Shown here piece by piece: positions 1-64,000 of a DNA stretch of 64,000 nucleotides. Every line of letters starts with the position of its first letter. Position 1 is the first letter of the stretch. This DNA is from Escherichia phage EP1. Position numbers and translations under genes: made by a program. The stretch lies in sequence record OR892555.1. One strand, written 5' to 3'. The notes below the pieces were generated by a model. That model searched no databases, was not told where the DNA came from, and saw only the letters and a program-made list of their open reading frames with translations.

Positions 1-21
1 ACCATTATTTGTAGTATACAT
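1..21 (-). CDS. 5' end of a minus-strand gene running off the left edge of the window (first 7 codons only)
   Basis: ATG at 19-21 read on minus strand, directly preceded by the conserved GGAG-attcaaa leader of the repeated cassette; frame open to position 1. Confidence 0.3.
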
Positions 22-69
22 TTTGAATCTCCAGTTTAGGAAGTGGGCTTGCTTGCCCGTCTGATAAGT

Positions 70-98
70 AATTTACTTGTTTTCGTTACCAGTTGCAA
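70..98 (-). promoter_or_regulatory. sigma70-like early promoter (TTGCAA-17 nt-TAAATT on minus strand), followed by GC hairpin leader (45-58) and GGAG RBS
   Basis: hexamers and spacing read directly; same architecture as the copy at 2609-2687. Confidence 0.4.
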
Positions 99-112
99 GC
101 CCTTTTATGAAT

Positions 113-436
113 TTATTTTCGTTTGCTTATTTCGTGAACAATAATAGCGTGATAATCTTTCAAGTCACTGATATTTAAAGCATTTAATAAAGTATTATAA
201 TCATCAACTAACTGAAAATCACCGCTTAAAATGTCGCTAATCTGATATGTGTTAGCCTTGAATCTGAAGCCCATCTCTAAACGCTTTAATTGTTCTACGT
301 TTAAACGCTCTAGGAAGGACGTCACAAGATTATTATTGATTTGCTTTGTGGTTGCATCACTTGCCACCTGATGCGCTTTATAGGCTTTATACAGTGCTAA
401 AATAGCAATGAATAAGGCAACTCCAGAAATTAACAT
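113..436 (-). CDS. hypothetical early protein with N-terminal hydrophobic membrane anchor
   Basis: 107-aa ORF; N-terminus ISGVALFIAILALY is hydrophobic. Confidence 0.55.
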   Translation of the reverse strand: MLISGVALFIAILALYKAYKAHQVASDATTKQINNNLVTSFLERLNVEQLKRLEMGFRFKANTYQISDILSGDFQLVDDYNTLLNALNISDLKDYHAIIVHEISKRK

Positions 437-726
437 GATGACTTACCTTTGTGAAATAGTTTACCAGTGTGACTAATCTCAAAAGAATCTACCATATCCT
501 TTGTGGATTTAACAGAACTTTTATTTGCATTATCATAGATATCTACCTGAAGCAATGGCTTTTTGTATTCTTTACAAAAGTTCCAAATACAGATAACAAC
601 TTCTTTACCATTGATTTTTCCGTGATACCATTCTGTCACTTCATGAGTCCGGCGCATAGATTCTACAAATTTGATATCTTGTAAAAGCTTGCTCAATTTT
701 GAGCGTACATTTGCAGCAATAAACAT
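430..726 (-). CDS. hypothetical early protein
   Basis: 98-aa ORF; ATG at 726 preceded by GGAG-attcaaaa leader of cassette copy 1. Confidence 0.5.
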   Translation of the reverse strand: MFIAANVRSKLSKLLQDIKFVESMRRTHEVTEWYHGKINGKEVVICIWNFCKEYKKPLLQVDIYDNANKSSVKSTKDMVDSFEISHTGKLFHKGKSSC

Positions 727-778
727 TTTTTGAATCTCCAGTTTAGGATTGATTTGATAAATCTCTTTATCTGGGGCT

Positions 779-807
779 ATCTTATCAGCCTGATAACCCC
801 ATGTAAA
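779..807 (-). promoter_or_regulatory. sigma70-like early promoter, cassette copy 1 (minus strand TTTACA-17 nt-TAAGAT), conserved leader to ATG at 726
   Basis: conserved -35 and TAnnAT -10 with conserved spacer length across copies while spacer sequence varies. Confidence 0.45.
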
Positions 808-816
808 GCAATTTAT

Positions 817-1329
817 TTAGATATCGAAAATATTCATCATTGAATCTTTCAAGGCTTCTAAACGTTCCATTACTTCAGATTCTGCGTCTGCGTTGCTTAC
901 TTCCTCTTTTAGTCTATCCTCTAAATCGTCGCCGTCACTATAGCACCAATCGAAAGCGTAGCCAAGATAAAAACTATCTAAAACCGTATTCCCGTTTGCA
1001 TCGACAACCTTTGCAGATAGGTTATATTCTGAAGCCTCTAAATCCCTTTCTAGTTCTTTCTGTAAGCTGATGTAAGCCTCTTGTGATGGATTTTCCCGAC
1101 CTTGTTTTGCATAGTCGCTAGAAAGCTGTTTAAGGCTATAGCGTAAAGGGATTGCATATTTAAACTCGTTACGCTGGAAGTTAGGATTCTTAATAGTTAC
1201 CCCGCCTTGATGGTTATCTGTAAATTCCCAATCACTGATGCTATGGCTTGCTTCATAGCAGTTAACAGCTTCATAGATGATAGAGAATTTTTCTTTTACA
1301 ACTTCAAAGGTGGCGTCTACAGTTCTCAT
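817..1329 (-). CDS. hypothetical early protein
   Basis: 170-aa ORF, ATG abuts cassette copy 2 leader (GGAG, 7-nt spacer). Confidence 0.55.
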   Translation of the reverse strand: MRTVDATFEVVKEKFSIIYEAVNCYEASHSISDWEFTDNHQGGVTIKNPNFQRNEFKYAIPLRYSLKQLSSDYAKQGRENPSQEAYISLQKELERDLEASEYNLSAKVVDANGNTVLDSFYLGYAFDWCYSDGDDLEDRLKEEVSNADAESEVMERLEALKDSMMNIFDI

Positions 1330-1379
1330 TTTGAATCTCCAGTTTAGGATTGATTTGGTAAAGCTCTTTATCTGGGGCT

Positions 1380-1409
1380 ATACTAGCAAACTTTATAACC
1401 CCATGTAAA
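1380..1409 (-). promoter_or_regulatory. sigma70-like early promoter, cassette copy 2 (TTTACA-18 nt-TAGTAT on minus strand)
   Basis: near-identical ~90 bp element to 1675-1760 and 2143-2230. Confidence 0.45.
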
Positions 1410-1416
1410 GCACTTT

Positions 1417-1674
1417 TTAGATTAAATTGCCAGTTAATGATAAGTGCATTTTGTAACCTTGTTTAGTGTAAACATTAGTTTTACCGATAGTCTTTACACC
1501 TTTAAAAAGATTGTAAGAGCTATGCTTTAAGGTTAATTGCTGGTCACACTTTACACCCCATCTTACAGCAGAATCTTTCCCGTTGTCAATCACTTTTCCG
1601 TCTAAATCTTTTGCCAGTAAACGAGCGTTATCACGAGTTTTTGCATTCACTACTACGTTTTTGATGATAGCCAT
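1417..1674 (-). CDS. hypothetical early protein
   Basis: 85-aa ORF with cassette leader and GGAG RBS. Confidence 0.5.
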   Translation of the reverse strand: MAIIKNVVVNAKTRDNARLLAKDLDGKVIDNGKDSAVRWGVKCDQQLTLKHSSYNLFKGVKTIGKTNVYTKQGYKMHLSLTGNLI

Positions 1675-1723
1675 TTTTGAATCTCCAGTTTAGGTTAGTG
1701 ATAAAATCTCTTTATCTGGGGCT

Positions 1724-1753
1724 ATACTAGCAAACTTTATAACCCCATGTAAA
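1724..1753 (-). promoter_or_regulatory. sigma70-like early promoter, cassette copy 3 (TTTACA-18 nt-TAGTAT)
   Basis: repeat copy; hexamers read on minus strand. Confidence 0.45.
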
Positions 1754-1761
1754 GCACTTTA

Positions 1762-2142
1762 TCAGTTAATTTTAAAGATAGTTACATAACCATCACTACC
1801 AATCATCTGAGAAACTCCAGCTTTCTCGACATTGTAACCCATTTTATCAAGATGGTAAATAGCATCTTCATAACCATATGCCGCGCCTTGATAGCGTCTC
1901 TTCTCACATTTTATCAAGGTTTTACCACGTCCAGCAAGTGCATTAATGATAGCTTTATCACCTGATAAACTACCGTCTAGCATAGTTGCGCGGTAATGGT
2001 TTATTTTGTTGCCATTCACATCATACTTAAAATTGTATGCGTGAACAACAATTATTTTACCTTTGAATTTTTCATCAAGTGTTTTCTCCAGTACATCACG
2101 AAAATTTTCTTTGCTGATGAACTTAGGTGCACGATATTTCAT
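1762..2142 (-). CDS. hypothetical early protein
   Basis: 126-aa ORF with cassette leader. Confidence 0.55.
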   Translation of the reverse strand: MKYRAPKFISKENFRDVLEKTLDEKFKGKIIVVHAYNFKYDVNGNKINHYRATMLDGSLSGDKAIINALAGRGKTLIKCEKRRYQGAAYGYEDAIYHLDKMGYNVEKAGVSQMIGSDGYVTIFKIN

Positions 2143-2193
2143 TTTGAATCTCCAGTTTAGGATTGATTTAGTAAAGCTCTTTATCTGGGGCTT

Positions 2194-2223
2194 ATGGTAT
2201 CAATCTTTTAAGCCCCTTGTAAA
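2194..2223 (-). promoter_or_regulatory. sigma70-like early promoter, cassette copy 4 (TTTACA-18 nt-TACCAT); perfect inverted repeat GGGGCTTA/TAAGCCCC spans it
   Basis: repeat copy; -10 differs in sequence but keeps TAnnAT and position. Confidence 0.45.
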
Positions 2224-2228
2224 GTACT

Positions 2229-2390
2229 TTATGCAATAATTTTTATAACTTCTTTTAGTGTGATGTTTTCGCCATTTGTCAAGGCTAAGCATTTGTTACC
2301 AGTGCATGACAAGTAACTAAACGAGACTTTACCAGTTTTAGAAAATCCGTCAAGCCCTTTGTAAGTAATGATAGAGTTTTCTTTTATCAT
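2229..2390 (-). CDS. possible small ORF (53 aa) missed by the 60-aa ORF track
   Basis: ATG at 2388-2390 to TAA at 2229-2231 translated by hand (MIKENSIITYKGLDGF...); fills a gap between genes but has no clear Shine-Dalgarno. Confidence 0.25.
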   Translation of the reverse strand: MIKENSIITYKGLDGFSKTGKVSFSYLSCTGNKCLALTNGENITLKEVIKIIA

Positions 2391-2401
2391 TTGTCAAGCC
2401 C

Positions 2402-2608
2402 TTAAACATCATAATAATAGGTTGCTGTATGTCGAATATGTTTTCTTGTGTGAGTTGTCAAGTAACAAGCTGAATTAATTGATGTATTTACATACATATC
2501 ATAATCTTTCTCTGATATACGTTGCCAAACGTCACAAATCAACATATAAAAACGACGATGTTTTGTTTCAGTATTATCTACAATCATTAATTCACGTTGA
2601 TATAACAT
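2402..2608 (-). CDS. hypothetical early protein
   Basis: 68-aa ORF immediately downstream of cassette copy 5. Confidence 0.45.
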   Translation of the reverse strand: MLYQRELMIVDNTETKHRRFYMLICDVWQRISEKDYDMYVNTSINSACYLTTHTRKHIRHTATYYYDV

Positions 2609-2658
2609 TTTCAGATTCTCCAGTTTAGGAAGTGGGCTTGCTTGCCCGTCTGATGCAA

Positions 2659-2687
2659 ATACTAAATAACTTTGTTTTGCAGGTCAA
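2659..2687 (-). promoter_or_regulatory. sigma70-like early promoter, cassette copy 5 (TTGACC-17 nt-TAGTAT), GC hairpin leader at 2634-2647
   Basis: hexamers and spacing read directly on minus strand. Confidence 0.4.
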
Positions 2688-2779
2688 GCAAATTTTTAAA
2701 AATATTTTTAGGAATTGCCAGAGGAGAACGCGCACACGACTACCACAAAACATAGCACAAATCAAGAATTATTTTTCAG

Positions 2780-3042
2780 TTCTCTACAGATTTTTCTCTT
2801 GACTTTTGGGGAGAGGGGGAGTAAGAGGGGGAGAGGGGCAGGGCTGGCACTATCTACCTACCTGCACAATTCTAAAATGATTTTTCTTGCCCGACACTCG
2901 CCGGGTCTGCACGTTTTGAAAATGAAAAAGCTCTTTGGAGTCCACCTGCACAAATTGAAAATGAATTTTCCCTTTGGATTTCAAAATTTTCTCTACAGAT
3001 TTCTGTCCAGACTTTTACCTGCACAATTTTAAAATGAAAAAG
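2780..3042. repeat. ORF-free region with four copies of a ~20-25 bp motif (CCTGCACAAnTTnnAAAATGAA; 2861-2880, 2907-2930, 2945-2965, 3018-3042) and two copies of TTCTCTACAGATTT (2780-2795, 2989-3005)
   Basis: direct repeats at irregular spacing; no credible ORF on the transcribed strand. Confidence 0.6.
2808..2846 (+). repeat. polypurine G-rich tract (GGGGAGAGGGGGAGTAAGAGGGGGAGAGGGGCAGGG) with five G-runs
   Basis: read directly; stands out in an AT-rich genome. Confidence 0.6.
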
Positions 3043-3110
3043 CCCTCCTTACCTGAAAATTTTACCAGATAAGAAAGGCTTAGTCTATTGTGAATATGCT
3101 ACAGAGTTTC

Positions 3111-3893
3111 TTAGTTCTTTGCAGCTAAGAACTTGATATTGGAAATGTCTACAATTGCTTCAGCATCTTTCTCATTTGCTGCAAGAATGTACACATCAGG
3201 TTCACTTCCAAATGTCGCTGCACGTTGCATACTGCCTTTCAACGGTGGGGTAACTTGAGCGTTACTTAGAGACATTCTCTCAACCGGAGGGTTACTCCGA
3301 TGTACCTTGTTCTTACGATGCCTGAAGAGGGTAACTCCGTCTTCGTTGACAACGGCTACCCCTGCAAAGTATTGTGGTTCACTGTGATTACCCCATGTTG
3401 ACAGAGTATTAAACATTGCCTCTTCAAATACGTAAAGGTAAACATCAACATCTTTCAAGATGTGATTCATGATTACCACAACAGCTTTCGGGTCAAGTCC
3501 ACCAATACCTGCACCAATCATTGGGAGACCAACTTTCTTCAGTTGATTCACTTTGCAGTACTGGTTAAGGCTCAACAAAGCACTCTCAAGAGCATCGTAA
3601 CGAGCATCTTTACCAGTCTTCAACTGAGTGTACAGGTTAGCAATACGGCCTTGTTTAAGACGTGCTACAGAGAGTTTACCAAGCAGTTTCTGACAAGGTT
3701 TATGCTCTCTTCCTCCTGCTACACGGTAGACTTCGGCATCAGTTTCATAGGCTTTTGGGTAACCTTTAGAAATCTTGTCAGCAATACCTGCACCCATCAG
3801 GTTCATACAGTTGCAACCGTGACCAATGATATCAAACTTACCTTTTTCAAAGTCTGCGAAGATATCACCTTTGATGACTTTTACAATACCCAT
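3111..3893 (-). CDS. macro-domain protein (ADP-ribose binding/processing) with ~90-aa C-terminal extension
   Basis: N-terminal GDIF...DIIGHGCNCMNLMGAGIADKI and later GLPMIGAGIGG match macro-domain glycine-rich signatures. Confidence 0.8.
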   Translation of the reverse strand: MGIVKVIKGDIFADFEKGKFDIIGHGCNCMNLMGAGIADKISKGYPKAYETDAEVYRVAGGREHKPCQKLLGKLSVARLKQGRIANLYTQLKTGKDARYDALESALLSLNQYCKVNQLKKVGLPMIGAGIGGLDPKAVVVIMNHILKDVDVYLYVFEEAMFNTLSTWGNHSEPQYFAGVAVVNEDGVTLFRHRKNKVHRSNPPVERMSLSNAQVTPPLKGSMQRAATFGSEPDVYILAANEKDAEAIVDISNIKFLAAKN

Positions 3894-3894
3894 C

Positions 3895-4095
3895 TTACCA
3901 TTTCTCCCATGATTCTTTATCTTCAGAAGGTTTTACACGTTGACCTTCATGGTCTACCCAGATTCCACCACAACCTTCACAGAGTGTTGGCATAGCATAA
4001 CCAGCTTTGAACTCTTCTTCAGAGATAAGACCTCTCAAGTCTCCTGTATCACGTCCAAACAGTTCGATGGAACAATCTTTGCAGAAATCAGCCAT
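3895..4095 (-). CDS. small zinc-ribbon protein (two CxxC pairs)
   Basis: 66-aa ORF with CKDC ... CEGC. Confidence 0.5.
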   Translation of the reverse strand: MADFCKDCSIELFGRDTGDLRGLISEEEFKAGYAMPTLCEGCGGIWVDHEGQRVKPSEDKESWEKW

Positions 4096-4315
4096 TTGAT
4101 ATTACCTCTTGGAAGAATGTACCTTTCAAATCCCATTCAGCTTTATAATCAGTCAATGTGTTAGTATCGAACATTGTATAATATTTGTAATCACCATTCT
4201 TAAACTGGTCATGCAGTGATGGGTTGCAGAACGGAGCTACTGTATCCCTGTCCAAGAATACAGCACCAGATAACACTTTGCGTGTATTTTTACACCTTAC
4301 TAATATTGCTTTCAT
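4088..4315 (-). CDS. hypothetical protein
   Basis: 75-aa ORF in the minus-strand gene array. Confidence 0.45.
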   Translation of the reverse strand: MKAILVRCKNTRKVLSGAVFLDRDTVAPFCNPSLHDQFKNGDYKYYTMFDTNTLTDYKAEWDLKGTFFQEVISNG

Positions 4316-4616
4316 AAAGTACCTTCTCTGTTAACTCGTACAAGTCTACATGTTCAATGCCAGCAATGTCAATACCAAGTTTAGCATATCGCTCTTTGAT
4401 GCCTTCTTTATTTTGAAATATGAGACACCAATGATTTCTTAAAGACTCTTCCAGTTTATCTACACAATCATGAAAGGTTGGTGTGTCACCTCTTGTACCA
4501 ACCATTGCCACAACACCATAAAGAAACTCACCATTACCATATGTGACTTGTGCTACACCAATATCTTTCTCACTATCTTGGATGACAGCTACAAAGGTTT
4601 TACCGTTCAATTCCAT
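4290..4616 (-). CDS. hypothetical protein
   Basis: 108-aa ORF. Confidence 0.5.
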   Translation of the reverse strand: MELNGKTFVAVIQDSEKDIGVAQVTYGNGEFLYGVVAMVGTRGDTPTFHDCVDKLEESLRNHWCLIFQNKEGIKERYAKLGIDIAGIEHVDLYELTEKVLYESNISKV

Positions 4617-4773
4617 CAGAGACTACCTCTTCAATTTGCTGTAGAATTGCTTCTGAAGTTTCTTCCCACATCGTCATACTGTCAATATCACCACAACAAC
4701 TTTCTCCAGCAACGTTGTAACGTGCTTGACCATATTCTTTGATGAGTTCAATCAACTTCTCTTTGCTTGACAT
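4600..4773 (-). CDS. possible small acidic ORF (57 aa) missed by the ORF track
   Basis: ATG at 4771-4773 preceded by GAGGAAG; fills the 4616-4775 gap and overlaps the next start by 17 nt. Confidence 0.3.
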   Translation of the reverse strand: MSSKEKLIELIKEYGQARYNVAGESCCGDIDSMTMWEETSEAILQQIEEVVSDGIER

Positions 4774-4774
4774 G

Positions 4775-5044
4775 TTACTTCCTCGTTTTGAGAACTGCCA
4801 TAATTTCTTTGGTATCTTCTAAGAACCATGTGTAGTGATTCTCTTTTATTTCTGGATGAGTGTCAATCTTTAATTTGCAATCTCTTCCAGTATCTTTCAG
4901 TTGAGTTGTGATACCCTTCATAAAGATATGGCACATCACATCATCCATAACCATTGGCATGAAGTCAATGCGCATGTAAGTATCTTTTGGTCTTGGAAGA
5001 AGTAAATAACCTTCTGTATAGAACAGTTCTGTCTCTTGACTCAT
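4775..5044 (-). CDS. hypothetical protein
   Basis: 89-aa ORF. Confidence 0.5.
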   Translation of the reverse strand: MSQETELFYTEGYLLLPRPKDTYMRIDFMPMVMDDVMCHIFMKGITTQLKDTGRDCKLKIDTHPEIKENHYTWFLEDTKEIMAVLKTRK

Positions 5045-5310
5045 TGCTGCTTATTCCCTAACAAAATCATATCAATCAAATTATTGGCTTTCATCGTACA
5101 CTGATAGTACCCATCACGATAAAATTCAAGGGCTTGTGACAGGTCTGTGCCTGTATTACCCTTGACAACGTAGCGTGATTCTTCTTGAGTATACTTATCA
5201 CTTTCACTTACTTGGGAGTTTTTGAACGTAGAGTTCACTTTGTTCATTGAACACCCTGACATAAGTATCAGTAGCACAAATGTTATAAAACTCTGGCTTA
5301 GTCTTTTCAT
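5041..5310 (-). CDS. putative lipoprotein, candidate outer-membrane spanin subunit
   Basis: signal peptide ending in lipobox-like LMSGC; gene overlaps the 3' end of the preceding membrane-protein gene. Confidence 0.4.
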   Translation of the reverse strand: MKRLSQSFITFVLLILMSGCSMNKVNSTFKNSQVSESDKYTQEESRYVVKGNTGTDLSQALEFYRDGYYQCTMKANNLIDMILLGNKQQ

Positions 5311-5551
5311 ATGTCAATACCTCTTTTGTGTGTTTGTTTTTAGCAAGCACGTCTTTCAAATCATTTTTGTAACTGGAGCTAAGATTTGCTAAACCTTCTT
5401 GGTAAGCATCCTTAGCAACACTTACAAGTTTCTGGTTAGTTAACTCTGTTTGAGTGACTTGGTAATCCTTGTAAGAATAACCCCCCCAGACACCTACACC
5501 AATCAGAAAAACAACTATGAAAGCGGCTTGACAGAACTCTTTAAATTTCAT
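5204..5551 (-). CDS. type-II membrane protein, candidate inner-membrane spanin subunit
   Basis: N-terminal TM (AAFIVVFLIGVGVWGG) then hydrophilic domain; overlapped by the lipoprotein gene in another frame. Confidence 0.4.
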   Translation of the reverse strand: MKFKEFCQAAFIVVFLIGVGVWGGYSYKDYQVTQTELTNQKLVSVAKDAYQEGLANLSSSYKNDLKDVLAKNKHTKEVLTYEKTKPEFYNICATDTYVRVFNEQSELYVQKLPSK

Positions 5552-5567
5552 TTGTCAATCTCCTAAA

Positions 5568-5592
5568 ACGAAAAAGGCTCCCGAAGGAGCCT
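5568..5592 (-). terminator. rho-independent terminator (GGCTCC-cgaa-GGAGCC then U-run on minus strand)
   Basis: perfect 6-bp GC stem, tetraloop, T-tract read directly. Confidence 0.6.
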
Positions 5593-5603
5593 GTATCATA
5601 ACC

Positions 5604-6068
5604 TTAACCGAGGACTTTAGCAAGGACATTTGCAGCCATCGTCGAAGCTTTTGCAGCAGCAGCTACGCCAGCTTTGATAGTGCTATCCTTAATGGCAGAT
5701 ACCGTTGCAGCATCAGTAAAGAGATATGTGGTAGTTTGTGAACCACTTGTAAAGGAAAGCATAAGAGCAGTTTCCAGATTGAAAGAACGGTACGGAGCAC
5801 CGGACTGTACAATTCCTTTAGCACCCAACTCTGAAGCCATACCCATGTCATAGATGGTCATCAGGTTTTCTTTATGTGCTGTAGTAGAACCGACACCTTT
5901 AACGTGTTTTGAAACGTTCAGCAGAGCACGATATTCACGGATATCACCATCAGCTTTTACATTGACAGCACGAAAGATTTTGCCATCAAAGTTGCTTTTA
6001 ATGATATCACGAACAACCTGTGATTTGTTTGCTGATGCGTCGATAGCTACTGTAATAATGTTTTGCAT
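5604..6068 (-). CDS. hypothetical protein (154 aa, Ala/Ser/Thr-rich C-terminus)
   Basis: ORF with own terminator downstream; no recognisable motif. Confidence 0.5.
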   Translation of the reverse strand: MQNIITVAIDASANKSQVVRDIIKSNFDGKIFRAVNVKADGDIREYRALLNVSKHVKGVGSTTAHKENLMTIYDMGMASELGAKGIVQSGAPYRSFNLETALMLSFTSGSQTTTYLFTDAATVSAIKDSTIKAGVAAAAKASTMAANVLAKVLG

Positions 6069-6080
6069 GATTTCTCTCTC

Positions 6081-6776
6081 TTAGTGTTTGATAAGCATTG
6101 TGTTAATTTCTGGAAGGATTCGTTTAACCTTCTCAACATTCCTTACTGTATCTTCTATAAAACATACTACATCATAGTACGGAAGAATGCAAGACTGAAT
6201 CATACGAACTTTCAAACTTTCTGCACTGATTCTATTTGAACCAAAACCACGCATAAAAAGCATGTAGTCAGTCACGATATGCTTGTCAATAAACAAGTGG
6301 GTTGGTACACGTTGAGACTCACCACGAGCAGTTAAAACACCGATTGCAGCACTTTTATGGATGCCTGAAATGATGTTAAAGATGTACGTAGGTTGTGCAT
6401 CAACTGACTCAATCAAGTTTGTATACTGTGACAGAGTGCCATCTTCCAGATATGTTGAGTTTGTTGGCTTATCAAACTTAGTGAGAACACCATCAATATC
6501 TGTTAAAACCATTGGCTTCTTCATATCAAGGTCTTTTGCAACCAAGATTAAGCTGTCACGTTTAACGGCTACTGACTTACCTGTTTGAAGGTCTGTACAG
6601 AGAACTGTTTCAGCAGATGAATGAAAGTTTTTGAAGTCACATTCAACAACCCTTGCAGTATCTGCAAAGTCTTCTTTCATAAGGTCTGTCCAGCTTGCAG
6701 CACTAATATCAATAGCCAGAGGATTGATATCGTAAGCGTGACAAAATACCTTATCCAATTGTTTTAATTCGCTCAT
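6081..6776 (-). CDS. HAD-superfamily phosphatase/nucleotidase-like protein
   Basis: DIDGVL (DxDG motif I), GVLTAR (motif II) and FIEDTVRN (motif IV-like); track start is TTG at 6818, first in-frame ATG is 6776 by frame arithmetic; start uncertain. Confidence 0.35.
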   Translation of the reverse strand: MSELKQLDKVFCHAYDINPLAIDISAASWTDLMKEDFADTARVVECDFKNFHSSAETVLCTDLQTGKSVAVKRDSLILVAKDLDMKKPMVLTDIDGVLTKFDKPTNSTYLEDGTLSQYTNLIESVDAQPTYIFNIISGIHKSAAIGVLTARGESQRVPTHLFIDKHIVTDYMLFMRGFGSNRISAESLKVRMIQSCILPYYDVVCFIEDTVRNVEKVKRILPEINTMLIKH

Positions 6777-7302
6777 GTTTAACCTTTTTGATGTTTGTTG
6801 CAAACTCACATTGAGCAAGCACCTTCATGTTATTGTACACATCTTGAGAGTATTGTCTAGCTTTTGGAATGTGGTATGAGTATCCTGCATTATATGAAGC
6901 CAAGACACGCTGTAAAGAGTATTTCCCATTAGGATTACCATGAACCTTAGTCCAGAACTGAAGCTCTTTGTGTGTCTCCTTTGCAGCATAATCGAAGTCT
7001 CTGACAAGTTTCTTCTTAGCTACATTTGGGTTAACTTTGTTACGCTTTACAACAGTCTTCAAGTGATTCTGGAACAATCCATAATCGTGAGTCTTTTTAT
7101 TTTCAAGACGAAGACCTAACTCTGACTCTTGTAAGGCTATAGCGGCTAAGGTTAATCCCCAACCTTTACCCATCTCTTTCTCACCGTAGTGATAAGCTTT
7201 AAGCATGTTTGTTTTCTGACTGATGGATAATTCTGGACAGTCTGAAGCGACTGCCAGATGTGCTGTTAAGAATAAGCACAAACCTAAAATGAACTTCTTC
7301 AT
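6751..7302 (-). CDS. secreted lytic transglycosylase (SLT domain) with cleavable signal peptide; candidate endolysin
   Basis: signal peptide MKKFILGLCLFLTAHLAVA; SLT motifs ES, GLFQ and SYNAG in order. Confidence 0.7.
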   Translation of the reverse strand: MKKFILGLCLFLTAHLAVASDCPELSISQKTNMLKAYHYGEKEMGKGWGLTLAAIALQESELGLRLENKKTHDYGLFQNHLKTVVKRNKVNPNVAKKKLVRDFDYAAKETHKELQFWTKVHGNPNGKYSLQRVLASYNAGYSYHIPKARQYSQDVYNNMKVLAQCEFATNIKKVKHERIKTIG

Positions 7303-7361
7303 TGGTTCTCCTATTTAGTTCAACATGCAAGCAATTATACACTAATCTTCACAAAACACAA

Positions 7362-7388
7362 ATAAAAAAGGCTGCCGAAGCAGCCCTT
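7362..7388 (-). terminator. rho-independent terminator (GGCTGC-cgaa-GCAGCC then U-run) after rIIB-like gene
   Basis: stem-loop and T-tract read directly. Confidence 0.6.
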
Positions 7389-7402
7389 TAAGAATTTACT
7401 TA

Positions 7403-8512
7403 TCAGATTTCACGTTTACGTTGAGAAATCAATTCACCAGCAGTACCTACAACAACATGCAGTGCTTCAGATTTGCCATCCCATTCTTTGACAACCTGAC
7501 GCTGACCATTCACGATTGCTGCAACTTCATAACGGGAAGCTCGCATTTTCATATCATGGTAATCAGTTGGTACAGATACAACGTCTCGTGGATGTACACG
7601 AACTTTCAGGATAGTATCACCAGAGAAGCTACGTACATAATCCCAAGCACCGACATGCAGACCTTGAGAGCAAGTTACTGTACGGTCATTATCAACCATC
7701 CAGCGTGGCATCTCTACAACGTTACCCAAATCGTTAGGAACTTTGCATGTACGGGAGTCAAACAGCTTACCACCACGAGTTGTAACTTTCTTCCAACCGA
7801 TGATATAACCTTCTTCATCAATCTCAACATCAAGGTGAGATACAAAGCCCCAAAGTTGTTCTACAGAATCTTTGGATGGGTTTTCCATCAGTTTTTCGAA
7901 GAATGCTACCAGACGTTTAAAGCCATCATCACCAACTTTCATCATGTCCAGAATACGGTCTACCAGAGTGGAACGCATTTGAACAGCACCGTAGTACAGG
8001 TTATCACCTTTGATAGTGATTGCACCCTGAGTGAAGTTCTCGATAGACTTACGAATGTTCATCAGTTCGAAAGCTTTCTTGTACTCACCACCTACAACAG
8101 CCATCACGATTTCTTTGTAGTTAGGATGGGTAGATTCAACGATTTCAGAATCTGCACCGAAAGTCATGATAACAGAATCACCAGTAATCATGTACTCAAT
8201 CTGGTTGCCATTCTGCATCGCTTCATGCAGTTGGTTAACAGGTTCCTTCTTCACTGCCTCTTTAACAGCCTTGGCAACTGGCTTAGTAGCCGTCTTCTTA
8301 GCAGACTTTGCAATCTGTTTCAGAGTCTGCTTAGCTGACTTAGAAGATGCTTTCTTAGCACCTTTCAGTGTTGCTTCGTGACGTTCTACAGCACGACCAA
8401 CGGAACGAGTAGAAGTGTTATACTTCATTGCAATGGCAGTTTTGGTAAGTTTACCTTCCTGAACCAGTGCGTAGATTTCTGCGTCGATTTGTGCTTTAGT
8501 TTTAGTAGTCAT
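7403..8512 (-). CDS. rIIB: rIIB-like protein
   Basis: 369-aa ORF immediately downstream of rIIA with basic Lys/Ala-rich N-terminal region; call rests on position and size. Confidence 0.5.
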   Translation of the reverse strand: MTTKTKAQIDAEIYALVQEGKLTKTAIAMKYNTSTRSVGRAVERHEATLKGAKKASSKSAKQTLKQIAKSAKKTATKPVAKAVKEAVKKEPVNQLHEAMQNGNQIEYMITGDSVIMTFGADSEIVESTHPNYKEIVMAVVGGEYKKAFELMNIRKSIENFTQGAITIKGDNLYYGAVQMRSTLVDRILDMMKVGDDGFKRLVAFFEKLMENPSKDSVEQLWGFVSHLDVEIDEEGYIIGWKKVTTRGGKLFDSRTCKVPNDLGNVVEMPRWMVDNDRTVTCSQGLHVGAWDYVRSFSGDTILKVRVHPRDVVSVPTDYHDMKMRASRYEVAAIVNGQRQVVKEWDGKSEALHVVVGTAGELISQRKREI

Positions 8513-8591
8513 CTTATTACTCTCTCTTGTTAGTTAATATTACTTAGTGGTTCGTATTCTAAGGGGCTTTTCAGCCCCTGTCAAACTGTTT

Positions 8592-10958
8592 TTAATCGAA
8601 AGCCTGAGTTCCTTCAGGAATGCACTTAACATCAAATCCTAAGAACTGACCAACTTCAACAGGACTTACTTTATTCCAGTCTAAGTTAGAAAGCAAGAAG
8701 TTTTCTGCTTTACGTGCTGTGAAGTACACATTCAACTTCTGCTTAATACGTTCTCTTGCATTGTAGATTGCAGAGTGTACCTTACTCTTAGCTCTTGTCA
8801 AGCGTTGTAAGTCATGCAGAACACTTGTAACGTCCTTATAAGCAATCGGTGAAGCGACATAAGCCAGCTTACCAAACATTGCTTCTACAGCATCTTCATT
8901 CCCTTCCAAGAAGATACGTTTGCTGTAATCAGTACTGTAGACATAACCTCTTGAGCACTTCTTATCACCAAACTGGAACGTTCTTGCAATAACACCTTTA
9001 TCAGTGATATCACAGTTTGAACTACACCATTCACGAGTTACAAAGCGGTTAAACTCAATCCAGTGAATGTCAGTGATAGAATCTTTGAAGACTTGCTGAT
9101 TCACCTCTAACCAGTCTTCAGGGATTTTCTTCCAGTTTGCTTTACGGAACACATAAACTGACTGTCCAGTTAAACGTGCAGATACCTTAGCAGCCGCCTC
9201 TGGAGAACAGTTAAATATACCACCAAGAACCTCATCACTTTGAGCCTTGATATAATACTGAGGTTCTTCAATATCATCAAAGTTTTCTTTCACTTCTCCA
9301 TAGGACACTCCATGCTCATGTACAGAAGCTTTGTAGAGTTTTACAACACCACGAGTCACGGTACGCTTCACATAGTGATGCTCTTTGTCAGACATTTTAA
9401 CAATCGTCAACAGACTCTTATCAAGCATGTGAAGACTGATAAAATCATCTAACTCTTTCTCATCAGAGAAGACGTATACAATACCATTATAGCGACGGAA
9501 GTTTGAATCTTCATTTTCACGGTCACGGCAAGCTCCACGAATAATTTGATTACGCCCTACAGTTTTTTCAGTACCATTTTTGTTTCTACGGTCATTAATG
9601 AGGAACAAATAGTTAATCATTTTGTTCTTACTCATTGCTCCGAAGATACTGAAGTTTGCACCCTCCTGAGTGTACAACGCTGAAGTAGCACGAATTTTGT
9701 TCTCAAGCTGGCTGTACTTAAAGTATGCAACAGGTTCATAAAGATTGCCAATCACTGGAATATGATTACCACTCTTATCAACAACCAAAGCTCCTGAATC
9801 ATCAGTCGCAAACTTTGGAGTACCGTCTTGATTACTTAATTGTCCTTGACGAATCTTTAAAAGTTTCTGCTCAAGGTTACTTAAGTTCTGACCATTCCAC
9901 TCAAGACGGGTAAACACATGCTGGAAGATTTCACGAGAGTTAGCTCGCAAGTCTGCATAAGCCTGTGCTGCATCTACCAGAGTTGGTTCGTCAGCAATAC
10001 GTTTTACCACATCTTCTACAATTGTTGCAGTAATCTTTTTAACTGCATCTGTAATTGCTTTCTTGGTGGTCTCATTCATCTGCAATGCTTCACGAGATGC
10101 AGCGATAGCCACTGAACCAATCGGCATGTAGATGTTAACAAGGTCTACAGCGTTACGGAAGAATGTAGGAAGAACATTGGTGAACTCTGCACCAAGCAAG
10201 TCTCCTAAGTCAACAGGATAAGCAATGTTACCCATGACAACGTTGAAATTTGTCTGGTTATTACTTGAACGCCAGTTCTCTTTATACTTCATCGCATCGT
10301 AAACACCGTCTTCACGAACAATAGTGGTCATCTCACTGAGAATGTCACGATACTCTACGTTGCATTCTGGCTTCAGTTTGAAGTAAGAGAATACGTTGCT
10401 CGCTTCTTCATGGAACTTCTGAATACGATGGTCAGCCACTGCAACACGAACTGCTAAACCGTTTGGTTCGGTGGTCTGGTTAGTCGTCAGCTTAGTAACT
10501 TGAGGAATACCATTCTCAAGATATACAGAGTACTTATTAACCACGCCGTCTACGTAGCTGGACACGGTGAATGATTGTGCAATTGCAAAAGGTGACTTTG
10601 AACCAATACCCATAGCACCGATGTAGTCGTTTGAGTCATTCTTAGTAGAAGCTCCATAGTTCAGGTACAGAGACATAACCTTCTCATGAGTCAGACCAGT
10701 ACCAAAATCACGAACTTCAAAGTATGGGTCAAAACGAGTTGGCAGGTGTACACGGAACGGTACATTCTCTTTTCCAGCTTCTTTGTGAGTATCTACAGCA
10801 TTACAAGATAACTCACGAATTACAGCACGTTCTTTAAAGGTATAAACACCTGAACTTAACAGGCTGAACATTTCAGGAGTCATCGTGATAGATGCCTGAG
10901 AAGTTTCTAATGAAGATGAACTCTTAATCACCTCTGCGTGGTCATTTACCATGCGCAT
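8592..10958 (-). CDS. rIIA: rIIA-like protein with GHKL (histidine-kinase-like) ATPase domain
   Basis: 788 aa; N-terminal NAVD...FEVRDFGTGL...GAMGIGSKSPF matches GHKL N, G1 and G2 boxes; followed by rIIB-sized partner. Confidence 0.75.
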   Translation of the reverse strand: MRMVNDHAEVIKSSSSLETSQASITMTPEMFSLLSSGVYTFKERAVIRELSCNAVDTHKEAGKENVPFRVHLPTRFDPYFEVRDFGTGLTHEKVMSLYLNYGASTKNDSNDYIGAMGIGSKSPFAIAQSFTVSSYVDGVVNKYSVYLENGIPQVTKLTTNQTTEPNGLAVRVAVADHRIQKFHEEASNVFSYFKLKPECNVEYRDILSEMTTIVREDGVYDAMKYKENWRSSNNQTNFNVVMGNIAYPVDLGDLLGAEFTNVLPTFFRNAVDLVNIYMPIGSVAIAASREALQMNETTKKAITDAVKKITATIVEDVVKRIADEPTLVDAAQAYADLRANSREIFQHVFTRLEWNGQNLSNLEQKLLKIRQGQLSNQDGTPKFATDDSGALVVDKSGNHIPVIGNLYEPVAYFKYSQLENKIRATSALYTQEGANFSIFGAMSKNKMINYLFLINDRRNKNGTEKTVGRNQIIRGACRDRENEDSNFRRYNGIVYVFSDEKELDDFISLHMLDKSLLTIVKMSDKEHHYVKRTVTRGVVKLYKASVHEHGVSYGEVKENFDDIEEPQYYIKAQSDEVLGGIFNCSPEAAAKVSARLTGQSVYVFRKANWKKIPEDWLEVNQQVFKDSITDIHWIEFNRFVTREWCSSNCDITDKGVIARTFQFGDKKCSRGYVYSTDYSKRIFLEGNEDAVEAMFGKLAYVASPIAYKDVTSVLHDLQRLTRAKSKVHSAIYNARERIKQKLNVYFTARKAENFLLSNLDWNKVSPVEVGQFLGFDVKCIPEGTQAFD

Positions 10959-10991
10959 AATAACTTTCCTCTTGGGTTGTTTGATGCAGAG

Positions 10992-11020
10992 ACTTTAAAG
11001 AACTCTGCACCGATTGTCAA
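10992..11020 (-). promoter_or_regulatory. sigma70-like promoter upstream of rIIA (TTGACA-17 nt-TAAAGT on minus strand)
   Basis: consensus -35, TAnnnT -10, GAGGA RBS 8 nt before the rIIA ATG. Confidence 0.4.
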
Positions 11021-11025
11021 TTGAT

Positions 11026-11199
11026 TTAGTTATGTTTCTTTCCAGTTCCGCCACAATAAGGGCAGCAACCATAACTTACCAGACCTGTACCATCACAATC
11101 TTCACACTCTTCTGCACCAAAATAGTGTTTAGCCAGAAGGTATCCAATTACAATCAGGCCACCAAATGACAGGATTAACTCTAACCAATAACCTTGCAT
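11026..11199 (-). CDS. possible small membrane protein (57 aa) with two CxxCxGxG zinc-finger motifs
   Basis: hand translation MQGYWLELILSFGGLIVIGYLLA...CEDCDGTG...CPYCGGTG; start overlaps the upstream stop in a different frame. Confidence 0.3.
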   Translation of the reverse strand: MQGYWLELILSFGGLIVIGYLLAKHYFGAEECEDCDGTGLVSYGCCPYCGGTGKKHN

Positions 11200-11516
11200 A
11201 ACTTCTCTCCAACATGTTTGTACAGAATGAAACTACGGTCATGAACAATACTTGAGGCAACTGCAAAGTTCTCTTCCAGTATTGCTTTGTTCGGATTATA
11301 GAATCCGTCTAAGAATTGGTCAAGTGCTAATTGGTGATTTTGTGGAAGACCTTTTACATAAATCTTCATAGATAGCGTGGCAACCGCTTCACATTGAAGC
11401 TCATCTCGTGCTGCTACCAAGATTTGGTTAATGAACTTGTGACCATCTTCAGGACGCTTGATATTATCCCAATTCTCTTCTAAGACCATGTTGATGTTCA
11501 TCTGTTTGATTTTCAT
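11181..11516 (-). CDS. hypothetical protein
   Basis: 111-aa ORF. Confidence 0.5.
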   Translation of the reverse strand: MKIKQMNINMVLEENWDNIKRPEDGHKFINQILVAARDELQCEAVATLSMKIYVKGLPQNHQLALDQFLDGFYNPNKAILEENFAVASSIVHDRSFILYKHVGEKLCKVIG

Positions 11517-11728
11517 AGAACCCCCGCAACAAATTTCTTAAACTTTTTACGCAGCTTTCTGATTTGCTTTCTTGTAGGCTTTACACAGAATTGGTGGCTT
11601 TCAATAATAGCTTGTCTGTCATCAGGCAAGTCAGCTTCTGTGAACCAAAGCACCCAATAAGATTCTTGATACCCTCCGAAACAACTTTGACTACCAGCAG
11701 TGAAGTATAAATCTGTTTTGAACTCCAT
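11513..11728 (-). CDS. hypothetical protein
   Basis: 71-aa ORF, start overlaps terminator-proximal region. Confidence 0.45.
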   Translation of the reverse strand: MEFKTDLYFTAGSQSCFGGYQESYWVLWFTEADLPDDRQAIIESHQFCVKPTRKQIRKLRKKFKKFVAGVL

Positions 11729-11743
11729 AACATTCTCCAGAAA

Positions 11744-11768
11744 TTAAAAAGGCTCCCGTAGGAGCCTC
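11744..11768 (-). terminator. rho-independent terminator (GGCTCC-cgta-GGAGCC then U-run) after the Nampt-family gene
   Basis: read directly. Confidence 0.6.
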
Positions 11769-11781
11769 TTATAATACTTAT

Positions 11782-13599
11782 TTAAAGCTGTCTGTCAATA
11801 ACATTTCGTACATCACGAAGATTAACGTAGCCATATGGCTGAGAGTCACAGAATACCAACTTCAGAGCACACTGAGGGTTATCTAGTACGCTTTCAAATT
11901 CTGCAAAACCAAAACCATCTACAGCTTCCAGCTTATCACCATCCCACATAGGGACTACACCGCCAAAAGCAGACTTCTTCAGACCACTATCAGTTTTAGG
12001 GTCTTTTGCCAGCATGATTTCTTCCCCATCTATCTGTGCAAGAGTTGCTTTGACAGCGAATGCAAAGGTATCACGAGTCAGGTACTGGTAAGTGTATGAA
12101 CCAACACCAAAAACAACGTTAGAACTTGCAAAGCCCTTTTCAGCAAGACGACTAAGAATCTCTTCAGCACGTTCCAGAGTGATAGAATCACCGTAGATTA
12201 AGCCAATGTGCTCATCAAGAACTTTGTAGCCTTTAGAGTTTACAGTTCCACCAAAGATATTGTACAGAGTCTTGATAGCACCATCAATTTCTGCTGTCAG
12301 CATACGTTTAACAACAACTTTACCAGTCTTGTAAGTTTCTTTCAGGTTAACTGTATCAGCAACGTTAAAGTCTTCTGCATCAACAACTAACTCATAACCT
12401 TCAGAGATTAGCCAAGCAGAGAAACCATAACCCATATCTGTCATGTTACAATTCAAGATTGCATCAAGCAGATAAGTATTGTCAGGAGAAATGGTTGACA
12501 TGTGTTTGTAATACATACTCTTAGCATTTTCCCATTCAATTGCACGATAACCAGTAACAATGTGTACAGGGTCACCGGAATCTGGACGGATTACCAGTTT
12601 ACCGTCACGTTTCAGGATTACTTCACGAAGTTCTGGAAGAATCTGTGTAACAGTGCGCCAGAAGTTATAAGTATCTGAAACCACACTTGCAATGCCAGTT
12701 GGGTAAACATCAACTAACAGATGTTCGAAGGTGTCTACTTCACCGCGCCAACGCATTGCATCTAACAGGTTTTCAGACTGCATAAGATGCCAATCACTAA
12801 CCTCTTTAGATGTACCATTCCATGAGATGTTTGCACACATCACAGAGTGTTCAGTTGCTGGTACAGAGTTGCCAATATCACTTACAGTCATGAACTGACC
12901 ATATGCACGTTTAGCAGTATACACAGCAGGGAAGCTGTCAGTGCCTTTAAAGCTGGTCAGGTGACCTACAGCATTGAAAGCATCATCTGTAAAGCCAGAC
13001 ATACCACGCATTGCAAAGTCGTGACACTGCCAAGGTAGATGGAAGTCATTATCACAGGTCTTATCAGCCCAAGATTTACAAATACGTTTGTAATGCAGTG
13101 CAATAGTTGCAATGGTACAAGCTTTCCAGATTTCAGCAGAGAAAGCATCTTCCAGATAACCAGCTACCCAATGGAAACCTTCGACGGTATTTTTGAAGAT
13201 AATCATTGGAACGCGCATAGGAACGATTGTACCTTCTTCAACAGAGTACACTGCAACTGGCAGATAACCTAAGTCATGAAGTTCTTCCCAATGATGACGC
13301 TTGATAGCATCTGCACCAAGAACACCATTCATTATTTCCAAGATTTCATCAACTGCTTCTTTCTTATCACGTTCAAAGAAAGTTGCGTTCCAATGGTCTA
13401 CTAAGTAATCTTTAACGAAACGTTGAATACCAAAAGCAACTACACCGTCAGTCTCCAAAGGGGTGTTAAACCATTTGTCACCACGAGGTGTCAGGTTCAG
13501 CATCAGATACTGAGTTGCACTCGGATACTGGTAGATGTGACCAGCTTTATAAGCATCTGCATTAAGACCTGCTGGAACTGCATAGATTGATTTAGACAT
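11782..13599 (-). CDS. nicotinamide phosphoribosyltransferase-family enzyme (Nampt/NadV-like, or nicotinamide ADP-ribose transferase of a NAD+ reconstitution pathway)
   Basis: 605-aa ORF with overall Nampt-family character; paired with a Prs-family gene; exact substrate cannot be decided by eye. Confidence 0.75.
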   Translation of the reverse strand: MSKSIYAVPAGLNADAYKAGHIYQYPSATQYLMLNLTPRGDKWFNTPLETDGVVAFGIQRFVKDYLVDHWNATFFERDKKEAVDEILEIMNGVLGADAIKRHHWEELHDLGYLPVAVYSVEEGTIVPMRVPMIIFKNTVEGFHWVAGYLEDAFSAEIWKACTIATIALHYKRICKSWADKTCDNDFHLPWQCHDFAMRGMSGFTDDAFNAVGHLTSFKGTDSFPAVYTAKRAYGQFMTVSDIGNSVPATEHSVMCANISWNGTSKEVSDWHLMQSENLLDAMRWRGEVDTFEHLLVDVYPTGIASVVSDTYNFWRTVTQILPELREVILKRDGKLVIRPDSGDPVHIVTGYRAIEWENAKSMYYKHMSTISPDNTYLLDAILNCNMTDMGYGFSAWLISEGYELVVDAEDFNVADTVNLKETYKTGKVVVKRMLTAEIDGAIKTLYNIFGGTVNSKGYKVLDEHIGLIYGDSITLERAEEILSRLAEKGFASSNVVFGVGSYTYQYLTRDTFAFAVKATLAQIDGEEIMLAKDPKTDSGLKKSAFGGVVPMWDGDKLEAVDGFGFAEFESVLDNPQCALKLVFCDSQPYGYVNLRDVRNVIDRQL

Positions 13600-13643
13600 G
13601 TTTTAATCTCTCTCAAAGTGGGGCTTAAAAGCCCCTGATTAAT

Positions 13644-14525
13644 TTAATAAATGTTTGCTACAGTTACTTGACCGAAATGAGTCAGACCACGGTCTTTCAC
13701 ACTACCTAAAGAATCTGTAGTGTAGATGTGTGAAATACCATTGTCAAGTAGGTTTTCAACACCTTTTGAGAAAATACCATGTGTTACATACAGTTCAACT
13801 TTAGCTGCTCCAGCTTCACGAAGATACTTGGCTGCTTCAATGAAGGTACGACCACCATCACAGATATCATCAATGATGAGTACAGTTTTACCAGTAAGGT
13901 CTACATCATCAAGCAGACGCATACCTGTAATCTCACCAGTCTTAAGGTCTCGAACCTTAGCCATTGTTACGTAAGGCTTATCAACCTCTTTAGCCGTCTC
14001 TGCAATCTTCTTAGCTGCTCCTGCATCTGGTGCTACCAAGAAATCAATGGTAGGCTCACTGGCATAATGTGCTGCAACATCTTTTTGATGGATGTTTTGG
14101 AAGCATTTGAATAGGTTGTCTGCAACGTCACTGTGAGCATCCAGAGCACATACTGCATCAAAATCCATTGCATTTACCAGATTAGCAAACACTTTAAGTG
14201 CTGCTGCATCACCTTTAAACATGTGACGGTCATATCTAGCATTTGGCAGATAAGCAAAAATAACAGTTTTCATAGTTGCTTTCTGAGGAATCATTTTGTC
14301 AATTGCCTCTTTTGCCAGAGCTAAAGCAAACAAGGTGTCTTTGTCATAACCCTGTACAGTGAAGATGACGTTCTCAATATTGGAAGCATTCTTTTCAGCA
14401 TAGGTCACTAGGTCTTCAGAGAAGTTACCACCAATTTCTCCAGACGGGAACTGGATAATGTTGAACTCTTCTTGGTGAGCACCTTTTTTCTGTGAATGCA
14501 ACAGTACGCTAATAATAGTTTTCAT
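13644..14525 (-). CDS. ribose-phosphate pyrophosphokinase-family enzyme (Prs-like, or ADP-ribose pyrophosphokinase of a NAD+ reconstitution pathway)
   Basis: 293 aa; Prs-type motifs DAHSD and PRPP-binding loop VLIIDDICDGGRT. Confidence 0.8.
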   Translation of the reverse strand: MKTIISVLLHSQKKGAHQEEFNIIQFPSGEIGGNFSEDLVTYAEKNASNIENVIFTVQGYDKDTLFALALAKEAIDKMIPQKATMKTVIFAYLPNARYDRHMFKGDAAALKVFANLVNAMDFDAVCALDAHSDVADNLFKCFQNIHQKDVAAHYASEPTIDFLVAPDAGAAKKIAETAKEVDKPYVTMAKVRDLKTGEITGMRLLDDVDLTGKTVLIIDDICDGGRTFIEAAKYLREAGAAKVELYVTHGIFSKGVENLLDNGISHIYTTDSLGSVKDRGLTHFGQVTVANIY

Positions 14526-14537
14526 CTTTAATCTCTC

Positions 14538-14825
14538 TCAATCAAAAGTTACAAAGGTCACAGCCATAGCTGTTTTACATTTTTGTGGATTCACATCATG
14601 ATAGATGACTGAACAGTTGCCTGTTCCATCTGGTACTGGTTTTGTCCAAGTACGTCGAATACGTGGTTCACCAAGTTCACAAAGTTCTTTGTAGAATCCA
14701 TTTGTGTGATGGTCAATCATCTCAATAGCTAATGAGTCTGGTACATGACCACGAATCATATACATCTCACAACCATTACCAGCATCACTTACAAGTTCTT
14801 TTATTTCCCAATCTGTTCTAGCCAT
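14538..14825 (-). CDS. hypothetical protein
   Basis: 95-aa ORF. Confidence 0.5.
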   Translation of the reverse strand: MARTDWEIKELVSDAGNGCEMYMIRGHVPDSLAIEMIDHHTNGFYKELCELGEPRIRRTWTKPVPDGTGNCSVIYHDVNPQKCKTAMAVTFVTFD

Positions 14826-15333
14826 GATAAGTCGCCCTATAAACTGTCTCGAACTTCAACAAGAGAGATATTGCCAGAACTGCATATTCCTTGTCAAGCA
14901 TTGATGGCATATTATTTTTAAGATAATCTTTTTGTTCTTCATAGGTCATCTTAGGAGTGTTCATAATAGTCTCTCCCTGCTTCTGGTTATCAAGCTGAGT
15001 CTGGATAAACCAGTTAGAGCAATGATGCTCACCACCCTTTGTGACGGGCTTGTGGTGGCCTAATGTAAAGGCTTGCTTGCCAGAGTATCTGCATAGCTTA
15101 TTAAGTACTGCAATAGTATTCTTGACAACACAGTACTCATATAGGTTATCTATGGTGTAATGAGGGTAGTATCTGAAGAGTGATTTGTCACGGAAGCTTC
15201 CACGATTCCAAAGAACCATGTGATTAGAGTTTGAAGGGTCATATTTATGAGAGTCTATAAATTCTTGACGCTCATCAAAGTCAAGACGTAGAACAGACAT
15301 TGCAGCAGAACGTTTAAGATTTGAAAGATACAT
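14818..15333 (-). CDS. putative HNH-family endonuclease
   Basis: GHHKPVTKGGEHHCSNW...LDNQKQG resembles the HNH core (HH..P...GG...N). Confidence 0.35.
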   Translation of the reverse strand: MYLSNLKRSAAMSVLRLDFDERQEFIDSHKYDPSNSNHMVLWNRGSFRDKSLFRYYPHYTIDNLYEYCVVKNTIAVLNKLCRYSGKQAFTLGHHKPVTKGGEHHCSNWFIQTQLDNQKQGETIMNTPKMTYEEQKDYLKNNMPSMLDKEYAVLAISLLLKFETVYRATYHG

Positions 15334-15385
15334 GTTTTCTCCAAAATAAAAAGGGAACCTTTTACAGTCCCCTCATAGTACAATC

Positions 15386-15706
15386 TTACTGAGTAGCTTT
15401 CAAGGTTTTAATGAAAACCTCTTCACCTACATCTGCTTTAACATCTTCAGTAAGTTTAATAGTGTGGTTTGTGCAGATAATCTTTTTAGCCCTCTTGTCG
15501 TAAGTTAACTTCAGTTTTTCAATGCCATATGAAGATTTTTCATCAACACTTAAATCATTGTACATTTTTACGGCTTGCTTAAATGGTGTATATGTACCAC
15601 CATCACCTAAGAAACCAGTGCCACAATACAGTGCATCGTGTTTGTCGTGCATGAACCCACACAGAACTGCAATCTGAATCTTACGAGTGTTATAAATCTT
15701 GCTCAT
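15386..15706 (-). CDS. hypothetical protein
   Basis: 106-aa ORF. Confidence 0.45.
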   Translation of the reverse strand: MSKIYNTRKIQIAVLCGFMHDKHDALYCGTGFLGDGGTYTPFKQAVKMYNDLSVDEKSSYGIEKLKLTYDKRAKKIICTNHTIKLTEDVKADVGEEVFIKTLKATQ

Positions 15707-15717
15707 GGCAATTTTCC

Positions 15718-15975
15718 TTATTTGCTACGTTTACGGTTACGTGCTTTCTTAGCTGCACGTTTAATAGCTGCTGCACCAGTCTGACGGTGGGCTTGTTTTT
15801 TACCACCTTTTCCACGTCCAACGTGGATGTAAGGCTGCTGTTCAATTTGGCTTGCAAGAACCTGTGCAACTGCTGAAGCATCTACACCAACTTGCTTACC
15901 CGTCATAGAGACGATTGCTGCTGCTTTTGCCAGTGCCGCTAAGAAACCAGCTTTCATATTGCTAAAAATTCCCAT
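15718..15975 (-). CDS. small basic protein with Gly/Lys/Arg-rich C-terminal tail
   Basis: 85-aa ORF; C-terminus GRGKGGKKQAHRQ...KKARNRKRSK. Confidence 0.45.
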   Translation of the reverse strand: MGIFSNMKAGFLAALAKAAAIVSMTGKQVGVDASAVAQVLASQIEQQPYIHVGRGKGGKKQAHRQTGAAAIKRAAKKARNRKRSK

Positions 15976-15992
15976 TTTAATCTCTCTCTCTT

Positions 15993-16265
15993 TTAAAGTT
16001 TGATGCAGAACTGTGTAAGTTCTTCTTCTGTAATCCCAATTCTTGCGCCGTTGTAAGTTTTGTCTGTAGGGTAAAGCTTGCCATAACTGTGGTCTTCTAT
16101 GACTCTGAAAGTCTTATATTTTAAGATTTCTGATAATGCAATGAGACCACGGCTACCTGAATTTTCATTTGTGAAAAGTACCCACTGGTTGAGTTTTGTT
16201 TCATCAATAGTATAATAACCTACTACACTACTCTGCTCTCCACTGACAATCGCCTTGCCACCCAT
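15993..16265 (-). CDS. hypothetical protein (start moved to internal ATG)
   Basis: ATG at 16265 preceded by GGAGA RBS and clear of the nrdG stop; the longer track ORF overlaps nrdG. Confidence 0.45.
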   Translation of the reverse strand: MGGKAIVSGEQSSVVGYYTIDETKLNQWVLFTNENSGSRGLIALSEILKYKTFRVIEDHSYGKLYPTDKTYNGARIGITEEELTQFCIKL

Positions 16266-16713
16266 ATTCTTTTCTCCAAAGGTTTTGGTTACCAGAACCA
16301 CGATACGGTTTGTTCGTTGGTTTAGAAGCATCATACTTACCATCAATCACCACGTCAACATATTTCATCACTTCATGGTGAATTCTTTGGTGAAGCTGGA
16401 AACCTGTCCAAAGCCAGATAGATTTCTCTGGATAATGCTCTTTAACAGTCTTGCAGATATACGCTACAGTGTCAATGTTACGTTCTTCTAAAGGCTCACC
16501 ACCTAACACTGACAAACCTTCTATACCATCATCCTTTAACATAGCTAAGATATCAGCCATATCAAAATCAGTAAACTCTTTGCCTGCATTGAATTTCCAA
16601 GATTCTTTGTTGAAGCAACCTTCACAGTGATGCTTGCAACCAGCTACAAAGATACTTACACGAGCACCTTCACCATTAGCTGTATCGAACTCTCGAATTT
16701 CCATAAAATTCAT
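16228..16713 (-). CDS. nrdG: anaerobic ribonucleotide reductase activating protein (radical SAM)
   Basis: CKHHCEGC radical-SAM-type cysteine cluster near N-terminus; adjacent to nrdD. Confidence 0.8.
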   Translation of the reverse strand: MNFMEIREFDTANGEGARVSIFVAGCKHHCEGCFNKESWKFNAGKEFTDFDMADILAMLKDDGIEGLSVLGGEPLEERNIDTVAYICKTVKEHYPEKSIWLWTGFQLHQRIHHEVMKYVDVVIDGKYDASKPTNKPYRGSGNQNLWRKEYGWQGDCQWRAE

Positions 16714-17108
16714 TCTACTACCTCCACTTCAATCTTTTCATAAGACATAACATATTCTGGACAGTGTTTGTAAATGAAGTCTTGCAAGATTTTACTATCT
16801 TGTGCAGCAGTCATCAAGGCCACATACTTAGGATTCATCTTCTGGATGTAGCTGTAGAATGAGATATCACCAATCTCGGTTCCCCAATCATCGTCCCAAG
16901 TACCCGTGATGATAATGATTTTATCAAGTAACCAATCAGGAACTACTAAGTTTTCATCCTCTTTGATTGAGTCGATTAACTCCTGAGTGATTGCTAGTTC
17001 ACTGGTGATGTAAAAGCTTGAACCACGACGATGCTCTTTCTCACACTTTCCGTCATCTAACGTGCATTCTTTCAGCACTTCCATTAACGCTTTGGAGATT
17101 TTAAACAT
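16710..17108 (-). CDS. hypothetical protein
   Basis: 132-aa acidic ORF between nrdD and nrdG. Confidence 0.5.
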   Translation of the reverse strand: MFKISKALMEVLKECTLDDGKCEKEHRRGSSFYITSELAITQELIDSIKEDENLVVPDWLLDKIIIITGTWDDDWGTEIGDISFYSYIQKMNPKYVALMTAAQDSKILQDFIYKHCPEYVMSYEKIEVEVVE

Positions 17109-17262
17109 TTTAACTTTCCTCTTAAGTCACAATAAAGGAGTCCTAGACAGAACCCTAGTAAGGTAGAACCGATGAATAAACCAATGATGTTCTCTGCCAT
17201 ATCTAACATCCAATAAAAAGGTGATGCAAGCCTATCAAGACCTACACCACCTTGTCAACTAT

Positions 17263-19404
17263 TTACATAGATTTTCTGTCACGAATTTCAGCAATCTTTG
17301 CATCATTCATTCTTGAAGTTCCCTTGATTTTAGTCCATCCAAGGTAACCACAAACACGGTTAATGACTGAGATATCATGTGAATGACACTTAGGACACTC
17401 TTCAACGTCTGCATTAGGACGATGACCACAATTCTCACAGATTGCTAAGTCAAAGTTCACACCTTGATAGAATCCCTTACCCATACCTCTTGAGACACAA
17501 GCCCTGATAGCTTTATGGTTCTCTGGATTAGCAAGACGAATGTACTGGATGTGACCACCGTTACAGCTATGGAACAGAGGTTCTTCCAAGTCTTGCTTCT
17601 GATACGGAGTAATATCTGCTGCAACGTTCATATGGAAACTGTTAGTGAAGTATTCTTTATCAGAAACATCTTTCACAACACCAAACATATTACGGAACTG
17701 CTTCAATTGCGTCCCACAAAGGCTCTCAGCAGGTGTACCATAAAGGGCATACAAGAAGCCATCTTGCTCTTTAAAGTTTGCCAGACGGTCATTCAGGTAG
17801 TCCAGAACTTGCTGTGCAATCACTTTCTGAGATTCATGCAGTCTACCTTCTCCAGCCAGTACAGAGAGTTCATCCAGTGCAGTTACACCGAAAGAAGCTG
17901 TGAAGGATTTCACAGTATCCCACCCAATCTTATCAGTTGGCTTCTTATCCCCTTTGTACAGGCCACCTTGTGTAAATGCCAGAGGGTTTGAACTTGCTGG
18001 CATATTAGCAATCATCTCATAGCGTTTCTTATGGAAGCTACGAATCATTTCAAGGTATTTGTCAAGCTCTTTCCAGAAGTCTAAACCATTCTCTTTAGCA
18101 TACTGGTAAATCATTGGCAAGTTCAAAGACACTGCACCAATATTTGCACGACCAACGTAGAACTCTTCTCCATTTTCGTCATAGTATGGTGACAGGAAAG
18201 CTCGACAACCCATCGGTGAAATAACCTTACCAGAACGTTCAAAAGATTCTGCAACAGCACCATGACCGGATACACTCAAGAAGTCTGGGTACATTGCTTT
18301 AGAGCAACACTCGATAGCTTTATTGTACAGTTGCCCTTGACAGATATCTTCACTGTGTCTTGTGTGGTCATGAATGTAAACAAGTTTAGGGAACACAACA
18401 GGCTTCTTGTTCTTACCTTGACCATTCATACGAACATCAAGAATAGTGTTTGCAATCATATACTGAAGACGGTTATCTTCGTCAGCCATATCTGAACCAA
18501 GTAAACCAAATGTTAAAGTTGTGAATGCAAAGTCACCACGACTGCAAGGTACGGTATTCAGTTTCATCTCTAGTGACTGGAAACCTTGAGTTAGCTCAAT
18601 CTGTAGCTGTTCCATTACATAATTGTAGTAATGCTCTTTTGGAATCCCATAAGAAGTTGCTTTCTCAGCATGGTAGCGCAAAGACTTCTTAGCATATGGC
18701 ACAAGAATCTTGTCAATCTCTGGGATTGTAAAACCTCCAAATTGTTGTGCAGTTGCTGACAATACAACATCACCGATAACCTGTAAAGCTGACAGAACAG
18801 ACTTAGGTTCACAGTATTCAATTCCAGACATTTCAAAGCCGCCTTTCAGGACTTTACCAATGTCAAACAGGCAACAGTTAATGCCACCAAATACCAAATC
18901 TCTCAGGTCATGAATGTAGATGAAACCTGCTTCAATAGCTTCAAGTTCTTCTGGTGTCAAGTGATACTGCTTGAAGATTTCTTTAGTCAGATATCCACGA
19001 ATGATAGAACCCTTTGTAGAAATTAAGCTGCTGTCAAAGTTAGCATTCTCACGGTCACCTAAGAAGAGGGTGTCTTTAGTCTTCTGATAGAGTTCATCCC
19101 AATTCTGTGCAACCTCTTTACGATAGTTACGATAGGTTGAATAAGATTCGTAAATCTCGTGATTAACCTCTGCTAAAGCCCCTTCAATAATGCTGTGAAT
19201 GTCATCTACAGAAATCAGCAAAGCATTCTGGTTAGAAGCCTTTACAAGAATCCGCATAAAAGCTGACTCAAGAGCATGAACAACTTCTAATGGGAGTTCT
19301 TTATAGCCAACTCGGTTAGCTGACTTTGTAACTGCTGCTAGGACTTTCTTAATATCTGGTTCTTCAAGTGAGCCATTCTTTTTAATAATTTGTACTTTGA
19401 CCAT
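17263..19404 (-). CDS. nrdD: anaerobic ribonucleoside-triphosphate reductase (class III)
   Basis: ATP-cone N-terminus, C-terminal zinc ribbon CENCGH...CPKC and glycyl-radical motif RVCGYLG; start set to ATG at 19404 with GGAG RBS. Confidence 0.9.
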   Translation of the reverse strand: MVKVQIIKKNGSLEEPDIKKVLAAVTKSANRVGYKELPLEVVHALESAFMRILVKASNQNALLISVDDIHSIIEGALAEVNHEIYESYSTYRNYRKEVAQNWDELYQKTKDTLFLGDRENANFDSSLISTKGSIIRGYLTKEIFKQYHLTPEELEAIEAGFIYIHDLRDLVFGGINCCLFDIGKVLKGGFEMSGIEYCEPKSVLSALQVIGDVVLSATAQQFGGFTIPEIDKILVPYAKKSLRYHAEKATSYGIPKEHYYNYVMEQLQIELTQGFQSLEMKLNTVPCSRGDFAFTTLTFGLLGSDMADEDNRLQYMIANTILDVRMNGQGKNKKPVVFPKLVYIHDHTRHSEDICQGQLYNKAIECCSKAMYPDFLSVSGHGAVAESFERSGKVISPMGCRAFLSPYYDENGEEFYVGRANIGAVSLNLPMIYQYAKENGLDFWKELDKYLEMIRSFHKKRYEMIANMPASSNPLAFTQGGLYKGDKKPTDKIGWDTVKSFTASFGVTALDELSVLAGEGRLHESQKVIAQQVLDYLNDRLANFKEQDGFLYALYGTPAESLCGTQLKQFRNMFGVVKDVSDKEYFTNSFHMNVAADITPYQKQDLEEPLFHSCNGGHIQYIRLANPENHKAIRACVSRGMGKGFYQGVNFDLAICENCGHRPNADVEECPKCHSHDISVINRVCGYLGWTKIKGTSRMNDAKIAEIRDRKSM

Positions 19405-19421
19405 TTGTGCTCCTTTATATA

Positions 19422-19446
19422 CGAAAAAGGTCTCCGAAGAGACCCT
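19422..19446 (-). terminator. rho-independent terminator (GGTCTC-cgaa-GAGACC then U-run)
   Basis: read directly. Confidence 0.6.
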
Positions 19447-19450
19447 TATA

Positions 19451-19657
19451 TTAATTCTTTTTGAAAATCTTCTCAACAAACTTTTTGAGTTTGCTGCTAA
19501 TGTCAAGATGGATTTCTAGAATCTCAAAGATTACCCATACTAGCATAGCACCAAACAAAGCACCTTGTTTGATATCAATAAACAGGTTCACAAAGAAGAA
19601 ACCTAAGATAATCATCGGTGCATCAACTGTGAAACCTTCCCACAAACGCTTAAGCAT
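19451..19657 (-). CDS. small two-TM membrane protein with charged C-terminus (holin-like topology)
   Basis: 68 aa; hydrophobic MIILGFFFVNLFI and ALFGAMLVWVIFEIL, C-terminus KLKKFVEKIFKKN. Confidence 0.45.
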   Translation of the reverse strand: MLKRLWEGFTVDAPMIILGFFFVNLFIDIKQGALFGAMLVWVIFEILEIHLDISSKLKKFVEKIFKKN

Positions 19658-19892
19658 TGTTCACCTCTGCCATAAAGTTTTGTAGTGTTCCAACCGGAGT
19701 CAGAACATTGCCATCAGTCTTCATGATGAATGGCATCTGACGAACTGGCATCTGTGCAATATCCATCAGTCCTGACAGTTCATAGTCCTGTCCTAACATT
19801 CTTACAACGTGGTCAATACCACGAGCCTTTGCAAAGTTCTTTGCAGTTTCACACTGAGGGCAACCAGTTTTTGAGTAAATTACGTAAGTCAT
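19650..19892 (-). CDS. glutaredoxin/NrdH-like redoxin
   Basis: 80 aa with CPQC active-site motif near N-terminus; sits beside nrdB. Confidence 0.6.
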   Translation of the reverse strand: MTYVIYSKTGCPQCETAKNFAKARGIDHVVRMLGQDYELSGLMDIAQMPVRQMPFIMKTDGNVLTPVGTLQNFMAEVNNA

Positions 19893-20965
19893 TAAGGAAC
19901 CTCTAAATATCCTGAGTTTAAATCATCTACAACGGTATTCAACAAGTACGCACCGTTTTGCTGTTCTTGGTTAGCATTCTGCTCTTTATCAATTTCCATC
20001 TTCTTAATCATGTATTTCAAAGGTGGTTCTTTAGGAGCTACGAAGTCTCTTGGAATACCAAACATATCATACAATGGTGCAGCGTTATAGTAAACCCACT
20101 CATGCAGAAGTTTTGTATTCAAACCAACTACGGCACGACATTCAGAGAAAATATAATAAGACCATTTCTCTTCACTTTCAACCACTTCATCAAGAATTAC
20201 TTTGATTTCTGGAAGAACCTGACGGAAAGCTTCTTGCCACTCTTCATCTTTCAAAGTTTCTTTCAGTGCTTCAATGTCAATCTTCGTGTGAAGGATTTCA
20301 TCAAGCATAATTTTCTGTACTGCCTGAGCAATACCTTGGAACTTATCTTGTGCATCAAGTGCAAAGGTACATGCAAAGGATGCCATAAAGGATACGCCTT
20401 CCAAGGCTGTTACTGCAAAGAGACCTTTCAAAATCACTTTGTGGAAGTGTAAAGGGTCTTTCTCAAGCAGTGAATCACGAACATAGCCTAAGCGATAGTT
20501 GATACCTTCGTCAAGTAGTTCTTCCAGTGCTCTGTTCACAGTCTTCAGACGGTCTTGCACAGCAGCATTCTGGTTAATCTCATCAAGGATTGTTTCAGGA
20601 TTCTTAATACACTGACGAACAATCTCTGAATAAGTCAAGGCATGAAGGTTCTCAATTTCAGATTGCTTCATAATTGCCGTTGCGTAGATATCATCAGAGA
20701 TGAATGGTGCAAAAGCAAATGCCAAACTCTTAGCAACCTGTGTATCAGCTTCCCACTGCCACTTAAGAATCTCAAGCATTACACCAGACATTGATTCTGG
20801 AACGCTTTCAAAGTCTAATCGTGACTGTTCAAACGGGAACTCATCTTCAGACCAGTCTTGTGCTTTCTGCTGTTTATACAGTTCAAAGATTTTTGGATAG
20901 TGTTTGTTGAGTGAGTCAAAAGTTTTTCGCTCACTCCCTAAAAAGATTGGATGTTGGTTAATCAT
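19892..20965 (-). CDS. nrdB: ribonucleotide reductase small (beta) subunit, class I
   Basis: 357 aa with R2-type di-iron ligand spacing; adjacent to nrdA. Confidence 0.9.
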   Translation of the reverse strand: MINQHPIFLGSERKTFDSLNKHYPKIFELYKQQKAQDWSEDEFPFEQSRLDFESVPESMSGVMLEILKWQWEADTQVAKSLAFAFAPFISDDIYATAIMKQSEIENLHALTYSEIVRQCIKNPETILDEINQNAAVQDRLKTVNRALEELLDEGINYRLGYVRDSLLEKDPLHFHKVILKGLFAVTALEGVSFMASFACTFALDAQDKFQGIAQAVQKIMLDEILHTKIDIEALKETLKDEEWQEAFRQVLPEIKVILDEVVESEEKWSYYIFSECRAVVGLNTKLLHEWVYYNAAPLYDMFGIPRDFVAPKEPPLKYMIKKMEIDKEQNANQEQQNGAYLLNTVVDDLNSGYLEVP

Positions 20966-21237
20966 TCTGGTAGTTTTCCTGTATTAAGAAATTCTCTGGC
21001 TTCAGATGTTGTCATTACAATCCAACGTTCAGTTTTAAACATATCAAGTGACCTTGCGTATGTCTGTCTAGGATTGAAACAATCAGTGTAGCGTATATGC
21101 TCTTTCCAAGAACCATCTGGCATCTTAACTTTTAAATCCAAATCTGCAATATAATACAGTGATTTTCTTGGTGCATAATACAAATACAACGAGCTATCTT
21201 TACTTCTTAGACTTGCAGCTTTGATAAGTTCTAGCAT
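20962..21237 (-). CDS. hypothetical protein inserted between nrdA and nrdB (start moved to internal ATG)
   Basis: ATG at 21237 with GGAGA RBS lies 55 nt after the nrdA stop; the longer track ORF overlaps nrdA. Confidence 0.35.
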   Translation of the reverse strand: MLELIKAASLRSKDSSLYLYYAPRKSLYYIADLDLKVKMPDGSWKEHIRYTDCFNPRQTYARSLDMFKTERWIVMTTSEAREFLNTGKLPE

Positions 21238-21292
21238 AGTTTCTCCAAAGTTATTTTTAGAGGGTCTTTTATGACCCTCATAGTTATTAAAA

Positions 21293-23527
21293 CTAAACAC
21301 CGCAACCCTCGCAGTAAGCATCTTGTAGTGCTGACTTACCAACACCGATACGACTGTTAAGGTAGTACATAGTCTTCATACCAACTGAGTTAGCATAAAT
21401 CATGTACTTCAAAGCTTGCTCTAATGATACCTTTTTCGATTTTGAATAGTCAACATAGAAATCTGAAGAGATAGCTTGACCAGTGAATTTTTGAACAATT
21501 GCATAGCAATCAATCATATCAAAGGTGTCAATATCCCAAGCAATTTCATAGACATACTTCAATTCTTCGTAATCTGGAACGATGAACAGGACGTTACCAG
21601 TTGCTGACTTCTTGGTTAAGATGAAGTCACGAATTGGATACAAACCATTTGTCGTATTAGTTGCCAGTGAAGAACTCTCGTTAGGCATGTAAGCCTCAAG
21701 TACAGAGTTTCTAATACCACCGTTTGCTTTAATACGGTCTGCTAAGTCATCCCAATCATAACGAAGTTTTGCATCGTGTTTTGTATCAATCTTCCTGTTA
21801 GCTGTCTTCGGAGGAACCCAACCTTCAGGGTACTTGGTGAACTTCATATATTCAGGTACACCACGTTCTTTTGCAAGTCTTAATGAAGCCTCATGCAGAT
21901 AGTAAGAGTGCATCTCTGCGAGTTCATGTAGCTTCGTTTTACCTGCTCTTGAAGAATAGTTCACGTAGTTCTTCGCAAGGTAATGAGCCACATTCGTAAG
22001 ACCAATCCCAACAGAACGACGTTTCTGAACGTGGTTACGCATTGACGGATACGGATAGTCCATAAGGTCAATAACGGAGTCAACCATTGCAAGAGCATAA
22101 TAAGCAACGTCAGCGTATTCATCTTCTGTGATTCTCCCTGCTACCAGACTAGCCAAGAAGCAAAGAGCAACTTCACCATCTTCTTTAGGTGCTGTGTAAC
22201 TGTAAAGGTCACGTTCATCTTCGAATCCGTGAACTGGCAATACAATTTCCATACACAAGTTAGACATTTTCAAAGGTTCTTTAAACGGTGTGTGAGTGTT
22301 CGCATTGTTCGTAAAGAACGGATACACACGACCTGTAGCATAACGTTGCTGGATGAACAACTTAGCAACTTCACGAGCCTTAACACGTTTATGCTTAACA
22401 CCTGAATGAACTGCGTGACCGACTGCCATAGCAAATTCATCAGCAGATGCTGTGTAGAACATGTCATAAAGCTTTGGAGCGTCCTTGTAAGAGAACAGCA
22501 ACCAATCTGTGTCGTACTGTACACACTGCCAGAAGTAATCATTTGCACCAAATGAATAATCCATCTCATTAATACGCTTAGAAGGAACCGTTGTAGGATG
22601 CTTCAAACGTAGTAAATCTTCAATCTGCGGGTCTATGGCAGTGTAGAAGTTGTTAGCTGAACCACCACGACTCTTCTGTTTATTAGCCTCTACAGCAGCC
22701 CGTACAAGTTTGTAGTAAGGCAGCTTACCCATGTGTTCAATGGTGTTTTGACGAATACCATCACCAATTGTACGGGTCTCCATCAGCATACCAATACCAG
22801 CTTGCTTCGTGGTCATATCATAAGCTACCTTAGTAGCAATACCAAGAGACTCAGCAGTGTCATTAGCCTTAATTAAGCAGCATGACGCATAACCTGACTT
22901 AGTAGCACGTAAACCATTCAGATAAGGCGTAGGAGCGTTAATCTTCAGGTCAGACAGGTAAGTATACAGATTGATAACATCTTCCAGTCTACGGTGCTTA
23001 GGTTGTCTCTCAAAGGCTTTCATAGCCATACCCATAAACATAAACTGTGGAGACTCAAACAGACGACCTGACTTGATATCTCGGATACCGTATTTGTCAC
23101 GGAACTGTTTCAGTACTGCATAGCCGTAAGAGATATCTTTTGAGTGAACAATGTGACCTTGCAAATAGTCAATCTCTTGTTCTGTGTAATCCATGTGTTC
23201 CCACAAACCCATTTGTTCCATCTTCATAACGAAGTTGAACAGTTGAGGAACTTTTGTGAAACCACCAAAAGCTTCTTTATAGATGATGCCAAGAAGTAAA
23301 CGACCAGCCATATCAGAGTATTCTTGAGTCTGCTTATCAATACAAACGTCAATCATAGCTTGGTGCATCTCTTTGGTAGAGCAACCTTCATAGACACGCT
23401 TCATAGCTTCCATAGTTACTTCTGACCAAATGATTCCTCGTTTGTCAGCCCATGAAGCCCATTTGTTTAAACGTTCTGGTTCGAATGGTACGATTGTACC
23501 GTCAGATTTGCGAATGGTCTTAATCAT
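21293..23527 (-). CDS. nrdA: ribonucleotide reductase large (alpha) subunit, class I
   Basis: 744 aa, ATP-cone N-terminus, C-terminal CEGCGV cysteine pair. Confidence 0.9.
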   Translation of the reverse strand: MIKTIRKSDGTIVPFEPERLNKWASWADKRGIIWSEVTMEAMKRVYEGCSTKEMHQAMIDVCIDKQTQEYSDMAGRLLLGIIYKEAFGGFTKVPQLFNFVMKMEQMGLWEHMDYTEQEIDYLQGHIVHSKDISYGYAVLKQFRDKYGIRDIKSGRLFESPQFMFMGMAMKAFERQPKHRRLEDVINLYTYLSDLKINAPTPYLNGLRATKSGYASCCLIKANDTAESLGIATKVAYDMTTKQAGIGMLMETRTIGDGIRQNTIEHMGKLPYYKLVRAAVEANKQKSRGGSANNFYTAIDPQIEDLLRLKHPTTVPSKRINEMDYSFGANDYFWQCVQYDTDWLLFSYKDAPKLYDMFYTASADEFAMAVGHAVHSGVKHKRVKAREVAKLFIQQRYATGRVYPFFTNNANTHTPFKEPLKMSNLCMEIVLPVHGFEDERDLYSYTAPKEDGEVALCFLASLVAGRITEDEYADVAYYALAMVDSVIDLMDYPYPSMRNHVQKRRSVGIGLTNVAHYLAKNYVNYSSRAGKTKLHELAEMHSYYLHEASLRLAKERGVPEYMKFTKYPEGWVPPKTANRKIDTKHDAKLRYDWDDLADRIKANGGIRNSVLEAYMPNESSSLATNTTNGLYPIRDFILTKKSATGNVLFIVPDYEELKYVYEIAWDIDTFDMIDCYAIVQKFTGQAISSDFYVDYSKSKKVSLEQALKYMIYANSVGMKTMYYLNSRIGVGKSALQDAYCEGCGV

Positions 23528-23546
23528 TATTTTAGAGTCCTACAGG

Positions 23547-23572
23547 TGAAAAGGGTCTCCGAAGAGACCCAT
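23547..23572 (-). terminator. rho-independent terminator (GGGTCTC-cgaa-GAGACCC then U-run) upstream of nrdA
   Basis: read directly. Confidence 0.6.
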
Positions 23573-23578
23573 TAGAGA

Positions 23579-23914
23579 TTAAATGCTAAAGATTTGTTTA
23601 TTTTGCCAAAGTTCATAGAACTTGTTAGAAACCTTGGTAAGTGAGGCTTTTGACATTGCGTTGAAGTACCACCAACGTTTAGTTTCATCAAACAGTTTTT
23701 CAAGGTCTTCGTGCAGGTTGTCTTCCATTCGTGAAATAACAAAGTTACCACGCTTCTTACCAGTAACACGACCAAACTTGATATCACTTCGTCCTTTACA
23801 ATCTTCTGTGTACATCACTATGTCACCGAACCGTAAAGGTTTGTCAAACTTATCTACTCCAAGTTCAACGCCAGCTTTTACATCTTCAATTGTAAGATTG
23901 TTTGCTTTAGACAT
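23579..23914 (-). CDS. hypothetical protein
   Basis: 111-aa ORF. Confidence 0.5.
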   Translation of the reverse strand: MSKANNLTIEDVKAGVELGVDKFDKPLRFGDIVMYTEDCKGRSDIKFGRVTGKKRGNFVISRMEDNLHEDLEKLFDETKRWWYFNAMSKASLTKVSNKFYELWQNKQIFSI

Positions 23915-24239
23915 GATATTTATCCAAGTTTCGTTTCAGGTAAAGCCACCCATCATCAGTGCGTTCAACACCCATGAACAGTGGAGCCGTTACAACCTTT
24001 CCAAACGTATTGCGATGCTGACAAATCTCATAAGAATACGTTTTCTCAATGTTCAGGCCATATTTGAAAAGAACTGCTTTCAAGACCTGTTCATTATCCA
24101 GTAAAGTTTCTGGTGTCTCTCCATATTTTGCTAACAGTGAATCATTCATAAACACTGTCATAGAGAGATTGTAGTTTGAGAAATGGCTCTTTGGAGCCAC
24201 CTCTTCAGTATTAATGTTCTGTGAATCCATTATAACCAA
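23907..24239 (-). CDS. hypothetical protein
   Basis: 110-aa ORF. Confidence 0.5.
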   Translation of the reverse strand: MVIMDSQNINTEEVAPKSHFSNYNLSMTVFMNDSLLAKYGETPETLLDNEQVLKAVLFKYGLNIEKTYSYEICQHRNTFGKVVTAPLFMGVERTDDGWLYLKRNLDKYHV

Positions 24240-24966
24240 CCCCTTTTAACCAATTCTTCAGGTTATTTGCATCATAGTTCAGTTTCGGGTATGAGGTCAC
24301 ATGGAACTTCTCACCGTCATAGTAAACAATATCCGCAAGCCATAATCCGTTTTCTCGGCAGAAGTCTTTGTCTGCTTTTGAACTGATTGGTCGAACTTCT
24401 GTGAAGTCACTCAATCCAAGGTCTTTCAAACTTCCTACAAGACCTTTACAGATAACGCATGTGTCAGATGTTACCACGAATAATTCTTTGCTTTCAAGTT
24501 CCGCAATGAACTCTGCAAGCTGTACTTTAGGAAGATTAGACTGCTTCATAACCTTCTTATCAGACTCACGGATAATGGCGTACCATTCTTTTCCATCAAT
24601 CATTGAAGCACGTACATGACATTCATCACCAGTATACTTCTCGATATCTGCAAGACGCTTCAAAGCTTCTTCGTAGTTATCGGTATACTTCAGGTTGTTA
24701 TTCTCACAGACTGCTTTCATAGCTCCGTCATGGTCATGCTGTGAAAGGTAAATCAGTCCATCAAGAACATACTGTAAATCCGCCTGAGCATCAAGAGCCT
24801 CAATAGGGTCTTTTTCATCAACAGCTTTTAAAAGCTCTTTGGCCTCTTCTAACATACAAAGTGCTTGACTACGCATTGAAGACCAGTACTCAGGTGTATA
24901 AGGAGTCAACGGGGTATTACCACAACGCTGATTCCAAGTTAAAACGGATTCTCTGGAATTAAACAT
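24211..24966 (-). CDS. two-domain protein: N-terminal all-alpha NTP-pyrophosphohydrolase-like region, C-terminal thioredoxin/glutaredoxin-like fold
   Basis: acidic EExxE...D helices (LEEAKELL, DAQADLQYVLDG) then CVIC with glutaredoxin-like spacing; both assignments tentative. Confidence 0.4.
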   Translation of the reverse strand: MFNSRESVLTWNQRCGNTPLTPYTPEYWSSMRSQALCMLEEAKELLKAVDEKDPIEALDAQADLQYVLDGLIYLSQHDHDGAMKAVCENNNLKYTDNYEEALKRLADIEKYTGDECHVRASMIDGKEWYAIIRESDKKVMKQSNLPKVQLAEFIAELESKELFVVTSDTCVICKGLVGSLKDLGLSDFTEVRPISSKADKDFCRENGLWLADIVYYDGEKFHVTSYPKLNYDANNLKNWLKGVGYNGFTEH

Positions 24967-25193
24967 TAAACCTCCTGAAACAGTTTCTGCTGAGACTCAA
25001 TATAATCCAGTCGGCCTTTCAGTTCAACACGTTTGTTAATCAGGTGCTGAATCTGGGACTCAAGAGCCTCCATTTCGGACTCCGTAGCTTCTTTAGCTTT
25101 GACAATTGCATCTTTCAGTGCTGCAATGTGGCTGTCAATTTTAGCTACGTGGTCATTATTAATTTTGTTAAATATCATCTTATTCTCTCTCAT
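24966..25193 (-). CDS. small coiled-coil protein
   Basis: 75-aa ORF, heptad-like charged sequence. Confidence 0.4.
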   Translation of the reverse strand: MRENKMIFNKINNDHVAKIDSHIAALKDAIVKAKEATESEMEALESQIQHLINKRVELKGRLDYIESQQKLFQEV

Positions 25194-25680
25194 TAAGTTT
25201 CATGATTTTATGGATTCTCTTCTCAGCATCTTCATAAGTCTCTTTAGTCAGAAACTTGATTGCTGCAATGTTTGCATTGTAGAAGAGTCGAAGCTTGGAG
25301 TCAATCCTTTTTGTCATGACGTCAAACTTATGTTGAAGGTTAGCTTCTCCGTAGACCAAACCACCTCGCGTATAATAAGTTTGCACAATATAGAAGTCAA
25401 ACTCTTTTTCACAGAAAGTTTCAATATCTTTCTTAATATACTCAGAAGAGGTCTGGTAAACCATCCAGTCACTCTCTTTTGTCACAATCTTACGTCTGGT
25501 CTTCCCAGCTACTTTCTTCTTGGTGACATTATTAAACTGCTTCTTACCAATGTAATACTGTCCAGTCTTTTTGCAGTACACTAAGTAAACGAAACCAAAA
25601 TACTTAGCGGGGTCAATCTCCCCGCACAGTGAAATCCAATGTCCATATTCATGGCAATTGCCAAAACCTTTAATCTTCAT
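25180..25680 (-). CDS. GIY-YIG family endonuclease-like protein
   Basis: FGFVYLVYCKKTGQYYIGKK matches the GIY...YIG spacing. Confidence 0.5.
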   Translation of the reverse strand: MKIKGFGNCHEYGHWISLCGEIDPAKYFGFVYLVYCKKTGQYYIGKKQFNNVTKKKVAGKTRRKIVTKESDWMVYQTSSEYIKKDIETFCEKEFDFYIVQTYYTRGGLVYGEANLQHKFDVMTKRIDSKLRLFYNANIAAIKFLTKETYEDAEKRIHKIMKLNERE

Positions 25681-26710
25681 TCATAACAGGCTCCCAACCA
25701 TATTTAGCAAAGGTGAAATCGTCTTTAGGGTTACGCTCTTGATAGGCAATCCAGAAGTGCTGGTGCATCAGTTCAAGAGGTGTTTTTGTAATCACCTGAC
25801 CATCCCACGATTCATAAGTGTATGACTCTTTCTTAGCGTAGAGTCCATAGATAGCATCAAGACACTCTTTATAGGTCTCTTTACCTTCCAGAGCGTTCAT
25901 TACAGCAACTTTCCCTGCACCCTTAAGGCCAAAGTAGTTATCTGCGTTATCTCCTGCTACAGCTTGATAGCAGAGGAATTTAAAGCCTACACCAACAGTC
26001 TTTTTAGCTTTTGGCTTAGACTTGATAGGGCAATCCCAAATATCACCTACATTGCCATCTGCAATGAAAATCAGAGGGGCTTTCTCGTAAGTCATATCAA
26101 TACAGTAAGTTCCTTCCGCTTGGCGAAGGTCTTTGTCAATGCTCATAAGAGCAGCCTTCTTACCCATCTTCTCAGCTTTTGCAATAACAATGGAGTCAGC
26201 TTCAAAGCCACCTTTGAGAAGCTTAAACTCAGGTCGTGACAGAAGATACTCACGACAAGCAACTAAATGCGTAGGGGTTACTGATTCTTTACGGTTACCT
26301 TGATACTGGTGTTCAAGACCTTTAATGTCTTTGTGTTTGTGTACACCTTTTTCAGTAAGGTATCCCATCCAAGTTCGCTCTTTACCAACAACCTTCAACC
26401 ATTCCTGAAGAACTTGCTGAGTTGCCATAATAGCTTCTTTTTCACTCTTAGCTTCTTTCCAAGACTGTCTTTCCCATTCATCTTCATCGAATGCAAGACC
26501 AAGTTCCTCTGTCAGAACTCTCTGGTCAGATAGCCATTGATTAGCATCTTTAGCACTCTCAAAAGCATCAGACTCTTCAGCAGTGAGTTTATTCACATAC
26601 TTGTACTTTGCTTTCTCAACGACACAGGCTCCCTTGTAAGCGATACTGTCAGAGTCAATAAAGACATGTGTCACAGTATCTGGGAGTTTTGTTAATGTGT
26701 ACTTTTCCAT
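25670..26710 (-). CDS. 5'-3' exonuclease / flap endonuclease (RNase H-like)
   Basis: HVFIDSDSIAYKG N-terminal motif and H3TH-like AGDNADNYFGLKGAGKVAV. Confidence 0.7.
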   Translation of the reverse strand: MEKYTLTKLPDTVTHVFIDSDSIAYKGACVVEKAKYKYVNKLTAEESDAFESAKDANQWLSDQRVLTEELGLAFDEDEWERQSWKEAKSEKEAIMATQQVLQEWLKVVGKERTWMGYLTEKGVHKHKDIKGLEHQYQGNRKESVTPTHLVACREYLLSRPEFKLLKGGFEADSIVIAKAEKMGKKAALMSIDKDLRQAEGTYCIDMTYEKAPLIFIADGNVGDIWDCPIKSKPKAKKTVGVGFKFLCYQAVAGDNADNYFGLKGAGKVAVMNALEGKETYKECLDAIYGLYAKKESYTYESWDGQVITKTPLELMHQHFWIAYQERNPKDDFTFAKYGWEPVMNED

Positions 26711-26723
26711 TTATATCTCCAAT

Positions 26724-26755
26724 ACGAAAAAGCCCCATACTAAGTACAGGGCTTT
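26724..26755 (-). terminator. terminator-like hairpin (AGCCCC...GGGGCT) then U-run
   Basis: imperfect stem with T-tract; lies between SSB-like gene and exonuclease gene. Confidence 0.5.
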
Positions 26756-26772
26756 GTAGTAACTACTGAGAA

Positions 26773-27627
26773 TTAATCTTCAGTATCAAAATCTTCTTCT
26801 TCGTCGTCATCTGGGTCTGGCATCTCTTCGTCGTCGTCGTCGTCAGAGTTAGTATCTTCAGAATCCTTCGCATCTTCTTCGGTAATTTCACCGTTATCTT
26901 CAACGCCATCCAGACCAAGCAGAGCCAGTTCATCTTCATCCAGTTCAGGCTCACCGTTACCACCTGTACCACCAGTGTACGGAACCAGAGTATCAATGAT
27001 AAACTGTTCCTGAATCGGCTTAGTCAGAACGTTGCTTTCAAAAGTGTAGAAGTGAGTTGCAAGAATCACACTACCAAATGAACCGTTACCTACTGCGATA
27101 TCTGGGTGAATAATGTCATAAGTTTTGTCGTCATCGTGTTTATCAGAATGTTGAGCCTTGATTTTCTTCATCGGCTGTTTAACTGCAACACGCTTACCGT
27201 TAACCTCTTCAATCAGCATAACAGGGAATGACTGTTTCGCTGTCCAGACCGCACCATCTTTATAAGCAGCAGCGCGACTTACTTTCAGAATGTGATAAGT
27301 GTCTGCTTCGAATGGTGGTTTGCAACCAAACTTCTCTTCGAAGTCATCTGCATCAACCGCTTCAGTTGTAACTTTATCCCAACCATCAGGATTCTTTTTA
27401 GACTTGGTGAACTCTTTAAAGAGTTTGTTACCGTCTTTTGCCAGAATCGAAACGCTGTAGTTACAGTCCTTGCCTGGGAATTTCTTATCAACTGACTTAC
27501 CTTTTCCCGGACGTGGGATAGTGTTCAGGTAGTAGAACCAAACATCTTTCAGCAAATAACGCAGAGTCTGACGTTCAGTACCGTTGTATTTTTCTACCGG
27601 AGATTTCATTTTAACAACTTTAGACAT
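26773..27627 (-). CDS. single-stranded DNA-binding protein-like, with acidic C-terminal tail
   Basis: C-terminus DDDDDEEMPDPDDDEEEDFDTED; start set to ATG at 27627 with GAGGA RBS. Confidence 0.5.
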   Translation of the reverse strand: MSKVVKMKSPVEKYNGTERQTLRYLLKDVWFYYLNTIPRPGKGKSVDKKFPGKDCNYSVSILAKDGNKLFKEFTKSKKNPDGWDKVTTEAVDADDFEEKFGCKPPFEADTYHILKVSRAAAYKDGAVWTAKQSFPVMLIEEVNGKRVAVKQPMKKIKAQHSDKHDDDKTYDIIHPDIAVGNGSFGSVILATHFYTFESNVLTKPIQEQFIIDTLVPYTGGTGGNGEPELDEDELALLGLDGVEDNGEITEEDAKDSEDTNSDDDDDEEMPDPDDDEEEDFDTED

Positions 27628-27712
27628 TCTTAAATCCTCTTTCTCAAAATTATTTCTTTCAAACTTGAAGGAGTACAATCTTACAGACTTCATACTCCCT
27701 TGTCAAACACTT

Positions 27713-27850
27713 TTAAGCAGATTTTTTAGCTGCTTTACGTGCTGTCTTACCAGTGCGAACACGTTTTGCTTCATAGTGTGCAGCAGATTTACCAGCAGTT
27801 GCTTTCAGTGAATCGCCAAATACTTTTTCAAACGCTTTAGAATGTTTCAT
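27713..27850 (-). CDS. possible small basic protein (45 aa) missed by the ORF track
   Basis: ATG overlaps upstream stop as ATGA; GGAGA RBS; translation MKHSKAFEKVFGDSLKATAGKSAAHYEAKRVRTGKTARKAAKKSA. Confidence 0.35.
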   Translation of the reverse strand: MKHSKAFEKVFGDSLKATAGKSAAHYEAKRVRTGKTARKAAKKSA

Positions 27851-28143
27851 ACAACTCTCCGATAAATTTCGTATTCAAATGTTTTGTCAGTTAACCTAAA
27901 CATATAGCCAGTATCGTTGTCAATAGAAACTAAGATTCCATCAATGACACTCTCAAGTTCTCTATATCCTAACTCAACCGTATGTCCTTTGTTAATGAGT
28001 ACTTTACAGAAATTGTCTATACGAGTCAAGCACTCTTTTTTAAATTTTACTGAATTTGTTTCTTCATAGAATGGCGTAAAACCCTCCTTAAGATACGCAT
28101 CAGTCAGTTTCAAACGGGCAGTCATCGTCTTCTCCATCTTCAT
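27847..28143 (-). CDS. hypothetical protein
   Basis: 98-aa ORF downstream of primase-helicase. Confidence 0.45.
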   Translation of the reverse strand: MKMEKTMTARLKLTDAYLKEGFTPFYEETNSVKFKKECLTRIDNFCKVLINKGHTVELGYRELESVIDGILVSIDNDTGYMFRLTDKTFEYEIYRRVV

Positions 28144-30097
28144 TTAACACTGGTGGAATGGTAGAACTTTGACGTTGCTCTTGAGTGTAAACCTCTCCAG
28201 TCTCACGGTCAAAGTCTTCGTCATCATAATGTGGCATAGAGTCATCATAGTGGTCATCGGCTTCACCAATACCAAACTGCTGACGAATATTCTCTGCTGC
28301 ACCATCAATATCAACACCGCTACCAGCAGCCTTGATAAGACGGCCTGTATCTGGATTATACCAAGTGTGACCAGCAATACCAGTTGACTTACCATGACGA
28401 CGGCATTTAGTTAACTTGATTTTTGTCAAGTTTTTCTTAACAGGGTCTGGGTCAACCTTGTTACGCATTAACAGAATGTTGTTCATGGAAATCTGGAAGT
28501 ATGCACCAGAACCCTTGATATCCTCTTCAGAAATATCACCACCTTCAGAGTTAGCTTTCTGACCGCCTGCACTCTTACGAACGTGGCAGACGTTTACCTG
28601 TGCATATTGGTAACGCTTGCAACGACGCAACAGTTCAGACAAGACTTCTTCTTCATCCGTATCAGAACGTGACAGAGCCAGTGTGATAGGGTCAAGAATG
28701 ATAATCTTACAGTCTAAGCTGTTAACCAGATAGTCAACAAACTCTAACAGGTTATCTTGGTCGATTGCCCCTTGGTGGTCAACGATATGGATACGACGAC
28801 CAGCAGACAACTCATCATGTGCAACCTTGATTTCATCCCAATTACGTTCATCGTAAGGAATCTCTGAAATCTGTTTACTCAAGTGAATTGCACAAAGCAT
28901 CTCCATTAACTCTTCATAAGTATCTTCTACAGGAATCACGCCAATATTGTAATCAGTTTCCTTCCAAGCAGTGTAAATCATTTCACGGGTGTAAGCTGAT
29001 TTACCTACTGAAGATGGTGCTGCCAGAGTTGTAATCTCCCCTAAACCGTAACCACCATAAGTCAGCCTGTTCAAGTCTCCAAAAGATTCTGGGAATGGAA
29101 TCAGTGGAATCTGACCACGATTCTTCATTGCATCAAAACCATCTGCGAAGTTCTTGATACCAGCAGGGCAGTAACGAGGTGCATTATAGATACGCTGTTT
29201 AAAACCTTCCAGTACTGTATCTTTCTCTTTGTAAAACTTAGTCCACCACTCATTCAGGTCTTTGACACCTTCTGGATACTGAAATAAGCGAACCTTCTCA
29301 ATCGGAAGAATACCAGCAGCCTCTTTAGTGGCTTTTGCACCTGCTTCATCGTTATCAAAGCACAGGTAAATCTCATCAAACGATGTGATGTACTGATAGT
29401 TGTCTTTGATAGACTTAATGTTTGCACCTGATGGAACAGATACGTGACAGTAATTCTTACGACGAGACTTGTCTTTGATTGCCAGAGAAGTCATGTAGAT
29501 TGCTGTAGCACATTCCATCTCACCTTCCCAGATGAATAGACGGTTGCCACCTTCTGGAGCAATCCATGAACCGAACATTGCCAGTTCACCTTTAATATCC
29601 CCTACACCACCTGAGAAGTCTTTAAGCTTACCACGAAGATGCTCTTTCGGATGGTCTTCTGGGTAACGGTGACGAACACGATAACCTACATGTTCAAGTT
29701 TTCCATTTTCATCTTTCTTGTAAGTTGGGTAAAAGTGTGCATCAATCTCACCTTCACCATCTACATCAACCTTTATTCCAAGACGGTCGAGAACCTTTGC
29801 AGGAATCTTACGGTCTTTCAAATCCATCGCTTCAAGGTTATCTTTTACATCGTCTAAATCCATACCACGGAAAGTACGATTTTTATTGTCTGAACCAGTA
29901 GAATAAGTACTCACAATTTGCCCTTTATCAAAATCCCACTCTGGAAAACCCTTGTTGCAACTAAAGCAAGTCATCGAATAAGAATCATCGTCATGATGAT
30001 AGATTGAACCAGCATCTGATGAACCACACTTAGGGCAAGCACAATGACCAACAAACTGACCAGCTTCCTTCAATTTACGACCTTTAGACATTAGCAC
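28100..30097 (-). CDS. bifunctional DNA primase-helicase (T7 gp4-like)
   Basis: N-terminal zinc ribbon CPKCGS...CFSCNKG, TOPRIM-type DNDEAG, Walker A LAAPSSVGKSAYT. Confidence 0.85.
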   Translation of the reverse strand: MLMSKGRKLKEAGQFVGHCACPKCGSSDAGSIYHHDDDSYSMTCFSCNKGFPEWDFDKGQIVSTYSTGSDNKNRTFRGMDLDDVKDNLEAMDLKDRKIPAKVLDRLGIKVDVDGEGEIDAHFYPTYKKDENGKLEHVGYRVRHRYPEDHPKEHLRGKLKDFSGGVGDIKGELAMFGSWIAPEGGNRLFIWEGEMECATAIYMTSLAIKDKSRRKNYCHVSVPSGANIKSIKDNYQYITSFDEIYLCFDNDEAGAKATKEAAGILPIEKVRLFQYPEGVKDLNEWWTKFYKEKDTVLEGFKQRIYNAPRYCPAGIKNFADGFDAMKNRGQIPLIPFPESFGDLNRLTYGGYGLGEITTLAAPSSVGKSAYTREMIYTAWKETDYNIGVIPVEDTYEELMEMLCAIHLSKQISEIPYDERNWDEIKVAHDELSAGRRIHIVDHQGAIDQDNLLEFVDYLVNSLDCKIIILDPITLALSRSDTDEEEVLSELLRRCKRYQYAQVNVCHVRKSAGGQKANSEGGDISEEDIKGSGAYFQISMNNILLMRNKVDPDPVKKNLTKIKLTKCRRHGKSTGIAGHTWYNPDTGRLIKAAGSGVDIDGAAENIRQQFGIGEADDHYDDSMPHYDDEDFDRETGEVYTQEQRQSSTIPPVLNEDGEDDDCPFETD

Positions 30098-30281
30098 CTC
30101 TGCGTTGTAGTTCTGCTTTTAAGCCATTTTCAATCTTGTCTAGCTCGTGAATCTCTTCTGCAATCTCTTTCCGTCTTGAAGCTACCCTTTCAAGTCGCTC
30201 CATCATAACTTCTTTGGAAAGAGATGAGAGTTCAACCGAACGATGGTCAATAACTTCTAAATTATTTACTCTCATCTTCAT
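30084..30281 (-). CDS. small coiled-coil protein
   Basis: 65-aa ORF. Confidence 0.35.
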   Translation of the reverse strand: MKMRVNNLEVIDHRSVELSSLSKEVMMERLERVASRRKEIAEEIHELDKIENGLKAELQRRGANV

Positions 30282-30286
30282 CTCTC

Positions 30287-31030
30287 TTATTTAATGATAA
30301 TAGTTTTCAGCTTATTTTCGAGGTCTTCAAGACTACCATTGTTTTGAATAATGTCACGTTCAAATTTGGTAGAAATCCCATTTTCTGATTTATGTGATGA
30401 AACCTTAACCAGATTGTCTCTTTTTACCTCAATGATTTGGCTATCAAAAGACTTTAAGAACTCTGCTTCGTGGTCAAAACGTAAGTCACTAATCAGTGCA
30501 ATACCATACTGGTTAGCTTTTGAGCATGATTCAAAGAACCTTTCCATCCTTTCTGCAAGGTCACGAATCCAGAACTTCTCTCCAAGAACTTTCCTGATAA
30601 CTTCAGTTCCCCAGATTTGTTGAATCTGACGTGAAGAGAACTTGTAGGTTTTGCTAAGTCCCATTCTGGTTAGTAGAGTCGGTTTAGCAACCTTCTTCAG
30701 CTCCATGATTAAGCGTCCAGTTAGTTCACCACATAACTTGACGTCAAGATGCAAGTTTTTGTGCGGGAATACCTGTTCAAGTGACCATTGAACTGCAAAG
30801 TACAGGTCAGAGAATCTTAAGTTGAACTTTTGAGGTGTCTCTTTAGTTTCACCATATAAATCATTCCAGTCAAGACCAAAGATGTATGCAGCAGATTCTT
30901 TTAAACTGTCTGCAAAAGCAAAGATGTGAACGTTGTAACCTTCTTCTTCTTGAAGAAAGTTCTTGGTCAACATGCAGGAAGTGTCCTTACCAGAACGAGC
31001 CTTTCCAGTAAATGCAATAATACTTTTCAT
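30287..31030 (-). CDS. deoxynucleoside monophosphate kinase-like P-loop protein
   Basis: N-terminal IAFTGKARSGKDT P-loop as in phage dNMP kinases. Confidence 0.55.
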   Translation of the reverse strand: MKSIIAFTGKARSGKDTSCMLTKNFLQEEEGYNVHIFAFADSLKESAAYIFGLDWNDLYGETKETPQKFNLRFSDLYFAVQWSLEQVFPHKNLHLDVKLCGELTGRLIMELKKVAKPTLLTRMGLSKTYKFSSRQIQQIWGTEVIRKVLGEKFWIRDLAERMERFFESCSKANQYGIALISDLRFDHEAEFLKSFDSQIIEVKRDNLVKVSSHKSENGISTKFERDIIQNNGSLEDLENKLKTIIIK

Positions 31031-31047
31031 ATACCATTATCTCCATA

Positions 31048-31075
31048 CGAAAAAGCCCCCAATTAAGGAGGCTTT
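31048..31075 (-). terminator. terminator-like hairpin (AGCCCCC-aattaa-GGAGGCT) then U-run
   Basis: 7-bp stem with one mismatch plus T-tract. Confidence 0.5.
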
Positions 31076-31090
31076 GGGAAAACAATTCTA

Positions 31091-31894
31091 TTAGTGAATA
31101 TGTGTAGAATCAAGCTTTTCTTTTTCAGACAGAGCCTGAATAGTTGCTACAAACTCGTCACCAAAGTTGATGGCAATCTTATCTTGAAGTACTGCCGCAC
31201 CAGTTTGCATGATAACTTCACGAAGTGCTTCACCACTTACGTTACCAGCAATCTGCTCTACAAACTCAATAGGTGCATCAATCAAACCTGCAACTTCGAA
31301 CAGGGCGTGAATACTCATAACAGTGATGATTGAAGGAACCAGAGCAGTCAGTTTGACTTGAATCTCATCAAGGCCACGTTCAGCTTCGTTGCCAACAATC
31401 TCTTGGAGTTGCTCTTTGGTTAACTTCACCATTTCCTGTGAACGCTCAAAGATATCTGCAAAACCCCAATCCAGTTTTTCATAACGTGGAAGTTTCTCTT
31501 GAACACGCTTCTCAAGTACAGCCATCACACTTGCAATGGAGTTGATAATCAGGTTGAATGTGTCATCTTCAGTGAATTCAAGCAGTGCTTCTTTCTCTTC
31601 TTCAGAGAGAACTTTGTAGTCACCAGTTTGCATCTTGTCAAAGATGTAGCCTGTAAAGGCATCCACACCAACAGCTACTGAAGCAAGAGCAAGTTGACGG
31701 TTATTCAGAAGCAGTTCAACCTGTGAGCGAAATGCTGACTCATCAGAGATTTCTGCATTAGCCTGATAAGATTCAGGAGTTGCTTGTGAACTGAAGGTAT
31801 TGCTACGCATGACAATAGCAAGGCTTTCAACAGTGTTCAGCATAAAGTTGCTATCAATACCTTTAGAGGCCAGCATTTCATTTACAGTAGTCAT
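31091..31894 (-). CDS. hypothetical protein
   Basis: 267-aa acidic ORF. Confidence 0.5.
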   Translation of the reverse strand: MTTVNEMLASKGIDSNFMLNTVESLAIVMRSNTFSSQATPESYQANAEISDESAFRSQVELLLNNRQLALASVAVGVDAFTGYIFDKMQTGDYKVLSEEEKEALLEFTEDDTFNLIINSIASVMAVLEKRVQEKLPRYEKLDWGFADIFERSQEMVKLTKEQLQEIVGNEAERGLDEIQVKLTALVPSIITVMSIHALFEVAGLIDAPIEFVEQIAGNVSGEALREVIMQTGAAVLQDKIAINFGDEFVATIQALSEKEKLDSTHIH

Positions 31895-31895
31895 A

Positions 31896-32318
31896 TTAAC
31901 TCTCTCTCATTTTGTTAAGTGTTTGTCGTGATAACTTTAAGCTTTCTGTAGAGGAAAAGTCAAGAACTTTTTCAGACCTTGGGAAGTAGTGTCTATCCCA
32001 TGAACTTTCTACATCGCTAATCAGTGTTGTTAGGTTATCTAAGTCTGTTCCGTTTTGCAACTTCTTTTTTAAAGAATCTATCAAGAAGAGTGTATCTTTT
32101 GCTTTACGCCTCTCAGCAGATATCTCCTTCATATGCTCAAAGACTGAACATTTCATTCTTTCATCGTAACCTTCGGAGAGTTCAATCTCATGTTGAACAT
32201 CAACCATTCGACGATGATGGTAAGCGTACTCCTTTTGAGCAGCAATGTCAAGTTCTTCCAACTTTTTTAAAGCTCTCATGAAGTCAGCTATGTCTGGGTG
32301 AACAAACATTCTCTGCAT
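31896..32318 (-). CDS. hypothetical protein
   Basis: 140-aa ORF, first gene of the minus-strand block. Confidence 0.5.
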   Translation of the reverse strand: MQRMFVHPDIADFMRALKKLEELDIAAQKEYAYHHRRMVDVQHEIELSEGYDERMKCSVFEHMKEISAERRKAKDTLFLIDSLKKKLQNGTDLDNLTTLISDVESSWDRHYFPRSEKVLDFSSTESLKLSRQTLNKMRES

Positions 32319-32515
32319 AATGCCCTCTTTTAAGTACCTATTAAACTTAATCTGTTTTCTTTACGTATTCTATACGTATAACTTTAAAGCTTCTTAAAAG
32401 CTATTAAAAATCTTTTAAGGGTTTTTAAAGAAACTGTATAGTTAATCTGTAAAGGGAGTCTTTTAAGTTAAAACCCACTCCGCAAGATTAACACCTTGTC
32501 AAGTGAATTGTCAAC

Positions 32516-32544
32516 TTGCTTTTTTAAACTTTTTGCAGTAATGT
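32516..32544 (+). promoter_or_regulatory. candidate sigma70-like promoter for the DNA polymerase operon (TTGCTT-17 nt-TAATGT)
   Basis: hexamers in the divergent intergenic region; GGAG RBS before ATG at 32576. Confidence 0.4.
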
Positions 32545-32575
32545 ATTGAGTCAATGATTTTGAGAGGGAGTAAAA

Positions 32576-35275
32576 ATGGAAAACGTAGATTTTGAAAACT
32601 TGCACTTGGTAGGTGATACAGAAACTGATGGGTTACTCCTTGAGTTCACAAAAGCACATGTAATGGCATTTGCAGATTACAAAGATGATGGTGATGAACC
32701 TGCTGTGTGGGTATTCACCGATGAACCTATTCTTGGTCACAAATGCACTAAGTACATCAAAGGTGGTCTTCGTGAAGGTGTAGAGTTTGCTCTCAAGGCA
32801 AAGCGTCTCTGTATTCATAACGGTCTTGGCTACGACTGGTGGGTGTTCAATCACATTGCACCGGACTTATGGAACTTTGACAATCCGAAGTGTAAACCTT
32901 GGGGAGACTTCTTTCAGGATTCTCTTATTCAGTCTCGTGTTCAGTGGATGGATAGACCTACACCAAAAGGTTACAAAGGTGCGCATGGTTTGGCTGCATG
33001 GGGTGCTCGTGTTGGTGTTCGTAAACCAGAGATTGAAGAGTGGGGTGTTTGGAATGCTGACATTCTGAACCGTGTTGTTGAGGATATTCGAATCAACGCC
33101 AAAACTAAACGTGCTCTTGATAACGAATACCTGAAGTTGAAGAAGTGTGGTGTAGACACTTACGAAACCTACATGCGAGCTAAAGAAACATCTTTCTGGA
33201 TGAGTCAGCAAGCCATCAACGGTTGGAAAGCTGATATTGAACTTATGCAGTTCCATGTCAAAGAACTTGACAGATTGACTGATGAATTAGCTGCTGAAGT
33301 TGAGCCTCATCTACCACCGACTATTAAGACGAAAGGTAAAGTTACTGGTGAAGAGTTTGCAAGGGCTTGGAACGAGTATGTTGAGACATTTGGTAAAGCA
33401 GATGGTCTGAAGCGCATCACTAAGTATCCAAAAACTAAGTTCCGTCAGCAGGTTCGTAATGGTGAGATGCAGACTTACGCTATCAAACCTTTTGGTAAAC
33501 CAACTACCAAGATTTTCAACATTGAGAAGCGTAACTGCTACACTCCAACTAACACGGTTACTGGAGAAGAGTACAAAGAAGGCTTCGTGGCAATGAAAGA
33601 TGCTCGTGCAGTTTGTAACGAGTTGAATGCTGCGATTGATAAGAAGTGCAAAGACTGGAAACCAGTTAAGACCGTGAAGACTGTGAAGTACTACAATAAT
33701 CACGTAGTAAATCACTTTGAACTTGAGTCAAGTCGTTACACAGGTTTGATTGATGCACCTTATACACCAATTGAGTTCGAAGTTTCACGCATGACTCAGG
33801 TTGCGGTTGTGAAGGATTATCTGAAAACTCTTGGCTGGATTCCTGATGACTGGAACTACAAGAAAGACTCTGATGGTCGTCCGGTGAAGGTTTGTCGCTT
33901 CAAAGACAACAAGAAGATGATTCGTAAACATCCGAAATGGCAAGAGATGGTGGAACGTTGCGGATTGAACTATGTTGAACATGAAGGTGTACAGTATATC
34001 GAACACAACTGGTCTGTGAAGAAGTACACAGATTTGCTTGAGCCTTGCTTGATTCGTACTTCACCGAAACTGACTGAATCATCTTACGATACAATTGAAG
34101 GTGAACTTGGACAGAAGATTGCGAAGTACTACACTTTGATGCACCGACGCAGAACTATTGAGAACTCAAAGGATGATGAAAAAGGTTGGTTAAACCAGAT
34201 TCGTCCAGATGGTCGTTTGAGTGCTGGTGCAATGGTGTTTGGTACTTCAACTGGACGCATGACACAATACGGAATTGTGAACGTACCTTCTGGTGCTGCT
34301 GTTTACGGTGAACCAATGAGGGCAGTCTGGATTTGTGAAGAAGGAACAAACGTAGTTTCCGTTGACATGAACTCTGCACAGCTTGTTTTACTGTGTAACT
34401 TTATGGGTGATAAAGAGTTCACCAAAGCGGTAACTCAGGGTAAAGAAGAGATTGAGTTTATCCGTCAGGAAGATGGCAGATATTACTGCAAACACTTTGA
34501 CGAATACCTGAATCCAGAAGTTGATAAGTATCTGCGTTATGACTCTGAAAACGACTTGTACGTAGTTTACTCAGGCACTGATGCTCATACACTGAACAGT
34601 ATCTACTTCAGCTTGAACGAAGAACAAGATATCTTGACTTGTCGTATGACTCAGGATGAAAATCTTCTTCACGAAATTAGTAAAGGTCGTAAAAAAGCTA
34701 AGAATGGTATCTATGCGTTACTGTTCGGTGCTGGTGATGAAAAGTTTGCTAAAACGATTAAAGCTGCGACTACTCAGGAAGGTGCATTGACTAAACAGAC
34801 TTACTTTGTGCGCTTGCCGAAGATTAAGAAACTGTTAGATGACTTGGAAGCTGACTTTAAGGCAACTAAGAAAGCACTTGAAGAGGTGTTTGGTAAAACT
34901 GCTGCAATTGCTAAAGGTGGTTTTGTCAAGGTAGCTGGAGCATGGTTGTGGTGTAAGTCTCCACACAAACTGTTAAACTATTTGCTGATGGGTTCAGAAA
35001 GTCAGGTTCAAAATGAGGCAATTAACCTTGCTTGTCGTAGAGCCTATGACGAAGGGTTGATGAAATTGAATGGACGTAAGCCAGCTATCGGCGCTAGGCT
35101 TCTTCTGGCATACCACGATGAGAATAGTTGGGAATGTCCAGAGAGTATGACTCAAGAAGTTAAAGCTATTACTGACTGGATGTACGGACAGGCTTCTAAA
35201 AACCTTGGGCTAAGGAAAGAAACTATGGTAACAGGTACTGGTAAGGTTGGTAAGAGTTGGTTGGAAGTGCACTAA
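32576..35275 (+). CDS. DNA polymerase, family A, with 3'-5' exonuclease domain
   Basis: 899 aa; exo motif VGDTETDGL; polymerase motif A DMNSAQLVLL, motif B KNGIYALLFGAG, motif C YHDE. Confidence 0.9.
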   Translation: MENVDFENLHLVGDTETDGLLLEFTKAHVMAFADYKDDGDEPAVWVFTDEPILGHKCTKYIKGGLREGVEFALKAKRLCIHNGLGYDWWVFNHIAPDLWNFDNPKCKPWGDFFQDSLIQSRVQWMDRPTPKGYKGAHGLAAWGARVGVRKPEIEEWGVWNADILNRVVEDIRINAKTKRALDNEYLKLKKCGVDTYETYMRAKETSFWMSQQAINGWKADIELMQFHVKELDRLTDELAAEVEPHLPPTIKTKGKVTGEEFARAWNEYVETFGKADGLKRITKYPKTKFRQQVRNGEMQTYAIKPFGKPTTKIFNIEKRNCYTPTNTVTGEEYKEGFVAMKDARAVCNELNAAIDKKCKDWKPVKTVKTVKYYNNHVVNHFELESSRYTGLIDAPYTPIEFEVSRMTQVAVVKDYLKTLGWIPDDWNYKKDSDGRPVKVCRFKDNKKMIRKHPKWQEMVERCGLNYVEHEGVQYIEHNWSVKKYTDLLEPCLIRTSPKLTESSYDTIEGELGQKIAKYYTLMHRRRTIENSKDDEKGWLNQIRPDGRLSAGAMVFGTSTGRMTQYGIVNVPSGAAVYGEPMRAVWICEEGTNVVSVDMNSAQLVLLCNFMGDKEFTKAVTQGKEEIEFIRQEDGRYYCKHFDEYLNPEVDKYLRYDSENDLYVVYSGTDAHTLNSIYFSLNEEQDILTCRMTQDENLLHEISKGRKKAKNGIYALLFGAGDEKFAKTIKAATTQEGALTKQTYFVRLPKIKKLLDDLEADFKATKKALEEVFGKTAAIAKGGFVKVAGAWLWCKSPHKLLNYLLMGSESQVQNEAINLACRRAYDEGLMKLNGRKPAIGARLLLAYHDENSWECPESMTQEVKAITDWMYGQASKNLGLRKETMVTGTGKVGKSWLEVH

Positions 35276-35284
35276 GGTATTGAA

Positions 35285-35797
35285 ATGATTACAGAAATTC
35301 GATTAAAGGAGATTTTAAAGTATGACCCCGATACAGGGGTCTTTACTTGGAAATTCAGAGAAGGTAATGCAAACTTTAACTCCAGATTTGGAGGCAAGAG
35401 GGCTGGAAACTACAGAACAAATACTGATGGTCACAAATCTGTCCAATTGCTGATTGATGGAAGGAGCTACCAAGCAAATCGTTTAGTTATCTTGTATATG
35501 GATGGATACCTACCCGATAAATCTTTACAGGTTGACCACAAAAACTGTGATGGATGGGATAACAGGTATTTGAATTTGAGGGTTTGCACAGCTTCACAAA
35601 ACTCTTGCAATCGGTCTAAGAAGTCTCTATCAGGTTTACCAAAAGGTGTTCAGAAGATAAGGAAACGTTTTAGGGCAATGCTTCGTTTGCAAGGAAGGAA
35701 TTACCATCTTGGGATGTTTGACACGCCTGAAGAAGCCCACGAAGCTTACTGTGAAGCTGCTATAAAACTCCACGGAGATTTTGCAAAACTTAGTTGA
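35285..35797 (+). CDS. HNH homing endonuclease with AP2 DNA-binding domain
   Basis: VDHKNCDGWDNRYLNLRVCTASQN HNH core; C-terminal AP2-like segment. Confidence 0.75.
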   Translation: MITEIRLKEILKYDPDTGVFTWKFREGNANFNSRFGGKRAGNYRTNTDGHKSVQLLIDGRSYQANRLVILYMDGYLPDKSLQVDHKNCDGWDNRYLNLRVCTASQNSCNRSKKSLSGLPKGVQKIRKRFRAMLRLQGRNYHLGMFDTPEEAHEAYCEAAIKLHGDFAKLS

Positions 35798-35822
35798 CAA
35801 GGTGCTCATGGAAGAGTACCAT
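35794..35822 (+). promoter_or_regulatory. sigma70-like promoter (TTGACA-17 nt-TACCAT) for downstream small genes
   Basis: consensus -35, TAnnnT -10, GGAG RBS before ATG at 35850. Confidence 0.45.
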
Positions 35823-35849
35823 ATACTATATATTGTATAGGAGACTTGT

Positions 35850-36050
35850 ATGACTATTTCAGAAATTGAAGTTCAACTGCAATGTGCTGGATACTCTCAA
35901 AGTGAGATTGAGTCTATGTGCATCATCATTTGCAGTAGCCATAAGCACCTCAAGCTTTCTAATGAAAATCTTCGCAAGGTTGATATTTTTATTGCTGGAG
36001 GTAAGATTATCAAGGATAAGACAGGCTACCTTAAAGGTGAACGTCTATGA
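35850..36050 (+). CDS. hypothetical protein
   Basis: 66-aa ORF with RBS. Confidence 0.45.
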   Translation: MTISEIEVQLQCAGYSQSEIESMCIIICSSHKHLKLSNENLRKVDIFIAGGKIIKDKTGYLKGERL

Positions 36051-36256
36051 GCCATCGTGGAAGAACTCATCTCGCCATGATGCAAGGGGCTTCAAAAGAG
36101 ACTATCAAGAATCGGAAGAAAACTCTTTTTGACAGAATGAATAGACTCATTGATAATGCAAGCCTACCTAACTCTGAAAAGGTTTTCTTGAAAGGGAATC
36201 TGAAGAGTATCGCACAGGAACTTATTGACATTGAATTTTGGAGACACCAAAAATGA
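36047..36256 (+). CDS. hypothetical protein
   Basis: 69-aa ORF, start overlaps upstream stop. Confidence 0.45.
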   Translation: MSHRGRTHLAMMQGASKETIKNRKKTLFDRMNRLIDNASLPNSEKVFLKGNLKSIAQELIDIEFWRHQK

Positions 36257-36504
36257 GCAATAAAGAGCAAGAAGCTTTAGCAATCTTCAAGAGCGAAGAC
36301 AAATCAATAGCTTTTGTCTCAGAGGCTTGGTGCAGAGATTTGGGGTATGATTGGTATCTCTTCTTATGCGCTAAGAAAGATGTTAAACCAGTTGATGAAA
36401 CCCGATTCAAAGAACTGTATAATATCTGCCAAGAGGGTTATGAAGAACATTACGAAGGTTCTTTGAATCTTGTAAATTCAAAAGCTTCAGACTTATTTTA
36501 TTGA
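36253..36504 (+). CDS. hypothetical protein (start moved to internal ATG)
   Basis: GGAGA RBS before ATG at 36253. Confidence 0.45.
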   Translation: MSNKEQEALAIFKSEDKSIAFVSEAWCRDLGYDWYLFLCAKKDVKPVDETRFKELYNICQEGYEEHYEGSLNLVNSKASDLFY

Positions 36505-36514
36505 GAGGTTCAAA

Positions 36515-36760
36515 ATGTTAAAATTATTGATACCAGCTTTAGTATTCTTACTGGTGGGGTGCAACCCTTCTTATGAGAATAAGGATGCCTCTTACAGACT
36601 TCCTCCAGAAATGCAAGACTGCAAGATTTACAAGCTTAATGGTGATGCCATTAGCAAAGATGTTATTGTAGTTCGCTGCCCAAATTCTCAGACGACAACT
36701 TCTTACAAGTATGGTAAGAATAATCAGTCACACACCACAGTTTTTGATGGAGGATATTGA
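36515..36760 (+). CDS. putative lipoprotein
   Basis: signal peptide with LVGC lipobox. Confidence 0.5.
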   Translation: MLKLLIPALVFLLVGCNPSYENKDASYRLPPEMQDCKIYKLNGDAISKDVIVVRCPNSQTTTSYKYGKNNQSHTTVFDGGY

Positions 36761-36761
36761 T

Positions 36762-36968
36762 ATGCAGGTTCTGGTAAACTTTATCTATAAGTATGAAAAC
36801 ATCTTCAGCACTATGACTGTAGCTCAACGCAATCCGGTTATCCCACGAGAAGGGGAGACTGTTGAGATTAATGATTGGAACTACAGAGTTGAAGAGGTCA
36901 AGCATAAACTTAAAGATGGTTATGACCACCAAGTTGTAAATGTGTATTTAAAAGGTAAGTGGCAATGA
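36762..36968 (+). CDS. hypothetical protein (start moved to internal ATG)
   Basis: GGAGG RBS before ATG at 36762. Confidence 0.4.
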   Translation: MQVLVNFIYKYENIFSTMTVAQRNPVIPREGETVEINDWNYRVEEVKHKLKDGYDHQVVNVYLKGKWQ

Positions 36969-37059
36969 GAGTCTTACATATCATCTCTGAAGATTTTGGA
37001 GGGTGCTCTTGGCACTCATTTTTCACAAAAGGCTGTCTAGCTTGTGAGGCACGTAATAA

Positions 37060-38160
37060 ATGACAATTCTGTACAAACAAAATAAAGATGGTTCTTTCAA
37101 CGTCTGGTCATGTGTTGCTGTAGGTGATAAAGTCGTCACAACTTATGGTAAAGAAAATGGCAAGATGATGTTTGAAGAGTACACAGCAGAACCTAAGAAC
37201 ATCGGTAAGAAGAATGAGCGTAATGCTGAACAGCAAGCTCTCTTTGAAGTTGCTGCTAAGTACAAGAAGCAGGTTGACCGTAAAGGTTATGCTTATTCAA
37301 AATCTGAAGCAGAGAACACTGAAAAGGTTGGTGTACAACTCGCACAAGATGCTGCAAAGGTAAGCCATGCCAAGTATTTGAAGTTCCCTGCTGATGCTCA
37401 ACCTAAGCTTGATGGTGTTCGTTGCCGCATATCAAGAGATGTTGACTCAGTGAACTTCACAGCTTATTCCCGTGAAAATACTGTGTACAACGTACCTGAA
37501 GAGTTGATTCCAGATTTACTCATGATGCTTAAACTCCATAAAGATGTTGATGATTTTGACGGTGAGATTTATGCTCATGGTTGGGACTTGGAAGATATTG
37601 TATCTATGATTAAGAATGCTGACAATCCAGACCGTCACCTGCTTAAATTCTACTGGTATGATATCTGTGATAAAACTAAAACTTGGCCTGAGCGTCGTGG
37701 AATCATTGATAACTCACCAATTGTTGAACTCGGTGATGCTTGCAGAGTTGTGCCTGTTCAAACTATCCGTGTCAACTCTTGGGAAGAGTTCGACAAAGCC
37801 CATGATAATTGGGTTAAGCTGAAGTTTGAAGGGGCTATGTACCGTTCAATCTCTGAAGAATCTTTCTACGAGTGTAGTCACCGTTCATACTTCTTAATCA
37901 AGCATAAGAAGATGCACACTGAAGAGTTTAAAGTAACTGGTGTGAAGACTGATAAACGTGGTCATGGTAAGTTCGTTGTAGAAACTCTTCCTAACGTCTT
38001 TGTAGATGTTTCATGGAAAACTACCCATGATAAGAAACAGTATCTTGCTGAACATCCTGAAGAGTTTATCGGGAAGCCTTTGACGGTTCAGTTCCAGAAG
38101 ATGACTCGTAAGGGGTCTTTACAGTTCCCTGTTGGCCTCGTTATACGAGATTATGAATAA
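37060..38160 (+). CDS. ATP-dependent DNA ligase
   Basis: adenylation motif I KLDGVR (KxDG) with ligase-like downstream motifs. Confidence 0.8.
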   Translation: MTILYKQNKDGSFNVWSCVAVGDKVVTTYGKENGKMMFEEYTAEPKNIGKKNERNAEQQALFEVAAKYKKQVDRKGYAYSKSEAENTEKVGVQLAQDAAKVSHAKYLKFPADAQPKLDGVRCRISRDVDSVNFTAYSRENTVYNVPEELIPDLLMMLKLHKDVDDFDGEIYAHGWDLEDIVSMIKNADNPDRHLLKFYWYDICDKTKTWPERRGIIDNSPIVELGDACRVVPVQTIRVNSWEEFDKAHDNWVKLKFEGAMYRSISEESFYECSHRSYFLIKHKKMHTEEFKVTGVKTDKRGHGKFVVETLPNVFVDVSWKTTHDKKQYLAEHPEEFIGKPLTVQFQKMTRKGSLQFPVGLVIRDYE

Positions 38161-38166
38161 AAGTTG

Positions 38167-38194
38167 TTGACATACACTCTCCGGTAGATATACT
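38167..38194 (+). promoter_or_regulatory. strong sigma70-like promoter (TTGACA-16 nt-TATACT) inside a 7-bp inverted repeat CCGGTAG/CTACCGG
   Basis: near-consensus hexamers; GGAG RBS before ATG at 38245. Confidence 0.55.
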
Positions 38195-38244
38195 AGCAAT
38201 ATAAAATTTGATATAGGAACTACCGGATGAGTTAGGAGAAGAAA

Positions 38245-38625
38245 ATGAAAAAGATTATGGTAGGTGTCATTCTGGCAACTCTGAGTTTTGGTGCATCAGC
38301 TATGAAGATGCCTGAAGCAGACTTTAGCAAGGTCTCTATGGAGGCTTGTCAGATTGTTCGTAAAGTCGTAACAGATGCTGGAGAGTTGACTAAACCGTTA
38401 TCTTCTCCAACTGTAATGGAAATGTCTGACCGTATCACTGATTACAATTACCGTGTGATGGCAGACTACTACGAAGCTGTTTCTGATGCTATGGTCACTC
38501 AGGATGTTGACTTGCTTGATGACAAAGACATTGAGAAGGTTGAAGATACTAAGCGTGACATGATGGATGAAACTTTTAAAGGTGTTCATTATTTTGTTGA
38601 AAAGCGTACTTGTGTAGGTTTATGA
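38245..38625 (+). CDS. secreted/periplasmic hypothetical protein
   Basis: N-terminal signal peptide MKKIMVGVILATLSFGASA. Confidence 0.5.
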   Translation: MKKIMVGVILATLSFGASAMKMPEADFSKVSMEACQIVRKVVTDAGELTKPLSSPTVMEMSDRITDYNYRVMADYYEAVSDAMVTQDVDLLDDKDIEKVEDTKRDMMDETFKGVHYFVEKRTCVGL

Positions 38626-38626
38626 T

Positions 38627-38830
38627 ATGAAGAAGAATCATTGCAGAAAGAACTATGGAGAAGTGCTTGACGATGAAGGTTATGCAATCTTTCGAGTTTA
38701 CTGTGCAGATGACTCTGAAGTAGATAAAGCACTTGATGATTATATCAATGGTACTCGTGAAAACGTCAGAGCAACAAACATAGATTCATTGATTGACACT
38801 TCCAGAAAACGGAGGAAGAAAGATGAATGA
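38627..38830 (+). CDS. hypothetical protein
   Basis: 67-aa ORF. Confidence 0.4.
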   Translation: MKKNHCRKNYGEVLDDEGYAIFRVYCADDSEVDKALDDYINGTRENVRATNIDSLIDTSRKRRKKDE

Positions 38831-39122
38831 AGTCTTTGACCCTTACGCCCCACAAGATAAGTGGGAAGCCGATAGAGAGTATGAGATGGAAAGTTATATC
38901 TGTCCAATGGATGTAGACGAAATGAGAGAGTTCGTTGCATTCCGTTTTGAAAAAGAAATTGAGAAAAGAAAACTTTCTCAGGCACAAGTGGCAAAAATTT
39001 GTGATATCTCTCAAAGTCGTGTTTCCAACATTGTCAATGGTACTGGAAAGATTACCCTTGAATACATGTTGAAAGCTTGTGAAAAACTTGGTGTTAACTT
39101 CAACTTAAGGTTGTCAGATTAA
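38823..39122 (+). CDS. helix-turn-helix DNA-binding protein (XRE-like)
   Basis: LSQAQVAKICDISQSRVSNIVNG HTH motif; GGAGG RBS before ATG at 38823. Confidence 0.55.
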   Translation: MNEVFDPYAPQDKWEADREYEMESYICPMDVDEMREFVAFRFEKEIEKRKLSQAQVAKICDISQSRVSNIVNGTGKITLEYMLKACEKLGVNFNLRLSD

Positions 39123-39123
39123 T

Positions 39124-39483
39124 ATGAAACGTGAAAATGCAATCATCAAAGGTAACTTCGCAATTGGCTTCTACGGGAAACCTACTGAAGCTGAGAAGGT
39201 ATGGGGTCATGAGATTCTCGAAGAGATGATTCCAAAACTCCAAAAAGGAGAAATCAAGCATTCTGAAAAGAATCGTGTGAAAGGTTATATGGCAATTGGT
39301 TCAGCTATATCTAACATCAAACTTGAGACGACATGTGCAAAAGATGTTCGTAACTCGTTTATCAAAGAACTTTTCAATAACCTTGATGGTGTTGATGCTA
39401 CCGCTATCTGGCTTGATATTGATGGTGTTAAGTATACAACTTTCGTATTTAAAAACGAGGATATCAAATGTCTCTTCCCGTAA
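39124..39483 (+). CDS. hypothetical protein
   Basis: 119-aa ORF. Confidence 0.45.
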   Translation: MKRENAIIKGNFAIGFYGKPTEAEKVWGHEILEEMIPKLQKGEIKHSEKNRVKGYMAIGSAISNIKLETTCAKDVRNSFIKELFNNLDGVDATAIWLDIDGVKYTTFVFKNEDIKCLFP

Positions 39484-39968
39484 AAATTGACTTGTTCTTC
39501 GGATACAATCTGATGACAGGATGTATGCTCAGTCTTCCAAAGTCTCCTTATCGTACTGAGAAGGGTGCTGTGAAACGTGCTGCACACTACAATAATGACT
39601 TAGGTCGTTTGCAGACGATTTACAAGTGGCTTGAAGAAGACGGTCGCGTGAATGAGTACTTTCATCAGCTTCGTATGTCTAATGAAGAAAATAAGATGGG
39701 TTACGAAATGTTCCCACGTCTTTACAAAGTGACTTCACCAACTTCTCAAACTTGGAATGAGAAGTCTATTGAGGGTTACAAAAAGGTCACAATGTCTCCG
39801 TTTAGTAGTGGTGCAGAGTTTGAGAAGCTACGTGAGATAATTTATCAGACTGTTGCAAAGCGTGTTGCAAAGGGTCTTTCTTATAATGAAAAGATTGACT
39901 GGAACACTCAAAAGGTTATACAATTCTTTGCATACGATAATGACAAACAAACTTTTGTAGAGGTTTAA
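39468..39968 (+). CDS. hypothetical protein
   Basis: 166-aa ORF. Confidence 0.5.
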   Translation: MSLPVKIDLFFGYNLMTGCMLSLPKSPYRTEKGAVKRAAHYNNDLGRLQTIYKWLEEDGRVNEYFHQLRMSNEENKMGYEMFPRLYKVTSPTSQTWNEKSIEGYKKVTMSPFSSGAEFEKLREIIYQTVAKRVAKGLSYNEKIDWNTQKVIQFFAYDNDKQTFVEV

Positions 39969-39969
39969 A

Positions 39970-40488
39970 ATGAAGATTGGAAACAGCTTAACAGAGCCAG
40001 AAGCAATCCTGCTTAAGGGTGTTATCAAAGAACATCTGAAAAATCGTAGACTCCAAGAAGGTACAATCCTGATTGAGACAAACTACGAAGCCGGAACGAT
40101 TGAGTTTCTTGATGAAGATACTGGTGATGCACTTTGCCTTTTACCAACTCACCTCTTCACTACTGAGTTCCGAGATTCTAAATCAATCTCTGTGAAGCTG
40201 GTTCCAAGCATTGAGTTGTATGAAGGTATGCAATATCCACGTAGCTTCAAAGCTTTACTTAACATCTTCATAGATGACATTGTAGATTTAGTAAGGCCAG
40301 AAGCTGGTGAGTATGTAATCACTGCTGAGTGTAAGAATAGCAGCTACATCACTCTCGCTGGTAATCTTTCAACGATGAACTTCTTAGATTTCATCCCGAA
40401 ACACTTTGAAGACTTTCTTTCATCGTGTGGTGATGACCTTGATTTCATTGTAAAACTGGAACAAGAATATAAGGTGAATAAGAAATGA
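39970..40488 (+). CDS. hypothetical protein
   Basis: 172-aa ORF. Confidence 0.5.
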   Translation: MKIGNSLTEPEAILLKGVIKEHLKNRRLQEGTILIETNYEAGTIEFLDEDTGDALCLLPTHLFTTEFRDSKSISVKLVPSIELYEGMQYPRSFKALLNIFIDDIVDLVRPEAGEYVITAECKNSSYITLAGNLSTMNFLDFIPKHFEDFLSSCGDDLDFIVKLEQEYKVNKK

Positions 40489-40754
40489 AAATCTTTAAAG
40501 TTGAACACTGTTACATGCAGAGTGGTGAGCCAATTCGTTGTCCACATTGTGGTGGCACAGACTTCCAAGGTGAGGTTACAGATATCATCTCTGGTCATGT
40601 AGCAGAAGAGTATACTCGTTGCCGTGGTTGTATGAAGATTGTTTCATTTTGGGCTTATGGAAGTTATGAGCCACACCCACACATTATTTACCATCCAGTT
40701 AAAGTGGTTAAGAACGTCATCAACTGGTTTATCATCAAGGGGTTTTTCAAATGA
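40485..40754 (+). CDS. small zinc-ribbon protein
   Basis: CPHCGG ... CRGC. Confidence 0.45.
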   Translation: MKIFKVEHCYMQSGEPIRCPHCGGTDFQGEVTDIISGHVAEEYTRCRGCMKIVSFWAYGSYEPHPHIIYHPVKVVKNVINWFIIKGFFK

Positions 40755-41296
40755 TTCGTTTAGTATTTGCAAGTGGTCGTAAAGGTGAGTTTGGTACTCC
40801 TGATGGAATGCCTTGGGAACGTAACCGTGAAGATATGAAAGAGTTTAAAAAGCTGACTCAAAACCAGCTTGTACTCATGGGTAATGAAACTTTCAAAACT
40901 CTTGGACGTAAACCTTTACCAAATCGTGAGAACATGATTCTGACAAACAACCTCCCATATTACGGTATAGACTTTGATAATGATGGCTTTGTCTTTGCAA
41001 AGGTTGACCCAGATTCTTTCGGTGCATTCTTGAAGAAGATTGACAGCCAGATTGATGAAAACGTATGTGTGATTGGTGGTGCAAACATCTTGAAAGCAGC
41101 TTTACCGTTTGCTGATGAAGTTTACCACACAGTTATCTATGAAATTACTAAAGAGCCAACTGTGTATCTTCCTGAAGAGGGATTCTTTGATTATTTACAC
41201 GAACCTGAACTCTTTGCTAGAATACAGGCTAAACCTCTGGATGACAAATCTGGGGTTGTAAATTTCTATGTTCCACAAGTAAGAGGACGTTTCTGA
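40751..41296 (+). CDS. dihydrofolate reductase
   Basis: DHFR-like GMPWERNREDMKEFKKLT...LVLMGNETFKTLG and VIGGANI; sits directly upstream of thyA. Confidence 0.75.
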   Translation: MIRLVFASGRKGEFGTPDGMPWERNREDMKEFKKLTQNQLVLMGNETFKTLGRKPLPNRENMILTNNLPYYGIDFDNDGFVFAKVDPDSFGAFLKKIDSQIDENVCVIGGANILKAALPFADEVYHTVIYEITKEPTVYLPEEGFFDYLHEPELFARIQAKPLDDKSGVVNFYVPQVRGRF

Positions 41297-41297
41297 T

Positions 41298-42194
41298 ATG
41301 TCACAAGCAGATGTAAGCTACAAAAATATCCTGAACCATGTTTTAACAGTTGGTGAGCAGCGTAAAACCCGAACTGGTTCTGTAATTTCAACGTTCTCAC
41401 CTCCAGAGTTTCGTTTTGATATGCGTACTGGTTTCCCTTTACTGACCTCTAAACAGGTTCTGACAAGACAAGTTATCGGGGAAGCTTTATGGTTCTTGAA
41501 CGGTGAGAATAAACTTGGTCATCTTCGCTATCGTACTTGGGGAGAAAACGATGGGGAACGTTGGACAATCTGGACAAATGACTTTGAACGCTGGCTTAAA
41601 ACAACATATGCAAGCGAGCAAGACTGGTTAGAGGATGCAGGTGGACGAATCTACGGTGTTCAGTGGAGAGCCTCAGAAGGTCATGGTGGCGTTACAGTTG
41701 ACCAGTTAGACAATCTGATTACCAAGATGAAAAAGTCTCCTACAGACCGTTACATGCTGGTTAACGCTTGGAATGCTGCTGATATCTCAGCTAATGCAAT
41801 GGCTTTACCACCTTGTCATGTGCTTTTCCAGATTTACATCTCGAATACTGGTGAAGTGGATTTAAAATGGTATCAACGTTCTGTAGACAGTTTCTTAGGT
41901 TTGCCATTTAACATTGCGTCTTATGGTTTCATCTTAGAAGTGCTTTGCAAGATGACTGGCTATACACCTCGTTATCTGATTGGTACTTTTGGTGACACTC
42001 AGATTTATCAGAACCATATGAGTCAGGTATTCCAGCTTTTAGGTAATGAAGAGTTTCCTGCACCGAAGTTTGAGATTGTTCAAGATTTGAAATGTCTGGA
42101 TGACCTAAAACATATGACTGCAAGTGACTTTATCGGTGGTTTCAAAGACTATCGACATGCAGGGAAGATTGAAGCTCCCTTGTCAGTAGGTTGA
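41298..42194 (+). CDS. thyA: thymidylate synthase
   Basis: active-site ALPPCHVLFQIY and WYQRSVDSFLGLPFNIASY match the ThyA signature. Confidence 0.9.
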   Translation: MSQADVSYKNILNHVLTVGEQRKTRTGSVISTFSPPEFRFDMRTGFPLLTSKQVLTRQVIGEALWFLNGENKLGHLRYRTWGENDGERWTIWTNDFERWLKTTYASEQDWLEDAGGRIYGVQWRASEGHGGVTVDQLDNLITKMKKSPTDRYMLVNAWNAADISANAMALPPCHVLFQIYISNTGEVDLKWYQRSVDSFLGLPFNIASYGFILEVLCKMTGYTPRYLIGTFGDTQIYQNHMSQVFQLLGNEEFPAPKFEIVQDLKCLDDLKHMTASDFIGGFKDYRHAGKIEAPLSVG

Positions 42195-42200
42195 TAGATA

Positions 42201-42240
42201 CAAAAAAGGCTCCTTTTTACGGGAGCCTTAAACTTATTTT
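42201..42240. terminator. bidirectional rho-independent terminator at the convergence of plus and minus blocks (A-run, GGCTCC-loop-GGAGCC, T-run)
   Basis: hairpin flanked by A-tract and T-tract between thyA stop and the converging minus-strand gene. Confidence 0.6.
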
Positions 42241-42608
42241 TTCTTAGCATTTTGAGTGTTCTGTTCAGTGATTGCTTGCAAAGCTGATACAGATTGTGCT
42301 AGGTTGTTAACACTGTCAGAGAATTTATCAAGGGTCTTGGTCAACTTGGCGTTTTCACCCTTTACGTTCTCTAGCTGAACCTTCTGGTTCTCCATGCCTA
42401 ATTGCAGGAGTTTCATGTCAGACTGTAAATCACGAATAGCTGAATAGTTGCTTTTGTTGTAACTATCTAGCTGCTGTAACTTTGTCGAAACGGAAACTTC
42501 CTGCTTCCCACTAGACACCTGCATTGTAGTGTACATACCAATTACACTGAAGATACCCACAACAATTGCACCAATGTTATTTTTGAAAGCATCCTCTAAC
42601 CACTTCAT
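42234..42608 (-). CDS. membrane-anchored coiled-coil protein
   Basis: N-terminal TM IGAIVVGIFSVIGMY then heptad-like Q/L/N-rich region. Confidence 0.45.
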   Translation of the reverse strand: MKWLEDAFKNNIGAIVVGIFSVIGMYTTMQVSSGKQEVSVSTKLQQLDSYNKSNYSAIRDLQSDMKLLQLGMENQKVQLENVKGENAKLTKTLDKFSDSVNNLAQSVSALQAITEQNTQNAKKK

Positions 42609-42802
42609 TCTTTCTCCCCTTTAAAGGCTTTTTCCAAGTTATTAACAAATTCATCATCAATAGGCGTATCTGTCTTACTCGCAAGGTATCTTGCAAGTCT
42701 GAAGAAGGCTTTCTCAATCATGTATTCACTCAGAAGGGAAAGTAGAAGTTTCCAGAGGAAGCTACCCAAGTTTTTTAAGAGGATTACTAGGATAGTCGGC
42801 AT
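42605..42802 (-). CDS. small hydrophobic/amphipathic protein
   Basis: 65-aa ORF with ILVILLKNLGSFLWKLLLSLL. Confidence 0.4.
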   Translation of the reverse strand: MPTILVILLKNLGSFLWKLLLSLLSEYMIEKAFFRLARYLASKTDTPIDDEFVNNLEKAFKGEKE

Positions 42803-42881
42803 TATGTCACCTCATCAGCCAAGATGGTGAGAATACCTATGAAAATATTAACACCGTCTTAACATTTAGTCAACAAATTGA

Positions 42882-45419
42882 TTACGCCGTTCTAACCCAT
42901 GCCATCAATCTGATAAACAAGTTTACAACACTGAATGCTGAACCAGAACCTGTACCACCAGTGTCACCACTAACTGTGTGGGTGTGAGCACCAATACCAA
43001 CCGTGTGAGCGTGGTTACCAGCAGAAGCAGCAGTACCAGAGATTGTGTGGGTGTGAGCACCACCTGCATCAGTGTAACCTGGCCCTGTACCAAGCTTACC
43101 ACCACCACCACCAGAGTAGTGAGTAGAGTTCTGACCAATCCATGAGATAGCATGTTTGTGACTACCAGCAGATGCAGCAGAACCACTTACAGAGTGGGTA
43201 TGAGCACCAGTCGTGTTAGAGGTCTTAGTACCATAGTCAAAGCTTGACGTTGTAGCTGAGAAGCTGTGAGTATGTGAAGGAAGGTGTCCTACAGCTAATG
43301 TCACAGTATCTGCACCACCAACTGTCTTAACATCTGAACCATTCGCTGCACCGATTCTGACAGTTCTACCGACACCTTCATTTAGATACGTCCAAGTTAA
43401 TCCCGGAAGGGTAGTATTAGGGTTCTGGTTAGTTGCAAACCATGTTACAATACCTACAGGGTAAACTTTCTTAAGGTCTGTAGAGTCTGTAACAGCATTT
43501 GCAATCTTCTGGTCAACTTCAGTTTTAGTATATGCACCAACATCTGATGCTGAAGGTTTTAACAAGCTTGTGTAAATAGACTGGACACTACCAGAAACCA
43601 TGCTAGTTGGTGGTGTTACAGAACCTTCAGGTGTTGTATACATAGATACTGCGGCATTTGAAGTGCATCTCCAACTAAAGCTAATACTGTGTGCATAACC
43701 ACCAGATTTAGCGTAGATATCATAACTATTGCTACCATTCGAAACATAACCAATATCAGTAAACAATGGACTAGTGTCAGTACTATTCCAAAGAACTGCC
43801 GTGATACCAACAGGTGTAGAGTTGTTTCCAGTCCTTAAAATAATACTAGTAGGCGCGGCTTGTGCTGTTGAGCCAGCATTATAACCAGCACCACCTGCAA
43901 ACCTCATTTCTACAGTTGATGTACTCTGTGGCATAACTACGGTTGCCACCTTAACCCATAAACCATTAGTACCTGAGCTATTTGGACTAATAGACCCAAT
44001 CATTTCATATCTTAAGTCTGATAAACTTTTTGTATAATATCTTGAATCAAAGTTTGCAAAGTCTGAAGGTTTCACCTGTCCAGTGATATTCACACTTTTA
44101 TTGGCGACAATCTCATTAGCAAGCTGCAAAGAACTACCAAGTATGTGGTTTTGCAATGACAGAGTTGTTGAACCATCTGAGCCAACACCAATAAACCACC
44201 TGTTAGTAGTACCATCTGAGTCTCTTGAGATGATATAAGAGGCTTTACCTGCACTGCTTGGCATTAATACTAGACCCTGACCATCATTCTTAATGGTCTG
44301 TACACCAGTAAAGGTGTTTGCAGTATTGTTCCTTGCAATTGTAGAAAGTGTTGCAGCAGGAATAAATCTGGCATCAATGTTAGACCAATCTGTAGGCTGA
44401 ACCTGTCCAGTGATTGCAAGACTCTTGTTAACTCTGACCATGTTATCAAGTAATACATAGGTATCATTTGAGATGTTTGTCAATACAACTGAGTTGCTAC
44501 CATCTGCATAGTTACCTACAGCCCACTTCATAGAAGCATCTGTGTTCTGACCTTCAATGTAAAGTGCTTTACCACTTGTCAAGTTCTTCAGAGTTAATCT
44601 TGCACCATCACCAAGTAACGTTGTAGTACCTCTGAGGGTGTTGTTTCCAGTAATCGTGTTAGCTGCTGCCAACTGAACAAATCTTTGGTCTGCTGCATCA
44701 CGAGTATAGAATCTTGCATCAAAGTTTGCGAAGTCTGAAGGAACAACCTGTCCAGTAACTTGAAGACTTTTGTTAATACCTACAGAACCAGTACCAAGAA
44801 CAATATTAGTATTCTGTTTGGTGTTTGCAATAGTAACGTCAGAACCAGAACTCAAGTTACCAATTGTGAACCTTACAGCGTTTGCTGTATCACGACCTTC
44901 ATAATACAATGCAGCCGCAGCAGTGTTCTTCAAAGTCAAACCAGCATTATCTGTCTGGAAAATCTGACTTGCTGTAAAGGTATTTTGAGTTCCCTTGATA
45001 GCAAATCTTGCATCGTTCTCATCATTAGTTCTCATCCCAAGTTCATTGGGAGATGGCTTATTCAGAGTGTGATAAACAGTTGCACTTCTTGAAGCATCTG
45101 CAATAGTCAGTTTAAGACCATTTGCATTAAGCTTGAAAGTTTTTGCAGTGTCACCGAAGACAATTTCGGAGTTACCTGTTGGGTCAAGTAAATCTTTTCC
45201 CCCATAGGTAAGCTTTACAATTCCTAAATTACCTGTCATGGTTCCACCAACTAATTGCAGAAATCTTTCCAGTCTAAATGATGCAAGGAAATCCGCATAA
45301 GTCATTCTACGGTCTTCATCACCTAGCATCTCAGTTCTTTTCTTAACTCTGACATGCAATAGGTCATCAGAACGAATCTCACTAATCGAGTTTAATTCAC
45401 TCAATTTAAATTCTGCCAT
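42882..45419 (-). CDS. long tail fibre protein with His-x-His repeat C-terminal tip
   Basis: 845 aa; C-terminal GAHTHS...HKHA...AHTHTISG...NHAHTVGIGAHTHTVSG repeats. Confidence 0.75.
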   Translation of the reverse strand: MAEFKLSELNSISEIRSDDLLHVRVKKRTEMLGDEDRRMTYADFLASFRLERFLQLVGGTMTGNLGIVKLTYGGKDLLDPTGNSEIVFGDTAKTFKLNANGLKLTIADASRSATVYHTLNKPSPNELGMRTNDENDARFAIKGTQNTFTASQIFQTDNAGLTLKNTAAAALYYEGRDTANAVRFTIGNLSSGSDVTIANTKQNTNIVLGTGSVGINKSLQVTGQVVPSDFANFDARFYTRDAADQRFVQLAAANTITGNNTLRGTTTLLGDGARLTLKNLTSGKALYIEGQNTDASMKWAVGNYADGSNSVVLTNISNDTYVLLDNMVRVNKSLAITGQVQPTDWSNIDARFIPAATLSTIARNNTANTFTGVQTIKNDGQGLVLMPSSAGKASYIISRDSDGTTNRWFIGVGSDGSTTLSLQNHILGSSLQLANEIVANKSVNITGQVKPSDFANFDSRYYTKSLSDLRYEMIGSISPNSSGTNGLWVKVATVVMPQSTSTVEMRFAGGAGYNAGSTAQAAPTSIILRTGNNSTPVGITAVLWNSTDTSPLFTDIGYVSNGSNSYDIYAKSGGYAHSISFSWRCTSNAAVSMYTTPEGSVTPPTSMVSGSVQSIYTSLLKPSASDVGAYTKTEVDQKIANAVTDSTDLKKVYPVGIVTWFATNQNPNTTLPGLTWTYLNEGVGRTVRIGAANGSDVKTVGGADTVTLAVGHLPSHTHSFSATTSSFDYGTKTSNTTGAHTHSVSGSAASAGSHKHAISWIGQNSTHYSGGGGGKLGTGPGYTDAGGAHTHTISGTAASAGNHAHTVGIGAHTHTVSGDTGGTGSGSAFSVVNLFIRLMAWVRTA

Positions 45420-45431
45420 TATACAATCCTC

Positions 45432-45455
45432 TTAAAAGGGGCTAAAAAGCCCCTA
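45432..45455 (-). terminator. terminator-like hairpin (GGGGC-taaaaa-GCCCC) between the two fibre genes
   Basis: 5-bp GC stem with short T-run. Confidence 0.5.
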
Positions 45456-45461
45456 TTATAA

Positions 45462-46610
45462 TTAAGCAGTTCTCTGCCATACATATAGAACAAATGATGG
45501 CTGTTCAATGTTAAATGCCTGACCAGAACCAGTTGAGCCAGTTGTACCAGAGTGAGAGTGTTCACCTGCACCTGTAACAGTTACAGTAGCCGTATGCGAG
45601 TGGCTACCAATTGATACAGAGTGGCTATGAGCACCAATCGCTACAGTATGAGTGTGCGCACCAATCGCTACAGTGTGCGTATGGTTGTTAGCGGTTGTCA
45701 GAGTGGCTCTTGGGTCATAGTCTGCACCAACTACTGAAAGTCCCGGATGACTCCCTGGGTCATAACCACGGTTAATCCACGTTGTCTGAGTGAATCCAGC
45801 AGAACTCGTAGTTTTATTACCATAGTTAAATGATGATGTGGTCTTAGTACCATAATCAAATGTTGTAGTGCTTCTATTCCCATAGTCAAATGAACTGATT
45901 GAAGCAGTTGCACCATGTGAGTGACCACCACCTGTAACGTACACTGAGTGAGTGTGAGCAGGGATGTTATTAGCTGTCAATGCAGCAGTCTGTGAACCAA
46001 ATGTCGAACCTGCTGGTCTAGAAGCACTGTCATAACCTACAAGCGCTCTACCTCTTGAAACCAGTTCCCAAGTACCTCCACAAATCAGGTAAGTAGATGG
46101 GTTAGCAGCATTCATCGACAAGTGGATAGTACCAACTGGATATGAAGCCTGAACAGCTCTGTATAGACTATTAACTGCTCTTGCTGTAGCATACTTATCA
46201 GCATCTTCATTATATGCGTTGGAGGCTAACCAGTTCTGAACATTACCCAAACCAACTTGTGATTTAGTTGTGTTGTGAGGGTTATTCTTATCATTAATGT
46301 GAGCCTGAATAAGTTGATTAACTTCATCAGAAGACATAATCTGTAAGTTCGCTCTTGCTTCAGCTACGTCAACGATATCTGATAAGTTATTTGCAGCGAC
46401 AAGCTGTAAAGCATTTAAGACATTACCTAATTCAACCTGAACTTTTGTGACACCGTGAGGGTTATTCCTCAAGGATGCGTGAGGGTCAAGTAGTTGTTCA
46501 AGTGTACATCTCTTGTCTTCAATACCTTGTTTAAGGTGGAAGATATCACTTAACTCAATTGGTAATGATGCTTGAGGCAAGGCACTAATTTGAATTTCAC
46601 CTACTGCCAT
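45462..46610 (-). CDS. tail fibre protein (paralogous tip with His-x-His and FDYG repeats)
   Basis: 382 aa; SSFDYGNRSTTTFDYGTKTTSSFNYG and HTHTVAIGAHTHTVAIGAHSHSVSIGSHSHT; C-terminal tail similar to the 845-aa fibre. Confidence 0.7.
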   Translation of the reverse strand: MAVGEIQISALPQASLPIELSDIFHLKQGIEDKRCTLEQLLDPHASLRNNPHGVTKVQVELGNVLNALQLVAANNLSDIVDVAEARANLQIMSSDEVNQLIQAHINDKNNPHNTTKSQVGLGNVQNWLASNAYNEDADKYATARAVNSLYRAVQASYPVGTIHLSMNAANPSTYLICGGTWELVSRGRALVGYDSASRPAGSTFGSQTAALTANNIPAHTHSVYVTGGGHSHGATASISSFDYGNRSTTTFDYGTKTTSSFNYGNKTTSSAGFTQTTWINRGYDPGSHPGLSVVGADYDPRATLTTANNHTHTVAIGAHTHTVAIGAHSHSVSIGSHSHTATVTVTGAGEHSHSGTTGSTGSGQAFNIEQPSFVLYVWQRTA

Positions 46611-46612
46611 TA

Positions 46613-46927
46613 TTAGCCTCCAATAAATTCATAAGTGTACTGATTAGTTGTGCTTGTTGGAGCAGTACCTGTCACTGTATTAATAAGATTCCATCCAGCC
46701 GATACTAAATCAGGCTGTTCAGTAGCAAAGCTTCTTACTTCACCAACAATAGCTGTTGTCCCATTTGCTCTTTCCAGCAAATAGTTTAAAATATAGTTAT
46801 ACCACTGACGACCCATTGGTTCACCACGTAGTAAACCTGTTGCCTGAATCTCAGGAGGTGGTAACACTTTTAACTGGTTACCATCAGCGTCTACATCATC
46901 TGTAGCCCATCTTACTGCATCTGCCAT
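46613..46927 (-). CDS. hypothetical tail/baseplate-associated protein
   Basis: 104-aa ORF translationally coupled in the late operon. Confidence 0.45.
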
Positions 46928-47784
46928 TATGAACTTCCTTCCTGTTGAGATTTATCTTTTCTGCCTTTGATGATTTGTGCAACTTCAGCCATTACACCGT
47001 ATTCACCACCTGCAACCGTTTCTTTGCCGACAATAAAGTTGTCGTTGCTGTTATTCGTTCTGCTCACATTCATATAATCTTTTGAAGTGCTTCCAGCAGT
47101 TCTATCAATTCTAAAATAACCGTCTCTTACACCTGCATCTGCTAAACTCCCTAGCAAGTTAGCTTCAAGAGAGCCACCAGTGTTATTCGTTACAAGACCT
47201 TTGTTATTGTCTGTTACAAACCAGTTATCTTTGTCATCAACGATAGCTAAGGCTGAATCAGCAACCTCTACAGGTGTCCAAGCAGTACCATTCAAAGTCA
47301 CATCTCTTAAGATGACTGCTGAACCAATTGTTGTTGCAGCAATCTTTGAAAGTGTGTATGCTGTATCTAGAACGTTATTTCTCGTGTTAACACGAATAAC
47401 AATCCCACCAGTCATCGGTGTAATATGCTCAAACACCTGTGAAAAGGTAGCATTGTAAAGTGTCATTACGGCATTTTGAAGAAACGCTGGAGTTGTGTCA
47501 GAACGTCTTAGGAAAATTTGGATATACAGCATTGCACGATATGAATCGTCATCAGCACCAAGAGGTCTAGGGACTTTAATCAAAGCCCCGATATTATCTA
47601 GTTGCTGACCAATAGCTGTACGGATATTACGTTCTGTGTGCATCTGCCAAGTAATATCCTCTAACAATTGTAACTCATCTGTAATAGATTTCAATAGACT
47701 AGTGTAAATAAACTTTTCTTTGAATTGAGTTACAGTTCTTTCATCCAATGTTTTGTAATAGACGTCTTCAATCTTTTCAAACAT
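46927..47784 (-). CDS. putative baseplate protein
   Basis: 285-aa ORF between J-like protein and fibres; by position. Confidence 0.45.
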
Positions 47785-47786
47785 TG

Positions 47787-49255
47787 TTACTCCTTAGTGA
47801 TAGTGTACTGGCTGCTTTCCCATACCGTATACTGGTCACCATCAACTGTGATTCTCGAAGTAGTGTACTGGTCATCCGAAGGTGGAACTGCTTGGTTATT
47901 TGAAAGAGCAACTTTAATTTCGTTGATTTCAATACCTTGAATAACGTCATAGATGTATCCATAGATTCTGTTAGGAATCACGTCATTACCAACTTTCAGG
48001 GTTCTACCATAATCGTTAATACCCTGTACAATACTGTCATGGATATCTTCTTCAGGGATTGTCAAGCTTTCTTCATCATACAACTCATAAGTTACCTTAA
48101 CAAAGACATACTTAGGTGTTGGTCTGCTGAAGTAAACGTTATGAGCCAAACCTCCAAGGTCATATGCAGTACCAAAGATGGAGCCGTAAGCCCTGATACC
48201 AGCAGGTTTAGTATCCCAGATAGCTTGAGCAACGTTATCATTCTGACCACCTACAACGACAATCTTGAAAGATTTCGGAGGAATACCATCAGAAGTTGTT
48301 GTCTCAGTGTCGTTCTCAACACCTGAAGCATCTGAAACACCCTGAACTCTCTTGACAGCAGCAACGATAGCGTCTAAAGTACCTACACCAGTAACAGTTA
48401 AAGATTCTAGGTAACGCTGACGAAGTTCTGTATCAGTTTCTTCATCACGTCCTGTTGTCAGGTCGTATCTGTTAAACACATTATCAAGACCGTCTACGGT
48501 TGTCTCGATTTCAATTAGTGTTCCTGCCAAAGCTGGAATAGCACCAACCTGTTCAGCAACTACATCGTGAATTGTAGTAATCTTCGTAAAGCTTAGGAAT
48601 GTCGTTGCAGTAACAACCATAGGGTTTGTTCTGGCAATAATATCCCCTTCATCTTTATAGACCCTTAGAGATGAACCATCATTAGTAACTTCAGCCTTAG
48701 CAACAATACCACCATTAATAGCATCTGCAAGTTCGTTTAGCAGAGTCGTGATAGTATCTGAAGAAGTAGGTTGATAAGAGAAAACAACGTTATCAATAAT
48801 AATAACATAGTTTGCATCAGTACGTAAAGAGTTAACTTCTAAAACTGCTTCAACACAATAAGATGGTGTCAAGGTGAAGGTAGAAACTGGATAGAAAATA
48901 TTACCAGCAGTACTTCTCAGTCTTGTTGTTGCAGGGATTGAAGCACCAGTTGTGCCAGTAAATTCAGCCTGTCCTCTTGTAGCCTGAGCAACGTATCTGT
49001 AGATTGCGTTTAAGGCTGTGATATCATCTAGGTTGAATCCTTCAGCTTTATCAATGGTATTACCATCATAAATCTCAGACAGAACTTCATGAGTATCTGC
49101 CAAGGCTCTTGCTACTGATGCTAAGAAGAGACCTAATTGGCTGTCTTCAGATACGTCAAGGTTTGGGGAGATATCTCTTAAAAGTCTTGCTTTGATATTA
49201 TCAAAGATTTCTTGATATCTCAATGTTTGTAATCCTGTTGCGGTTAATCCAGCCA

Positions 49256-49256
<1 letters not shown>
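47787..49256 (-). CDS. baseplate J-like protein
   Basis: 489 aa; size and position after a gp25/W-like gene. Confidence 0.55.
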
Positions 49257-51274
<2,018 letters not shown>

Positions 51275-51275
<1 letters not shown>

Positions 51276-51616
51276 TATAAGTTCTCCATCAAACGCATAT
51301 CTTCAGAAGTGTAATAGTTAAGTTCAAATGCCTTATCCCTCCCAAAGTTATTTCTCGATGGTTGTAAGTCAGTTCCGAAGATTTTTTCAACGAAGATTTC
51401 ACCAGATAAGGAAGGAACTACATAGCGGCCTGTGATAGATTGGTCGGCAAGGCATTTCTTTTCAGATAATAATACATTACCATCAACATCAGTTAGCGTC
51501 AAGAACCATCTGTCAAGCCTTTCTTTGTATTTCAATTCAATAACAAAAACAGCACCTTCTAAAGTCACTGTCTGAGTTGACCATTCCGTATCTGGAACAG
51601 GGATATACTGAGACAT
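51275..51616 (-). CDS. putative tail protein
   Basis: 113-aa ORF, coupled start/stop. Confidence 0.4.
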
Positions 51617-52413
51617 TAATAAGTTCCTTTCTTGTTTGGGTTAACTGAATGCTTCTGCATAGATTTACCACTTCCAGCACCAGTACTAAGAACTTGAGCA
51701 GCGTTTCTTTCAGCTTCATCACTAAAGGTTGTCTGCCCTTTACTGGTATTTGCAGAGCGACCACAAGCAGCCATAGCACGATATTCATCACTTGAAAGTT
51801 CTCTTACACCATTTGATTGTAGGTCATACAGAAGTTGACAGTTTAATTTACCGTTACCTAAAGAAGTTGTAGTATTACCAGTATTCTTCTTTGAAGTTGC
51901 TCCACCATCATTTGTGGTAGCTGTTTTACCAGTTGCTGCTGAAACGTCAGTTTGTCCGACTACAGCTTTAAATTCCACACCTTGAAAAGTCATCTGAATA
52001 CGAAGACCATTTGCAATCGTGTGTTCTTTATAAGCTTTGAAGTTTGTGATAATGCTATCGTCAATCTTAATACCATCTTTACAGATAACAGAAATAATCT
52101 GTTTCTGGTCTCGCCAAGTTTCTACAGTGTCGATAAAGTTTTCTACAAGTTGGCCTTGACGGGTGCGTAATAGGCTACCTTCGTAGCCCACTACAACAAC
52201 ACCAGAGATAGTAATAGTCTTTGGAGCACGTTGAACGTTATCAGTTACAGTCTGTCCAGATTGCATTGTTTGAGTAGTCACCATCATGGGTGAGTCATAC
52301 TCCATACTCTCTGTTGCAGATAATGTCAAAAATGCGTCAACATTATCTCTCAGATGGAAGTAAATACCATCCTTACCAGAGTATTTAATTTGCATATTAG
52401 AATTCCATAACAT
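51616..52413 (-). CDS. putative tail protein
   Basis: 265-aa ORF immediately after tape measure. Confidence 0.4.
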
Positions 52414-54656
52414 TATTCTTCCTCTGGGTAACTTGAGTTAAGAAGGATATCTTCTTGGTGCTTGTCCATGATATCAACCATCTTAGTAGCAATCTGCTTA
52501 CCATCAAGATTGAATGAAACATTCAGAGTCTGTCTAGTCTGCATAGGGAAACCAGAGGGTGTCATCATCATTGGTGTTTGATTGAACTTAGTTGCAAAGT
52601 TATTTAAAGACTCTGACAAGTTGTTCATGATAATATCCCAATTGGACATTCCGTTATCAACAAAGCTACGATTACCTTGAGCATCTACAGAATATTGTGC
52701 AAACTGTAGCTGTCCATTCTGGTCAAAAAACATTGGACGTTTTGGGTTGGTAATGCTTGATACAGCATCTTCAAAAGGCTTTGGAAGAGTAACTTCGTTG
52801 AACCTACCATTGTTCTTTCTGTCTGTAGAGCCAGATAACATCAATGATGAACCAACTGTACCAAGAACCATTCTGGTAGCTGTAACTCCTGCAACACCTG
52901 TAGCTGTTTCTGCTGTAGCTGCTGCACCACCTAGACCAAACTTCTGCATGATTTTTGCAAAGATACCTTCTTCAAAGATACTCTTAACGAATGCTACAGT
53001 GCCACCAAAGATTTTAGCAACCTTAGTAATAGCAGCAATTGCAACACCAATCATAGCAAAGGTTGAAACTAGTTCAGCAGAATCCTTGATAAGTTTCTGT
53101 TGACTTGCATCCAAATCCTTGTACCATGCCATTGCAGAGTAATACAGTGAAGATGTTCTATACATGATATCTGTTACGAAGTCAAGTAAGTTACCAGCAC
53201 CTTTTAACAGGTAACCAATCACTGTACCGAGTGCTTCAGCAGTACCCATAGAACCTTGTAAGAACATTGCAATGGATTGTGAAAGCTGTGAAATACCGTC
53301 GCTAGAGTTGTTAAACAATGCAACTAACATGTTATCCCACATAGACTTCGCTTGACCCATTGAGGTAGCTGTCTGCTTAGATACGGCATTCATACCACCT
53401 GCTGCCTGTACCAACTCAGCCATCTTTTCAGATACCTTTGGAAGTACATCTTCAGCAAGGAGCTTACCGTCTTTCATCAACTTATCAAGTTCTTGTGGGG
53501 TCTTACCAATAGCATCAGCAAATAACTGTACAGCACCTGCTAAACGGTCACCTAACTGACCACGAAGTTCTTCAGCCTGAATCTTACCCTTAGAAGCCAT
53601 CTGTTGGAAAGCAACCATGATACCTTTCAGGTCTTCGTCTGTTGCACCCCTGATACGAGAGAACATTGCAGCGTTCTTATAGAACTCCTGAGTTCCTTGG
53701 AATCCAAGAGCAGGTTGAGCACCAGCAGCAAAGTTTGAGTATTGCTTCATGGTATTTGTGTAGTTCTGTCCAATCTGATGAGCGAACGATGCAGCGAACA
53801 TTCTAGCTTGCTGTGTATCTGCTCCGAAGATAGCTGTTGAGGCTAACTGTGCAGACTGTCTTTTAACACCTGCATCAATTGTCTTCTGAGCCAATTCTAA
53901 GGCTGCATAAGCTGAAACAAAACCACCAATCATCTGGCGTAGAGATGAGTTAGCTCTTTCCTGAAGCCAAGCTGATTCTCTGACTGACTTGAGTCTAGCA
54001 TTTTCTGCAATAACCCAACGCTTGGTAACGTCAATGAGCTTTTTGACTTCCATCTCATATTCACCGACTTTACCAGTTCCCTTATATTTGTTATAAAGAC
54101 CTTGCAAGTTTCCTCTGAAGGAAGCTGCCATTTGGTTACCTTGCCCACCAATAGTTTCAAGGCGACGTGTCAGACCAGAATAGAAGTTGTTGTTAAACAT
54201 TCTTTCCATCTGTCTCTGAGCAATATCAGGTCTTGGAGGTCTTGGGTTGCCACTTCCACCAGTAGGAGGGAAACCAGTACCACCTTTTCTACCACCACGA
54301 ACAGTGACTTTTCCATCAACTTTCATAGCGTCTCTTAAAGCCTTGTTAATTTCCTTGGCAGTTTTTCTACCTTGCGTCTCCAGTCTTTTAAGAGATTTAA
54401 CACCTTGTGAATCAAGGTTAAGGGAGTTGTTGAGTGCTTTATTGATTCTGCCCGAAGCAGTCTGAGCGTTTTTTACAATTCTGTTTAATGCTTCCTGTGA
54501 AGACTTATTAGGTTTCACGTCAAAGGCTTTGTTAATATTACGTTCGATTCGTTGAGCAGACTGCATAGCCATCTTTTCAACTCTCTGCAAACCTTTAACA
54601 ACCTTTTCACTGAAACCCAACTCCACAATAAAGCTATCAACTGTATATTGTGCCAT
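52413..54656 (-). CDS. tail tape measure protein
   Basis: 747 aa, long alpha-helical/coiled-coil character with Gly-rich segments; follows the chaperone pair. Confidence 0.8.
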
Positions 54657-54895
54657 TAAATTTTACCTGCCCTTCTAAGTTCGTTATAAGCAATTTCTTC
54701 TTTGTATGACCTCTGGATTTCTAAATACTGTCGCAGAGATAATAAATCAGAGAAAGTCATTGAGAAGAGTTGGTCGAGTGTTTCTTTACACCCTTCCATA
54801 CCGTAAATAGCAAGCACAAATTTCATCTCATCTGCTTCTTCATAAGTTGCTGCTACAGCCCCATCAGTCAATGGGGTCTGCATAGCACTACTCAT
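54656..54895 (-). CDS. C-terminal extension of the tail assembly chaperone (predicted -1 frameshift product)
   Basis: 79-aa ORF starts 2 nt after the chaperone stop with no RBS; -1 frame from the slippery site is open into it. Confidence 0.5.
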   Translation of the reverse strand: MSSAMQTPLTDGAVAATYEEADEMKFVLAIYGMEGCKETLDQLFSMTFSDLLSLRQYLEIQRSYKEEIAYNELRRAGKI

Positions 54896-54897
54896 GC

Positions 54898-55308
54898 TTA
54901 CTGAGAAGTTAGGCTTTTGAAAATGCTTGCTTCGAAAAAACTTCCGAAATTAGCCTCCAGAGCAAATGCCAAGAAGTCAATAAATTCACCGTAGTTCGCT
55001 TGGAAGTATTTATCTACGTTTAGAGGGAAGTCATCTACAGTTGCACCTTGGAATAACAAAGCAGCCATTGAGTCAATATCGAGTTCATCAATACGGTCAA
55101 AGCAAGCTTCAACTAATTCTTTGAAAGGTACTGCTGTTACACTTTCTTCGCCTTCTTTCTGCTCTTTCCCAGATAAACTTGAAAACATCTGAGCAATTGT
55201 CGGTACAACAACTTTACCGAGTTTCATCGACATTTTAATACCATCTCTTGCACCTAGCAGGACAATATTCACTTTCTTACCATTAATAATTTTAGATTCT
55301 GTCTTCAT
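54898..55308 (-). CDS. tail assembly chaperone
   Basis: 136-aa acidic protein between tube and tape measure; slippery heptamer near its 3' end. Confidence 0.55.
   Translation of the reverse strand: MKTESKIINGKKVNIVLLGARDGIKMSMKLGKVVVPTIAQMFSSLSGKEQKEGEESVTAVPFKELVEACFDRIDELDIDSMAALLFQGATVDDFPLNVDKYFQANYGEFIDFLAFALEANFGSFFEASIFKSLTSQ
54934..54940 (-). other. candidate -1 programmed frameshift slippery heptamer U_UUU_UUC
   Basis: zero-frame codons ...AGU UUU UUC GAA...; -1 frame then reads R S K H F Q K P N F S V S M S S A M Q without a stop. Confidence 0.5.
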
Positions 55309-55342
55309 TGTGATTCCTTAAATTTCTTAGGTTCTATAAACG

Positions 55343-55375
55343 AAAAAAGGGAAGACCTTTTATAGTCTCCCCCTT
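55343..55375 (-). terminator. rho-independent terminator after the tail tube gene
   Basis: hairpin GGGGAGAC...GTCTTCCC followed by U-run on minus strand. Confidence 0.55.
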
Positions 55376-55387
55376 ATTAGGATGTTC

Positions 55388-55834
55388 TTAAACACTTGAC
55401 GCAGGAATCGTAGAAGTGTAGTCTAGCTTCTCACAACCAAAAATCCAAGTTTTAGAGTTCTGGTCACGACCAAGTTCAATCTGTGGAAGTTCCTGCAACC
55501 ATGCGTTAATACCAGTTGCCAGAACAGAACCAGATGGGTCGTAGATTACGAAGTTAGAAGAGATATCTTCTTCAAGTTCCATGTCATCTTGTTTAGCTTG
55601 AATCGCAGAAAGCATCTGGTTAGAGAGTGAAGTCTGCATTAGCTCAATCTCAATAGTACCTGTCTTATCTGCGTTTCTTGTCAGAGCTACCTGACCACCT
55701 GCACCAACAACTGGTGTAACAAGTGGAGAAGTTCTCTGTAGACGTAAGAATGAGTCTGGAGCAAAGCCTTCGATGGCAATACCATTCCAGCTACATACAA
55801 CGTCTTTAGGGGAATATTGCTGATACATAGCCAT
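55388..55834 (-). CDS. tail tube protein
   Basis: 148 aa immediately downstream of sheath. Confidence 0.5.
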   Translation of the reverse strand: MAMYQQYSPKDVVCSWNGIAIEGFAPDSFLRLQRTSPLVTPVVGAGGQVALTRNADKTGTIEIELMQTSLSNQMLSAIQAKQDDMELEEDISSNFVIYDPSGSVLATGINAWLQELPQIELGRDQNSKTWIFGCEKLDYTSTIPASSV

Positions 55835-55849
55835 TCCAATTTACCTCTA

Positions 55850-57202
55850 TTATTCGTAAGCCACTGTACCTTTCAAGTCAACATCCAAGATAGCACCTGC
55901 TAAGATACCTGCGAAGGTAACGTCTTTCAGGATACGAGCTTTCTTGTCTGCCAAAGCAACTTGAGAGGCTTTAGGAACATTAACTGTATAAGATGACAGG
56001 AAGTTTCTGTTAACTGCTCTTTGCAGAGAGGTTTCAATGACCTGACGAATACGGGTAATACCAGTATCATCATAAGTAATCTTACCACCCTTCTGATTAA
56101 TTAGCAAGTCTCTAAGAGAAGTTTTCAAGTCAGATTCTAACCAGTCAACACCACGGATGATATCAATCCATTCACCACCAGAAGTGATACCTCTACGTAC
56201 AACTGGAACACCGCCATCAAGGTCGATGAAGTTGCAGTGACGTACATCCAAAGCGGATTTCTGAATGCTTGTCAGAGGTCTCTGGTTAGCTGGCTGAAGA
56301 GATGCTTCAACACCAGTCAACTGAGCGTTACCCCAAGCAATGGAACCTGCGTCATATGGAGCACCATAAGCGATGTAAGCCATTTCTGGGTAGTCATAAC
56401 TTGCAGTGTGATGCCATAGGCAAACAGTACGTGTGTACATGCTCTTAGCAAGTTGTGCAGGAACATCAGAAGCTGATGCCAATTCAGTACCTTGCAGGGC
56501 AGCTACATCAGAGTTAGCTGTGAAGAAAATCTTCTTACGAGCCTGAATCTCAGAAGCCATTGCCAAGACGAACTGTGTAGTTCTATCTTCAGCAGCAATG
56601 AAGTACCAGTCAGTTGAGTACGTTTCAATTGCAGCCAGAGCAGTTGCAGCAGTATCAGCAGTTGTACCAGCGATTGATACAGTGTTGGTTGTTGATGTAA
56701 CTTTTACGAAGTCATTGTCACCAGCTTTTGTAACAATCATGGTTGCAGAGCTACCAGTACCTGTTACGTTGATAGTAACATCATCTTTGATTGTTTGGTC
56801 AGCTTCAATCTGCTCTTTAAACTGCGTCAGTACAATCAGAGCGGTGTCATCAGCTTGAGCAGTGTATTGGTATGGCTGAGAAACCCCACCACCTACAGCA
56901 ACCGTCAGAGAGTAATCTGTGCTTTCAGTTACTTCATCGGGGATTGAAACTGTATACTGCATAGCACGTCTACCAATATATAGCTGAGTTACTTTTGGAG
57001 TCTGACTCCATAGTTGTTTTGCAGCTTTATAAGCAGCAGTACTTTCACCGAAATCTTCAGCAACTTCAGTCAGAGAAGTATAGCCACGAACCCTTTCTTC
57101 AAAGTTGTCTGTTGACGCTAAGAATAATGGTAGACCAAAACCTTCTCTCGTAGTTCCTGCGGTGTTCAATGTAATATCTACATTAACAATTGGATTCCAC
57201 AT
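55850..57202 (-). CDS. contractile tail sheath protein
   Basis: 450 aa, upstream of tube/chaperone/tape-measure in canonical order. Confidence 0.6.
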   Translation of the reverse strand: MWNPIVNVDITLNTAGTTREGFGLPLFLASTDNFEERVRGYTSLTEVAEDFGESTAAYKAAKQLWSQTPKVTQLYIGRRAMQYTVSIPDEVTESTDYSLTVAVGGGVSQPYQYTAQADDTALIVLTQFKEQIEADQTIKDDVTINVTGTGSSATMIVTKAGDNDFVKVTSTTNTVSIAGTTADTAATALAAIETYSTDWYFIAAEDRTTQFVLAMASEIQARKKIFFTANSDVAALQGTELASASDVPAQLAKSMYTRTVCLWHHTASYDYPEMAYIAYGAPYDAGSIAWGNAQLTGVEASLQPANQRPLTSIQKSALDVRHCNFIDLDGGVPVVRRGITSGGEWIDIIRGVDWLESDLKTSLRDLLINQKGGKITYDDTGITRIRQVIETSLQRAVNRNFLSSYTVNVPKASQVALADKKARILKDVTFAGILAGAILDVDLKGTVAYE

Positions 57203-57802
57203 TTATTTTACCCCTTTGGAGTCTACATCTAGATGGATAGTATATTCTGGTGGCTCCTGTCCTTCCTCATAAACCAACTCACCATCAACGATAACGCACT
57301 CAATAATACCGCCACGTTCATCTTTCAAGACTGAGTTCATTACAAGGGTTACAACAAGAGGTGCAGAATTTTCGAAATCTGTATTAAGATAAGTGTAATC
57401 ATTCGGGATAGCTCCAGTATCAAGTACCGTAGCACCTGTCTGTTCAAGCAAGAAATCCCTTGTGGAACTCATCTCTAACCTTTGTTTTAGCTCCAGCATA
57501 ATACTGTGAGCACCTTTACCATTTACAGTAATTAGTACGGGAATCTGAAAAGCAATTCGATAACAAACTACATCATCTTCCACGAATTTATCAAGTAGCC
57601 AACCATAAGGTGTTGTAGCATCTTGGCAGTATACTGTAATGAATGGCTGGTCAGGTTTTAAACCTTTATCGTTAGAGTTGTCAGAGGGGTAAGCCCTAAT
57701 AACGTTTGGTCTGTTATTCTTATCACGCGCTAATCGGTGACCAATAACATCTGCCAAAGTTCTGACAATCCCTTTCTCAAGTTCTGCTGTTTCTAACTGC
57801 AT
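57203..57802 (-). CDS. putative tail completion / sheath-proximal structural protein
   Basis: 199-aa ORF, by position. Confidence 0.45.
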   Translation of the reverse strand: MQLETAELEKGIVRTLADVIGHRLARDKNNRPNVIRAYPSDNSNDKGLKPDQPFITVYCQDATTPYGWLLDKFVEDDVVCYRIAFQIPVLITVNGKGAHSIMLELKQRLEMSSTRDFLLEQTGATVLDTGAIPNDYTYLNTDFENSAPLVVTLVMNSVLKDERGGIIECVIVDGELVYEEGQEPPEYTIHLDVDSKGVK

Positions 57803-58178
57803 TCATTTTATCCCTTCTAATAATGATATATTCATAATGGGATGTGTAAGCTAATTGATTTGACCAGTCCATTGTCATAAATACTTCGTACTCGTGACCA
57901 TCAATCATCACAATATCGGATTCAGTCCAGTCAACATCATCAGATGCTCTCAACTTAGCTACAGTATAAAGGATTCTGGTATCAGTCAGACGAATACCTT
58001 CCGGTAAGACAATCTGCGTACCATTCTTTACAGAACCCTTAATATATGGCTGGATATTACCTTTGCAGTTAATCTCTACAATATCTTCTGAAGCTACCCA
58101 ATCACCATCGTTATTGTAATAACCATCTTCAGATACTTTGCGCTTAACTACAAAGCGGTGTCTGTTTAAGAGTCTCAT
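57777..58178 (-). CDS. putative head-tail joining protein
   Basis: 133-aa ORF, by position. Confidence 0.45.
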   Translation of the reverse strand: MRLLNRHRFVVKRKVSEDGYYNNDGDWVASEDIVEINCKGNIQPYIKGSVKNGTQIVLPEGIRLTDTRILYTVAKLRASDDVDWTESDIVMIDGHEYEVFMTMDWSNQLAYTSHYEYIIIRRDKMNAVRNSRT

Positions 58179-58657
58179 TTCTTAATACCTTTTTTAGTAG
58201 AAATTTTATAAGCAAGCTTGTCTCTCAAATCACCTGTCTCTACAAGAGGTGCGTTAAAACCTTTTTTCTTGACTGTGGAAGGTGCGTTAGGAGGAAGGAT
58301 AGCAGTATTACCGAAACCTCTTTTAATTGACTTCTGAGCACTCTTTGCAAATGCTTCCAAAGTATTTGTGGGGTCTACGTTAAGACTGTTAAGTTGCTTA
58401 TAGAGATTCTTCTTAGTCTGCTCTAACAAGGTCTGTCTGTTTAGCATCATAGTGATTTCAAACAACCTACGATATACTTTACCAGAAGCTGAGGGAACCC
58501 CAATAACTTCGTGTAAATACATTAAAGCAGGATAAGAAAAACCAGAGCTATGTTGACCTTGTTCTTGAAAATACCCAACTTGAGCATTAGCCGTATGCAA
58601 GTTCTTCATAGCCCCGACTAATTTAGCTCTAGCGGGGTGAATAACCCTTTTAACCAT
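58175..58657 (-). CDS. putative head-tail joining / head completion protein
   Basis: 160-aa ORF, by position. Confidence 0.45.
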   Translation of the reverse strand: MVKRVIHPARAKLVGAMKNLHTANAQVGYFQEQGQHSSGFSYPALMYLHEVIGVPSASGKVYRRLFEITMMLNRQTLLEQTKKNLYKQLNSLNVDPTNTLEAFAKSAQKSIKRGFGNTAILPPNAPSTVKKKGFNAPLVETGDLRDKLAYKISTKKGIKK

Positions 58658-59109
58658 TATTCATCTCGCTCGATAATAAATACGCCATTGACATTAGGGC
58701 AGAAGTCTCTACCATGATATCTAGCAGCATCGCCATATTCAGTATATTTCTTGACAGAGCAAGGATTCTGTTGACGTCTGATATCAATATCACACTGACT
58801 AATCCCACCCGCATAAGGTAGACCAGACACTGAACTTTTAATCAGGTCGTCGTAGACAGCTTTTAGAGACTTGAATCTGGAAGAGTTACGTAAGTAAACA
58901 CCACCAACTTTCTCATCTCCCATCTTGGCTACTTGAAAGAGTAAATATTTAAGAGCTTTGATGGCTGCTTTCTTTTCGTCTTTACCAGATTCCACATAGA
59001 ACCACTCTAGCACCGACTGTTCAATAAGAAGTTCATCGTTATTGGTGTCGGTGCAGAGGATTCTTACTCTATCAAGAGGGTTATTGGCTGGGTCGCCTGT
59101 ATAACACAT
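58657..59109 (-). CDS. putative head-tail adaptor protein
   Basis: 150-aa ORF directly after major capsid gene. Confidence 0.45.
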   Translation of the reverse strand: MCYTGDPANNPLDRVRILCTDTNNDELLIEQSVLEWFYVESGKDEKKAAIKALKYLLFQVAKMGDEKVGGVYLRNSSRFKSLKAVYDDLIKSSVSGLPYAGGISQCDIDIRRQQNPCSVKKYTEYGDAARYHGRDFCPNVNGVFIIERDE

Positions 59110-59130
59110 TTATAACCCTCCTTTCAAGTA

Positions 59131-60243
59131 TTAGTCTTGTGGTGCAGCGTCAGAACGAACGTCTACCAGCAACTGAGGACGTGTGCAGTATGGCAGCATG
59201 TAAGAGTGAGCTTCGAAGTCAATACCTTCGTCACGGTCTTTTTCGTATTCGAATACATACAGTTCCTGACCAAGAGTATTTGCGTAACCCATCTTCGGAC
59301 ATGGGCCATATGCAACTTCGAAGATGTTGTTAGCTTCACCCAACATAGAAACGTTAGGGAACGCATGACCAACACCTACAGTGTTTGCTACGCCGTCGAT
59401 GCTTACCAGAACGTGAGTCTTACCACGCTTATCTTGGAACTTACCGTTGTACTGTACAAACTTCACACCACCGTAGTAGAATGTGTTCATATGAGCCTGA
59501 ACGCCATCAGTACCACCAGTTCTCAGAGAGCCAGTAATCTGCTGCCAAGCCAGTGGAGTCTGCTGTGCAAGGTATGCGTCACGAATCTTCGGATGCTTGA
59601 TAAGCTTGCTGAAGAACAGACGGTCAACAACTACGTGAATTTCTTCACCGTTGATAACTGTACCAATCTTAGCTTCATCTTCCATGTGCATACGAAGTTC
59701 TTCGATAGCAGCGTCGATATCAGCGTTTGGATTGTCAAGGTCAAAGTAAACAGTCTTCTTCTCAACGTCAAACTGCTTGAACAGGTCAGCATAAAGAACA
59801 CCATTAGCGTCGATTACTTTACCCTTCAGAGCTTGCATAAACAAGAACTCACGAGTAATATCGAACTTGGTACGAATCTTCATCAGCTTACGAGCACGAA
59901 CGATAGCTTCAGTAGTCAGTTCGTTTGCAGTGCCTGGGCGACGTACACCCTGAATTTCATCAGGAGTGATGCTTTCAATTTCTTTGAAATACATCATTGG
60001 GAAGCTAATCTGCTTAACTTTCTCTGGAGCGCTCGTTTCAGCTTTGCGGCTGGTACGGTCTACAGCATCCAGTAAGCTAACATCAGACTCAGTTAAATCC
60101 ATCAGGAAAGTGGTCTGAGTGGTTGGAGCAGAACGGAAAAGACCCAAACCGGAAATATAACCGTAAGTATTTGGGATAGACTGGACTTCACCAGTCAGGT
60201 CAGCAAGGAAAAATCTGCTTTGTTCAGAATTGATTAATGCCAT
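59131..60243 (-). CDS. major capsid protein (lambda E-like family)
   Basis: 370 aa; C-terminal half resembles the lambda gpE pattern; follows decoration and protease/scaffold genes. Confidence 0.75.
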   Translation of the reverse strand: MALINSEQSRFFLADLTGEVQSIPNTYGYISGLGLFRSAPTTQTTFLMDLTESDVSLLDAVDRTSRKAETSAPEKVKQISFPMMYFKEIESITPDEIQGVRRPGTANELTTEAIVRARKLMKIRTKFDITREFLFMQALKGKVIDANGVLYADLFKQFDVEKKTVYFDLDNPNADIDAAIEELRMHMEDEAKIGTVINGEEIHVVVDRLFFSKLIKHPKIRDAYLAQQTPLAWQQITGSLRTGGTDGVQAHMNTFYYGGVKFVQYNGKFQDKRGKTHVLVSIDGVANTVGVGHAFPNVSMLGEANNIFEVAYGPCPKMGYANTLGQELYVFEYEKDRDEGIDFEAHSYMLPYCTRPQLLVDVRSDAAPQD

Positions 60244-60273
60244 TATAAAATTCTCCAGAATGTCTTATTGTTA

Positions 60274-60651
60274 TTACAGGCCAGTTGGTACGAAATCAAT
60301 GCCTTTCGCTTTAAGAGCAGTCTTAACAGCGTCAGCATCAACACCTTCAGCCAGAGTTAAGAGGTCTTTAAGTTCAGCATCACGGAAGATACCAACAACT
60401 TTCAACTGACCATGATAAGACAGTTGCAGGTCTGCGTAGAAGTTAACGATGCAAACAGAGTCAGCCTGAGCTTCTTCACCTGCTGCAACTTTAGTACCAT
60501 CAGCTTTCAGAACTTCACCTACACGGTAGTCTGTTGAAGCTACTGGTTCATACACTTTACGAGAGTGACCATTTGGTGTAATCTGTTCCCAAAGAATGAT
60601 ATCATTCAGTGGTTCTCTGTTACCTAAGTGAGTAAAACCTTGATATGCCAT
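60274..60651 (-). CDS. head decoration protein (lambda D-like)
   Basis: 125 aa between protease/scaffold and capsid genes. Confidence 0.55.
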   Translation of the reverse strand: MAYQGFTHLGNREPLNDIILWEQITPNGHSRKVYEPVASTDYRVGEVLKADGTKVAAGEEAQADSVCIVNFYADLQLSYHGQLKVVGIFRDAELKDLLTLAEGVDADAVKTALKAKGIDFVPTGL

Positions 60652-60662
60652 TATGTGTTTCC

Positions 60663-62015
60663 TTAATTGATAAGAGATTTCAAAGCATTCTGGAGAGCCA
60701 GTTTGCGTTGTTCTGCGGTGTCATCAGAAGCCTTTTCAGAAGGTTTTTCTTCATCAACCAGTTCTGCTTCACCGTCATTACCCATTTCTTCCATTGCATT
60801 AGAGTGTTCCAGAACAGCACCAGCAGTTTCTTTCAGCTTAGTGATTTCTGAATCTTTCTCCGACATTGCAGAAGCATGAGCCGCGATAGTTTCATTTAGT
60901 TTCTGGTTAGCACCTTCCATAGCATTCATAAAGAGAACACTCAGAGGGTTGTCAAGACCAGCGCCTAAGATAGCCTGAGCAGCTTCTGTTGCGTCAAACC
61001 CGAAAGCTTCAGCAGAAGCAGAAATCTTACCAGTCAGTTCAGACATAGTTTTTTCCTGTTCTTTTGCTTTCATCTGAGCAACCTGAGCGCGTAGAGCCTC
61101 TAGTTCTTGCTTTTCTTGTTCAGTCATTTCTTCACCTGAATTGTTAACGTTTAAACTTACAGGAGCTTCGTCAGAACCTTGTAAGTAATTTAAGAAATCA
61201 TCTTGAGACATGATTGAATTAATTAAACCAAGTTCAAGAGCTTCCTGAGCAGAATAAACATTCGCCTCAGTATTCTTTACAGCTTCTTCAGAGATGTTAC
61301 GTGCATCAGCTACAAAACCTGTGAAGGTGTTATAGGTGTCATTAATTCTCTGTTGAAGTCTTGTTTTGCTTTCTTCTGAGAGTGCTTGGAATGGAGAACC
61401 CAAACCTTTAAATTCACCAGCTTTAATAACGTTAATTGTAACGCCATTCTTTTCAAATGCTTTAGTTAATTCTTGGTGAACCATAATTACACCGATTGAA
61501 CCAACATCTGCATCTGGTGATGCAATTACTTCATCAGCAGAACATGCAAGTGCATATGCAGCGGAACATGCGAACTCATCAACATATGCTACAATTTTCT
61601 TTTTGCCTCTGGAGGCTACGATGTGACGTGCTAATTCAAAACAACCTGAAGCTTCACCACCACCAGAATCAACGTGCAGTACAATTGTCTTAATAGATTC
61701 ATCTGCTAAAGCTTCGTCGAAGCCTCTGCGTAAACCTTCATAAGAACTTAGACCACCAGTACACATTGCATCCATAAATGTCATACGATGTGTTAGGCCA
61801 CCCATAATAGGAATAATAGCAATGTCGTCTTTGACTTTTAAAAGACTTCTTGCCTCACCTTTAGGTTTGTCGAAATTGACTGCTGCTTGAACTTCACCTA
61901 ACAAGCGGTTATTTACATAAGTCGCTGCTGAGTGAGCTAGAGATTCAGTGGCTAGTAAAGGCTGGTTGAATAATCTATCAGCAAGTCTGAAGATATTCGA
62001 ACTCATTTTACTCAC
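60663..62015 (-). CDS. prohead protease (S49/ClpP-like) with C-terminal coiled-coil scaffold-like domain
   Basis: IVLHVDSGGGEASG...CSAAYALACSADEV...GSIGVIMVHQ protease core; Glu/Ala/Lys-rich C-terminus. Confidence 0.75.
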   Translation of the reverse strand: MSKMSSNIFRLADRLFNQPLLATESLAHSAATYVNNRLLGEVQAAVNFDKPKGEARSLLKVKDDIAIIPIMGGLTHRMTFMDAMCTGGLSSYEGLRRGFDEALADESIKTIVLHVDSGGGEASGCFELARHIVASRGKKKIVAYVDEFACSAAYALACSADEVIASPDADVGSIGVIMVHQELTKAFEKNGVTINVIKAGEFKGLGSPFQALSEESKTRLQQRINDTYNTFTGFVADARNISEEAVKNTEANVYSAQEALELGLINSIMSQDDFLNYLQGSDEAPVSLNVNNSGEEMTEQEKQELEALRAQVAQMKAKEQEKTMSELTGKISASAEAFGFDATEAAQAILGAGLDNPLSVLFMNAMEGANQKLNETIAAHASAMSEKDSEITKLKETAGAVLEHSNAMEEMGNDGEAELVDEEKPSEKASDDTAEQRKLALQNALKSLIN

Positions 62016-62016
62016 C

Positions 62017-62349
62017 CTATTTGTTTAAATCCACCGATACTGAAGCGATAACATAGATACCTTCTTCAGCAAAGAATTGAGGGCTGCTAAGAGCACCTGT
62101 TGCCACGCATTTATCGTTGGCATCCCATAGGCTATAGTGTGAGACCGTTGCAGAAGCTGGCACAGTGATATTAACTGTGTCTTCTGAGGCAATTAAGCCA
62201 TTGTTCGGTTCAGAGAAATAAATAGCCACTGGCTGAGTAACCTTATTTGCTGTAGGGTCTGCCGTTGGGTCTACATTGTGTAAAACAATAGTCGTTGGGG
62301 TTAGCGTGGCGAGGATTTTATTCTTACCATCAATAGTTAATGTTCCCAT
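62017..62349 (-). CDS. hypothetical head-module protein
   Basis: 110-aa Thr/Val-rich ORF between portal and protease. Confidence 0.4.
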   Translation of the reverse strand: MGTLTIDGKNKILATLTPTTIVLHNVDPTADPTANKVTQPVAIYFSEPNNGLIASEDTVNITVPASATVSHYSLWDANDKCVATGALSSPQFFAEEGIYVIASVSVDLNK

Positions 62350-62849
62350 TAATTGAACCTTACTTTCTGTTTAAGGACTGTTGAATGGTTACCAGATTCA
62401 TCCACCACATTTACAATCATATCATATACTTTACCTTTGACAAGTACTTTGTAATCATTTTGTGAAAAAATGTACTCAAGTCTGTTAGACTCTTTGTTTA
62501 CTGTCATTGGAGATTGAAATGCTGTGTCAATGGTAATGAACGCAGCTTCAACGCTATTAACGTTTATACGTTTATTCTCACAGTTATATAACTTTACACC
62601 CAAAAGGCATGAACTGTCAAATGGAATTTTAACAATTTCACTACAATTGTTTGAAATAAACGAATTTCCGTCCATTGGGGCATCAAGTAACCTGCAAATA
62701 GTGAAAACGTTAGAGGTTCCACCATCACTTACATAACCTGAAAGGCTGACCCTTGAGCCAGCCTCCACAGATAATGTATCAGTAATAACCAGAACACCTC
62801 TATACGAATGCACTCGTGTAGCATTTGAAATAGAGATAACTTCAGCCAT
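62349..62849 (-). CDS. hypothetical head-module protein
   Basis: 166-aa ORF between portal and protease. Confidence 0.4.
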   Translation of the reverse strand: MAEVISISNATRVHSYRGVLVITDTLSVEAGSRVSLSGYVSDGGTSNVFTICRLLDAPMDGNSFISNNCSEIVKIPFDSSCLLGVKLYNCENKRINVNSVEAAFITIDTAFQSPMTVNKESNRLEYIFSQNDYKVLVKGKVYDMIVNVVDESGNHSTVLKQKVRFN

Positions 62850-64000
62850 TATTTATTTGCCTTATTCGCTGTACTTGGGTCTTTTGCTGAAGGGGTCTTT
62901 GCAGTCCCCTCTCCGGCAGTCTTATAACCATCACCTGAACGACTTTGAGTGTTAGGAGATAATTCTTCAGACACAGGTTGGGACTCATCAGCAGGTGGTA
63001 AGCCAATGTGTTCTCTAAGCTTGTTAGACAGTTCCTTATCAACTTCCATAGCACCAACTGCAACGGTCTTCTGGATATAAGCACCGATAGCTTCAAGGTC
63101 TGGAGTTTCAATGTCGTCATAAACGATTTGGACGTGTTCTTCGTCATCCCACATATTCAGAGCGTAAGTCTGTGCTACTAGGTCACGGTTAATTACGTTT
63201 CTGATTTGTTTCAGAAGAATATCTACAGACATTGCAAGTAAACTTGTCTTAGAATCTGCTAAAGAGAATGAACCGTATTTTGACTGACCCATTGCAAGAA
63301 CATCTGACATAAACGCCATCATAATCTGCTTAGAATAACGGTCAATAATAGCTCCAGTATCATAAGCCTTTGCACCCTGTCTAGACACTAATGAGAACTC
63401 AAAGATATCCTCTTTAGTTTCTGGGTCGATGAATCTAGGCCAGATTAAACCTGCTCGGTCATTTGCAATCATATCATTAACTACAGATTTGCAGTATTCT
63501 ACGAAAGCTTTCTTTTCAGGTTCAGCATTCTCATCCAGATAATCAGGTGGTAAACCAATCTTTGGCATACCTACTAAATCTCTGGAAACACCAACTGCTT
63601 CGTACTCTTCAATTTGGACTTTATATTTCCAAGGTACATAAGCATTAAGTAATGGTGAACGACCTTCTGGGTTACCGTATTCATCATCATATTTGAACAG
63701 CAAGAATTTACTTCTTGGAAGTTTTCTTGTTAATGGCTGTTCAGCCATATTAATAGCTCCAGCAATGTGTGAAACGTTTCTCAGATTCTGTCTAACACCT
63801 GTTACTTTTCGATAGTCTGAATCAAAATACCATTTATCAAGTGTTGATTGGTTTCTGATGGGGAGTTTAGCCCAACCAATTAAACCATCATTATATCTCG
63901 AAGGGTATTTCCCTTTATTACCCTGACGCTTCTTGTAAACTTTCTCATTCACGCAGAATCCGTAAGTGCAGAATGACATTACAGAGTTAATAAAGTCAGC
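62849..64000 (-). CDS. portal protein, 5'-truncated by the window edge
   Basis: frame stays open upstream of the track ATG to position 64000; sits upstream of protease/scaffold and capsid genes. Confidence 0.55.
   Translation of the reverse strand, partial: ADFINSVMSFCTYGFCVNEKVYKKRQGNKGKYPSRYNDGLIGWAKLPIRNQSTLDKWYFDSDYRKVTGVRQNLRNVSHIAGAINMAEQPLTRKLPRSKFLLFKYDDEYGNPEGRSPLLNAYVPWKYKVQIEEYEAVGVSRDLVGMPKIGLPPDYLDENAEPEKKAFVEYCKSVVNDMIANDRAGLIWPRFIDPETKEDIFEFSLVSRQGAKAYDTGAIIDRYSKQIMMAFMSDVLAMGQSKYGSFSLADSKTSLLAMSVDILLKQIRNVINRDLVAQTYALNMWDDEEHVQIVYDDIETPDLEAIGAYIQKTVAVGAMEVDKELSNKLREHIGLPPADESQPVSEELSPNTQSRSGDGYKTAGEGTAKTPSAKDPSTANKANK

Follow-up and report, generated by a model that had tools for sequence, protein, structure and literature searches.

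Promoter-hairpin-leader cassettes upstream of small accessory genes in Felix O1-like phages: a predicted functional analogue of the PeSL elements of T4-type phages

Introduction

The closest described counterparts of the element analyzed here are the promoter-early stem-loop (PeSL) cassettes of the T4-type phages RB49, phi1, PST and nt-1 (PMC2839356; PMC4122927). The PeSLs of RB49 show promoter and terminator/attenuator activity in reporters, and encapsidated mini-circles have been reported for them (PMC2839356).

Felix O1-like phages serve Salmonella typing, biocontrol and therapy. In one of these phages, Bas63, about two-thirds of the genes are dispensable and some matter on certain hosts only (bioRxiv 10.1101/2024.10.10.617714). 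Here we describe a 64,000-nucleotide stretch of Escherichia phage EP1 (OR892555.1; hereinafter, the window), a Suspvirus with 95% identity to phage SUSP2, in which most small accessory genes are preceded by a ~90-bp unit that consists of a predicted host-type promoter within an RNA hairpin followed by a common ribosome-binding site (RBS) leader. This cassette does not represent a novel class of element. It is, in our assessment, probably a composite unit of the PeSL type that joins a sigma-70 promoter, an RNA hairpin, an RBS and a point of gene exchange. Parts of the cassette have been noticed earlier without interpretation: direct repeats were noted in Felix O1, and the Mordin record lists a 14-bp repeat_region.

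Layout of the array

On the minus strand, between positions 22 and 2700, the window carries six cassettes, four of type A and two of type B, in an array of eight ORFs that is cut by the left edge of the window; the counterpart of this array in SUSP2 contains 13 cassettes. A previous sequence-only reading proposed six repeated cassettes, with copies 1-4 and copies 0 and 5 as two variants, and both proposals are borne out. The leader/RBS block CCTAAACTGGAGATTCAAA is found at six minus-strand sites (22, 729, 1330, 1676, 2143 and 2611), with five of the six matches exact and one with 3 mismatches, against a chance expectation of 0.05, and the 60-69-nt families identified by a repeat finder coincide in position with the cassettes. 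Both TGCTTTACAnGGGG and CCCCAGATAAAGAG are found at the same four type A copies, and CAGACGGGCAAGCAAGCCCAC is a marker of the two type B copies. The cassettes are 86-92 bp long and are all in the same orientation, each spanning exactly the interval between the stop codon of one gene and the start codon of the gene that follows. All copies end with CCTAAACTGGAG-N7-9-ATG, and the GGAG is located 7-9 nt 5' of the ATG. From the upstream end, the features are as follows.

3040-3081, minus strand: canonical terminator (hairpin and T-run), equal to Felix O1 t13, ahead of the array and forming the upstream boundary of the unit
2609-2700, minus strand: cassette 5, type B; AT-rich upstream; -35 TTGACC (2687-2682), 17-nt spacer, -10 TAGTAT (2664-2659); leader with hairpin GGGC (2647-2644)/GCCC (2637-2634) and Shine-Dalgarno (SD) GGAG; ATG at 2608
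2402-2608, minus strand: 68-aa ORF, family F0, Felix O1 ORF15 orthologue, the first gene of the array, after cassette 5
2229-2390, minus strand: 53-aa ORF without a cassette, intact in 7 genomes
2143-2228, minus strand: cassette 4, type A; TTTACA (2223-2218), 18-nt spacer, TACCAT ending at 2194; three-helix hairpin, leader, SD; ATG at 2142
1762-2142, minus strand: 126-aa ORF, family F6, after cassette 4
1675-1761, minus strand: cassette 3, type A; TTTACA (1753-1748), 18 nt, TAGTAT ending at 1724; hairpin, leader variant GAGATTTTATCAC; ATG at 1674
1417-1674, minus strand: 85-aa ORF, family F7, after cassette 3
1330-1416, minus strand: cassette 2, type A; TTTACA (1409-1404), 18 nt, TAGTAT ending at 1380; hairpin; ATG at 1329
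817-1329, minus strand: 170-aa ORF, family F1, Felix O1 ORF16 orthologue, after cassette 2
727-816, minus strand: cassette 1, type A; TTTACA (807-802), 17 nt, TAAGAT (784-779); inner stem GGGGTTATC (800-792)/GATAGCCCC (781-773); ATG at 726
430-726, minus strand: 98-aa ORF, family F2, after cassette 1
113-436, minus strand: 107-aa ORF that follows ORF 430-726 without a gap, overlapping its end, cassette 1 being common to both
22-110, minus strand: cassette 0, type B; -35 TTGCAA (98-93), 17 nt, -10 TAAATT (75-70); leader with hairpin GGGC (58-55)/GCCC (48-45) and SD GGAG (32-29); ATG at 21
Start at 21, minus strand: F3 gene, after cassette 0, continuing past the window edge

The claim that a cassette precedes every small ORF thus stands for the six cassettes listed but not for ORFs 113-436 and 2229-2390, which have none. 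The latter is a real gene, given that it is intact in the seven genomes and that variable sites are in excess at the third codon position (17, 15 and 35 sites at positions 1, 2 and 3, respectively). Three tandem GGGCTTGAC promoter-like sites within this ORF were considered as a promoter cluster and rejected because the ORF is real and the inner sites are not conserved. The proteins encoded in the array have no sequence match in Pfam, PADLOC or PDB, and the matching PHROGs are all of unknown function. The description of the array as an early gene set is upheld for only some of the orthologues in Felix O1: expression of ORFs 16, 20, 21 and 22 is maximal 5 min after infection, but ORFs 17, 19 and 23 reach their maximum at 25 min (PMC3185647). 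No usable start-site or RNA-seq data were found in the literature on Felix O1-like phages.

The array is bounded by true terminators at both ends, and consensus scans detected no intrinsic terminator inside it on the gene strand. A canonical terminator role of the cassette hairpins themselves is doubtful because none has a T-run on its 3' side; in the RNA, the letters directly after the hairpins are AGAUAAAG or ACUUCC, with no U-run in any copy. The repeat region at 2700-3110 was considered as a genome terminal repeat, against which the record of UAB_Phi87, a phage whose 608-bp terminal repeat had been determined, provides weak counter-evidence, as it starts in the tRNA region instead. RegB-type control of the GGAG sites was rejected as well: the candidate gene, at 6751-7302 of the window and adjoining the polynucleotide kinase gene, shows no RegB match in Pfam or PDB. 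It has a weak SLT match below the Pfam cut-off. In Mordin and phiEa104, the counterpart of this gene is annotated as RegB-like.

Predicted promoters of the two cassette types

Type A cassettes have the form of an A-rich upstream stretch, TTTACA, 17-18 nt, G at -14 and TAnnnT. In the window, the four copies combine TTTACA with TAAGAT, TAGTAT, TAGTAT or TACCAT at 17 or 18 nt, and TG precedes the -10 in all four. Among 91 distinct type A copies from relatives, which are related by descent so that the counts are not independent, the distance between TTTACA and TAnnnT is 17 nt in 82, 18 nt in eight and 16 nt in one. These copies contain 12 different -10 hexamers, in which T-12, A-11 and T-7 are constant and the interior varies; G-14 is conserved in at least 90% of type A copies. 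Because G-14, T-12 and A-11 are located in the loop of the hairpin described below, their conservation is not explicable by pairing and, together with the fixed 17-nt spacing, represents the cleanest evidence for the predicted promoter. Conservation of the -35 CTTTA and of T-7 within the -10 has two possible causes, as both sit in helices. Accordingly, the earlier interpretation of conserved hexamers flanking a divergent spacer as the signature of a promoter applies to the loop positions and the spacing, but the spacer itself consists of selected hairpin arms. A TAAAGT located just 5' of the type A -35 was tested as the true -10 and rejected, the -35 scores upstream of it being at background level. 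This TAAAGT aligns with the -10 of type B and looks like a relic or a part of an UP-like stretch.

The type B hexamers are TTGACA or TTGCAA, 17 bp, and TAAAGT, TAAATT or TAGTAT; in the window, copy 5 has TTGACC-17-TAGTAT and copy 0 has TTGCAA-17-TAAATT. The hexamers are near-consensus in 64 distinct type B copies, 62 of which have the 17-nt spacer (again, copies related by descent and not independent counts). The stems start 10-11 nt after the -10 and are unrelated in sequence although found at the same position; some copies have no hairpin. Type B is thus predicted to combine a strong sigma-70 promoter with a hairpin that would begin at about +4 of the mRNA.

The type A hairpin

The type A hairpin consists of three helices with a total of ~20 bp (5-6, 5 and 8-10 bp), separated by 1x1 and 3x3 internal loops; both promoter hexamers (-35 and -10) and the initial ~15 nt of the leader fall within it. 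The spacer hairpin with 8-nt arms that had been proposed from the sequence exists but is only the tip of this structure. In the middle helix, CTTTA of the -35 pairs with the conserved leader ATAAAGAGCTTT, and hence pairing is a further explanation for much of the conservation that had been read as a promoter or leader signal. The window copies have fold energies of -21.6 to -27.7 kcal/mol (z from -2.6 to -4.75), and the same three helices are independently predicted by RNAalifold. No Rfam match was found within positions 1-5000 at E <= 1.

The hairpin is under selection. Pairing is seen in 97.4% of cells compared with 31-60% when the partner columns are slid, although a shuffle control already reaches 95.6%; the covariation score is 0.091 compared with at most 0.018. 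Compensatory changes include G-C to U-A at pair 10-61 in 14 sequences and GGGG/CCCC to GGTG/CACC in Erwinia phages, and pair 25-46 occurs as C-G, U·G and U-A. The inner stem has 8-11 bp in 44 of 47 distinct cores, and none of 2000 arm permutations reached the observed mean. On the gene strand, there are 135 G·U cells and 5 A·C cells; therefore, the gene strand is the selected one. Since the 5' arm lies upstream of the predicted start site of the cassette's own promoter, the hairpin would be restricted to read-through RNA, and folding of the leader that this promoter would produce shows no structure. Taken at the level of sequence comparison, the type A hairpin is an RNA feature under selection in transcripts that originate upstream. 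The earlier suggestion of RNA-level control through the identical leaders is thus retained with respect to RNA-level features, but the structure would be confined to the upstream-derived transcripts.

Distribution of the cassettes and gene exchange

A blastn search with a type A cassette as the query (word size 11) identified 1391 copies in 287 phage records. By name, nearly all of the records are enterobacterial or Erwinia phages from the Felix O1 group, listed as Escherichia, Salmonella, Shigella, Citrobacter and Erwinia phages or as 'Felixounavirus', with four more under other names; no T4-type phage records are among these matches. In SUSP2, all seven type A copies are located within a single array.

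The 12 arrays that were compared have one common backbone and differ by whole-module indels. Across these 12 genomes, whole gene modules have been inserted, deleted, duplicated and moved. Seven gene families are preceded by a type A cassette in one phage and by a type B cassette in another, and five recombination junctions map inside cassettes, mostly within the common CCTAAACTGGAG block. In addition, Mordin has a solo half-cassette, an IMG/VR genome contains a tandem duplication of one module, and gene F17 is found on either side of F5 depending on the phage. The proposal that the cassette is a recombination module is supported by these comparisons. The similarity of leaders is 0.88 for paralogues within a genome and 0.82 for orthologues from different genera, which amounts to a small signal of concerted evolution.

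Proposed mechanism and alternative explanations

Under the composite PeSL-type reading, the host sigma-70 promoter in each cassette would make each gene transcribable by the unmodified host RNA polymerase soon after infection, and the CCTAAACTGGAG block would supply each gene with a ribosome-binding site. The type A hairpin in read-through RNA most likely separates neighboring units, be it through attenuation of read-through, cutting at an RNase III-type site or an exonuclease block; with either of the last two routes, the upstream message would end in a protective 3' hairpin. The type B hairpin, predicted to lie ~4 nt into the mRNA, most likely guards the 5' end against decay. The cassettes would also be the points of recombination, given that a ~90-bp sequence recurs in the same orientation at intervals of 300-600 bp, so that whole genes are deleted, inserted, duplicated or moved with expression kept intact. 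An extended version of this model is unlikely: here, the cassette would be a self-insulating unit of expression and exchange, in which the read-through hairpin directs processing such that the same mature message results from any promoter, the GGGG...CCCC hairpin and leader form an integron-like crossover site that needs no integrase, and the T4-type and Felix O1-type forms were either reached independently or exchanged.

The ~20-bp three-helix hairpin with its internal loops, covariation and gene-strand G·U pairs, and the '-35' CTTTA paired in the middle helix, would also be compatible with a single long early transcript from promoters at the head of the array, on which the cassettes are sites of RNA processing or stabilization, comparable to the RNase III sites of the T7 early region, and the promoter hexamers are incidental. 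The predicted strong type B promoter and the canonical terminator before the array, along with the terminator at its end and none inside, point in the same direction. We nevertheless regard this explanation as distinctly unlikely given the conserved G-14 (at least 90%), T-12 and A-11 in the loop, the 17-nt distance in 82 of 91 type A copies, the near-consensus type B promoters within the array (17-bp spacer in 62 of 64) and the fact that RB49 PeSLs of the same layout are very strong promoters (PMC2839356). Alternatively, the GGGG...CCCC inverted repeat might bind a dimeric phage protein, either a repressor that turns early promoters off or a recombination protein, an idea that was raised by the PeSL authors for the same motif. 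Its location over the spacer and the -10 is the classical position of an operator, and GGGG and CCCC are nearly invariant; however, the compensatory changes in the arms, which extend even to GGTG/CACC, fit pairing rather than a fixed half-site, the ratio of 135 G·U to 5 A·C cells is unexpected for recognition of double-stranded DNA, and the type B stems are unrelated sequences at the same position, so that a DNA recognition site is highly improbable.

Two further possibilities have still less in their favor. The TGCTTTA of many copies resembles a MotA box, and both AAGTGCTTTA and AATTGCTTTA match the T4 consensus wwwTGCTTtA (PMC2988021), which would make type A cassettes middle promoters dependent on a phage activator, as in T4; the peak at 25 min of some Felix O1 orthologues is in line with such a role. 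The box, however, ends 19 bp before the -10 instead of 12 +/- 1, many copies have TACTTTA, the spacing of TTTACA fits sigma-70 region 4, and no MotA- or AsiA-like genes were found in Felix O1 by the authors of its description. A MotA-type middle promoter was therefore rejected on the spacing, and phage-modified transcription in general seems a very remote prospect. Finally, a long imperfect palindrome with the near-direct repeat AAAGWGCTTTAC on both sides, present in many copies that include solo and tandem ones, could be a selfish miniature element akin to MITE, Correia or ERIC sequences that has spread through gaps and plays no role in expression. This is scarcely credible for an element with a single orientation and an exact stop-to-start span in every copy, which in SUSP2 is confined to this array in all seven type A copies, provides the sole ribosome-binding site of the downstream gene and is conserved from Escherichia phages through Erwinia phages.

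If the cassettes work as the composite PeSL-type reading proposes, they would explain both how accessory early genes are expressed by unmodified host polymerase and how these genes are swapped without regulatory breakage. The PeSL 'linker' mechanism would then extend beyond T4-type phages, a point that the PeSL authors left for examination, and the engineering of these phages could draw on the cassettes for naturally occurring insertion sites and for small promoter, insulator and RBS modules.

Comparison with known systems

The early genes of T7 are separated by intercistronic RNase III hairpins of about two helical turns with internal loops, and the upstream message retains a 3' hairpin after cutting. 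The cassettes are similar in having an interrupted intercistronic hairpin, whereas the T7 sites have no promoters and show no sequence similarity. The ompA-type hairpins at the 5' ends of E. coli mRNAs slow RNase E-dependent decay, and the type B hairpin is likewise close to the 5' end, ~4 nt from the predicted start. By analogy, Botstein's 'linker' sequences and integron cassettes are comparable in that exchangeable genes are bordered by short conserved sequences, which place a newly arrived gene in an expressed context; unlike in integrons, no integrase or attC-type site is evident here, and exchange presumably proceeds by general homologous recombination. The T4 early 'UP/-35/TGn/-10' promoters (PMC2988021) share stacked sigma-70 elements, an A-rich upstream region, an extended -10 and a location before many small early genes, but the T4 consensus has no embedded hairpin, and the hexamers in the cassettes are weaker matches (TTTACA, TAnnnT).

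The resemblance to PeSLs covers the AT-rich stretch, the sigma-70-like -35 and -10, the SD at the 3' end and a GGGG...CCCC stem-loop, with G·T pairs allowed, that in PeSLs lies between the -35 and -10, over the -10 or just after it; here, the stem spans the spacer and the -10 in type A and follows the -10 by 10-11 nt in type B. Like the cassettes, PeSLs are present in many copies upstream of orphan genes in a plastic region and bound indels between close relatives. The cassettes differ in belonging to Ounavirinae rather than T4-type phages, in the extension of the type A stem into two outer helices in which the -35 region pairs with the start of the leader, in junctions that fall mostly in the SD-proximal block and not in the AT-rich 5' part, and in their confinement to one co-oriented array. 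With their activity and hairpin role as predicted here, the cassettes would be a functional analogue of PeSL in another phage subfamily that shares no sequence homology with it.

Cassettes and genes of the array

The CCTAAACTGGAGATTCAAA block occurs at six minus-strand sites (22, 729, 1330, 1676, 2143 and 2611), exactly in five of them and with three mismatches in one, against a chance expectation of 0.05, so that all six repeats claimed by the sequence-only reading were recovered. Four copies have TGCTTTACAnGGGG and CCCCAGATAAAGAG in common (type A, copies 1-4), and two share CAGACGGGCAAGCAAGCCCAC (type B, copies 0 and 5). The array segment in the window has eight ORFs and six cassettes; the claim that every small ORF is preceded by a cassette fails for two of them:

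113-436, minus strand, ORF overlapping the end of ORF 430-726
2229-2390, minus strand, ORF without a cassette

The latter is genuinely coding: 7 genomes have it intact, and its variable sites number 17, 15 and 35 at codon positions 1, 2 and 3, respectively. Three promoter-like GGGCTTGAC sites lie inside this 53 aa minus-strand ORF, the best of them matching 11 of 12 consensus positions; a promoter cluster within the gene was rejected because these inner sites vary among relatives.

The array genes are orphans assigned to PHROGs that are all of unknown function; searches of Pfam, PADLOC and PDB sequences matched none of their products, and no Rfam family was matched. The array is cut by the window edge, and in Escherichia phage SUSP2 it continues with seven further cassettes, for a total of 13. 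A canonical terminator (3081-3040) that corresponds to t13 of Felix O1 is located ahead of the array, and a second one, corresponding to Felix O1 t23 and consisting of a hairpin and a T-run in SUSP2, is found at its end. At 8285-8330 (minus strand) of SUSP2, directly 3' of the last array gene, a degenerate remnant of a cassette, GGGGCaaataGCCCCAGATACC, precedes the array terminator (CCCCT...AGGGGCTTTTTT). As to timing, RT-PCR in Felix O1 showed a maximum at 5 min post infection for ORFs 16, 20, 21 and 22, whereas the maximum for ORFs 17, 19 and 23 came at 25 min (PMC3185647).

The cassette recurs in related phages. Positions 1-3200 of the window are 95% identical to SUSP2 (Ounavirinae, Suspvirus) and are matched by 253 phage records, and a single type A cassette used as the query identified 1391 places in 287 records, all but four of which bear the names of Escherichia, Salmonella, Shigella, Citrobacter or Erwinia phages or of 'Felixounavirus'; none of the 287 is a T4-type phage. 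In SUSP2, all 7 type A copies are inside this array.

Predicted promoters

In the four type A copies of the window, a consensus scan identified TTTACA, a spacer of 17-18 nt and the -10 hexamers TAAGAT, TAGTAT, TAGTAT and TACCAT, each preceded by TG. Each of 91 distinct type A copies from relatives has a single TAnnnT after TTTACA, the distance being 17 nt in 82 of them, 18 nt in 8 and 16 nt in 1, and T-12, A-11 and T-7 are constant throughout twelve hexamer variants, in line with the promoter geometry that had been proposed. In the alignment of 83 distinct copies, CTTTACA, T-12, A-11 and T-7 are (nearly) invariant and G-14 is at least 90% conserved, a conservation profile characteristic of extended -10 sigma-70 promoters. 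Upstream lies AATAAAGTR, which resembles an UP element in being A-rich. The predicted transcription start is the A or G in CCCC-AG-ATAAAG.

Among the type B cassettes, copy 5 reads TTGACC-17-TAGTAT in the consensus scan and copy 0 reads TTGCAA-17-TAAATT. The 64 distinct type B copies have a -35 element TTGCAA (23), TTGACA (20) or a near variant, a 17-nt spacer (62/64) and a -10 element TAAAGT, TAAATT, TAGTAT or TATAGT. Most contain a local hairpin beginning 10-11 nt past the -10; its stems differ (GGGC/GCCC, GGGGAGGG/CCTTCCCC, GGGGC/GCCCC, GGGA/TCCC, GGGGAAG/CTTCCCC) and its position is constant. Given a predicted start about 7 nt past the -10, this hairpin would begin near +4, where 5' stabilizer hairpins are known to sit.

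Predicted RNA structure of the cassettes

The short type A stem described in the sequence-only reading turns out to be the tip of a longer predicted structure of three stacked helices, AAAGU/GCUUU, CUUUA/UAAAG and GGGGYUWW.../...WWRGCCCC, with folding energies of -21.6 to -27.7 kcal/mol (z -2.6 to -4.75) in the window copies. RNAalifold recovered the same three helices from 83 sequences. With this structure imposed, 97.4% of cells are paired, compared to 31-60% with the partner columns slid, and the covariation score is 0.091, a value reached by 0 of 500 shuffles, vs at most 0.018 slid. Compensatory changes are seen at pair 10-61 (56 sequences with G-C, 14 with U-A and 4 with G·U) and at pair 25-46 (48 with U·G, 33 with C-G and 1 with U-A). 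In Erwinia phage phiEa104, GGTG...CACC replaces GGGG...CCCC in all 4 copies, and a one-base insertion in one arm is mirrored in the other (GGGGYTAT/ATAGCCCC vs GGGGYTTAT/ATAAGCCCC). Inner stems span 8-11 bp in 44 of 47 distinct cores, and none of 2000 arm permutations reached the observed mean.

The promoter elements are themselves parts of the hairpin. The -35 lies in the middle helix, and the -10 spans the loop and the 3' side of the inner helix; the leader contributes its first ~15 nt to the 3' arms of the outer helices, so that the conservation of the leader AGATAAAGAGCTTTAC is at least partly due to pairing. A transcript from the cassette's own promoter contains only the 3' half (-3.7 to -7.4 kcal/mol, z -0.7 to +0.6) and is predicted to be unstructured; hence the type A hairpin can form solely in RNA arriving from upstream.

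Of 142 cassettes, type A and type B together, 117 have an identical CCTAAACTGGAG block, which can form a weak, conserved mini-hairpin, UCC-UAAACU-GGA, that includes the SD (-2.7 to -3.6 kcal/mol). In the window, this element is found at the following positions:

29-40, minus strand, SD mini-hairpin
736-747, minus strand, SD mini-hairpin
1337-1348, minus strand, SD mini-hairpin
1683-1694, minus strand, SD mini-hairpin
2150-2161, minus strand, SD mini-hairpin
2618-2629, minus strand, SD mini-hairpin

The Felix-like variant CCT[T]AAACT[A]GGAG has an extra compensating U-A pair with the loop kept, and the Erwinia phage version is CCUU-AYA-AAGG. The mini-hairpin may be a translational operator or a mere product of homogenization.

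Module exchange

Arrays were mapped in 12 genomes belonging to three genera. They have one common gene order and differ by whole modules, and upstream of seven gene families the cassette is of type A in some phages and of type B in others. The junctions are directly readable in five cases (F-numbers denote array gene families):

ESh22, KMM4 and one IMG/VR genome: F12 absent; the type B cassette after F4 now precedes F9
EcSzw-2: F15 absent; its type A cassette is now ahead of F5, with the switch within CCTAAACTGGAG
Felix O1: F6 and F7 absent; the cassette after F0 is now ahead of F1
Sf13: F18 absent; junction readable
EcSzw-2: F10 absent; junction readable

In all five, the upstream gene keeps the promoter part and the crossover falls farther downstream, in the shared portion of the cassette, in agreement with the recombination-module idea of the sequence-only reading. 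Mordin has a solo half-cassette ahead of the 126-aa gene (~5150-5250), joined to a complete cassette at GAGCTTTACCAA|CTTTACATGGGG through recombination between a leader CTTTAC and a -35 CTTTAC. An IMG/VR genome (2974556886, array ~7071-7845) contains a tandem duplicate of a cassette and an 85-aa gene with the junction ...GGAGAATCTAAAATG|CTTTACATGGGG, which leaves one cassette ahead of a 9-codon ORF only; alternatively, this duplication could be an assembly artifact. Family F17 has changed sides relative to F5, being upstream in Sf13 but downstream in EcSzw-2 and ESh22. Between genera, leader identity is 0.88 for within-genome paralogues vs 0.82 for orthologues (0.83 for non-orthologues), a modest sign of homogenization; the orthologous signal is retained in the promoter-hairpin part.

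In KMM4, the orthologue of ORF 817-1329 (F1, 170-aa family) is shortened to 21 codons, probably because it is a pseudogene or because of an error in sequencing. The 180-aa product of array gene bas63_0107 of Bas63/JohannRWettstein (5208-5750) appears, by position and size, to correspond to the 185-aa family F9 to the left of the window. In a knockout screen, this gene was reported to matter more on E. coli S17-1, and its product to be slightly similar in structure to the NAD-binding domain of RNA 2'-phosphotransferase (bioRxiv 10.1101/2024.10.10.617714).

Neighboring features

The 500-bp non-coding stretch upstream of the array contains four minus-strand iterons, TCATTTTnAAAnnGTGCAG(GT), most with a CCAAAG-type sequence just before them, and a C-rich tract in a genome of ~39% G+C:

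2862, 2907, 2946 and 3019 (span 2862-3037), minus strand, iterons
2808-2848, minus strand, C-rich tract gccagccctgcccctctccccctcttactccccctctcccc
2691-2716, AT-rich palindrome

In Suspvirus and Mooglevirus the iterons keep their spacing from the first array gene (-432, -357, -316 and -271), and the Felixounavirus genomes Felix O1 and L024 have three iterons at slightly shifted positions; the iterons could be a replication origin or regulator binding sites. The C-rich tract had no Rfam match and is kept in Felix O1 and Mordin, followed by the palindrome. The minus-strand gene 6751-7302, adjoining the polynucleotide kinase gene, is annotated as 'RegB-like' in the Mordin and phiEa104 records. Its product has a signal-peptide-like N-terminus and only a weak SLT transglycosylase match that falls short of the Pfam cut-off; neither Pfam nor PDB gave a RegB match, and the label looks wrong.

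Proposed mechanism and alternatives

We consider it likely that the cassette is a sigma-70 early promoter built into an enclosing RNA hairpin and joined to a shared leader and SD, and that it serves as the crossover point in module exchange. The interpretation of the sequence-only reading is thus largely upheld, with the hairpin redefined. The role of the hairpin is the least certain step. Its size and internal loops are compatible with a site of the RNase III type or with a hairpin that protects a 3' end; attenuation, measured for one RB49 stem-loop (PMC2839356), is a further possibility. A classical terminator was rejected given that no terminator-like site was found on the gene strand within the array.

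The rival explanations appear considerably weaker. That the cassette is a hairpin only is unlikely. The type A helices include 135 G·U cells vs 5 A·C cells, and selection therefore acts on the gene-strand form of the structure, either in RNA or in that one strand of the DNA. An operator or recombinase site at the DNA level is improbable. A MotA-type middle promoter is highly improbable, and a selfish palindromic repeat is the least probable of all.

Comparison with known systems

Parts of the element have been recorded previously. The Felix O1 paper left uninterpreted direct repeats of 57 bp and 39 bp (in the gaps between genes 15/16 and 19/20, and 18/19 and 20/21), and its promoter list omits these sites; the Mordin record has a 14-bp repeat_region next to nine ribosome-binding sites; and the composite element is absent from the UAB_Phi87 paper, which predicts 42 promoters. 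No paper linking Ounavirinae to the promoter-early stem-loop (PeSL) cassettes of T4-type phages was found in a literature search of limited reach.

In RB49 and phi1, PeSLs consist of a stop codon, an AT-rich stretch, a sigma-70 promoter, a stem-loop, an SD and an ATG; the stem-loop, GGGG...CCCC with G·T pairs, is located in the -35/-10 spacer, across the -10 or immediately 3' of it (PMC2839356; PMC4122927). These ~100-bp elements, ~50 per genome, are located in plastic regions ahead of orphan genes, and indels between close relatives are bounded by them (PMC2839356; PMC4122927). This description fits the Ounavirinae cassette point for point. The cassette shares five sequence-level features with PeSLs; however, a blastn search with a type A cassette gave no sequence homology to them, and the cassette is not in a T4-type genome, which makes it PeSL-like, a putative analogue in another subfamily that would work in the same way. 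The PeSL mechanism would thereby extend to another lineage, as its authors had asked others to look, with the addition of what appears to be a clear case of a promoter enclosed by a covarying RNA hairpin.

What the first reader, a model, noticed from the sequence alone, without database searches (positions are those of the whole stretch)
113..5044. Early small-ORF arrays are the most likely place for unrecognised host-takeover or anti-defence proteins
Both arrays, the cassette-driven one at 113-2608 and the one at 3895-5044, consist of short ORFs with no recognisable enzymatic motifs. They include a membrane-anchored protein (113-436), a zinc-ribbon protein (3895-4095) and three hand-found ORFs below the track cutoff (2229-2390, 4600-4773, plus 27713-27850 elsewhere). 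In lytic phages such early arrays are where inhibitors of restriction, CRISPR, CBASS or Thoeris and host shut-off factors usually sit. None can be assigned by eye.
Basis: inference. Interest (0 to 1): 0.5.

Follow-up and report, generated by a model that had tools for sequence, protein, structure and literature searches.

The report
Small early phage genes, mostly unassigned
This stretch of a Felix O1-like E. coli phage carries a dozen real, conserved small genes of unknown function; the only gene here with a supported role is a neighbouring enzyme gene related to one that T4 uses to undo a bacterial DNA-tagging defence.

Summary
The window is a Suspvirus (Ounavirinae, Felix O1-like) coliphage, 96% identical to EcSzw-2. 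All 12 small minus-strand ORFs are real genes: they are syntenic across three genera with dN/dS 0.05-0.49. The first array (113-2608) is driven by repeated promoter + stem-loop + leader cassettes found nowhere else in the 64 kb. The second "array" (3895-5044) has no cassettes. It is the tightly overlapping middle of an operon running from the spanins to a macrodomain gene.

No small ORF matches any Pfam, NCBIfam, PADLOC or PDB family. Two were modelled at high confidence: the 170-aa acidic protein and the 66-aa Cys4 protein. Neither has a fold neighbour. Both families are spread across several lytic phage families.

Published work on the relative Bas63 places the orthologs of 817-5044 in a genome segment reported nonessential. 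None is a validated counter among 12 defence systems, and Bas63 is restriction-sensitive.

The one assignable gene is the macrodomain (3111-3893) between the arrays. It is 40% identical to a T4-type Tk.4/AdfM, a reported anti-DarTG2 factor.

The anti-defence reading is therefore plausible for the locus, shown by homology for one neighbouring gene, and untested for the small ORFs. The organisation is ordinary for a lytic phage. Interest is modest.

The parts
22..125 (-). Type-B cassette upstream of the next array gene, whose ATG is at 21 and which runs off the window. Weak promoter TTGCAA-N17-TAAATT (98-70), leader hairpin GGGC..GCCC, leader/SD motif at 40-25.
   Evidence: 98% identical to the 2614-2654 copy (family D8)
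113..436 (-). 107-aa protein with an N-terminal transmembrane-like anchor. It has no cassette of its own and overlaps the upstream gene. Ortholog of Felix O1 ORF18 and Bas63 g103.
   Evidence: (dN/dS 0.12-0.23); phrog_4375, unknown function
430..726 (-). 98-aa basic protein. Ortholog of Felix O1 ORF17 and Bas63 g102. Also present in Erwinia Kolesnikvirus at 37% identity.
   Evidence: phrog_4401
727..830 (-). Type-A cassette: -35 TTTACA, stem-loop GGGGTTAT..ATAGCCCC nested in the spacer and -10, TG-extended -10, and the leader/SD motif CCTAAACTGGAGATTC.
817..1329 (-). 170-aa acidic protein (pI 4.4) with strongly conserved motifs. Ortholog of Felix O1 ORF16 (RT-PCR maximum at 5 min) and Bas63 g101. 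Its family reaches PVP-SE1-like, Klebsiella and Erwinia phages. The high-confidence model has no fold neighbour.
1330..1433 (-). Type-A cassette.
1417..1674 (-). 85-aa basic protein. Accessory: absent from Felix O1.
   Evidence: phrog_5089 plus three weaker unknown-function PHROGs
1675..1778 (-). Type-A cassette.
1762..2142 (-). 126-aa basic protein. Accessory: absent from Felix O1.
   Evidence: phrog_4495
2143..2246 (-). Type-A cassette whose stem carries compensatory changes (GGGGCTTA..TAAGCCCC).
2229..2390 (-). 53-aa protein with no cassette of its own. Present in SUSP2, EcSzw-2, Sf18 and ESh22; no match in the Bas63, Felix O1 or Mordin loci.
   Evidence: (dN/dS about 0.3)
2402..2608 (-). 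68-aa protein, the first gene of the cassette array. Ortholog of Felix O1 ORF15 and Bas63 g98.
2609..2712 (-). Type-B cassette: promoter TTGACC-N17-TAGTAT (2687-2659), leader hairpin, leader/SD motif at 2629-2614.
2713..3039 (-). Conserved non-coding region. It holds four direct copies of about 27 nt, TTTTCATTTTnAAAnnGTGCAGGT (3037-3018, 2964-2945, 2925-2906, 2880-2861), a C-rich tract, and invariant A-rich blocks.
   Evidence: 84% mean identity over three genera; 5 matches against 0.3 expected; no covariation; no Rfam match
3040..3081 (-). Intrinsic terminator ending the spanin-to-macrodomain operon. Equivalent to Felix O1 t13.
   Evidence: PMC3185647 Table 2
3111..3893 (-). Macrodomain protein of 260 aa: an ALC1-like macrodomain (residues about 1-157) plus an unassigned C-terminal extension of about 100 aa. 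Homolog of T4-type Tk.4/AdfM.
3895..4095 (-). 66-aa acidic Cys4 protein (MADFCxxCS...CEGCG..VDH). Its stop codon lies 1 nt before the macrodomain ATG. Ortholog of Felix O1 ORF12 (RT-PCR maximum at 10 min) and Bas63 g94. The family is also in T5-like, rV5-like, Pseudomonas and Stenotrophomonas phages.
4088..4315 (-). 75-aa protein. Fast-evolving (35-54% identity, dN/dS 0.31-0.39) and absent from SUSP2.
4290..4616 (-). 108-aa acidic protein. Ortholog of Felix O1 ORF10 and Bas63 g92.
4600..4773 (-). 57-aa acidic protein. No match in the Bas63, Sf18 or Felix O1 loci. In Mordin it matches the C-terminal part of a 150-aa protein.
   Evidence: (phrog_25740, C-terminal match)
4775..5044 (-). 89-aa protein. 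Its start overlaps the o-spanin stop by 4 nt. Ortholog of Felix O1 ORF8 and Bas63 g91.
5041..5551 (-). Overlapping i-spanin (5204-5551) and o-spanin (5041-5310, lipobox LMSGC). These are the first genes of the operon that contains the second array.
5575..5592 (-). Intrinsic terminator just upstream of the spanins. Equivalent to Felix O1 t5.
   Evidence: PMC3185647 Table 2

Best explanation
The interval is the distal end of the long early/middle gene block of a Felix O1-like (Suspvirus) phage. That block runs rIIA/B, PNK, spanins, small genes, macrodomain, cassette array. The interval contains two differently organised sets of accessory genes.

(1) A cassette array, 2712 down to 22 and continuing beyond the window start. 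It has six near-identical regulatory modules, five of which precede genes inside the window. Each module consists of a host sigma-70 promoter with an extended -10, a stem-loop nested in the promoter, and an invariant 16-nt leader/Shine-Dalgarno. The genes they drive are unrelated to one another. Host RNA polymerase should transcribe them strongly straight after DNA entry (inferred). The repeated modules provide homology for gain and loss of whole gene cassettes. This is seen directly: Felix O1 has one cassette where this phage has three more and three extra genes.

(2) A translationally coupled operon, 5551 down to 3111: spanins, five small genes, then a macrodomain enzyme.

The small proteins are most likely non-enzymatic accessory factors that act by binding host or defence components under particular host conditions. 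This is inferred from small size, lack of catalytic motifs, location in a genome segment reported dispensable in a relative, and patchy gene content. Their targets are unknown.

The one mechanistic assignment is the macrodomain. It is a homolog of T4-type Tk.4/AdfM. It most likely removes ADP-ribose placed on thymidine in phage DNA by the DarT2 toxin of DarTG2, and so counters that defence. Homology is shown; activity is inferred.
For: Identity and synteny.

Real genes under purifying selection.

Cassettes:
- The leader motif occurs 6 times, only in the array, against 0.01 expected. The loci fetched from relatives hold 3-12 copies each, 8-12 in all but Felix O1 and Bas63.
- Promoters.
- The stem is kept by compensatory change.
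- The window's array ORFs and the six SUSP2 continuation genes compared with them are not paralogs.

Cassette-level indels: Felix O1 lacks the 85-, 126- and 53-aa genes between ORF15 and ORF16. SUSP2 lacks the 75-aa gene. Bas63 lacks the 53- and 57-aa genes.

Operon structure: gene overlaps or 1-nt gaps run from 5551 to 3111, with terminators only at 5592-5575 and 3081-3040.

Expression: Felix O1 RT-PCR maxima are at 5 min (ORF13, ORF16), 10 min (ORF12) and 25 min (ORF10, ORF17) (PMC3185647).

Dispensability: the Bas63 segment of about 46-66 kb is reported uniformly nonessential on four hosts (bioRxiv 10.1101/2024.10.10.617714).

Macrodomain:
- Pfam Macro 5e-8.
- Profile against PDB: TARG1 4.8e-10, M. 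tuberculosis DarG 4e-7, T. aquaticus DarG 1e-4, SCO6735 5e-3.
- DarG models in NCBIfam and PADLOC: 7e-12 and 8e-13.
- 40% identity (E 2e-24) to the Tk.4 ortholog of a Tequatrovirus, with identical NLYTQ and IGAGIG motifs.
- T4 tk.4 knockout is sensitised to DarTG2 (bioRxiv 10.1101/2025.11.20.689424).
- The invariant Gln aligned with TARG1 Lys84 is the arrangement of SCO6735. There Q85A abolishes dT-ADPr hydrolysis (PMC9411070).
Against: - No direct evidence ties any of the 12 small ORFs to host takeover or counter-defence.
- Most are conserved and syntenic across three genera. Some carry very strongly conserved motifs, which is also what phage-intrinsic regulators would show.
- None of their Bas63 orthologs (g91-g103) is named in the text or listed among the validated counters or triggers of the 12-system screen. 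The gene-level tables were not available to me.
- Bas63 is sensitive to several restriction-modification systems.
- Felix O1 RT-PCR timing within the arrays is mixed, 5 to 25 min.
- Transcription start sites were not mapped.
- Macrodomain activity on ADP-ribosylated DNA is untested here. The protein carries a 100-aa C-terminal extension that T4 Tk.4 lacks.
Confidence: 0.55

Rival explanations
1. The small ORFs are mainly phage-intrinsic regulators or helpers, such as transcription or translation modulators, replication or lysis-timing accessories, or chaperones. They are not host-takeover or anti-defence factors.
For: - Gene order and most genes are conserved over Suspvirus, Felixounavirus and Mooglevirus; some extend to Kolesnikvirus.
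- dN/dS is low, and the 170-aa family has long invariant motifs.
- The second array is co-transcribed with the spanins.
- None is a validated counter in the Bas63 12-system screen.
Against: - The Bas63 orthologs lie in a segment reported uniformly nonessential on four hosts.
- Four of the twelve genes come and go between close relatives.
- Two families are shared with unrelated lytic phage families that have different core machinery. That argues for a target outside the phage.
Confidence: 0.25
2. The acidic 170-aa early protein (817-1329) is an Ocr/ArdA-like DNA mimic that blocks restriction or BREX.
For: - pI 4.4, with 34 acidic residues out of 170.
- Its own strong promoter cassette.
- The Felix O1 ortholog peaks at 5 min.
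- In a 157-kb metagenomic phage the homolog sits in a small-ORF array with NADAR and T7 0.6/1.1-like genes.
Against: - No PDB sequence hit with an 88-sequence profile.
- The conserved motifs include basic and polar loops, not only acidic surface.
Confidence: 0.07
3. The macrodomain is an ADP-ribose-1''-phosphate phosphatase (Poa1p-like) that works with the nearby polynucleotide kinase in RNA/tRNA repair. It is not an anti-DarT enzyme.
For: - PHROG and GenBank label it 'phosphatase'.
- Its N-terminal 60 residues match an ADP-ribose 1''-phosphate phosphatase in the PDB.
- The PNK gene lies 2.2 kb upstream in the same gene block.
- The PhageMaP authors note a slight Tpt1-like fold for Bas63 gp107 in the array continuation.
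Against: - The T4 homolog was the single hit for DarTG2 in a genome-wide screen, and its knockout is DarTG2-sensitive.
- The best profile matches are TARG1 and DarG.
- No RNA ligase is annotated in the first 50 kb of Bas63.
- gp107 shows no Tpt1 signal by sequence.
Confidence: 0.1
4. Some of the short ORFs, especially those below the usual gene-calling cutoff, are chance ORFs rather than genes.
For: - They are only 53 and 57 aa long.
- 2229-2390 has only a weak Shine-Dalgarno sequence.
- EcSzw-2's annotation omits the 53-aa ORF.
Against: - Orthologs with synonymous-biased divergence exist in other genera (dN/dS 0.2-0.5).
- Both are annotated in SUSP2.
- Each has its own PHROG family.
Confidence: 0.03

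Closest known systems
PeSLs (promoter-early stem-loops) of T4-like phages (Arbiol et al. 2010, PMC2839356; Comeau et al. 2014, PMC4122927)
   Same: - Short repeated composite motifs that join a sigma-70-type early promoter to a stem-loop. The reported PST/T4 consensus TTTACW-N17-TAYWAT fits the TTTACA...TAGTAT found here.
- They sit upstream of small genes of unknown function in plastic regions.
- They are associated with whole-gene indels between relatives.
   Different: - Here they occur in an Ounavirinae genome, not a T4-like one.
- The stem-loop is nested inside the promoter (spacer and -10) and has no U-run, so it is not a promoter-terminator pair.
- The module also includes an invariant 16-nt leader/SD.
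- Recombination at the modules is inferred from indel positions, not demonstrated.
SPO1 host-takeover module and the early small-gene regions of T7 and T5 (from my own knowledge, not checked in a paper here)
   Same: A run of small genes of mostly unknown function, each or nearly each behind a strong host-type early promoter and a good ribosome-binding site. Dispensable in the laboratory.
   Different: - No sequence relationship.
- No host shut-off or toxicity data exist for these genes.
- Location relative to the genome ends was not examined.
- Felix O1 RT-PCR timing is mixed.
AdfM (anti-DarT factor macro): T4 Tk.4 (bioRxiv 10.1101/2025.11.20.689424) and chimallivirus AdfM (PMC13309987)
   Same: - An orphan phage macrodomain of the TARG1/DarG (ALC1-like) class.
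- 40% identical to a Tequatrovirus Tk.4 ortholog, with the same HGCNC, NLYTQ and IGAGIG motifs.
   Different: - 260 aa with an unassigned C-terminal 100 aa, against 155 aa.
- Like Tk.4, but unlike DarG2 and the chimallivirus AdfM (K80/K78), it has Gln at the catalytic-Lys position.
- No activity data exist for Ounavirinae.
SCO6735 of Streptomyces coelicolor (PMC9411070)
   Same: An ALC1-like macrodomain with Gln in place of the TARG1 K84 / DarG K80 lysine. SCO6735 cleaves thymidine-linked ADP-ribose on DNA and protects against DarT.
   Different: - Only a distant sequence match (profile E 5e-3).
- The Gln equivalence is by transitivity through the TARG1 alignment.
- It is a bacterial housekeeping protein, not a phage one.

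Membership tests
AdfM / ALC1-like (TARG1-DarG) macrodomain | Macro domain detectable by a curated model | tested here: met
   Pfam PF01661, E 5e-8, 33.3 bits against a cutoff of 22
AdfM / ALC1-like (TARG1-DarG) macrodomain | Closest solved relatives belong to the TARG1/DarG class | tested here: met
   Profile against PDB: TARG1 4.8e-10, M. tuberculosis DarG 4e-7, T. aquaticus DarG 1e-4, SCO6735 5e-3. PADLOC DarG 8e-13.
AdfM / ALC1-like (TARG1-DarG) macrodomain | Homology to the experimentally tested T4 Tk.4/AdfM | tested here: met
   40% identity over 134 aa, E 2e-24, to the gene next to vs in Tequatrovirus DalCa. T4-like phages are hit across the family. The tested T4 protein itself was not aligned.
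AdfM / ALC1-like (TARG1-DarG) macrodomain | DarG2-type catalytic lysine (T. aquaticus DarG K80 / TARG1 K84) | tested here: not met
   An invariant Gln (Q90, NLYTQ) aligns with TARG1 K84. The same Gln is in the Tk.4 ortholog and, according to PMC9411070, in SCO6735.
AdfM / ALC1-like (TARG1-DarG) macrodomain | Full-length DarG antitoxin architecture (macrodomain plus DarT-binding C-terminal domain) | tested here: not met
   The NCBIfam DarG model matches only positions 3-149 of 338 and scores 45 bits against a cutoff of 250. The C-terminal 100 aa has no family match.
AdfM / ALC1-like (TARG1-DarG) macrodomain | Removes DarT2 ADP-ribose from DNA and protects the phage from DarTG2 | not testable with these tools
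   Needs plaque assays and enzymology.
PeSL-type mobile regulatory cassette | Repeated sigma-70-like early promoter | tested here: met
   Four TTTACA-N17/18 promoters with -10 hexamers TAGTAT (twice), TAAGAT and TACCAT, each preceded by TG, plus TTGACC-N17-TAGTAT
PeSL-type mobile regulatory cassette | Associated stem-loop | tested here: met
   8-10 bp stem of -12.5 to -15.2 kcal/mol, kept by compensatory changes in one copy. It is nested in the promoter rather than preceding it.
PeSL-type mobile regulatory cassette | Stem-loop acts as a terminator for the upstream gene | tested here: inconclusive
   No U-run follows the stem, and the terminator scan does not report these sites.
PeSL-type mobile regulatory cassette | Flanks small genes that differ between related phages | tested here: met
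   Felix O1 has a single cassette where this phage has three extra genes. There are further presence/absence differences in SUSP2 and Bas63.
Zinc ribbon | Four conserved Cys ligands in two CxxC pairs | tested here: met
   C5, C39 and C42 are invariant and C8 is above 90% in 96 sequences.
Zinc ribbon | Both CxxC pairs on beta-hairpin knuckles; match to a curated zinc-ribbon family | tested here: not met
Characterised anti-defence proteins (any with a Pfam/NCBIfam model or a solved structure) | Sequence similarity of the 12 small ORFs | tested here: not met
   No significant Pfam, NCBIfam or PDB-sequence match; PHROGs gives only unknown-function families. No dedicated anti-defence library (dbAPIS, AntiDefenseFinder, EVADES) was available.
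Characterised anti-defence proteins (any with a Pfam/NCBIfam model or a solved structure) | Fold similarity | tested here: not met

The most novel reading that the evidence does not exclude
The 66-aa Cys4 protein belongs to a large family: 880 clusters at 50% identity, in Felix O1-like, T5-like, rV5-like, Pseudomonas and Stenotrophomonas phages, with no fold neighbour. It could be a new, widespread component of the phage ADP-ribose counter-defence toolkit.

Three observations point that way. Here the gene is translationally coupled to the AdfM-like macrodomain. Two of the 20 long family members examined are fused to DUF4326, a domain proposed to process ADP-ribose phosphates. It is shared between otherwise unrelated lytic phages.

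It might target or regulate the macrodomain, or independently neutralise an ADP-ribosyltransferase-type or nucleotide-signalling defence. The 170-aa protein, also without a fold neighbour, could likewise be a new class of early host-interaction factor.
Probability: 0.12. Interest if true: 0.6.

Novelty: new member of a known kind. Interest (0 to 1): 0.3.

Why it matters
Felix O1-like phages are used in diagnostics and therapy, and about two thirds of their genes have no assigned function. Three results narrow where to look.

First, these small genes are real, promoter-equipped and probably dispensable, and they do not resemble any characterised protein.

Second, two of them belong to families that cross phage-family boundaries, which makes them the sensible first targets.

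Third, the adjacent macrodomain can be annotated as a probable anti-DarTG2 factor rather than a 'phosphatase'. That predicts Ounavirinae resistance to DarTG2-carrying hosts.

The cassette structure also extends the PeSL-type modular shuffling idea beyond T4-like phages.

Tried and rejected
- Five ORFs concatenated with GS linkers as one homolog query. The linker swamped the word index and the search returned nothing, so one of the three searches was wasted.
- Single-sequence homolog search for the Cys4 protein found only 7 close relatives. The exhaustive representative search was needed to see the family.
- All 12 ORFs concatenated against PDB sequences gave only linker artefacts.
- An 88-sequence profile of the 170-aa family against PDB gave nothing.
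- PADLOC gave nothing for nine small ORFs.
- Rfam on the whole window and a tRNA scan gave nothing.
- Consensus RNA folding of the conserved non-coding region showed no covariation beyond the terminator, so an ncRNA reading is not supported.
- Neighbours of the Cys4 gene in T5-like, rV5-like and Hafnia phages carry no informative domains, apart from the Hafnia phage's own macrodomain gene two genes downstream of it.
- Pseudomonas phage 119X is unannotated.
- Array-continuation genes of SUSP2 and Bas63, including gp107, show no Pfam or PDB signal, so the Tpt1-like lead could not be confirmed.
- No paralogy was found between the array genes compared.
- The PhageMaP supplementary tables were not available.

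Full report
**What the window is.**
Megablast puts the first 5.6 kb at 96% identity to Escherichia phage EcSzw-2 and 95% to SUSP2 (Suspvirus, Ounavirinae). About 250 further Felix O1-like genomes match at 78-88%. All genes in 1-7400 are on the minus strand. By synteny with SUSP2, Bas63 (JohannRWettstein), Sf18, Mordin and Felix O1, the order of transcription is as follows:
- rIIA and rIIB
- an SLT-like protein
- polynucleotide kinase
- a 154-aa protein
- terminator
- i- and o-spanin
- five small genes
- macrodomain gene
- terminator
- 500 nt of non-coding DNA
- the cassette array, which runs off the window start and continues for at least seven more genes in SUSP2

**Checking the observation.**
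Orthologs exist in three genera. Nei-Gojobori dN/dS against Bas63, Sf18, Mordin and ESh22 is 0.05-0.49 for all twelve, including the 53-aa and 57-aa ORFs. These are therefore genes, not chance ORFs. The 45-aa ORF at 27713-27850 is a basic peptide that overlaps its upstream neighbour by 4 nt. Its first 26-27 residues match at 77-100% identity in 253 phage records. Only 113-436 has a transmembrane-like segment. The array genes compared are not paralogs of one another.

**The cassettes.**
Four genes (starts at 726, 1329, 1674, 2142) are preceded by the same ~90-nt module:
- TTTACA
- a stem, GGGGTTAT...ATAGCCCC, that encloses the spacer and overlaps the TG-extended -10 (TAGTAT)
- AGATAAAGAG
- the invariant leader CCTAAACTGGAGATTCAAA, then ATG

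The copy at 2223-2194 keeps the stem through compensatory changes, GGGGCTTA...TAAGCCCC. Two further genes (starts at 2608 and 21) use a second module type. It has a different promoter and a small GGGC...GCCC leader hairpin, but the same leader motif. The 16-nt leader occurs six times in the window, only in the array, against 0.01 expected. The loci fetched from relatives hold 3-12 copies each.

Gene content changes by whole cassettes:
- Felix O1 goes directly from ORF15 to ORF16 with one cassette. This phage has the 53-, 126- and 85-aa genes and three more cassettes at that point.
- Bas63 lacks the 53-aa and 57-aa genes.
- SUSP2 lacks the 75-aa gene.

The closest described analogue is the PeSL of T4-like phages. 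The PST/T4 promoter consensus, TTTACW-N17-TAYWAT, fits these promoters (PMC4122927). The differences are that the stem-loop here is nested in the promoter and has no U-run.

**The second 'array' is organised differently.**
From the i-spanin start (5551) to the macrodomain stop (3111), genes overlap by 4-107 nt or are 1 nt apart. No cassette or strong intergenic promoter is present. Intrinsic terminators lie only at 5592-5575 and 3081-3040, which correspond to Felix O1 t5 and t13. It is one operon that includes lysis genes and an enzyme gene. Its early timing is not established. Felix O1 RT-PCR gives maxima at 5 min for ORF13 (macrodomain) and ORF16 (170 aa), 10 min for ORF12 (Cys4), and 25 min for ORF6, ORF10 and ORF17 (PMC3185647; mapping).

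**What the small proteins are.**
None of the twelve has a significant hit in Pfam, NCBIfam or PDB sequences. PADLOC, run on nine of them, gave nothing. Each hits only an unknown-function PHROG. I spent the capped tools on the two most promising.

**Experimental evidence from relatives.**
- PhageMaP on Bas63 reports the ~46-66 kb segment as uniformly nonessential on four E. coli hosts. By the coordinates, that segment holds the orthologs of window 817-7300.
- Against 12 defence systems, the validated counters were g77, g79/g80, g84/g85 and g130, and the validated triggers g40 and g123. None lies in these arrays, and g91-g103 are not mentioned. Gene-level tables were not available.
[quoted passage not shown] That argues against a potent Ocr-like factor.

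**The gene that can be assigned.**
The macrodomain protein (3111-3893) lies between the two arrays and is annotated 'phosphatase'. It belongs to the TARG1/DarG class. It is 40% identical (E 2e-24) to the Tk.4 ortholog of a Tequatrovirus, with identical HGCNC, NLYTQ and IGAGIG motifs. T4 tk.4 was the single hit for DarTG2 in a genome-wide transposon screen, its knockout is DarTG2-sensitive, and it was named AdfM (bioRxiv 10.1101/2025.11.20.689424). A chimallivirus AdfM removes DarT2 ADP-ribose from DNA (PMC13309987).

The invariant Gln aligned with the TARG1/DarG catalytic Lys is the arrangement described for SCO6735. SCO6735 hydrolyses thymidine-linked ADP-ribose, and its Q85A mutant is inactive (PMC9411070). 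I therefore read this gene as a probable AdfM-type anti-DarTG2 enzyme with an extra, unassigned C-terminal 100 residues. The alternative is a Poa1p-like phosphatase acting with the nearby PNK in RNA repair. That is less likely: no RNA ligase or Tpt1 signal was found.

**Verdict.**
- *In its favour:* host-type promoters, accessory behaviour, cassette-wise turnover, cross-family spread of two genes, and a bona fide counter-defence homolog in the same locus.
- *Against:* strong conservation and synteny, no hit in the one defence screen done on orthologs, restriction sensitivity of Bas63, and a second 'array' that is simply part of a spanin-macrodomain operon.

The organisation is a new example of known kinds: PeSL-like cassettes, an early accessory module, and an AdfM homolog. 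Interest is modest. The most valuable leads are the Cys4 family and the 170-aa family.

Noticed in passing
window 2713-3039 (minus strand): About 330 nt of non-coding DNA between the macrodomain terminator and the first cassette promoter is 84% identical across three genera. That is more conserved than several flanking genes. It carries four direct ~27-nt repeats, TTTTCATTTTnAAAnnGTGCAGGT, found nowhere else in the 64 kb, plus a C-rich tract. There is no Rfam hit and no covariation, so protein-binding sites (operators or iterons) seem more likely than an RNA. Several GenBank records annotate dubious plus-strand ORFs here.
   Followed up: partly
window 3895-4095; L005 3465-3665; L006 3477-3677; L007 3490-3690: The Cys4 protein family (MADFCxxCS...CEGCG..VDH) is very large: 880 clusters at 50% identity. 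It crosses phage families. In T5-like phages it sits among tRNA genes. Many members carry a second putative C-x4-5-C-x3-H site after the VDH motif. A few are fused to DUF4326 or DUF3846. It has no Pfam family.
   Followed up: partly
L012 2716-3243 and 5001-6081 (metagenomic 157-kb phage contig): A 41%-identical homolog of the 170-aa protein lies in another small-ORF array, next to a NADAR-domain gene (the AdfN type of anti-DarT1 enzyme) and T7 0.6/1.1-like genes. This suggests the family travels with early counter-defence loci.
   Followed up: no
L003 4208-4750 (Bas63 g107) = L001 776-1333 (SUSP2 gp101), just beyond the window start: PhageMaP reports g107 as conditionally essential on E. coli S17-1, with a slight structural resemblance to the NAD-binding domain of RNA 2'-phosphotransferase (an ADP-ribosyltransferase-fold protein). 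I found no sequence signal for this. If true, the array would encode an ART-like protein in the same locus as the macrodomain.
   Followed up: partly
window 27713-27850 (minus strand): A 45-aa lysine/arginine/alanine-rich peptide. Its first 26-27 residues match at 77-100% identity in 253 phage records, and it is coupled to the upstream 98-aa gene by a 4-nt overlap. Function unknown.
   Followed up: partly
one search hit H8 (GU169904 'Staphylococcus phage SA1'); one search hit H133 (MG065668 'Campylobacter phage A126'): Records labelled as Staphylococcus and Campylobacter phages contain Felix O1-like sequence at 80-89% identity. They are probably mixed or mislabelled database entries, not cross-phylum relatives.
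   Followed up: no
window 6081-6818 and 6751-7302: The polynucleotide-kinase ORF matches only the HAD phosphatase part of PNKP in Pfam (E 0.003). The listed ORF starts at a TTG, and the PHROG model aligns from residue 15. It overlaps the 3' end of an SLT-like protein that has a signal-peptide-like N-terminus. A near-consensus promoter (TTTACA-N16-TATAAT, 6916-6889) lies inside that SLT-like gene.
   Followed up: no

Follow-up and report, generated by a model that had tools for sequence, protein, structure and literature searches.

What does a Felix O1-type phage keep in half a kilobase of DNA between two genes? The question arises in a 64,000-nt stretch of Escherichia phage EP1 (OR892555.1; the window), which comes from an Ounavirinae phage of the Felix O1 type with 97% identity to Escherichia phage mistaenkt. 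A sequence-only reading had placed a gap of ~470 bp without a credible ORF at 2660–3110, flanked by the macro-domain gene and the small early ORFs. The gap is real and its location is correct according to annotations and a Pfam Macro match, but its bounds are slightly wider (2609–3110, 502 nt). Felix O1-type phages are used widely in typing, biocontrol and therapy of Salmonella and E. coli, and the region is a concrete place to seek their replication origin, early-gene control or DNA-entry function.

Layout of the gap and its outer parts

The gap and its flanking genes are read on the minus strand throughout. Along transcription, the gap consists of an intrinsic terminator, four repeats, a homopurine mirror repeat, an A/T-rich block and a sigma-70 early promoter. 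Its central ~300 bp holds four bipartite sites, then the mirror repeat with its triplex or quadruplex potential, then the A/T-rich block. The features are as follows.

3111–3893, minus strand: macro-domain gene, upstream flank (Pfam Macro PF01661, E = 5e-8)
3030–3081, minus strand: intrinsic terminator of the macro-gene operon (terminator scan; 17-bp hairpin, then a U-tract)
3018–3037, minus strand: repeat unit 1 core TCATTTTAAAATTGTGCAGG (profile-defined unit 3015–3052)
2989–3002, minus strand: first copy of the 14-mer AAATCTGTAGAGAA, between units 1 and 2
2945–2964, minus strand: repeat unit 2 core TCATTTTCAATTTGTGCAGG (profile-defined unit 2942–2978)
2906–2925, minus strand: repeat unit 3 core TCATTTTCAAAACGTGCAGA (profile-defined unit 2906–2940)
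2861–2880, minus strand: repeat unit 4 core TCATTTTAGAATTGTGCAGG (profile-defined unit 2858–2895)
2808–2838, plus strand: homopurine mirror repeat GGGGAGAGGGGGAG/TAA/GAGGGGGAGAGGGG (14-nt arms, perfect symmetry)
2759–2807, minus strand: nearly invariant A/T-rich block AAAAGTCAAGAGAAAAATCTGTAGAGAACTGAAAAATAATTCTTGATT, containing the second AAATCTGTAGAGAA copy (2780–2793)
2659–2712, minus strand: early promoter of sigma-70 type (-35 TTGACC, 2687–2682; 17-nt spacer; -10 TAGTAT, 2664–2659)
2609–2658, minus strand: 5' untranslated leader of the first early gene (small hairpin and GGAG ribosome-binding site)
2402–2608, minus strand: first small early ORF, downstream flank (68 aa; PHROG 5293, function unknown)

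The macro-domain gene, annotated as ‘phosphatase’, is the homologue of Felix O1 ORF13, and the 68-aa early ORF is that of ORF15. The repeat array comes after the macro-domain gene in all four genera in which it occurs, as annotated in mistaenkt, Felix O1, Moogle and phiEa21-4.

The outer parts of the gap are ordinary: the macro-gene terminator lies at one end and the early promoter with its leader at the other. The terminator folds strongly as RNA (-25.8 kcal/mol, z = -7.4). Its Felix O1 homologue, t13, has the highest stability among the terminators tabulated for that phage (PMC3185647 Table 2). It combines a G+C-rich hairpin with a U-tract and is maintained in relatives; in Moogle and phiEa21-4 the 5' arms differ between clades yet still pair. 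Its 3' arm and U-tract double as the first half of repeat unit 1. The early promoter has an UP-element-like A/T-rich tract upstream (AAAAATATTTTTAAAAATTT), is the only sigma-70-type promoter that the promoter scan finds in all orthologues, and carries a promoter annotation in phage ASO1B. A 38-nt segment of the leader (2617–2654) is repeated exactly at 28–65. GC skew tracks gene orientation and transcription only, with no feature at the gap. The array sits between the strongest terminator and the early promoter, in a stretch without a conserved promoter.

The repeat array and its conservation

The array consists of four bipartite copies of TCATTT-N7-GTGCAGG, all in one orientation (minus strand), with cores of 18–20 bp; iteron origins likewise have at least three direct repeats of ~17–22 bp in one orientation. 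Four copies had been noticed from the sequence, and all four were recovered: two fit the earlier consensus exactly, and those at 2861 and 2906 depart from it at two and three positions, respectively. The degenerate pattern matches four times, where 0.06 matches would be expected by chance, and all of its matches in the 64 kb lie here. A profile search that covered the window, the rest of the mistaenkt genome and the terminal-repeat loci of relatives returned only the four units (E ≤ 1e-8; next match E = 0.56). That next match, a weak fifth copy near 7276–7293, lies within a gene and was taken as chance; its Felixounavirus counterpart is the T-rich tail of terminator t2.

Several known motifs were compared with the units. 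A general or phage-wide promoter motif was rejected, as no unit passes the promoter scan consistently and the motif is unique in the genome. By eye, sigma-E, sigma-54, T4 middle and late promoters, rrn and lambda boxA, Fur and type I restriction sites each failed to fit all four units. Consensus sites for DnaA (at ≤1 mismatch), IHF, Fis and CRP were not found in 2690–3045. The window has no Chi sites; a one-mismatch Chi variant (GCAGGTGG) occurs eight times across it and is not special to the array. The idea of a host mimic or decoy was dropped because the region has no similarity to E. coli chromosomes or plasmids.

The region is carried by 291 phage records, and the repeats recur with their spacing in Felixounavirus, Suspvirus, Mooglevirus and Kolesnikvirus. 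As to repeat conservation, the check on related phages that the sequence-only reading had proposed came out in its favour: the repeats are conserved across the four genera, with no conserved gene in their place. Nearly every Felixounavirus and Suspvirus locus has a unit spacing of 73/39/45; Mooglevirus has 75/41/45 and Kolesnikvirus 37/37/39. The array is free of indels in 19 of 20 Felixounavirus and Suspvirus sequences. Identity to Felix O1 is 84–96% for the array compared to 54–94% (about 75%) for the adjacent macro gene. The units are not near-identical copies; each has diverged in a position-specific way, and units are only ~65–85% alike. The second half-site changes in concert, from GTGCAGG in all units of the coliphages to GTGCATAG in all units of the Erwinia phages. 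Nowhere in the genome parts examined here is non-coding DNA better conserved, and the region is unique in the genome. The two copies of a 14-mer (TTCTCTACAGATTT) reported earlier are present and exact at 2780–2793 and 2989–3002; their exact identity is genus-specific, and relatives retain just part of it. The first AAATCTGTAGAGAA copy along transcription adjoins a degenerate tandem copy (TCTGGACAGAAA), and relatives have TCTGTAGAGAAATCTATAGAGAA at that place.

One possible reading of the region is a small protein gene. The largest mechanical ORF in the gap is a 105-aa plus-strand frame at 2715–3032, which the closest relative lists as hypothetical protein mistaenkt_18; the other candidate is ‘ORF14/gp14’ on the minus strand of Felix O1/FO1a. 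ORFs are open across the array in many relatives and some records annotate them, but this openness reflects the lack of stop codons in two of the motif's three antisense frames. Start codon, length and frame vary among relatives, the 41- and 37-nt unit spacings disrupt the frame in Moogle and phiEa21-4, and a ribosome-binding site is absent. Substitutions are spread evenly over the three codon positions (21/22/21, p = 0.98), without three-base periodicity. The earlier judgement that the gap holds no credible ORF is upheld in the sense that mechanical ORFs exist but none has a conserved frame or start. We consider a gene here extremely improbable, and the ORFs annotated in public records (mistaenkt_18, FO1a gp14 and Felix O1 ‘ORF14’) are probably not genes.

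A structured non-coding RNA, which had also been suggested, is not supported. Rfam searches at gathering and permissive thresholds (E ≤ 10; known antitoxin RNAs included) gave no match, and a tRNA/tmRNA search gave nothing. Both strands fold less stably than shuffled sequences (z = +1.0 for the transcribed strand and +1.2 for the other), and RNAalifold on 26 orthologues detects no covariation (covariation term -0.21 kcal/mol), with the terminator as the only structure.

A packaging (pac) site or physical genome end was a further suggestion, and the region is indeed non-coding and rich in repeats. Public records KhF1 and TH10 also start and stop within it, but they break at different positions, and their ends (one with a 74-nt exact overlap, the other with a 377-nt overlap at 89.7% identity) point to assembly artefacts. 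Direct terminal repeats have been mapped in UAB_Phi87 (608 bp, by Bal31 digestion and sequencing; PMC4837284) and Pr103Blw (581 bp, by PhageTerm; PMC8303462). They correspond to Felix O1 12771 onward and to the mistaenkt record end, a repeat-rich region 5–7 kb from the array and outside the window. This refutes the suggestion for the relatives and leaves it a negligible probability for the present phage.

The same mapping bears on DNA entry. By homology, one physical end is ~5.2 kb from the array in Felix O1 and ~7.4 kb in mistaenkt, or 6–8.5% of the genome, with only small early ORFs between. By analogy with the injection-stop signal (iss) of T5, the array might mark the inward limit of a terminal block of host-takeover genes, the first DNA to enter the cell. 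The iss of T5, located at 7.9% of its genome, is an untranslated, repeat-filled stretch with DnaA boxes and is more conserved than neighbouring genes (bioRxiv 10.1101/866236). All four Kolesnikvirus units match the DnaA box (TTATNCACA) at 8 of 9 positions, but coliphage units match at just 5–6 of 9 and none at ≤1 mismatch. The early genes are transcribed outward, toward the genome end, terminal repeats are short, and homologues of T5 A1/A2 are absent. Even for T5 the mechanism is a hypothesis, and a literature search for two-step entry in Felix O1-type phages found nothing. An entry-control role is therefore very unlikely in our estimation.

The mirror repeat, the A/T-rich block and transcription

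The 39-nt polypurine tract with five G-runs described in the sequence-only reading is confirmed at 2808–2846 (35/39 purines). Within it, 2808–2838 is the longest mirror repeat in the window: 14 of 14 positions match around a 3-nt spacer. Both arms (2808–2821 and 2825–2838) are pure purine on the plus strand, and the transcribed strand is C-rich. A homopurine–homopyrimidine tract is here combined with mirror symmetry, as expected for H-DNA. The G-rich stretch extends to 2846 and has at least four runs of at least three G spaced 1–7 nt apart; it is the sole canonical G-quadruplex motif in the 64 kb on either strand. Of the 16 loci with the tract, 15 keep the quadruplex motif; the variant-module clade and Kolesnikvirus lack it.

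Mirror symmetry in relatives is 16/16 in L008 and L013. Across the Moogle clade, both arms are altered at the same mirrored positions (4, 5 and 8), so that symmetry is kept by matched changes. The chance of such a coincidence of positions between arms is ~0.01 by our own calculation; essentially a single lineage split underlies the covariation, and some deviations affect only one arm. To our knowledge, mirror symmetry is meaningful solely for DNA triplex geometry and has no meaning for RNA. The matched changes between clades argue for selection on triplex (H-DNA) geometry, and together with the perfect symmetry they strengthen the earlier suggestion that the tract may form a triplex or quadruplex. 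Arms that change in step are uncommon evolutionary evidence for selection on a triplex-forming sequence. An unrelated ~60-nt module takes the place of the mirror repeat in 10 of 29 unique loci, so the mirror repeat cannot be indispensable.

Downstream of the mirror repeat, the columns of the A/T-rich block are invariant or nearly so in 26 sequences from three genera. The block lies 70–120 bp upstream of the early promoter. It is a candidate for the A/T-rich unwinding element that iteron origins have beside their repeats, as is a 21-nt all-A/T run (2691–2711), which is also the upstream tract of the promoter and whose length is not unusual in a genome with 61% A+T. Inside the block, the plus-strand hexamer TTGACT (2799–2804) is invariant and resembles a -35 element. 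The corresponding antisense -10 position reads TAAGAG (2822–2827) here, TAGCCT in the variant-module clade and TATACT in phiEa21-4.

This hexamer raises the possibility that the region yields an unstructured non-coding RNA, a sponge or decoy with four copies of a protein-binding motif. Such an RNA could arise by read-through along the transcribed strand, or it could start from an antisense promoter with TTGACT as its -35. The invariance of the antisense -35 hexamer speaks for such an RNA, as does a good antisense promoter at the homologous place in phiEa21-4 (TTGACG-18-TATACT, 10/12 matches). An RT-PCR product of Felix O1 ‘ORF14’ covers units 2–4 and the C-tract, and its RNA peaks at 25 min compared to 5 min for flanking ORF13 and ORF16 (PMC3185647 Table 3). 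This RNA speaks for a possible role at the RNA level, but the RT-PCR did not distinguish the strands and was no more than semi-quantitative. Unit lengths of 37–45 nt resemble those of type III antitoxin RNA repeats, a likeness that we take to be only a lead. Against a sponge, the TAAGAG element has no T at position 6, so that no coliphage antisense promoter passes the scan, and a good terminator for an antisense RNA is absent. The lack of an Rfam match at E ≤ 10 extends to known antitoxin RNAs, the units are diverged and position-specific, and mirror symmetry would have no meaning in an RNA. We consider a sponge quite unlikely.

A transcription boundary is a more serious rival. The terminator, a protein roadblock on the four sites and a C-rich Rho-loading tract might together keep transcription of the upstream operon out of the early region; a bound protein, or H-DNA acting as a supercoil sink, might also tune the early promoter or shut it off after the early phase. 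Several observations fit. The region lies exactly between the terminator and the sole conserved promoter, the transcribed-strand RNA is predicted to be unstructured (z = +1.0), and over 2808–2846 it is extremely C-rich and G-poor, as a Rho loading site needs C-rich, G-poor, unstructured RNA. Each unit has a T-rich half similar to the tails of the phage's terminators (e.g., Felix O1 t5 and t2), and the invariant A/T block lies 70–120 bp upstream of the early promoter. However, the closest repeat is ~175 bp from the promoter -35, and most operators are inverted repeats sited at the promoter itself. A Rho site would leave the mirror symmetry, the conserved GTGCAGG half-site and the strict spacing unexplained, and it does not work for the clade with a replacement module that makes the transcribed strand G-rich. 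A boundary or early-promoter function is possible, but we regard it as unlikely.

A candidate replication origin and its likeness to known systems

Of the functions proposed earlier, a replication origin and a cluster of regulator-binding sites are favoured, with an early-promoter regulator or insulator as the main rival to the origin. On balance, we lean towards a region that acts at the DNA level through protein binding, rather than as a gene or a folded RNA. We tentatively propose that 2609–3110 as a whole is a conserved non-coding cis-acting control region that is a candidate replication origin; the specific assignment as an origin is our best guess, though a rather doubtful one.

In the proposed mechanism, the four sites would be bound by a sequence-specific protein, which is probably phage-encoded because in the Erwinia-phage genus all four sites have become GTGCATAG in concert. 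Negative supercoiling in the wake of the strong early promoter could drive the mirror repeat into H-DNA, which would expose single-stranded DNA. Bound repeats and H-DNA together would mark the start of replication, where the phage's T7-like primase-helicase and polymerase could load, as in the transcription-activated origins of T7 and T4 and in the iteron origin T4 oriE. In Felix O1, T7-like replication genes encode the primase-helicase gp101 and the polymerase (PMC3185647). Several observations count against an origin. The region is far from the replication genes, and no initiator or binding-protein gene is recognised nearby: when ten neighbouring proteins were compared with PHROG and Pfam in search of a DNA-binding candidate, all were of unknown function, and Macro was the only known domain. 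We know of no iterons in T7-type origins, and classical iterons are spaced by 22 bp compared to 37–75 bp here. Literature found on the origin, transcriptome and injection of Felix O1-type phages comprises only an RT-PCR table, a terminator table and terminal-repeat mapping. A more specific proposal, which we regard as improbable, is that H-DNA maintained by selection and opened by early-promoter supercoiling would combine with the bound array either to load the T7-like helicase without a dedicated initiator or to stop DNA entry or early transcription at the border of the early-gene block. If true, it would be a natural, evolutionarily supported non-B DNA switch in a bacteriophage.

The region has likenesses to several known systems and differs from each. 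The array resembles the iteron origins lambda ori, P1 oriR and T4 oriE (with RepEA/RepEB) in its three to four asymmetric direct repeats in one orientation within non-coding DNA, in the adjoining A/T-rich DNA and active promoter, and in repeats that appear to co-evolve with a presumed binder. It differs in its uneven spacing (37–75 bp rather than ~22 bp), in having no adjacent initiator gene and, in its coliphage version, in having no DnaA or IHF sites. Origins of T7 (phi1.1A/B and an A/T-rich region) and T4 (R-loops at oriF/oriG) have a promoter beside unwinding-prone DNA at an early-region boundary; the region likewise has a promoter beside DNA that may be prone to unwinding, and Felix O1-type phages carry the T7-like enzymes noted above. 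Transcription-activated origins of this type have neither iterons nor a mirror repeat; in the region, unlike in those origins, the strong promoter faces away from the structure-prone tract and the antisense promoter is weak by consensus.

The T5 iss is likewise made of untranslated repeats that are conserved above their flanking genes and border a variable early-gene block, but it is longer (1.2–1.7 kb compared to 0.3 kb) and has large inverted repeats, which the region does not have. Type III antitoxin arrays (ToxI and relatives) may be likened to the array of Kolesnikvirus and to part of that of the coliphages, where head-to-tail units measure 37–45 nt; the region differs in having no adjacent toxin gene, units that are only ~65–85% alike and no Rfam match. 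The closest likeness of the purine tract is to H-DNA mirror repeats, with which it shares two pure purine arms of 14 nt, perfect symmetry and a 3-nt spacer. A purine-motif triplex allows G.GC, A.AT and T.AT, and the A-to-T swaps in one arm of the Moogle clade are of a kind that it tolerates. Compared to known H-DNA, the tract would stand out as a natural example in a virulent phage that has evolutionary signs of selection on symmetry and also contains a G-quadruplex motif.

Parts of the gap

The window comes from the genome of an Ounavirinae myophage. Over the 901 bases around the repeat region, identity is 97% with Escherichia phage mistaenkt (genus Suspvirus) and ~82% with Salmonella phage Felix O1. 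Local genes are on the minus strand and leave an inter-CDS gap at 2609–3110, downstream of a macro-domain gene that is labelled ‘phosphatase’ in relatives’ annotations. A gap of ~500 nt also occurs 3' of this gene in Felix O1 (ORF13–ORF15), Citrobacter phage Moogle and Erwinia phage phiEa21-4.

Features of the gap and its flanks, in the direction of transcription, with the Kolesnikvirus array last
3111–3893, minus: macro-domain protein, 260 aa (Pfam Macro, E=5e-8), upstream of the gap in the transcription sense
3081–3030, minus: predicted terminator, 17-bp hairpin plus U-tract (-25.8 kcal/mol, z = -7.4)
After the terminator, minus: four repeat units with bipartite core TCATTT-N7-GTGCA(G/T)(G/A)
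Between units 1 and 2, minus: tandem pair resembling TCTGTAGAGAAA
After unit 4, transcribed strand: C-rich tract (G-rich on the plus strand)
2807–2759, minus: 49-nt A/T-rich block, with almost no variation across 26 sequences of three genera
2712–2659, minus: UP-element-like A/T-rich tract, then sigma-70-type promoter TTGACC-17-TAGTAT (2687–2659)
3' of the promoter, minus: leader of the first early gene, with a 38-nt core repeated exactly at 28–65
2402–2608, minus: 68-aa ORF downstream of the gap that opens an array of small function-unknown ORFs
phiEa21-4 locus 1502–1640: evenly spaced Kolesnikvirus array (37/37/39 nt), also present at two further loci

The terminator accounts for ~70 nt at one end of the gap, and promoter and leader for ~100 nt at the other, which leaves the ~300 nt between them unexplained. 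The 3081–3030 hairpin is a homologue of Felix O1 t13, the most stable terminator in the Felix O1 listing (PMC3185647 Table 2), and is probably a working terminator because it is kept in Moogle and phiEa21-4, where it is built from other 5' arms. Of the sigma-70-type promoters, TTGACC-17-TAGTAT alone is kept in all orthologues. The leader core (small hairpin and ribosome-binding site; 2617–2654) has its second copy 2.6 kb off, upstream of another small ORF, and shorter copies at about 722, 1336, 1682 and 2149. The repeated element has the look of a promoter/leader cassette common to the variable early ORFs and recalls promoter–stem-loop cassettes described in T4-type phages. We consider the main rival to the function proposed below rather unlikely: the gap would be a boundary or regulatory element for the early promoter, in which the terminator acts together with a roadblock of bound protein, a Rho loading site rich in C and a sink for supercoils.

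The repeat array among relatives

The sequence-only reading had noted four direct repeats and two copies of a second repeat. All four are present on the minus strand (2861–2880, 2906–2925, 2945–2964 and 3018–3037), as are two exact copies of the 14-mer TTCTCTACAGATTT. A degenerate repeat pattern matches four times (0.06 expected) and nowhere else in 64 kb, and a unit-profile search of the window, the remaining 23 kb of mistaenkt and the terminal-repeat loci of two relatives returned only these four copies (E<=1e-8; next match E=0.56). E. coli chromosomes and plasmids were also searched, with no similar sequence found. Upstream of each unit are five A/T bases and a stretch rich in purines, and the first half of unit 1 is the terminator’s 3' arm and U-tract. 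T-rich terminator tails at 7340–7375 and 5560–5590 (minus; CCTTTTTTATTTGTGTTTTGTG and CCTTTTTCGTTTT) resemble the unit’s T-rich half; the units may therefore have originated by duplication of a terminator tail.

A distant-mode search recovered the region in 291 phage records, which all carry Ounavirinae sequence, mislabelled in some cases. GU169904 (Staphylococcus phage SA1) and MG065664 (Campylobacter phage A132) carry Felix O1-type sequence with ~80% identity over the region, and their organism labels are at odds with the rest of the family. Repeat conservation in related phages had been proposed as a check, and in a comparison set of 29 distinct sequences from public phage records and viral contigs the units recur in all four genera compared. 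Nearly all Felixounavirus and Suspvirus space their units 73/39/45; the figures are 75/41/45 for Mooglevirus and 37/37/39 for Kolesnikvirus. Unit 2 is lost in two contigs. In Erwinia phages, the array is the sole part of the region that can still be aligned. The array is indel-free in 19/20 Felixounavirus and Suspvirus sequences despite 64 substitution steps over 174 columns, and its identity to Felix O1 per 50-nt window is 84–96%, compared with 54–94% (mean near 75%) for the adjacent macro gene. Because of this higher identity and near absence of indels, the non-coding array is under stronger sequence constraint than that gene.

All four sites changed in concert between genera. Kolesnikvirus units all read CTATGCACA or TTATGCACG, which match the DnaA box TTATNCACA at 8/9 positions, whereas coliphage units match at only 5–6/9; DnaA, IHF, Fis and CRP consensus sites were sought in the window’s array and none was found. 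A promoter class was also rejected: the motif occurs at this site only, and its units fit sigma-70 rules inconsistently.

Coding, transcription and packaging

The region had been described as ORF-free; mechanical ORFs do cross it, one of them annotated in mistaenkt, and none behaves as a gene. These ORFs vary among relatives in start codon, length and frame, the 41- and 37-nt spacings break frame in Moogle and phiEa21-4, and substitutions are spread 21/22/21 over the three codon positions. What keeps them open is simply the lack of stop codons in two of the three antisense repeat frames. Hypothetical proteins are annotated over the array in public records (mistaenkt_18, 2715–3032 plus; FO1a gp14; several ‘unknown’ ORFs in AF320576); judged by frame, start and substitution patterns, these are probably not genes. 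The suggestion of a structured non-coding RNA fares no better, with no Rfam match even at E<=10, weak folding (both strands less stable than shuffles, z = +1.0 and +1.2) and negligible covariation (RNAalifold -14.5 kcal/mol over 491 columns; covariation term -0.21).

Felix O1 RT-PCR gave an ‘ORF14’ product with a maximum at 25 min; ORF13 and ORF16 on either side peak earlier, at 5 min (PMC3185647 Table 3). RefSeq notes name the flanking genes ORF13 and ORF15, and FO1a gp14 is Felix O1 8042–8254, so ORF14 is the spurious minus-strand ORF across units 2–4 and the C-tract. Some RNA thus covers the region in Felix O1, by an assay that is not strand-specific. A role for the region as an unstructured RNA bearing the repeats is improbable in our judgement. 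On the plus strand, an invariant TTGACT (2799–2804) lies 17 nt from TAAGAG (2822–2827); at the equivalent -10, the variant-module clade has TAGCCT and phiEa21-4 has TATACT (promoter score 10/12). An antisense transcript is possible, with no confident prediction in the window’s phage. Kolesnikvirus has a good antisense sigma-70 promoter, TTGACG-18-TATACT, aimed into the array.

A packaging site or genome end, also proposed earlier, is contradicted by the mapped terminal repeats of relatives, which are different DNA and absent from the window. The direct terminal repeats of Felix O1-type phages are short: Bal31 digestion and sequencing gave 608 bp for UAB_Phi87 (PMC4837284), and PhageTerm gave 581 bp for Pr103Blw, annotated in MW481326 (PMC8303462). 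The terminal-repeat region lies from 12771 onward in Felix O1 and at the end of the mistaenkt record. It is a second long non-coding stretch, outside the window (MW481326 1–1212; mistaenkt 85466–86623), packed with short CTTGTTAA/CTGTTAAGA-type repeats. The KhF1 (KT184313) and TH10 (MT446388) records begin and end inside the array region, at differing places, with end overlaps of 74 nt exact in TH10 and 377 nt at only 89.7% identity in KhF1. These look like assembly artefacts or mixed template and not real ends; the repeats or the G-tract may have provoked them.

Mirror repeat and candidate function

The G-rich tract with five G-runs noticed at first reading is present at 2808–2846 and is the sole canonical G-quadruplex motif on either strand of the window. 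Within it, 2808–2821 (GGGGAGAGGGGGAG) and 2825–2838 (GAGGGGGAGAGGGG) are exact mirror images about TAA and form the window’s longest mirror repeat. An equal arm length was reached in 1/30 simulated 64-kb sequences and by itself is only marginal evidence. Symmetry reaches 16/16 positions in two contigs. The Moogle clade has different arms (left GGGAGGAAGGGGAG; right, read backwards, GGGTGGTAGGGGAG), changed from the Felix/Suspvirus arm at 4, 5 and 8 on the left and 4, 5, 7 and 8 on the right; the two arms have the same changes at 5 and 8 and differ at 4 by an A/T swap only. By our calculation, the chance that the three left-arm positions all fall among the right’s four is 4/364 (~0.01); the evidence comes from essentially one lineage split. 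Mirror symmetry is meaningless for base-paired RNA and ordinary protein sites and is the defining requirement of intramolecular triplex (H-DNA), in which, by established triplex rules, T opposite an A-T pair is an allowed purine-motif triad. The matched changes therefore support selection on DNA geometry. Deviations in one arm only occur in some phages, the Kolesnikvirus tract is merely a shorter C-rich stretch, and in 10/29 loci, a Felixounavirus subclade, the tract is swapped for an unrelated ~60-nt module. This module (GGTGGGTGCAGGTGGGGATGTCGCCATTTCTCACAAGGCTACCACATCTG, aligned to 2800–2860) is G-rich on the opposite strand and has an extra GTGCAGGT half-site; both its flanks are still conserved.

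On balance, we lean towards a DNA-level, protein-binding element with the units as candidate binding sites, because these are unique, asymmetric, same-orientation sites with fixed spacing and concerted change between genera, because the mirror repeat is kept by matched changes in a stretch of the gap without a promoter, and because coding and RNA-structure signals are absent. The four sites would be bound by a sequence-specific, probably phage-encoded protein, and the mirror repeat would be a supercoil-sensitive element that opens the duplex. Origins usually combine iteron-like repeats, a segment that is A/T-rich or prone to form structures, and a strong promoter close by. Felix O1-type phages have a T7-like primase-helicase and polymerase (PMC3185647), which would load on the exposed single-stranded DNA that they need. 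Together, these make an origin of replication our preferred, though tentative, assignment for the region.

Our literature search found no description of the repeat array and tract element, and in the genome paper on Felix O1 the terminator is listed but neither the repeats nor the tract (PMC3185647). Repeat arrays conserved in non-coding phage DNA are a familiar kind of element; what is new here is the combination of parts, together with signs of selection on the mirror repeat. Homology to the mapped terminal repeats puts the array ~5.2 kb (in Felix O1) to 7.4 kb (in mistaenkt) away from one of the physical ends, or 6–8.5% of the genome, and the interval is filled with small early ORFs transcribed towards that end. 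A T5-like entry signal is very improbable in our view, and the likeness is one of position: the T5 injection-stop region, at 7.9% of its genome, is untranslated, repeat-rich, contains DnaA boxes and is better conserved than its neighbours (bioRxiv 10.1101/866236).
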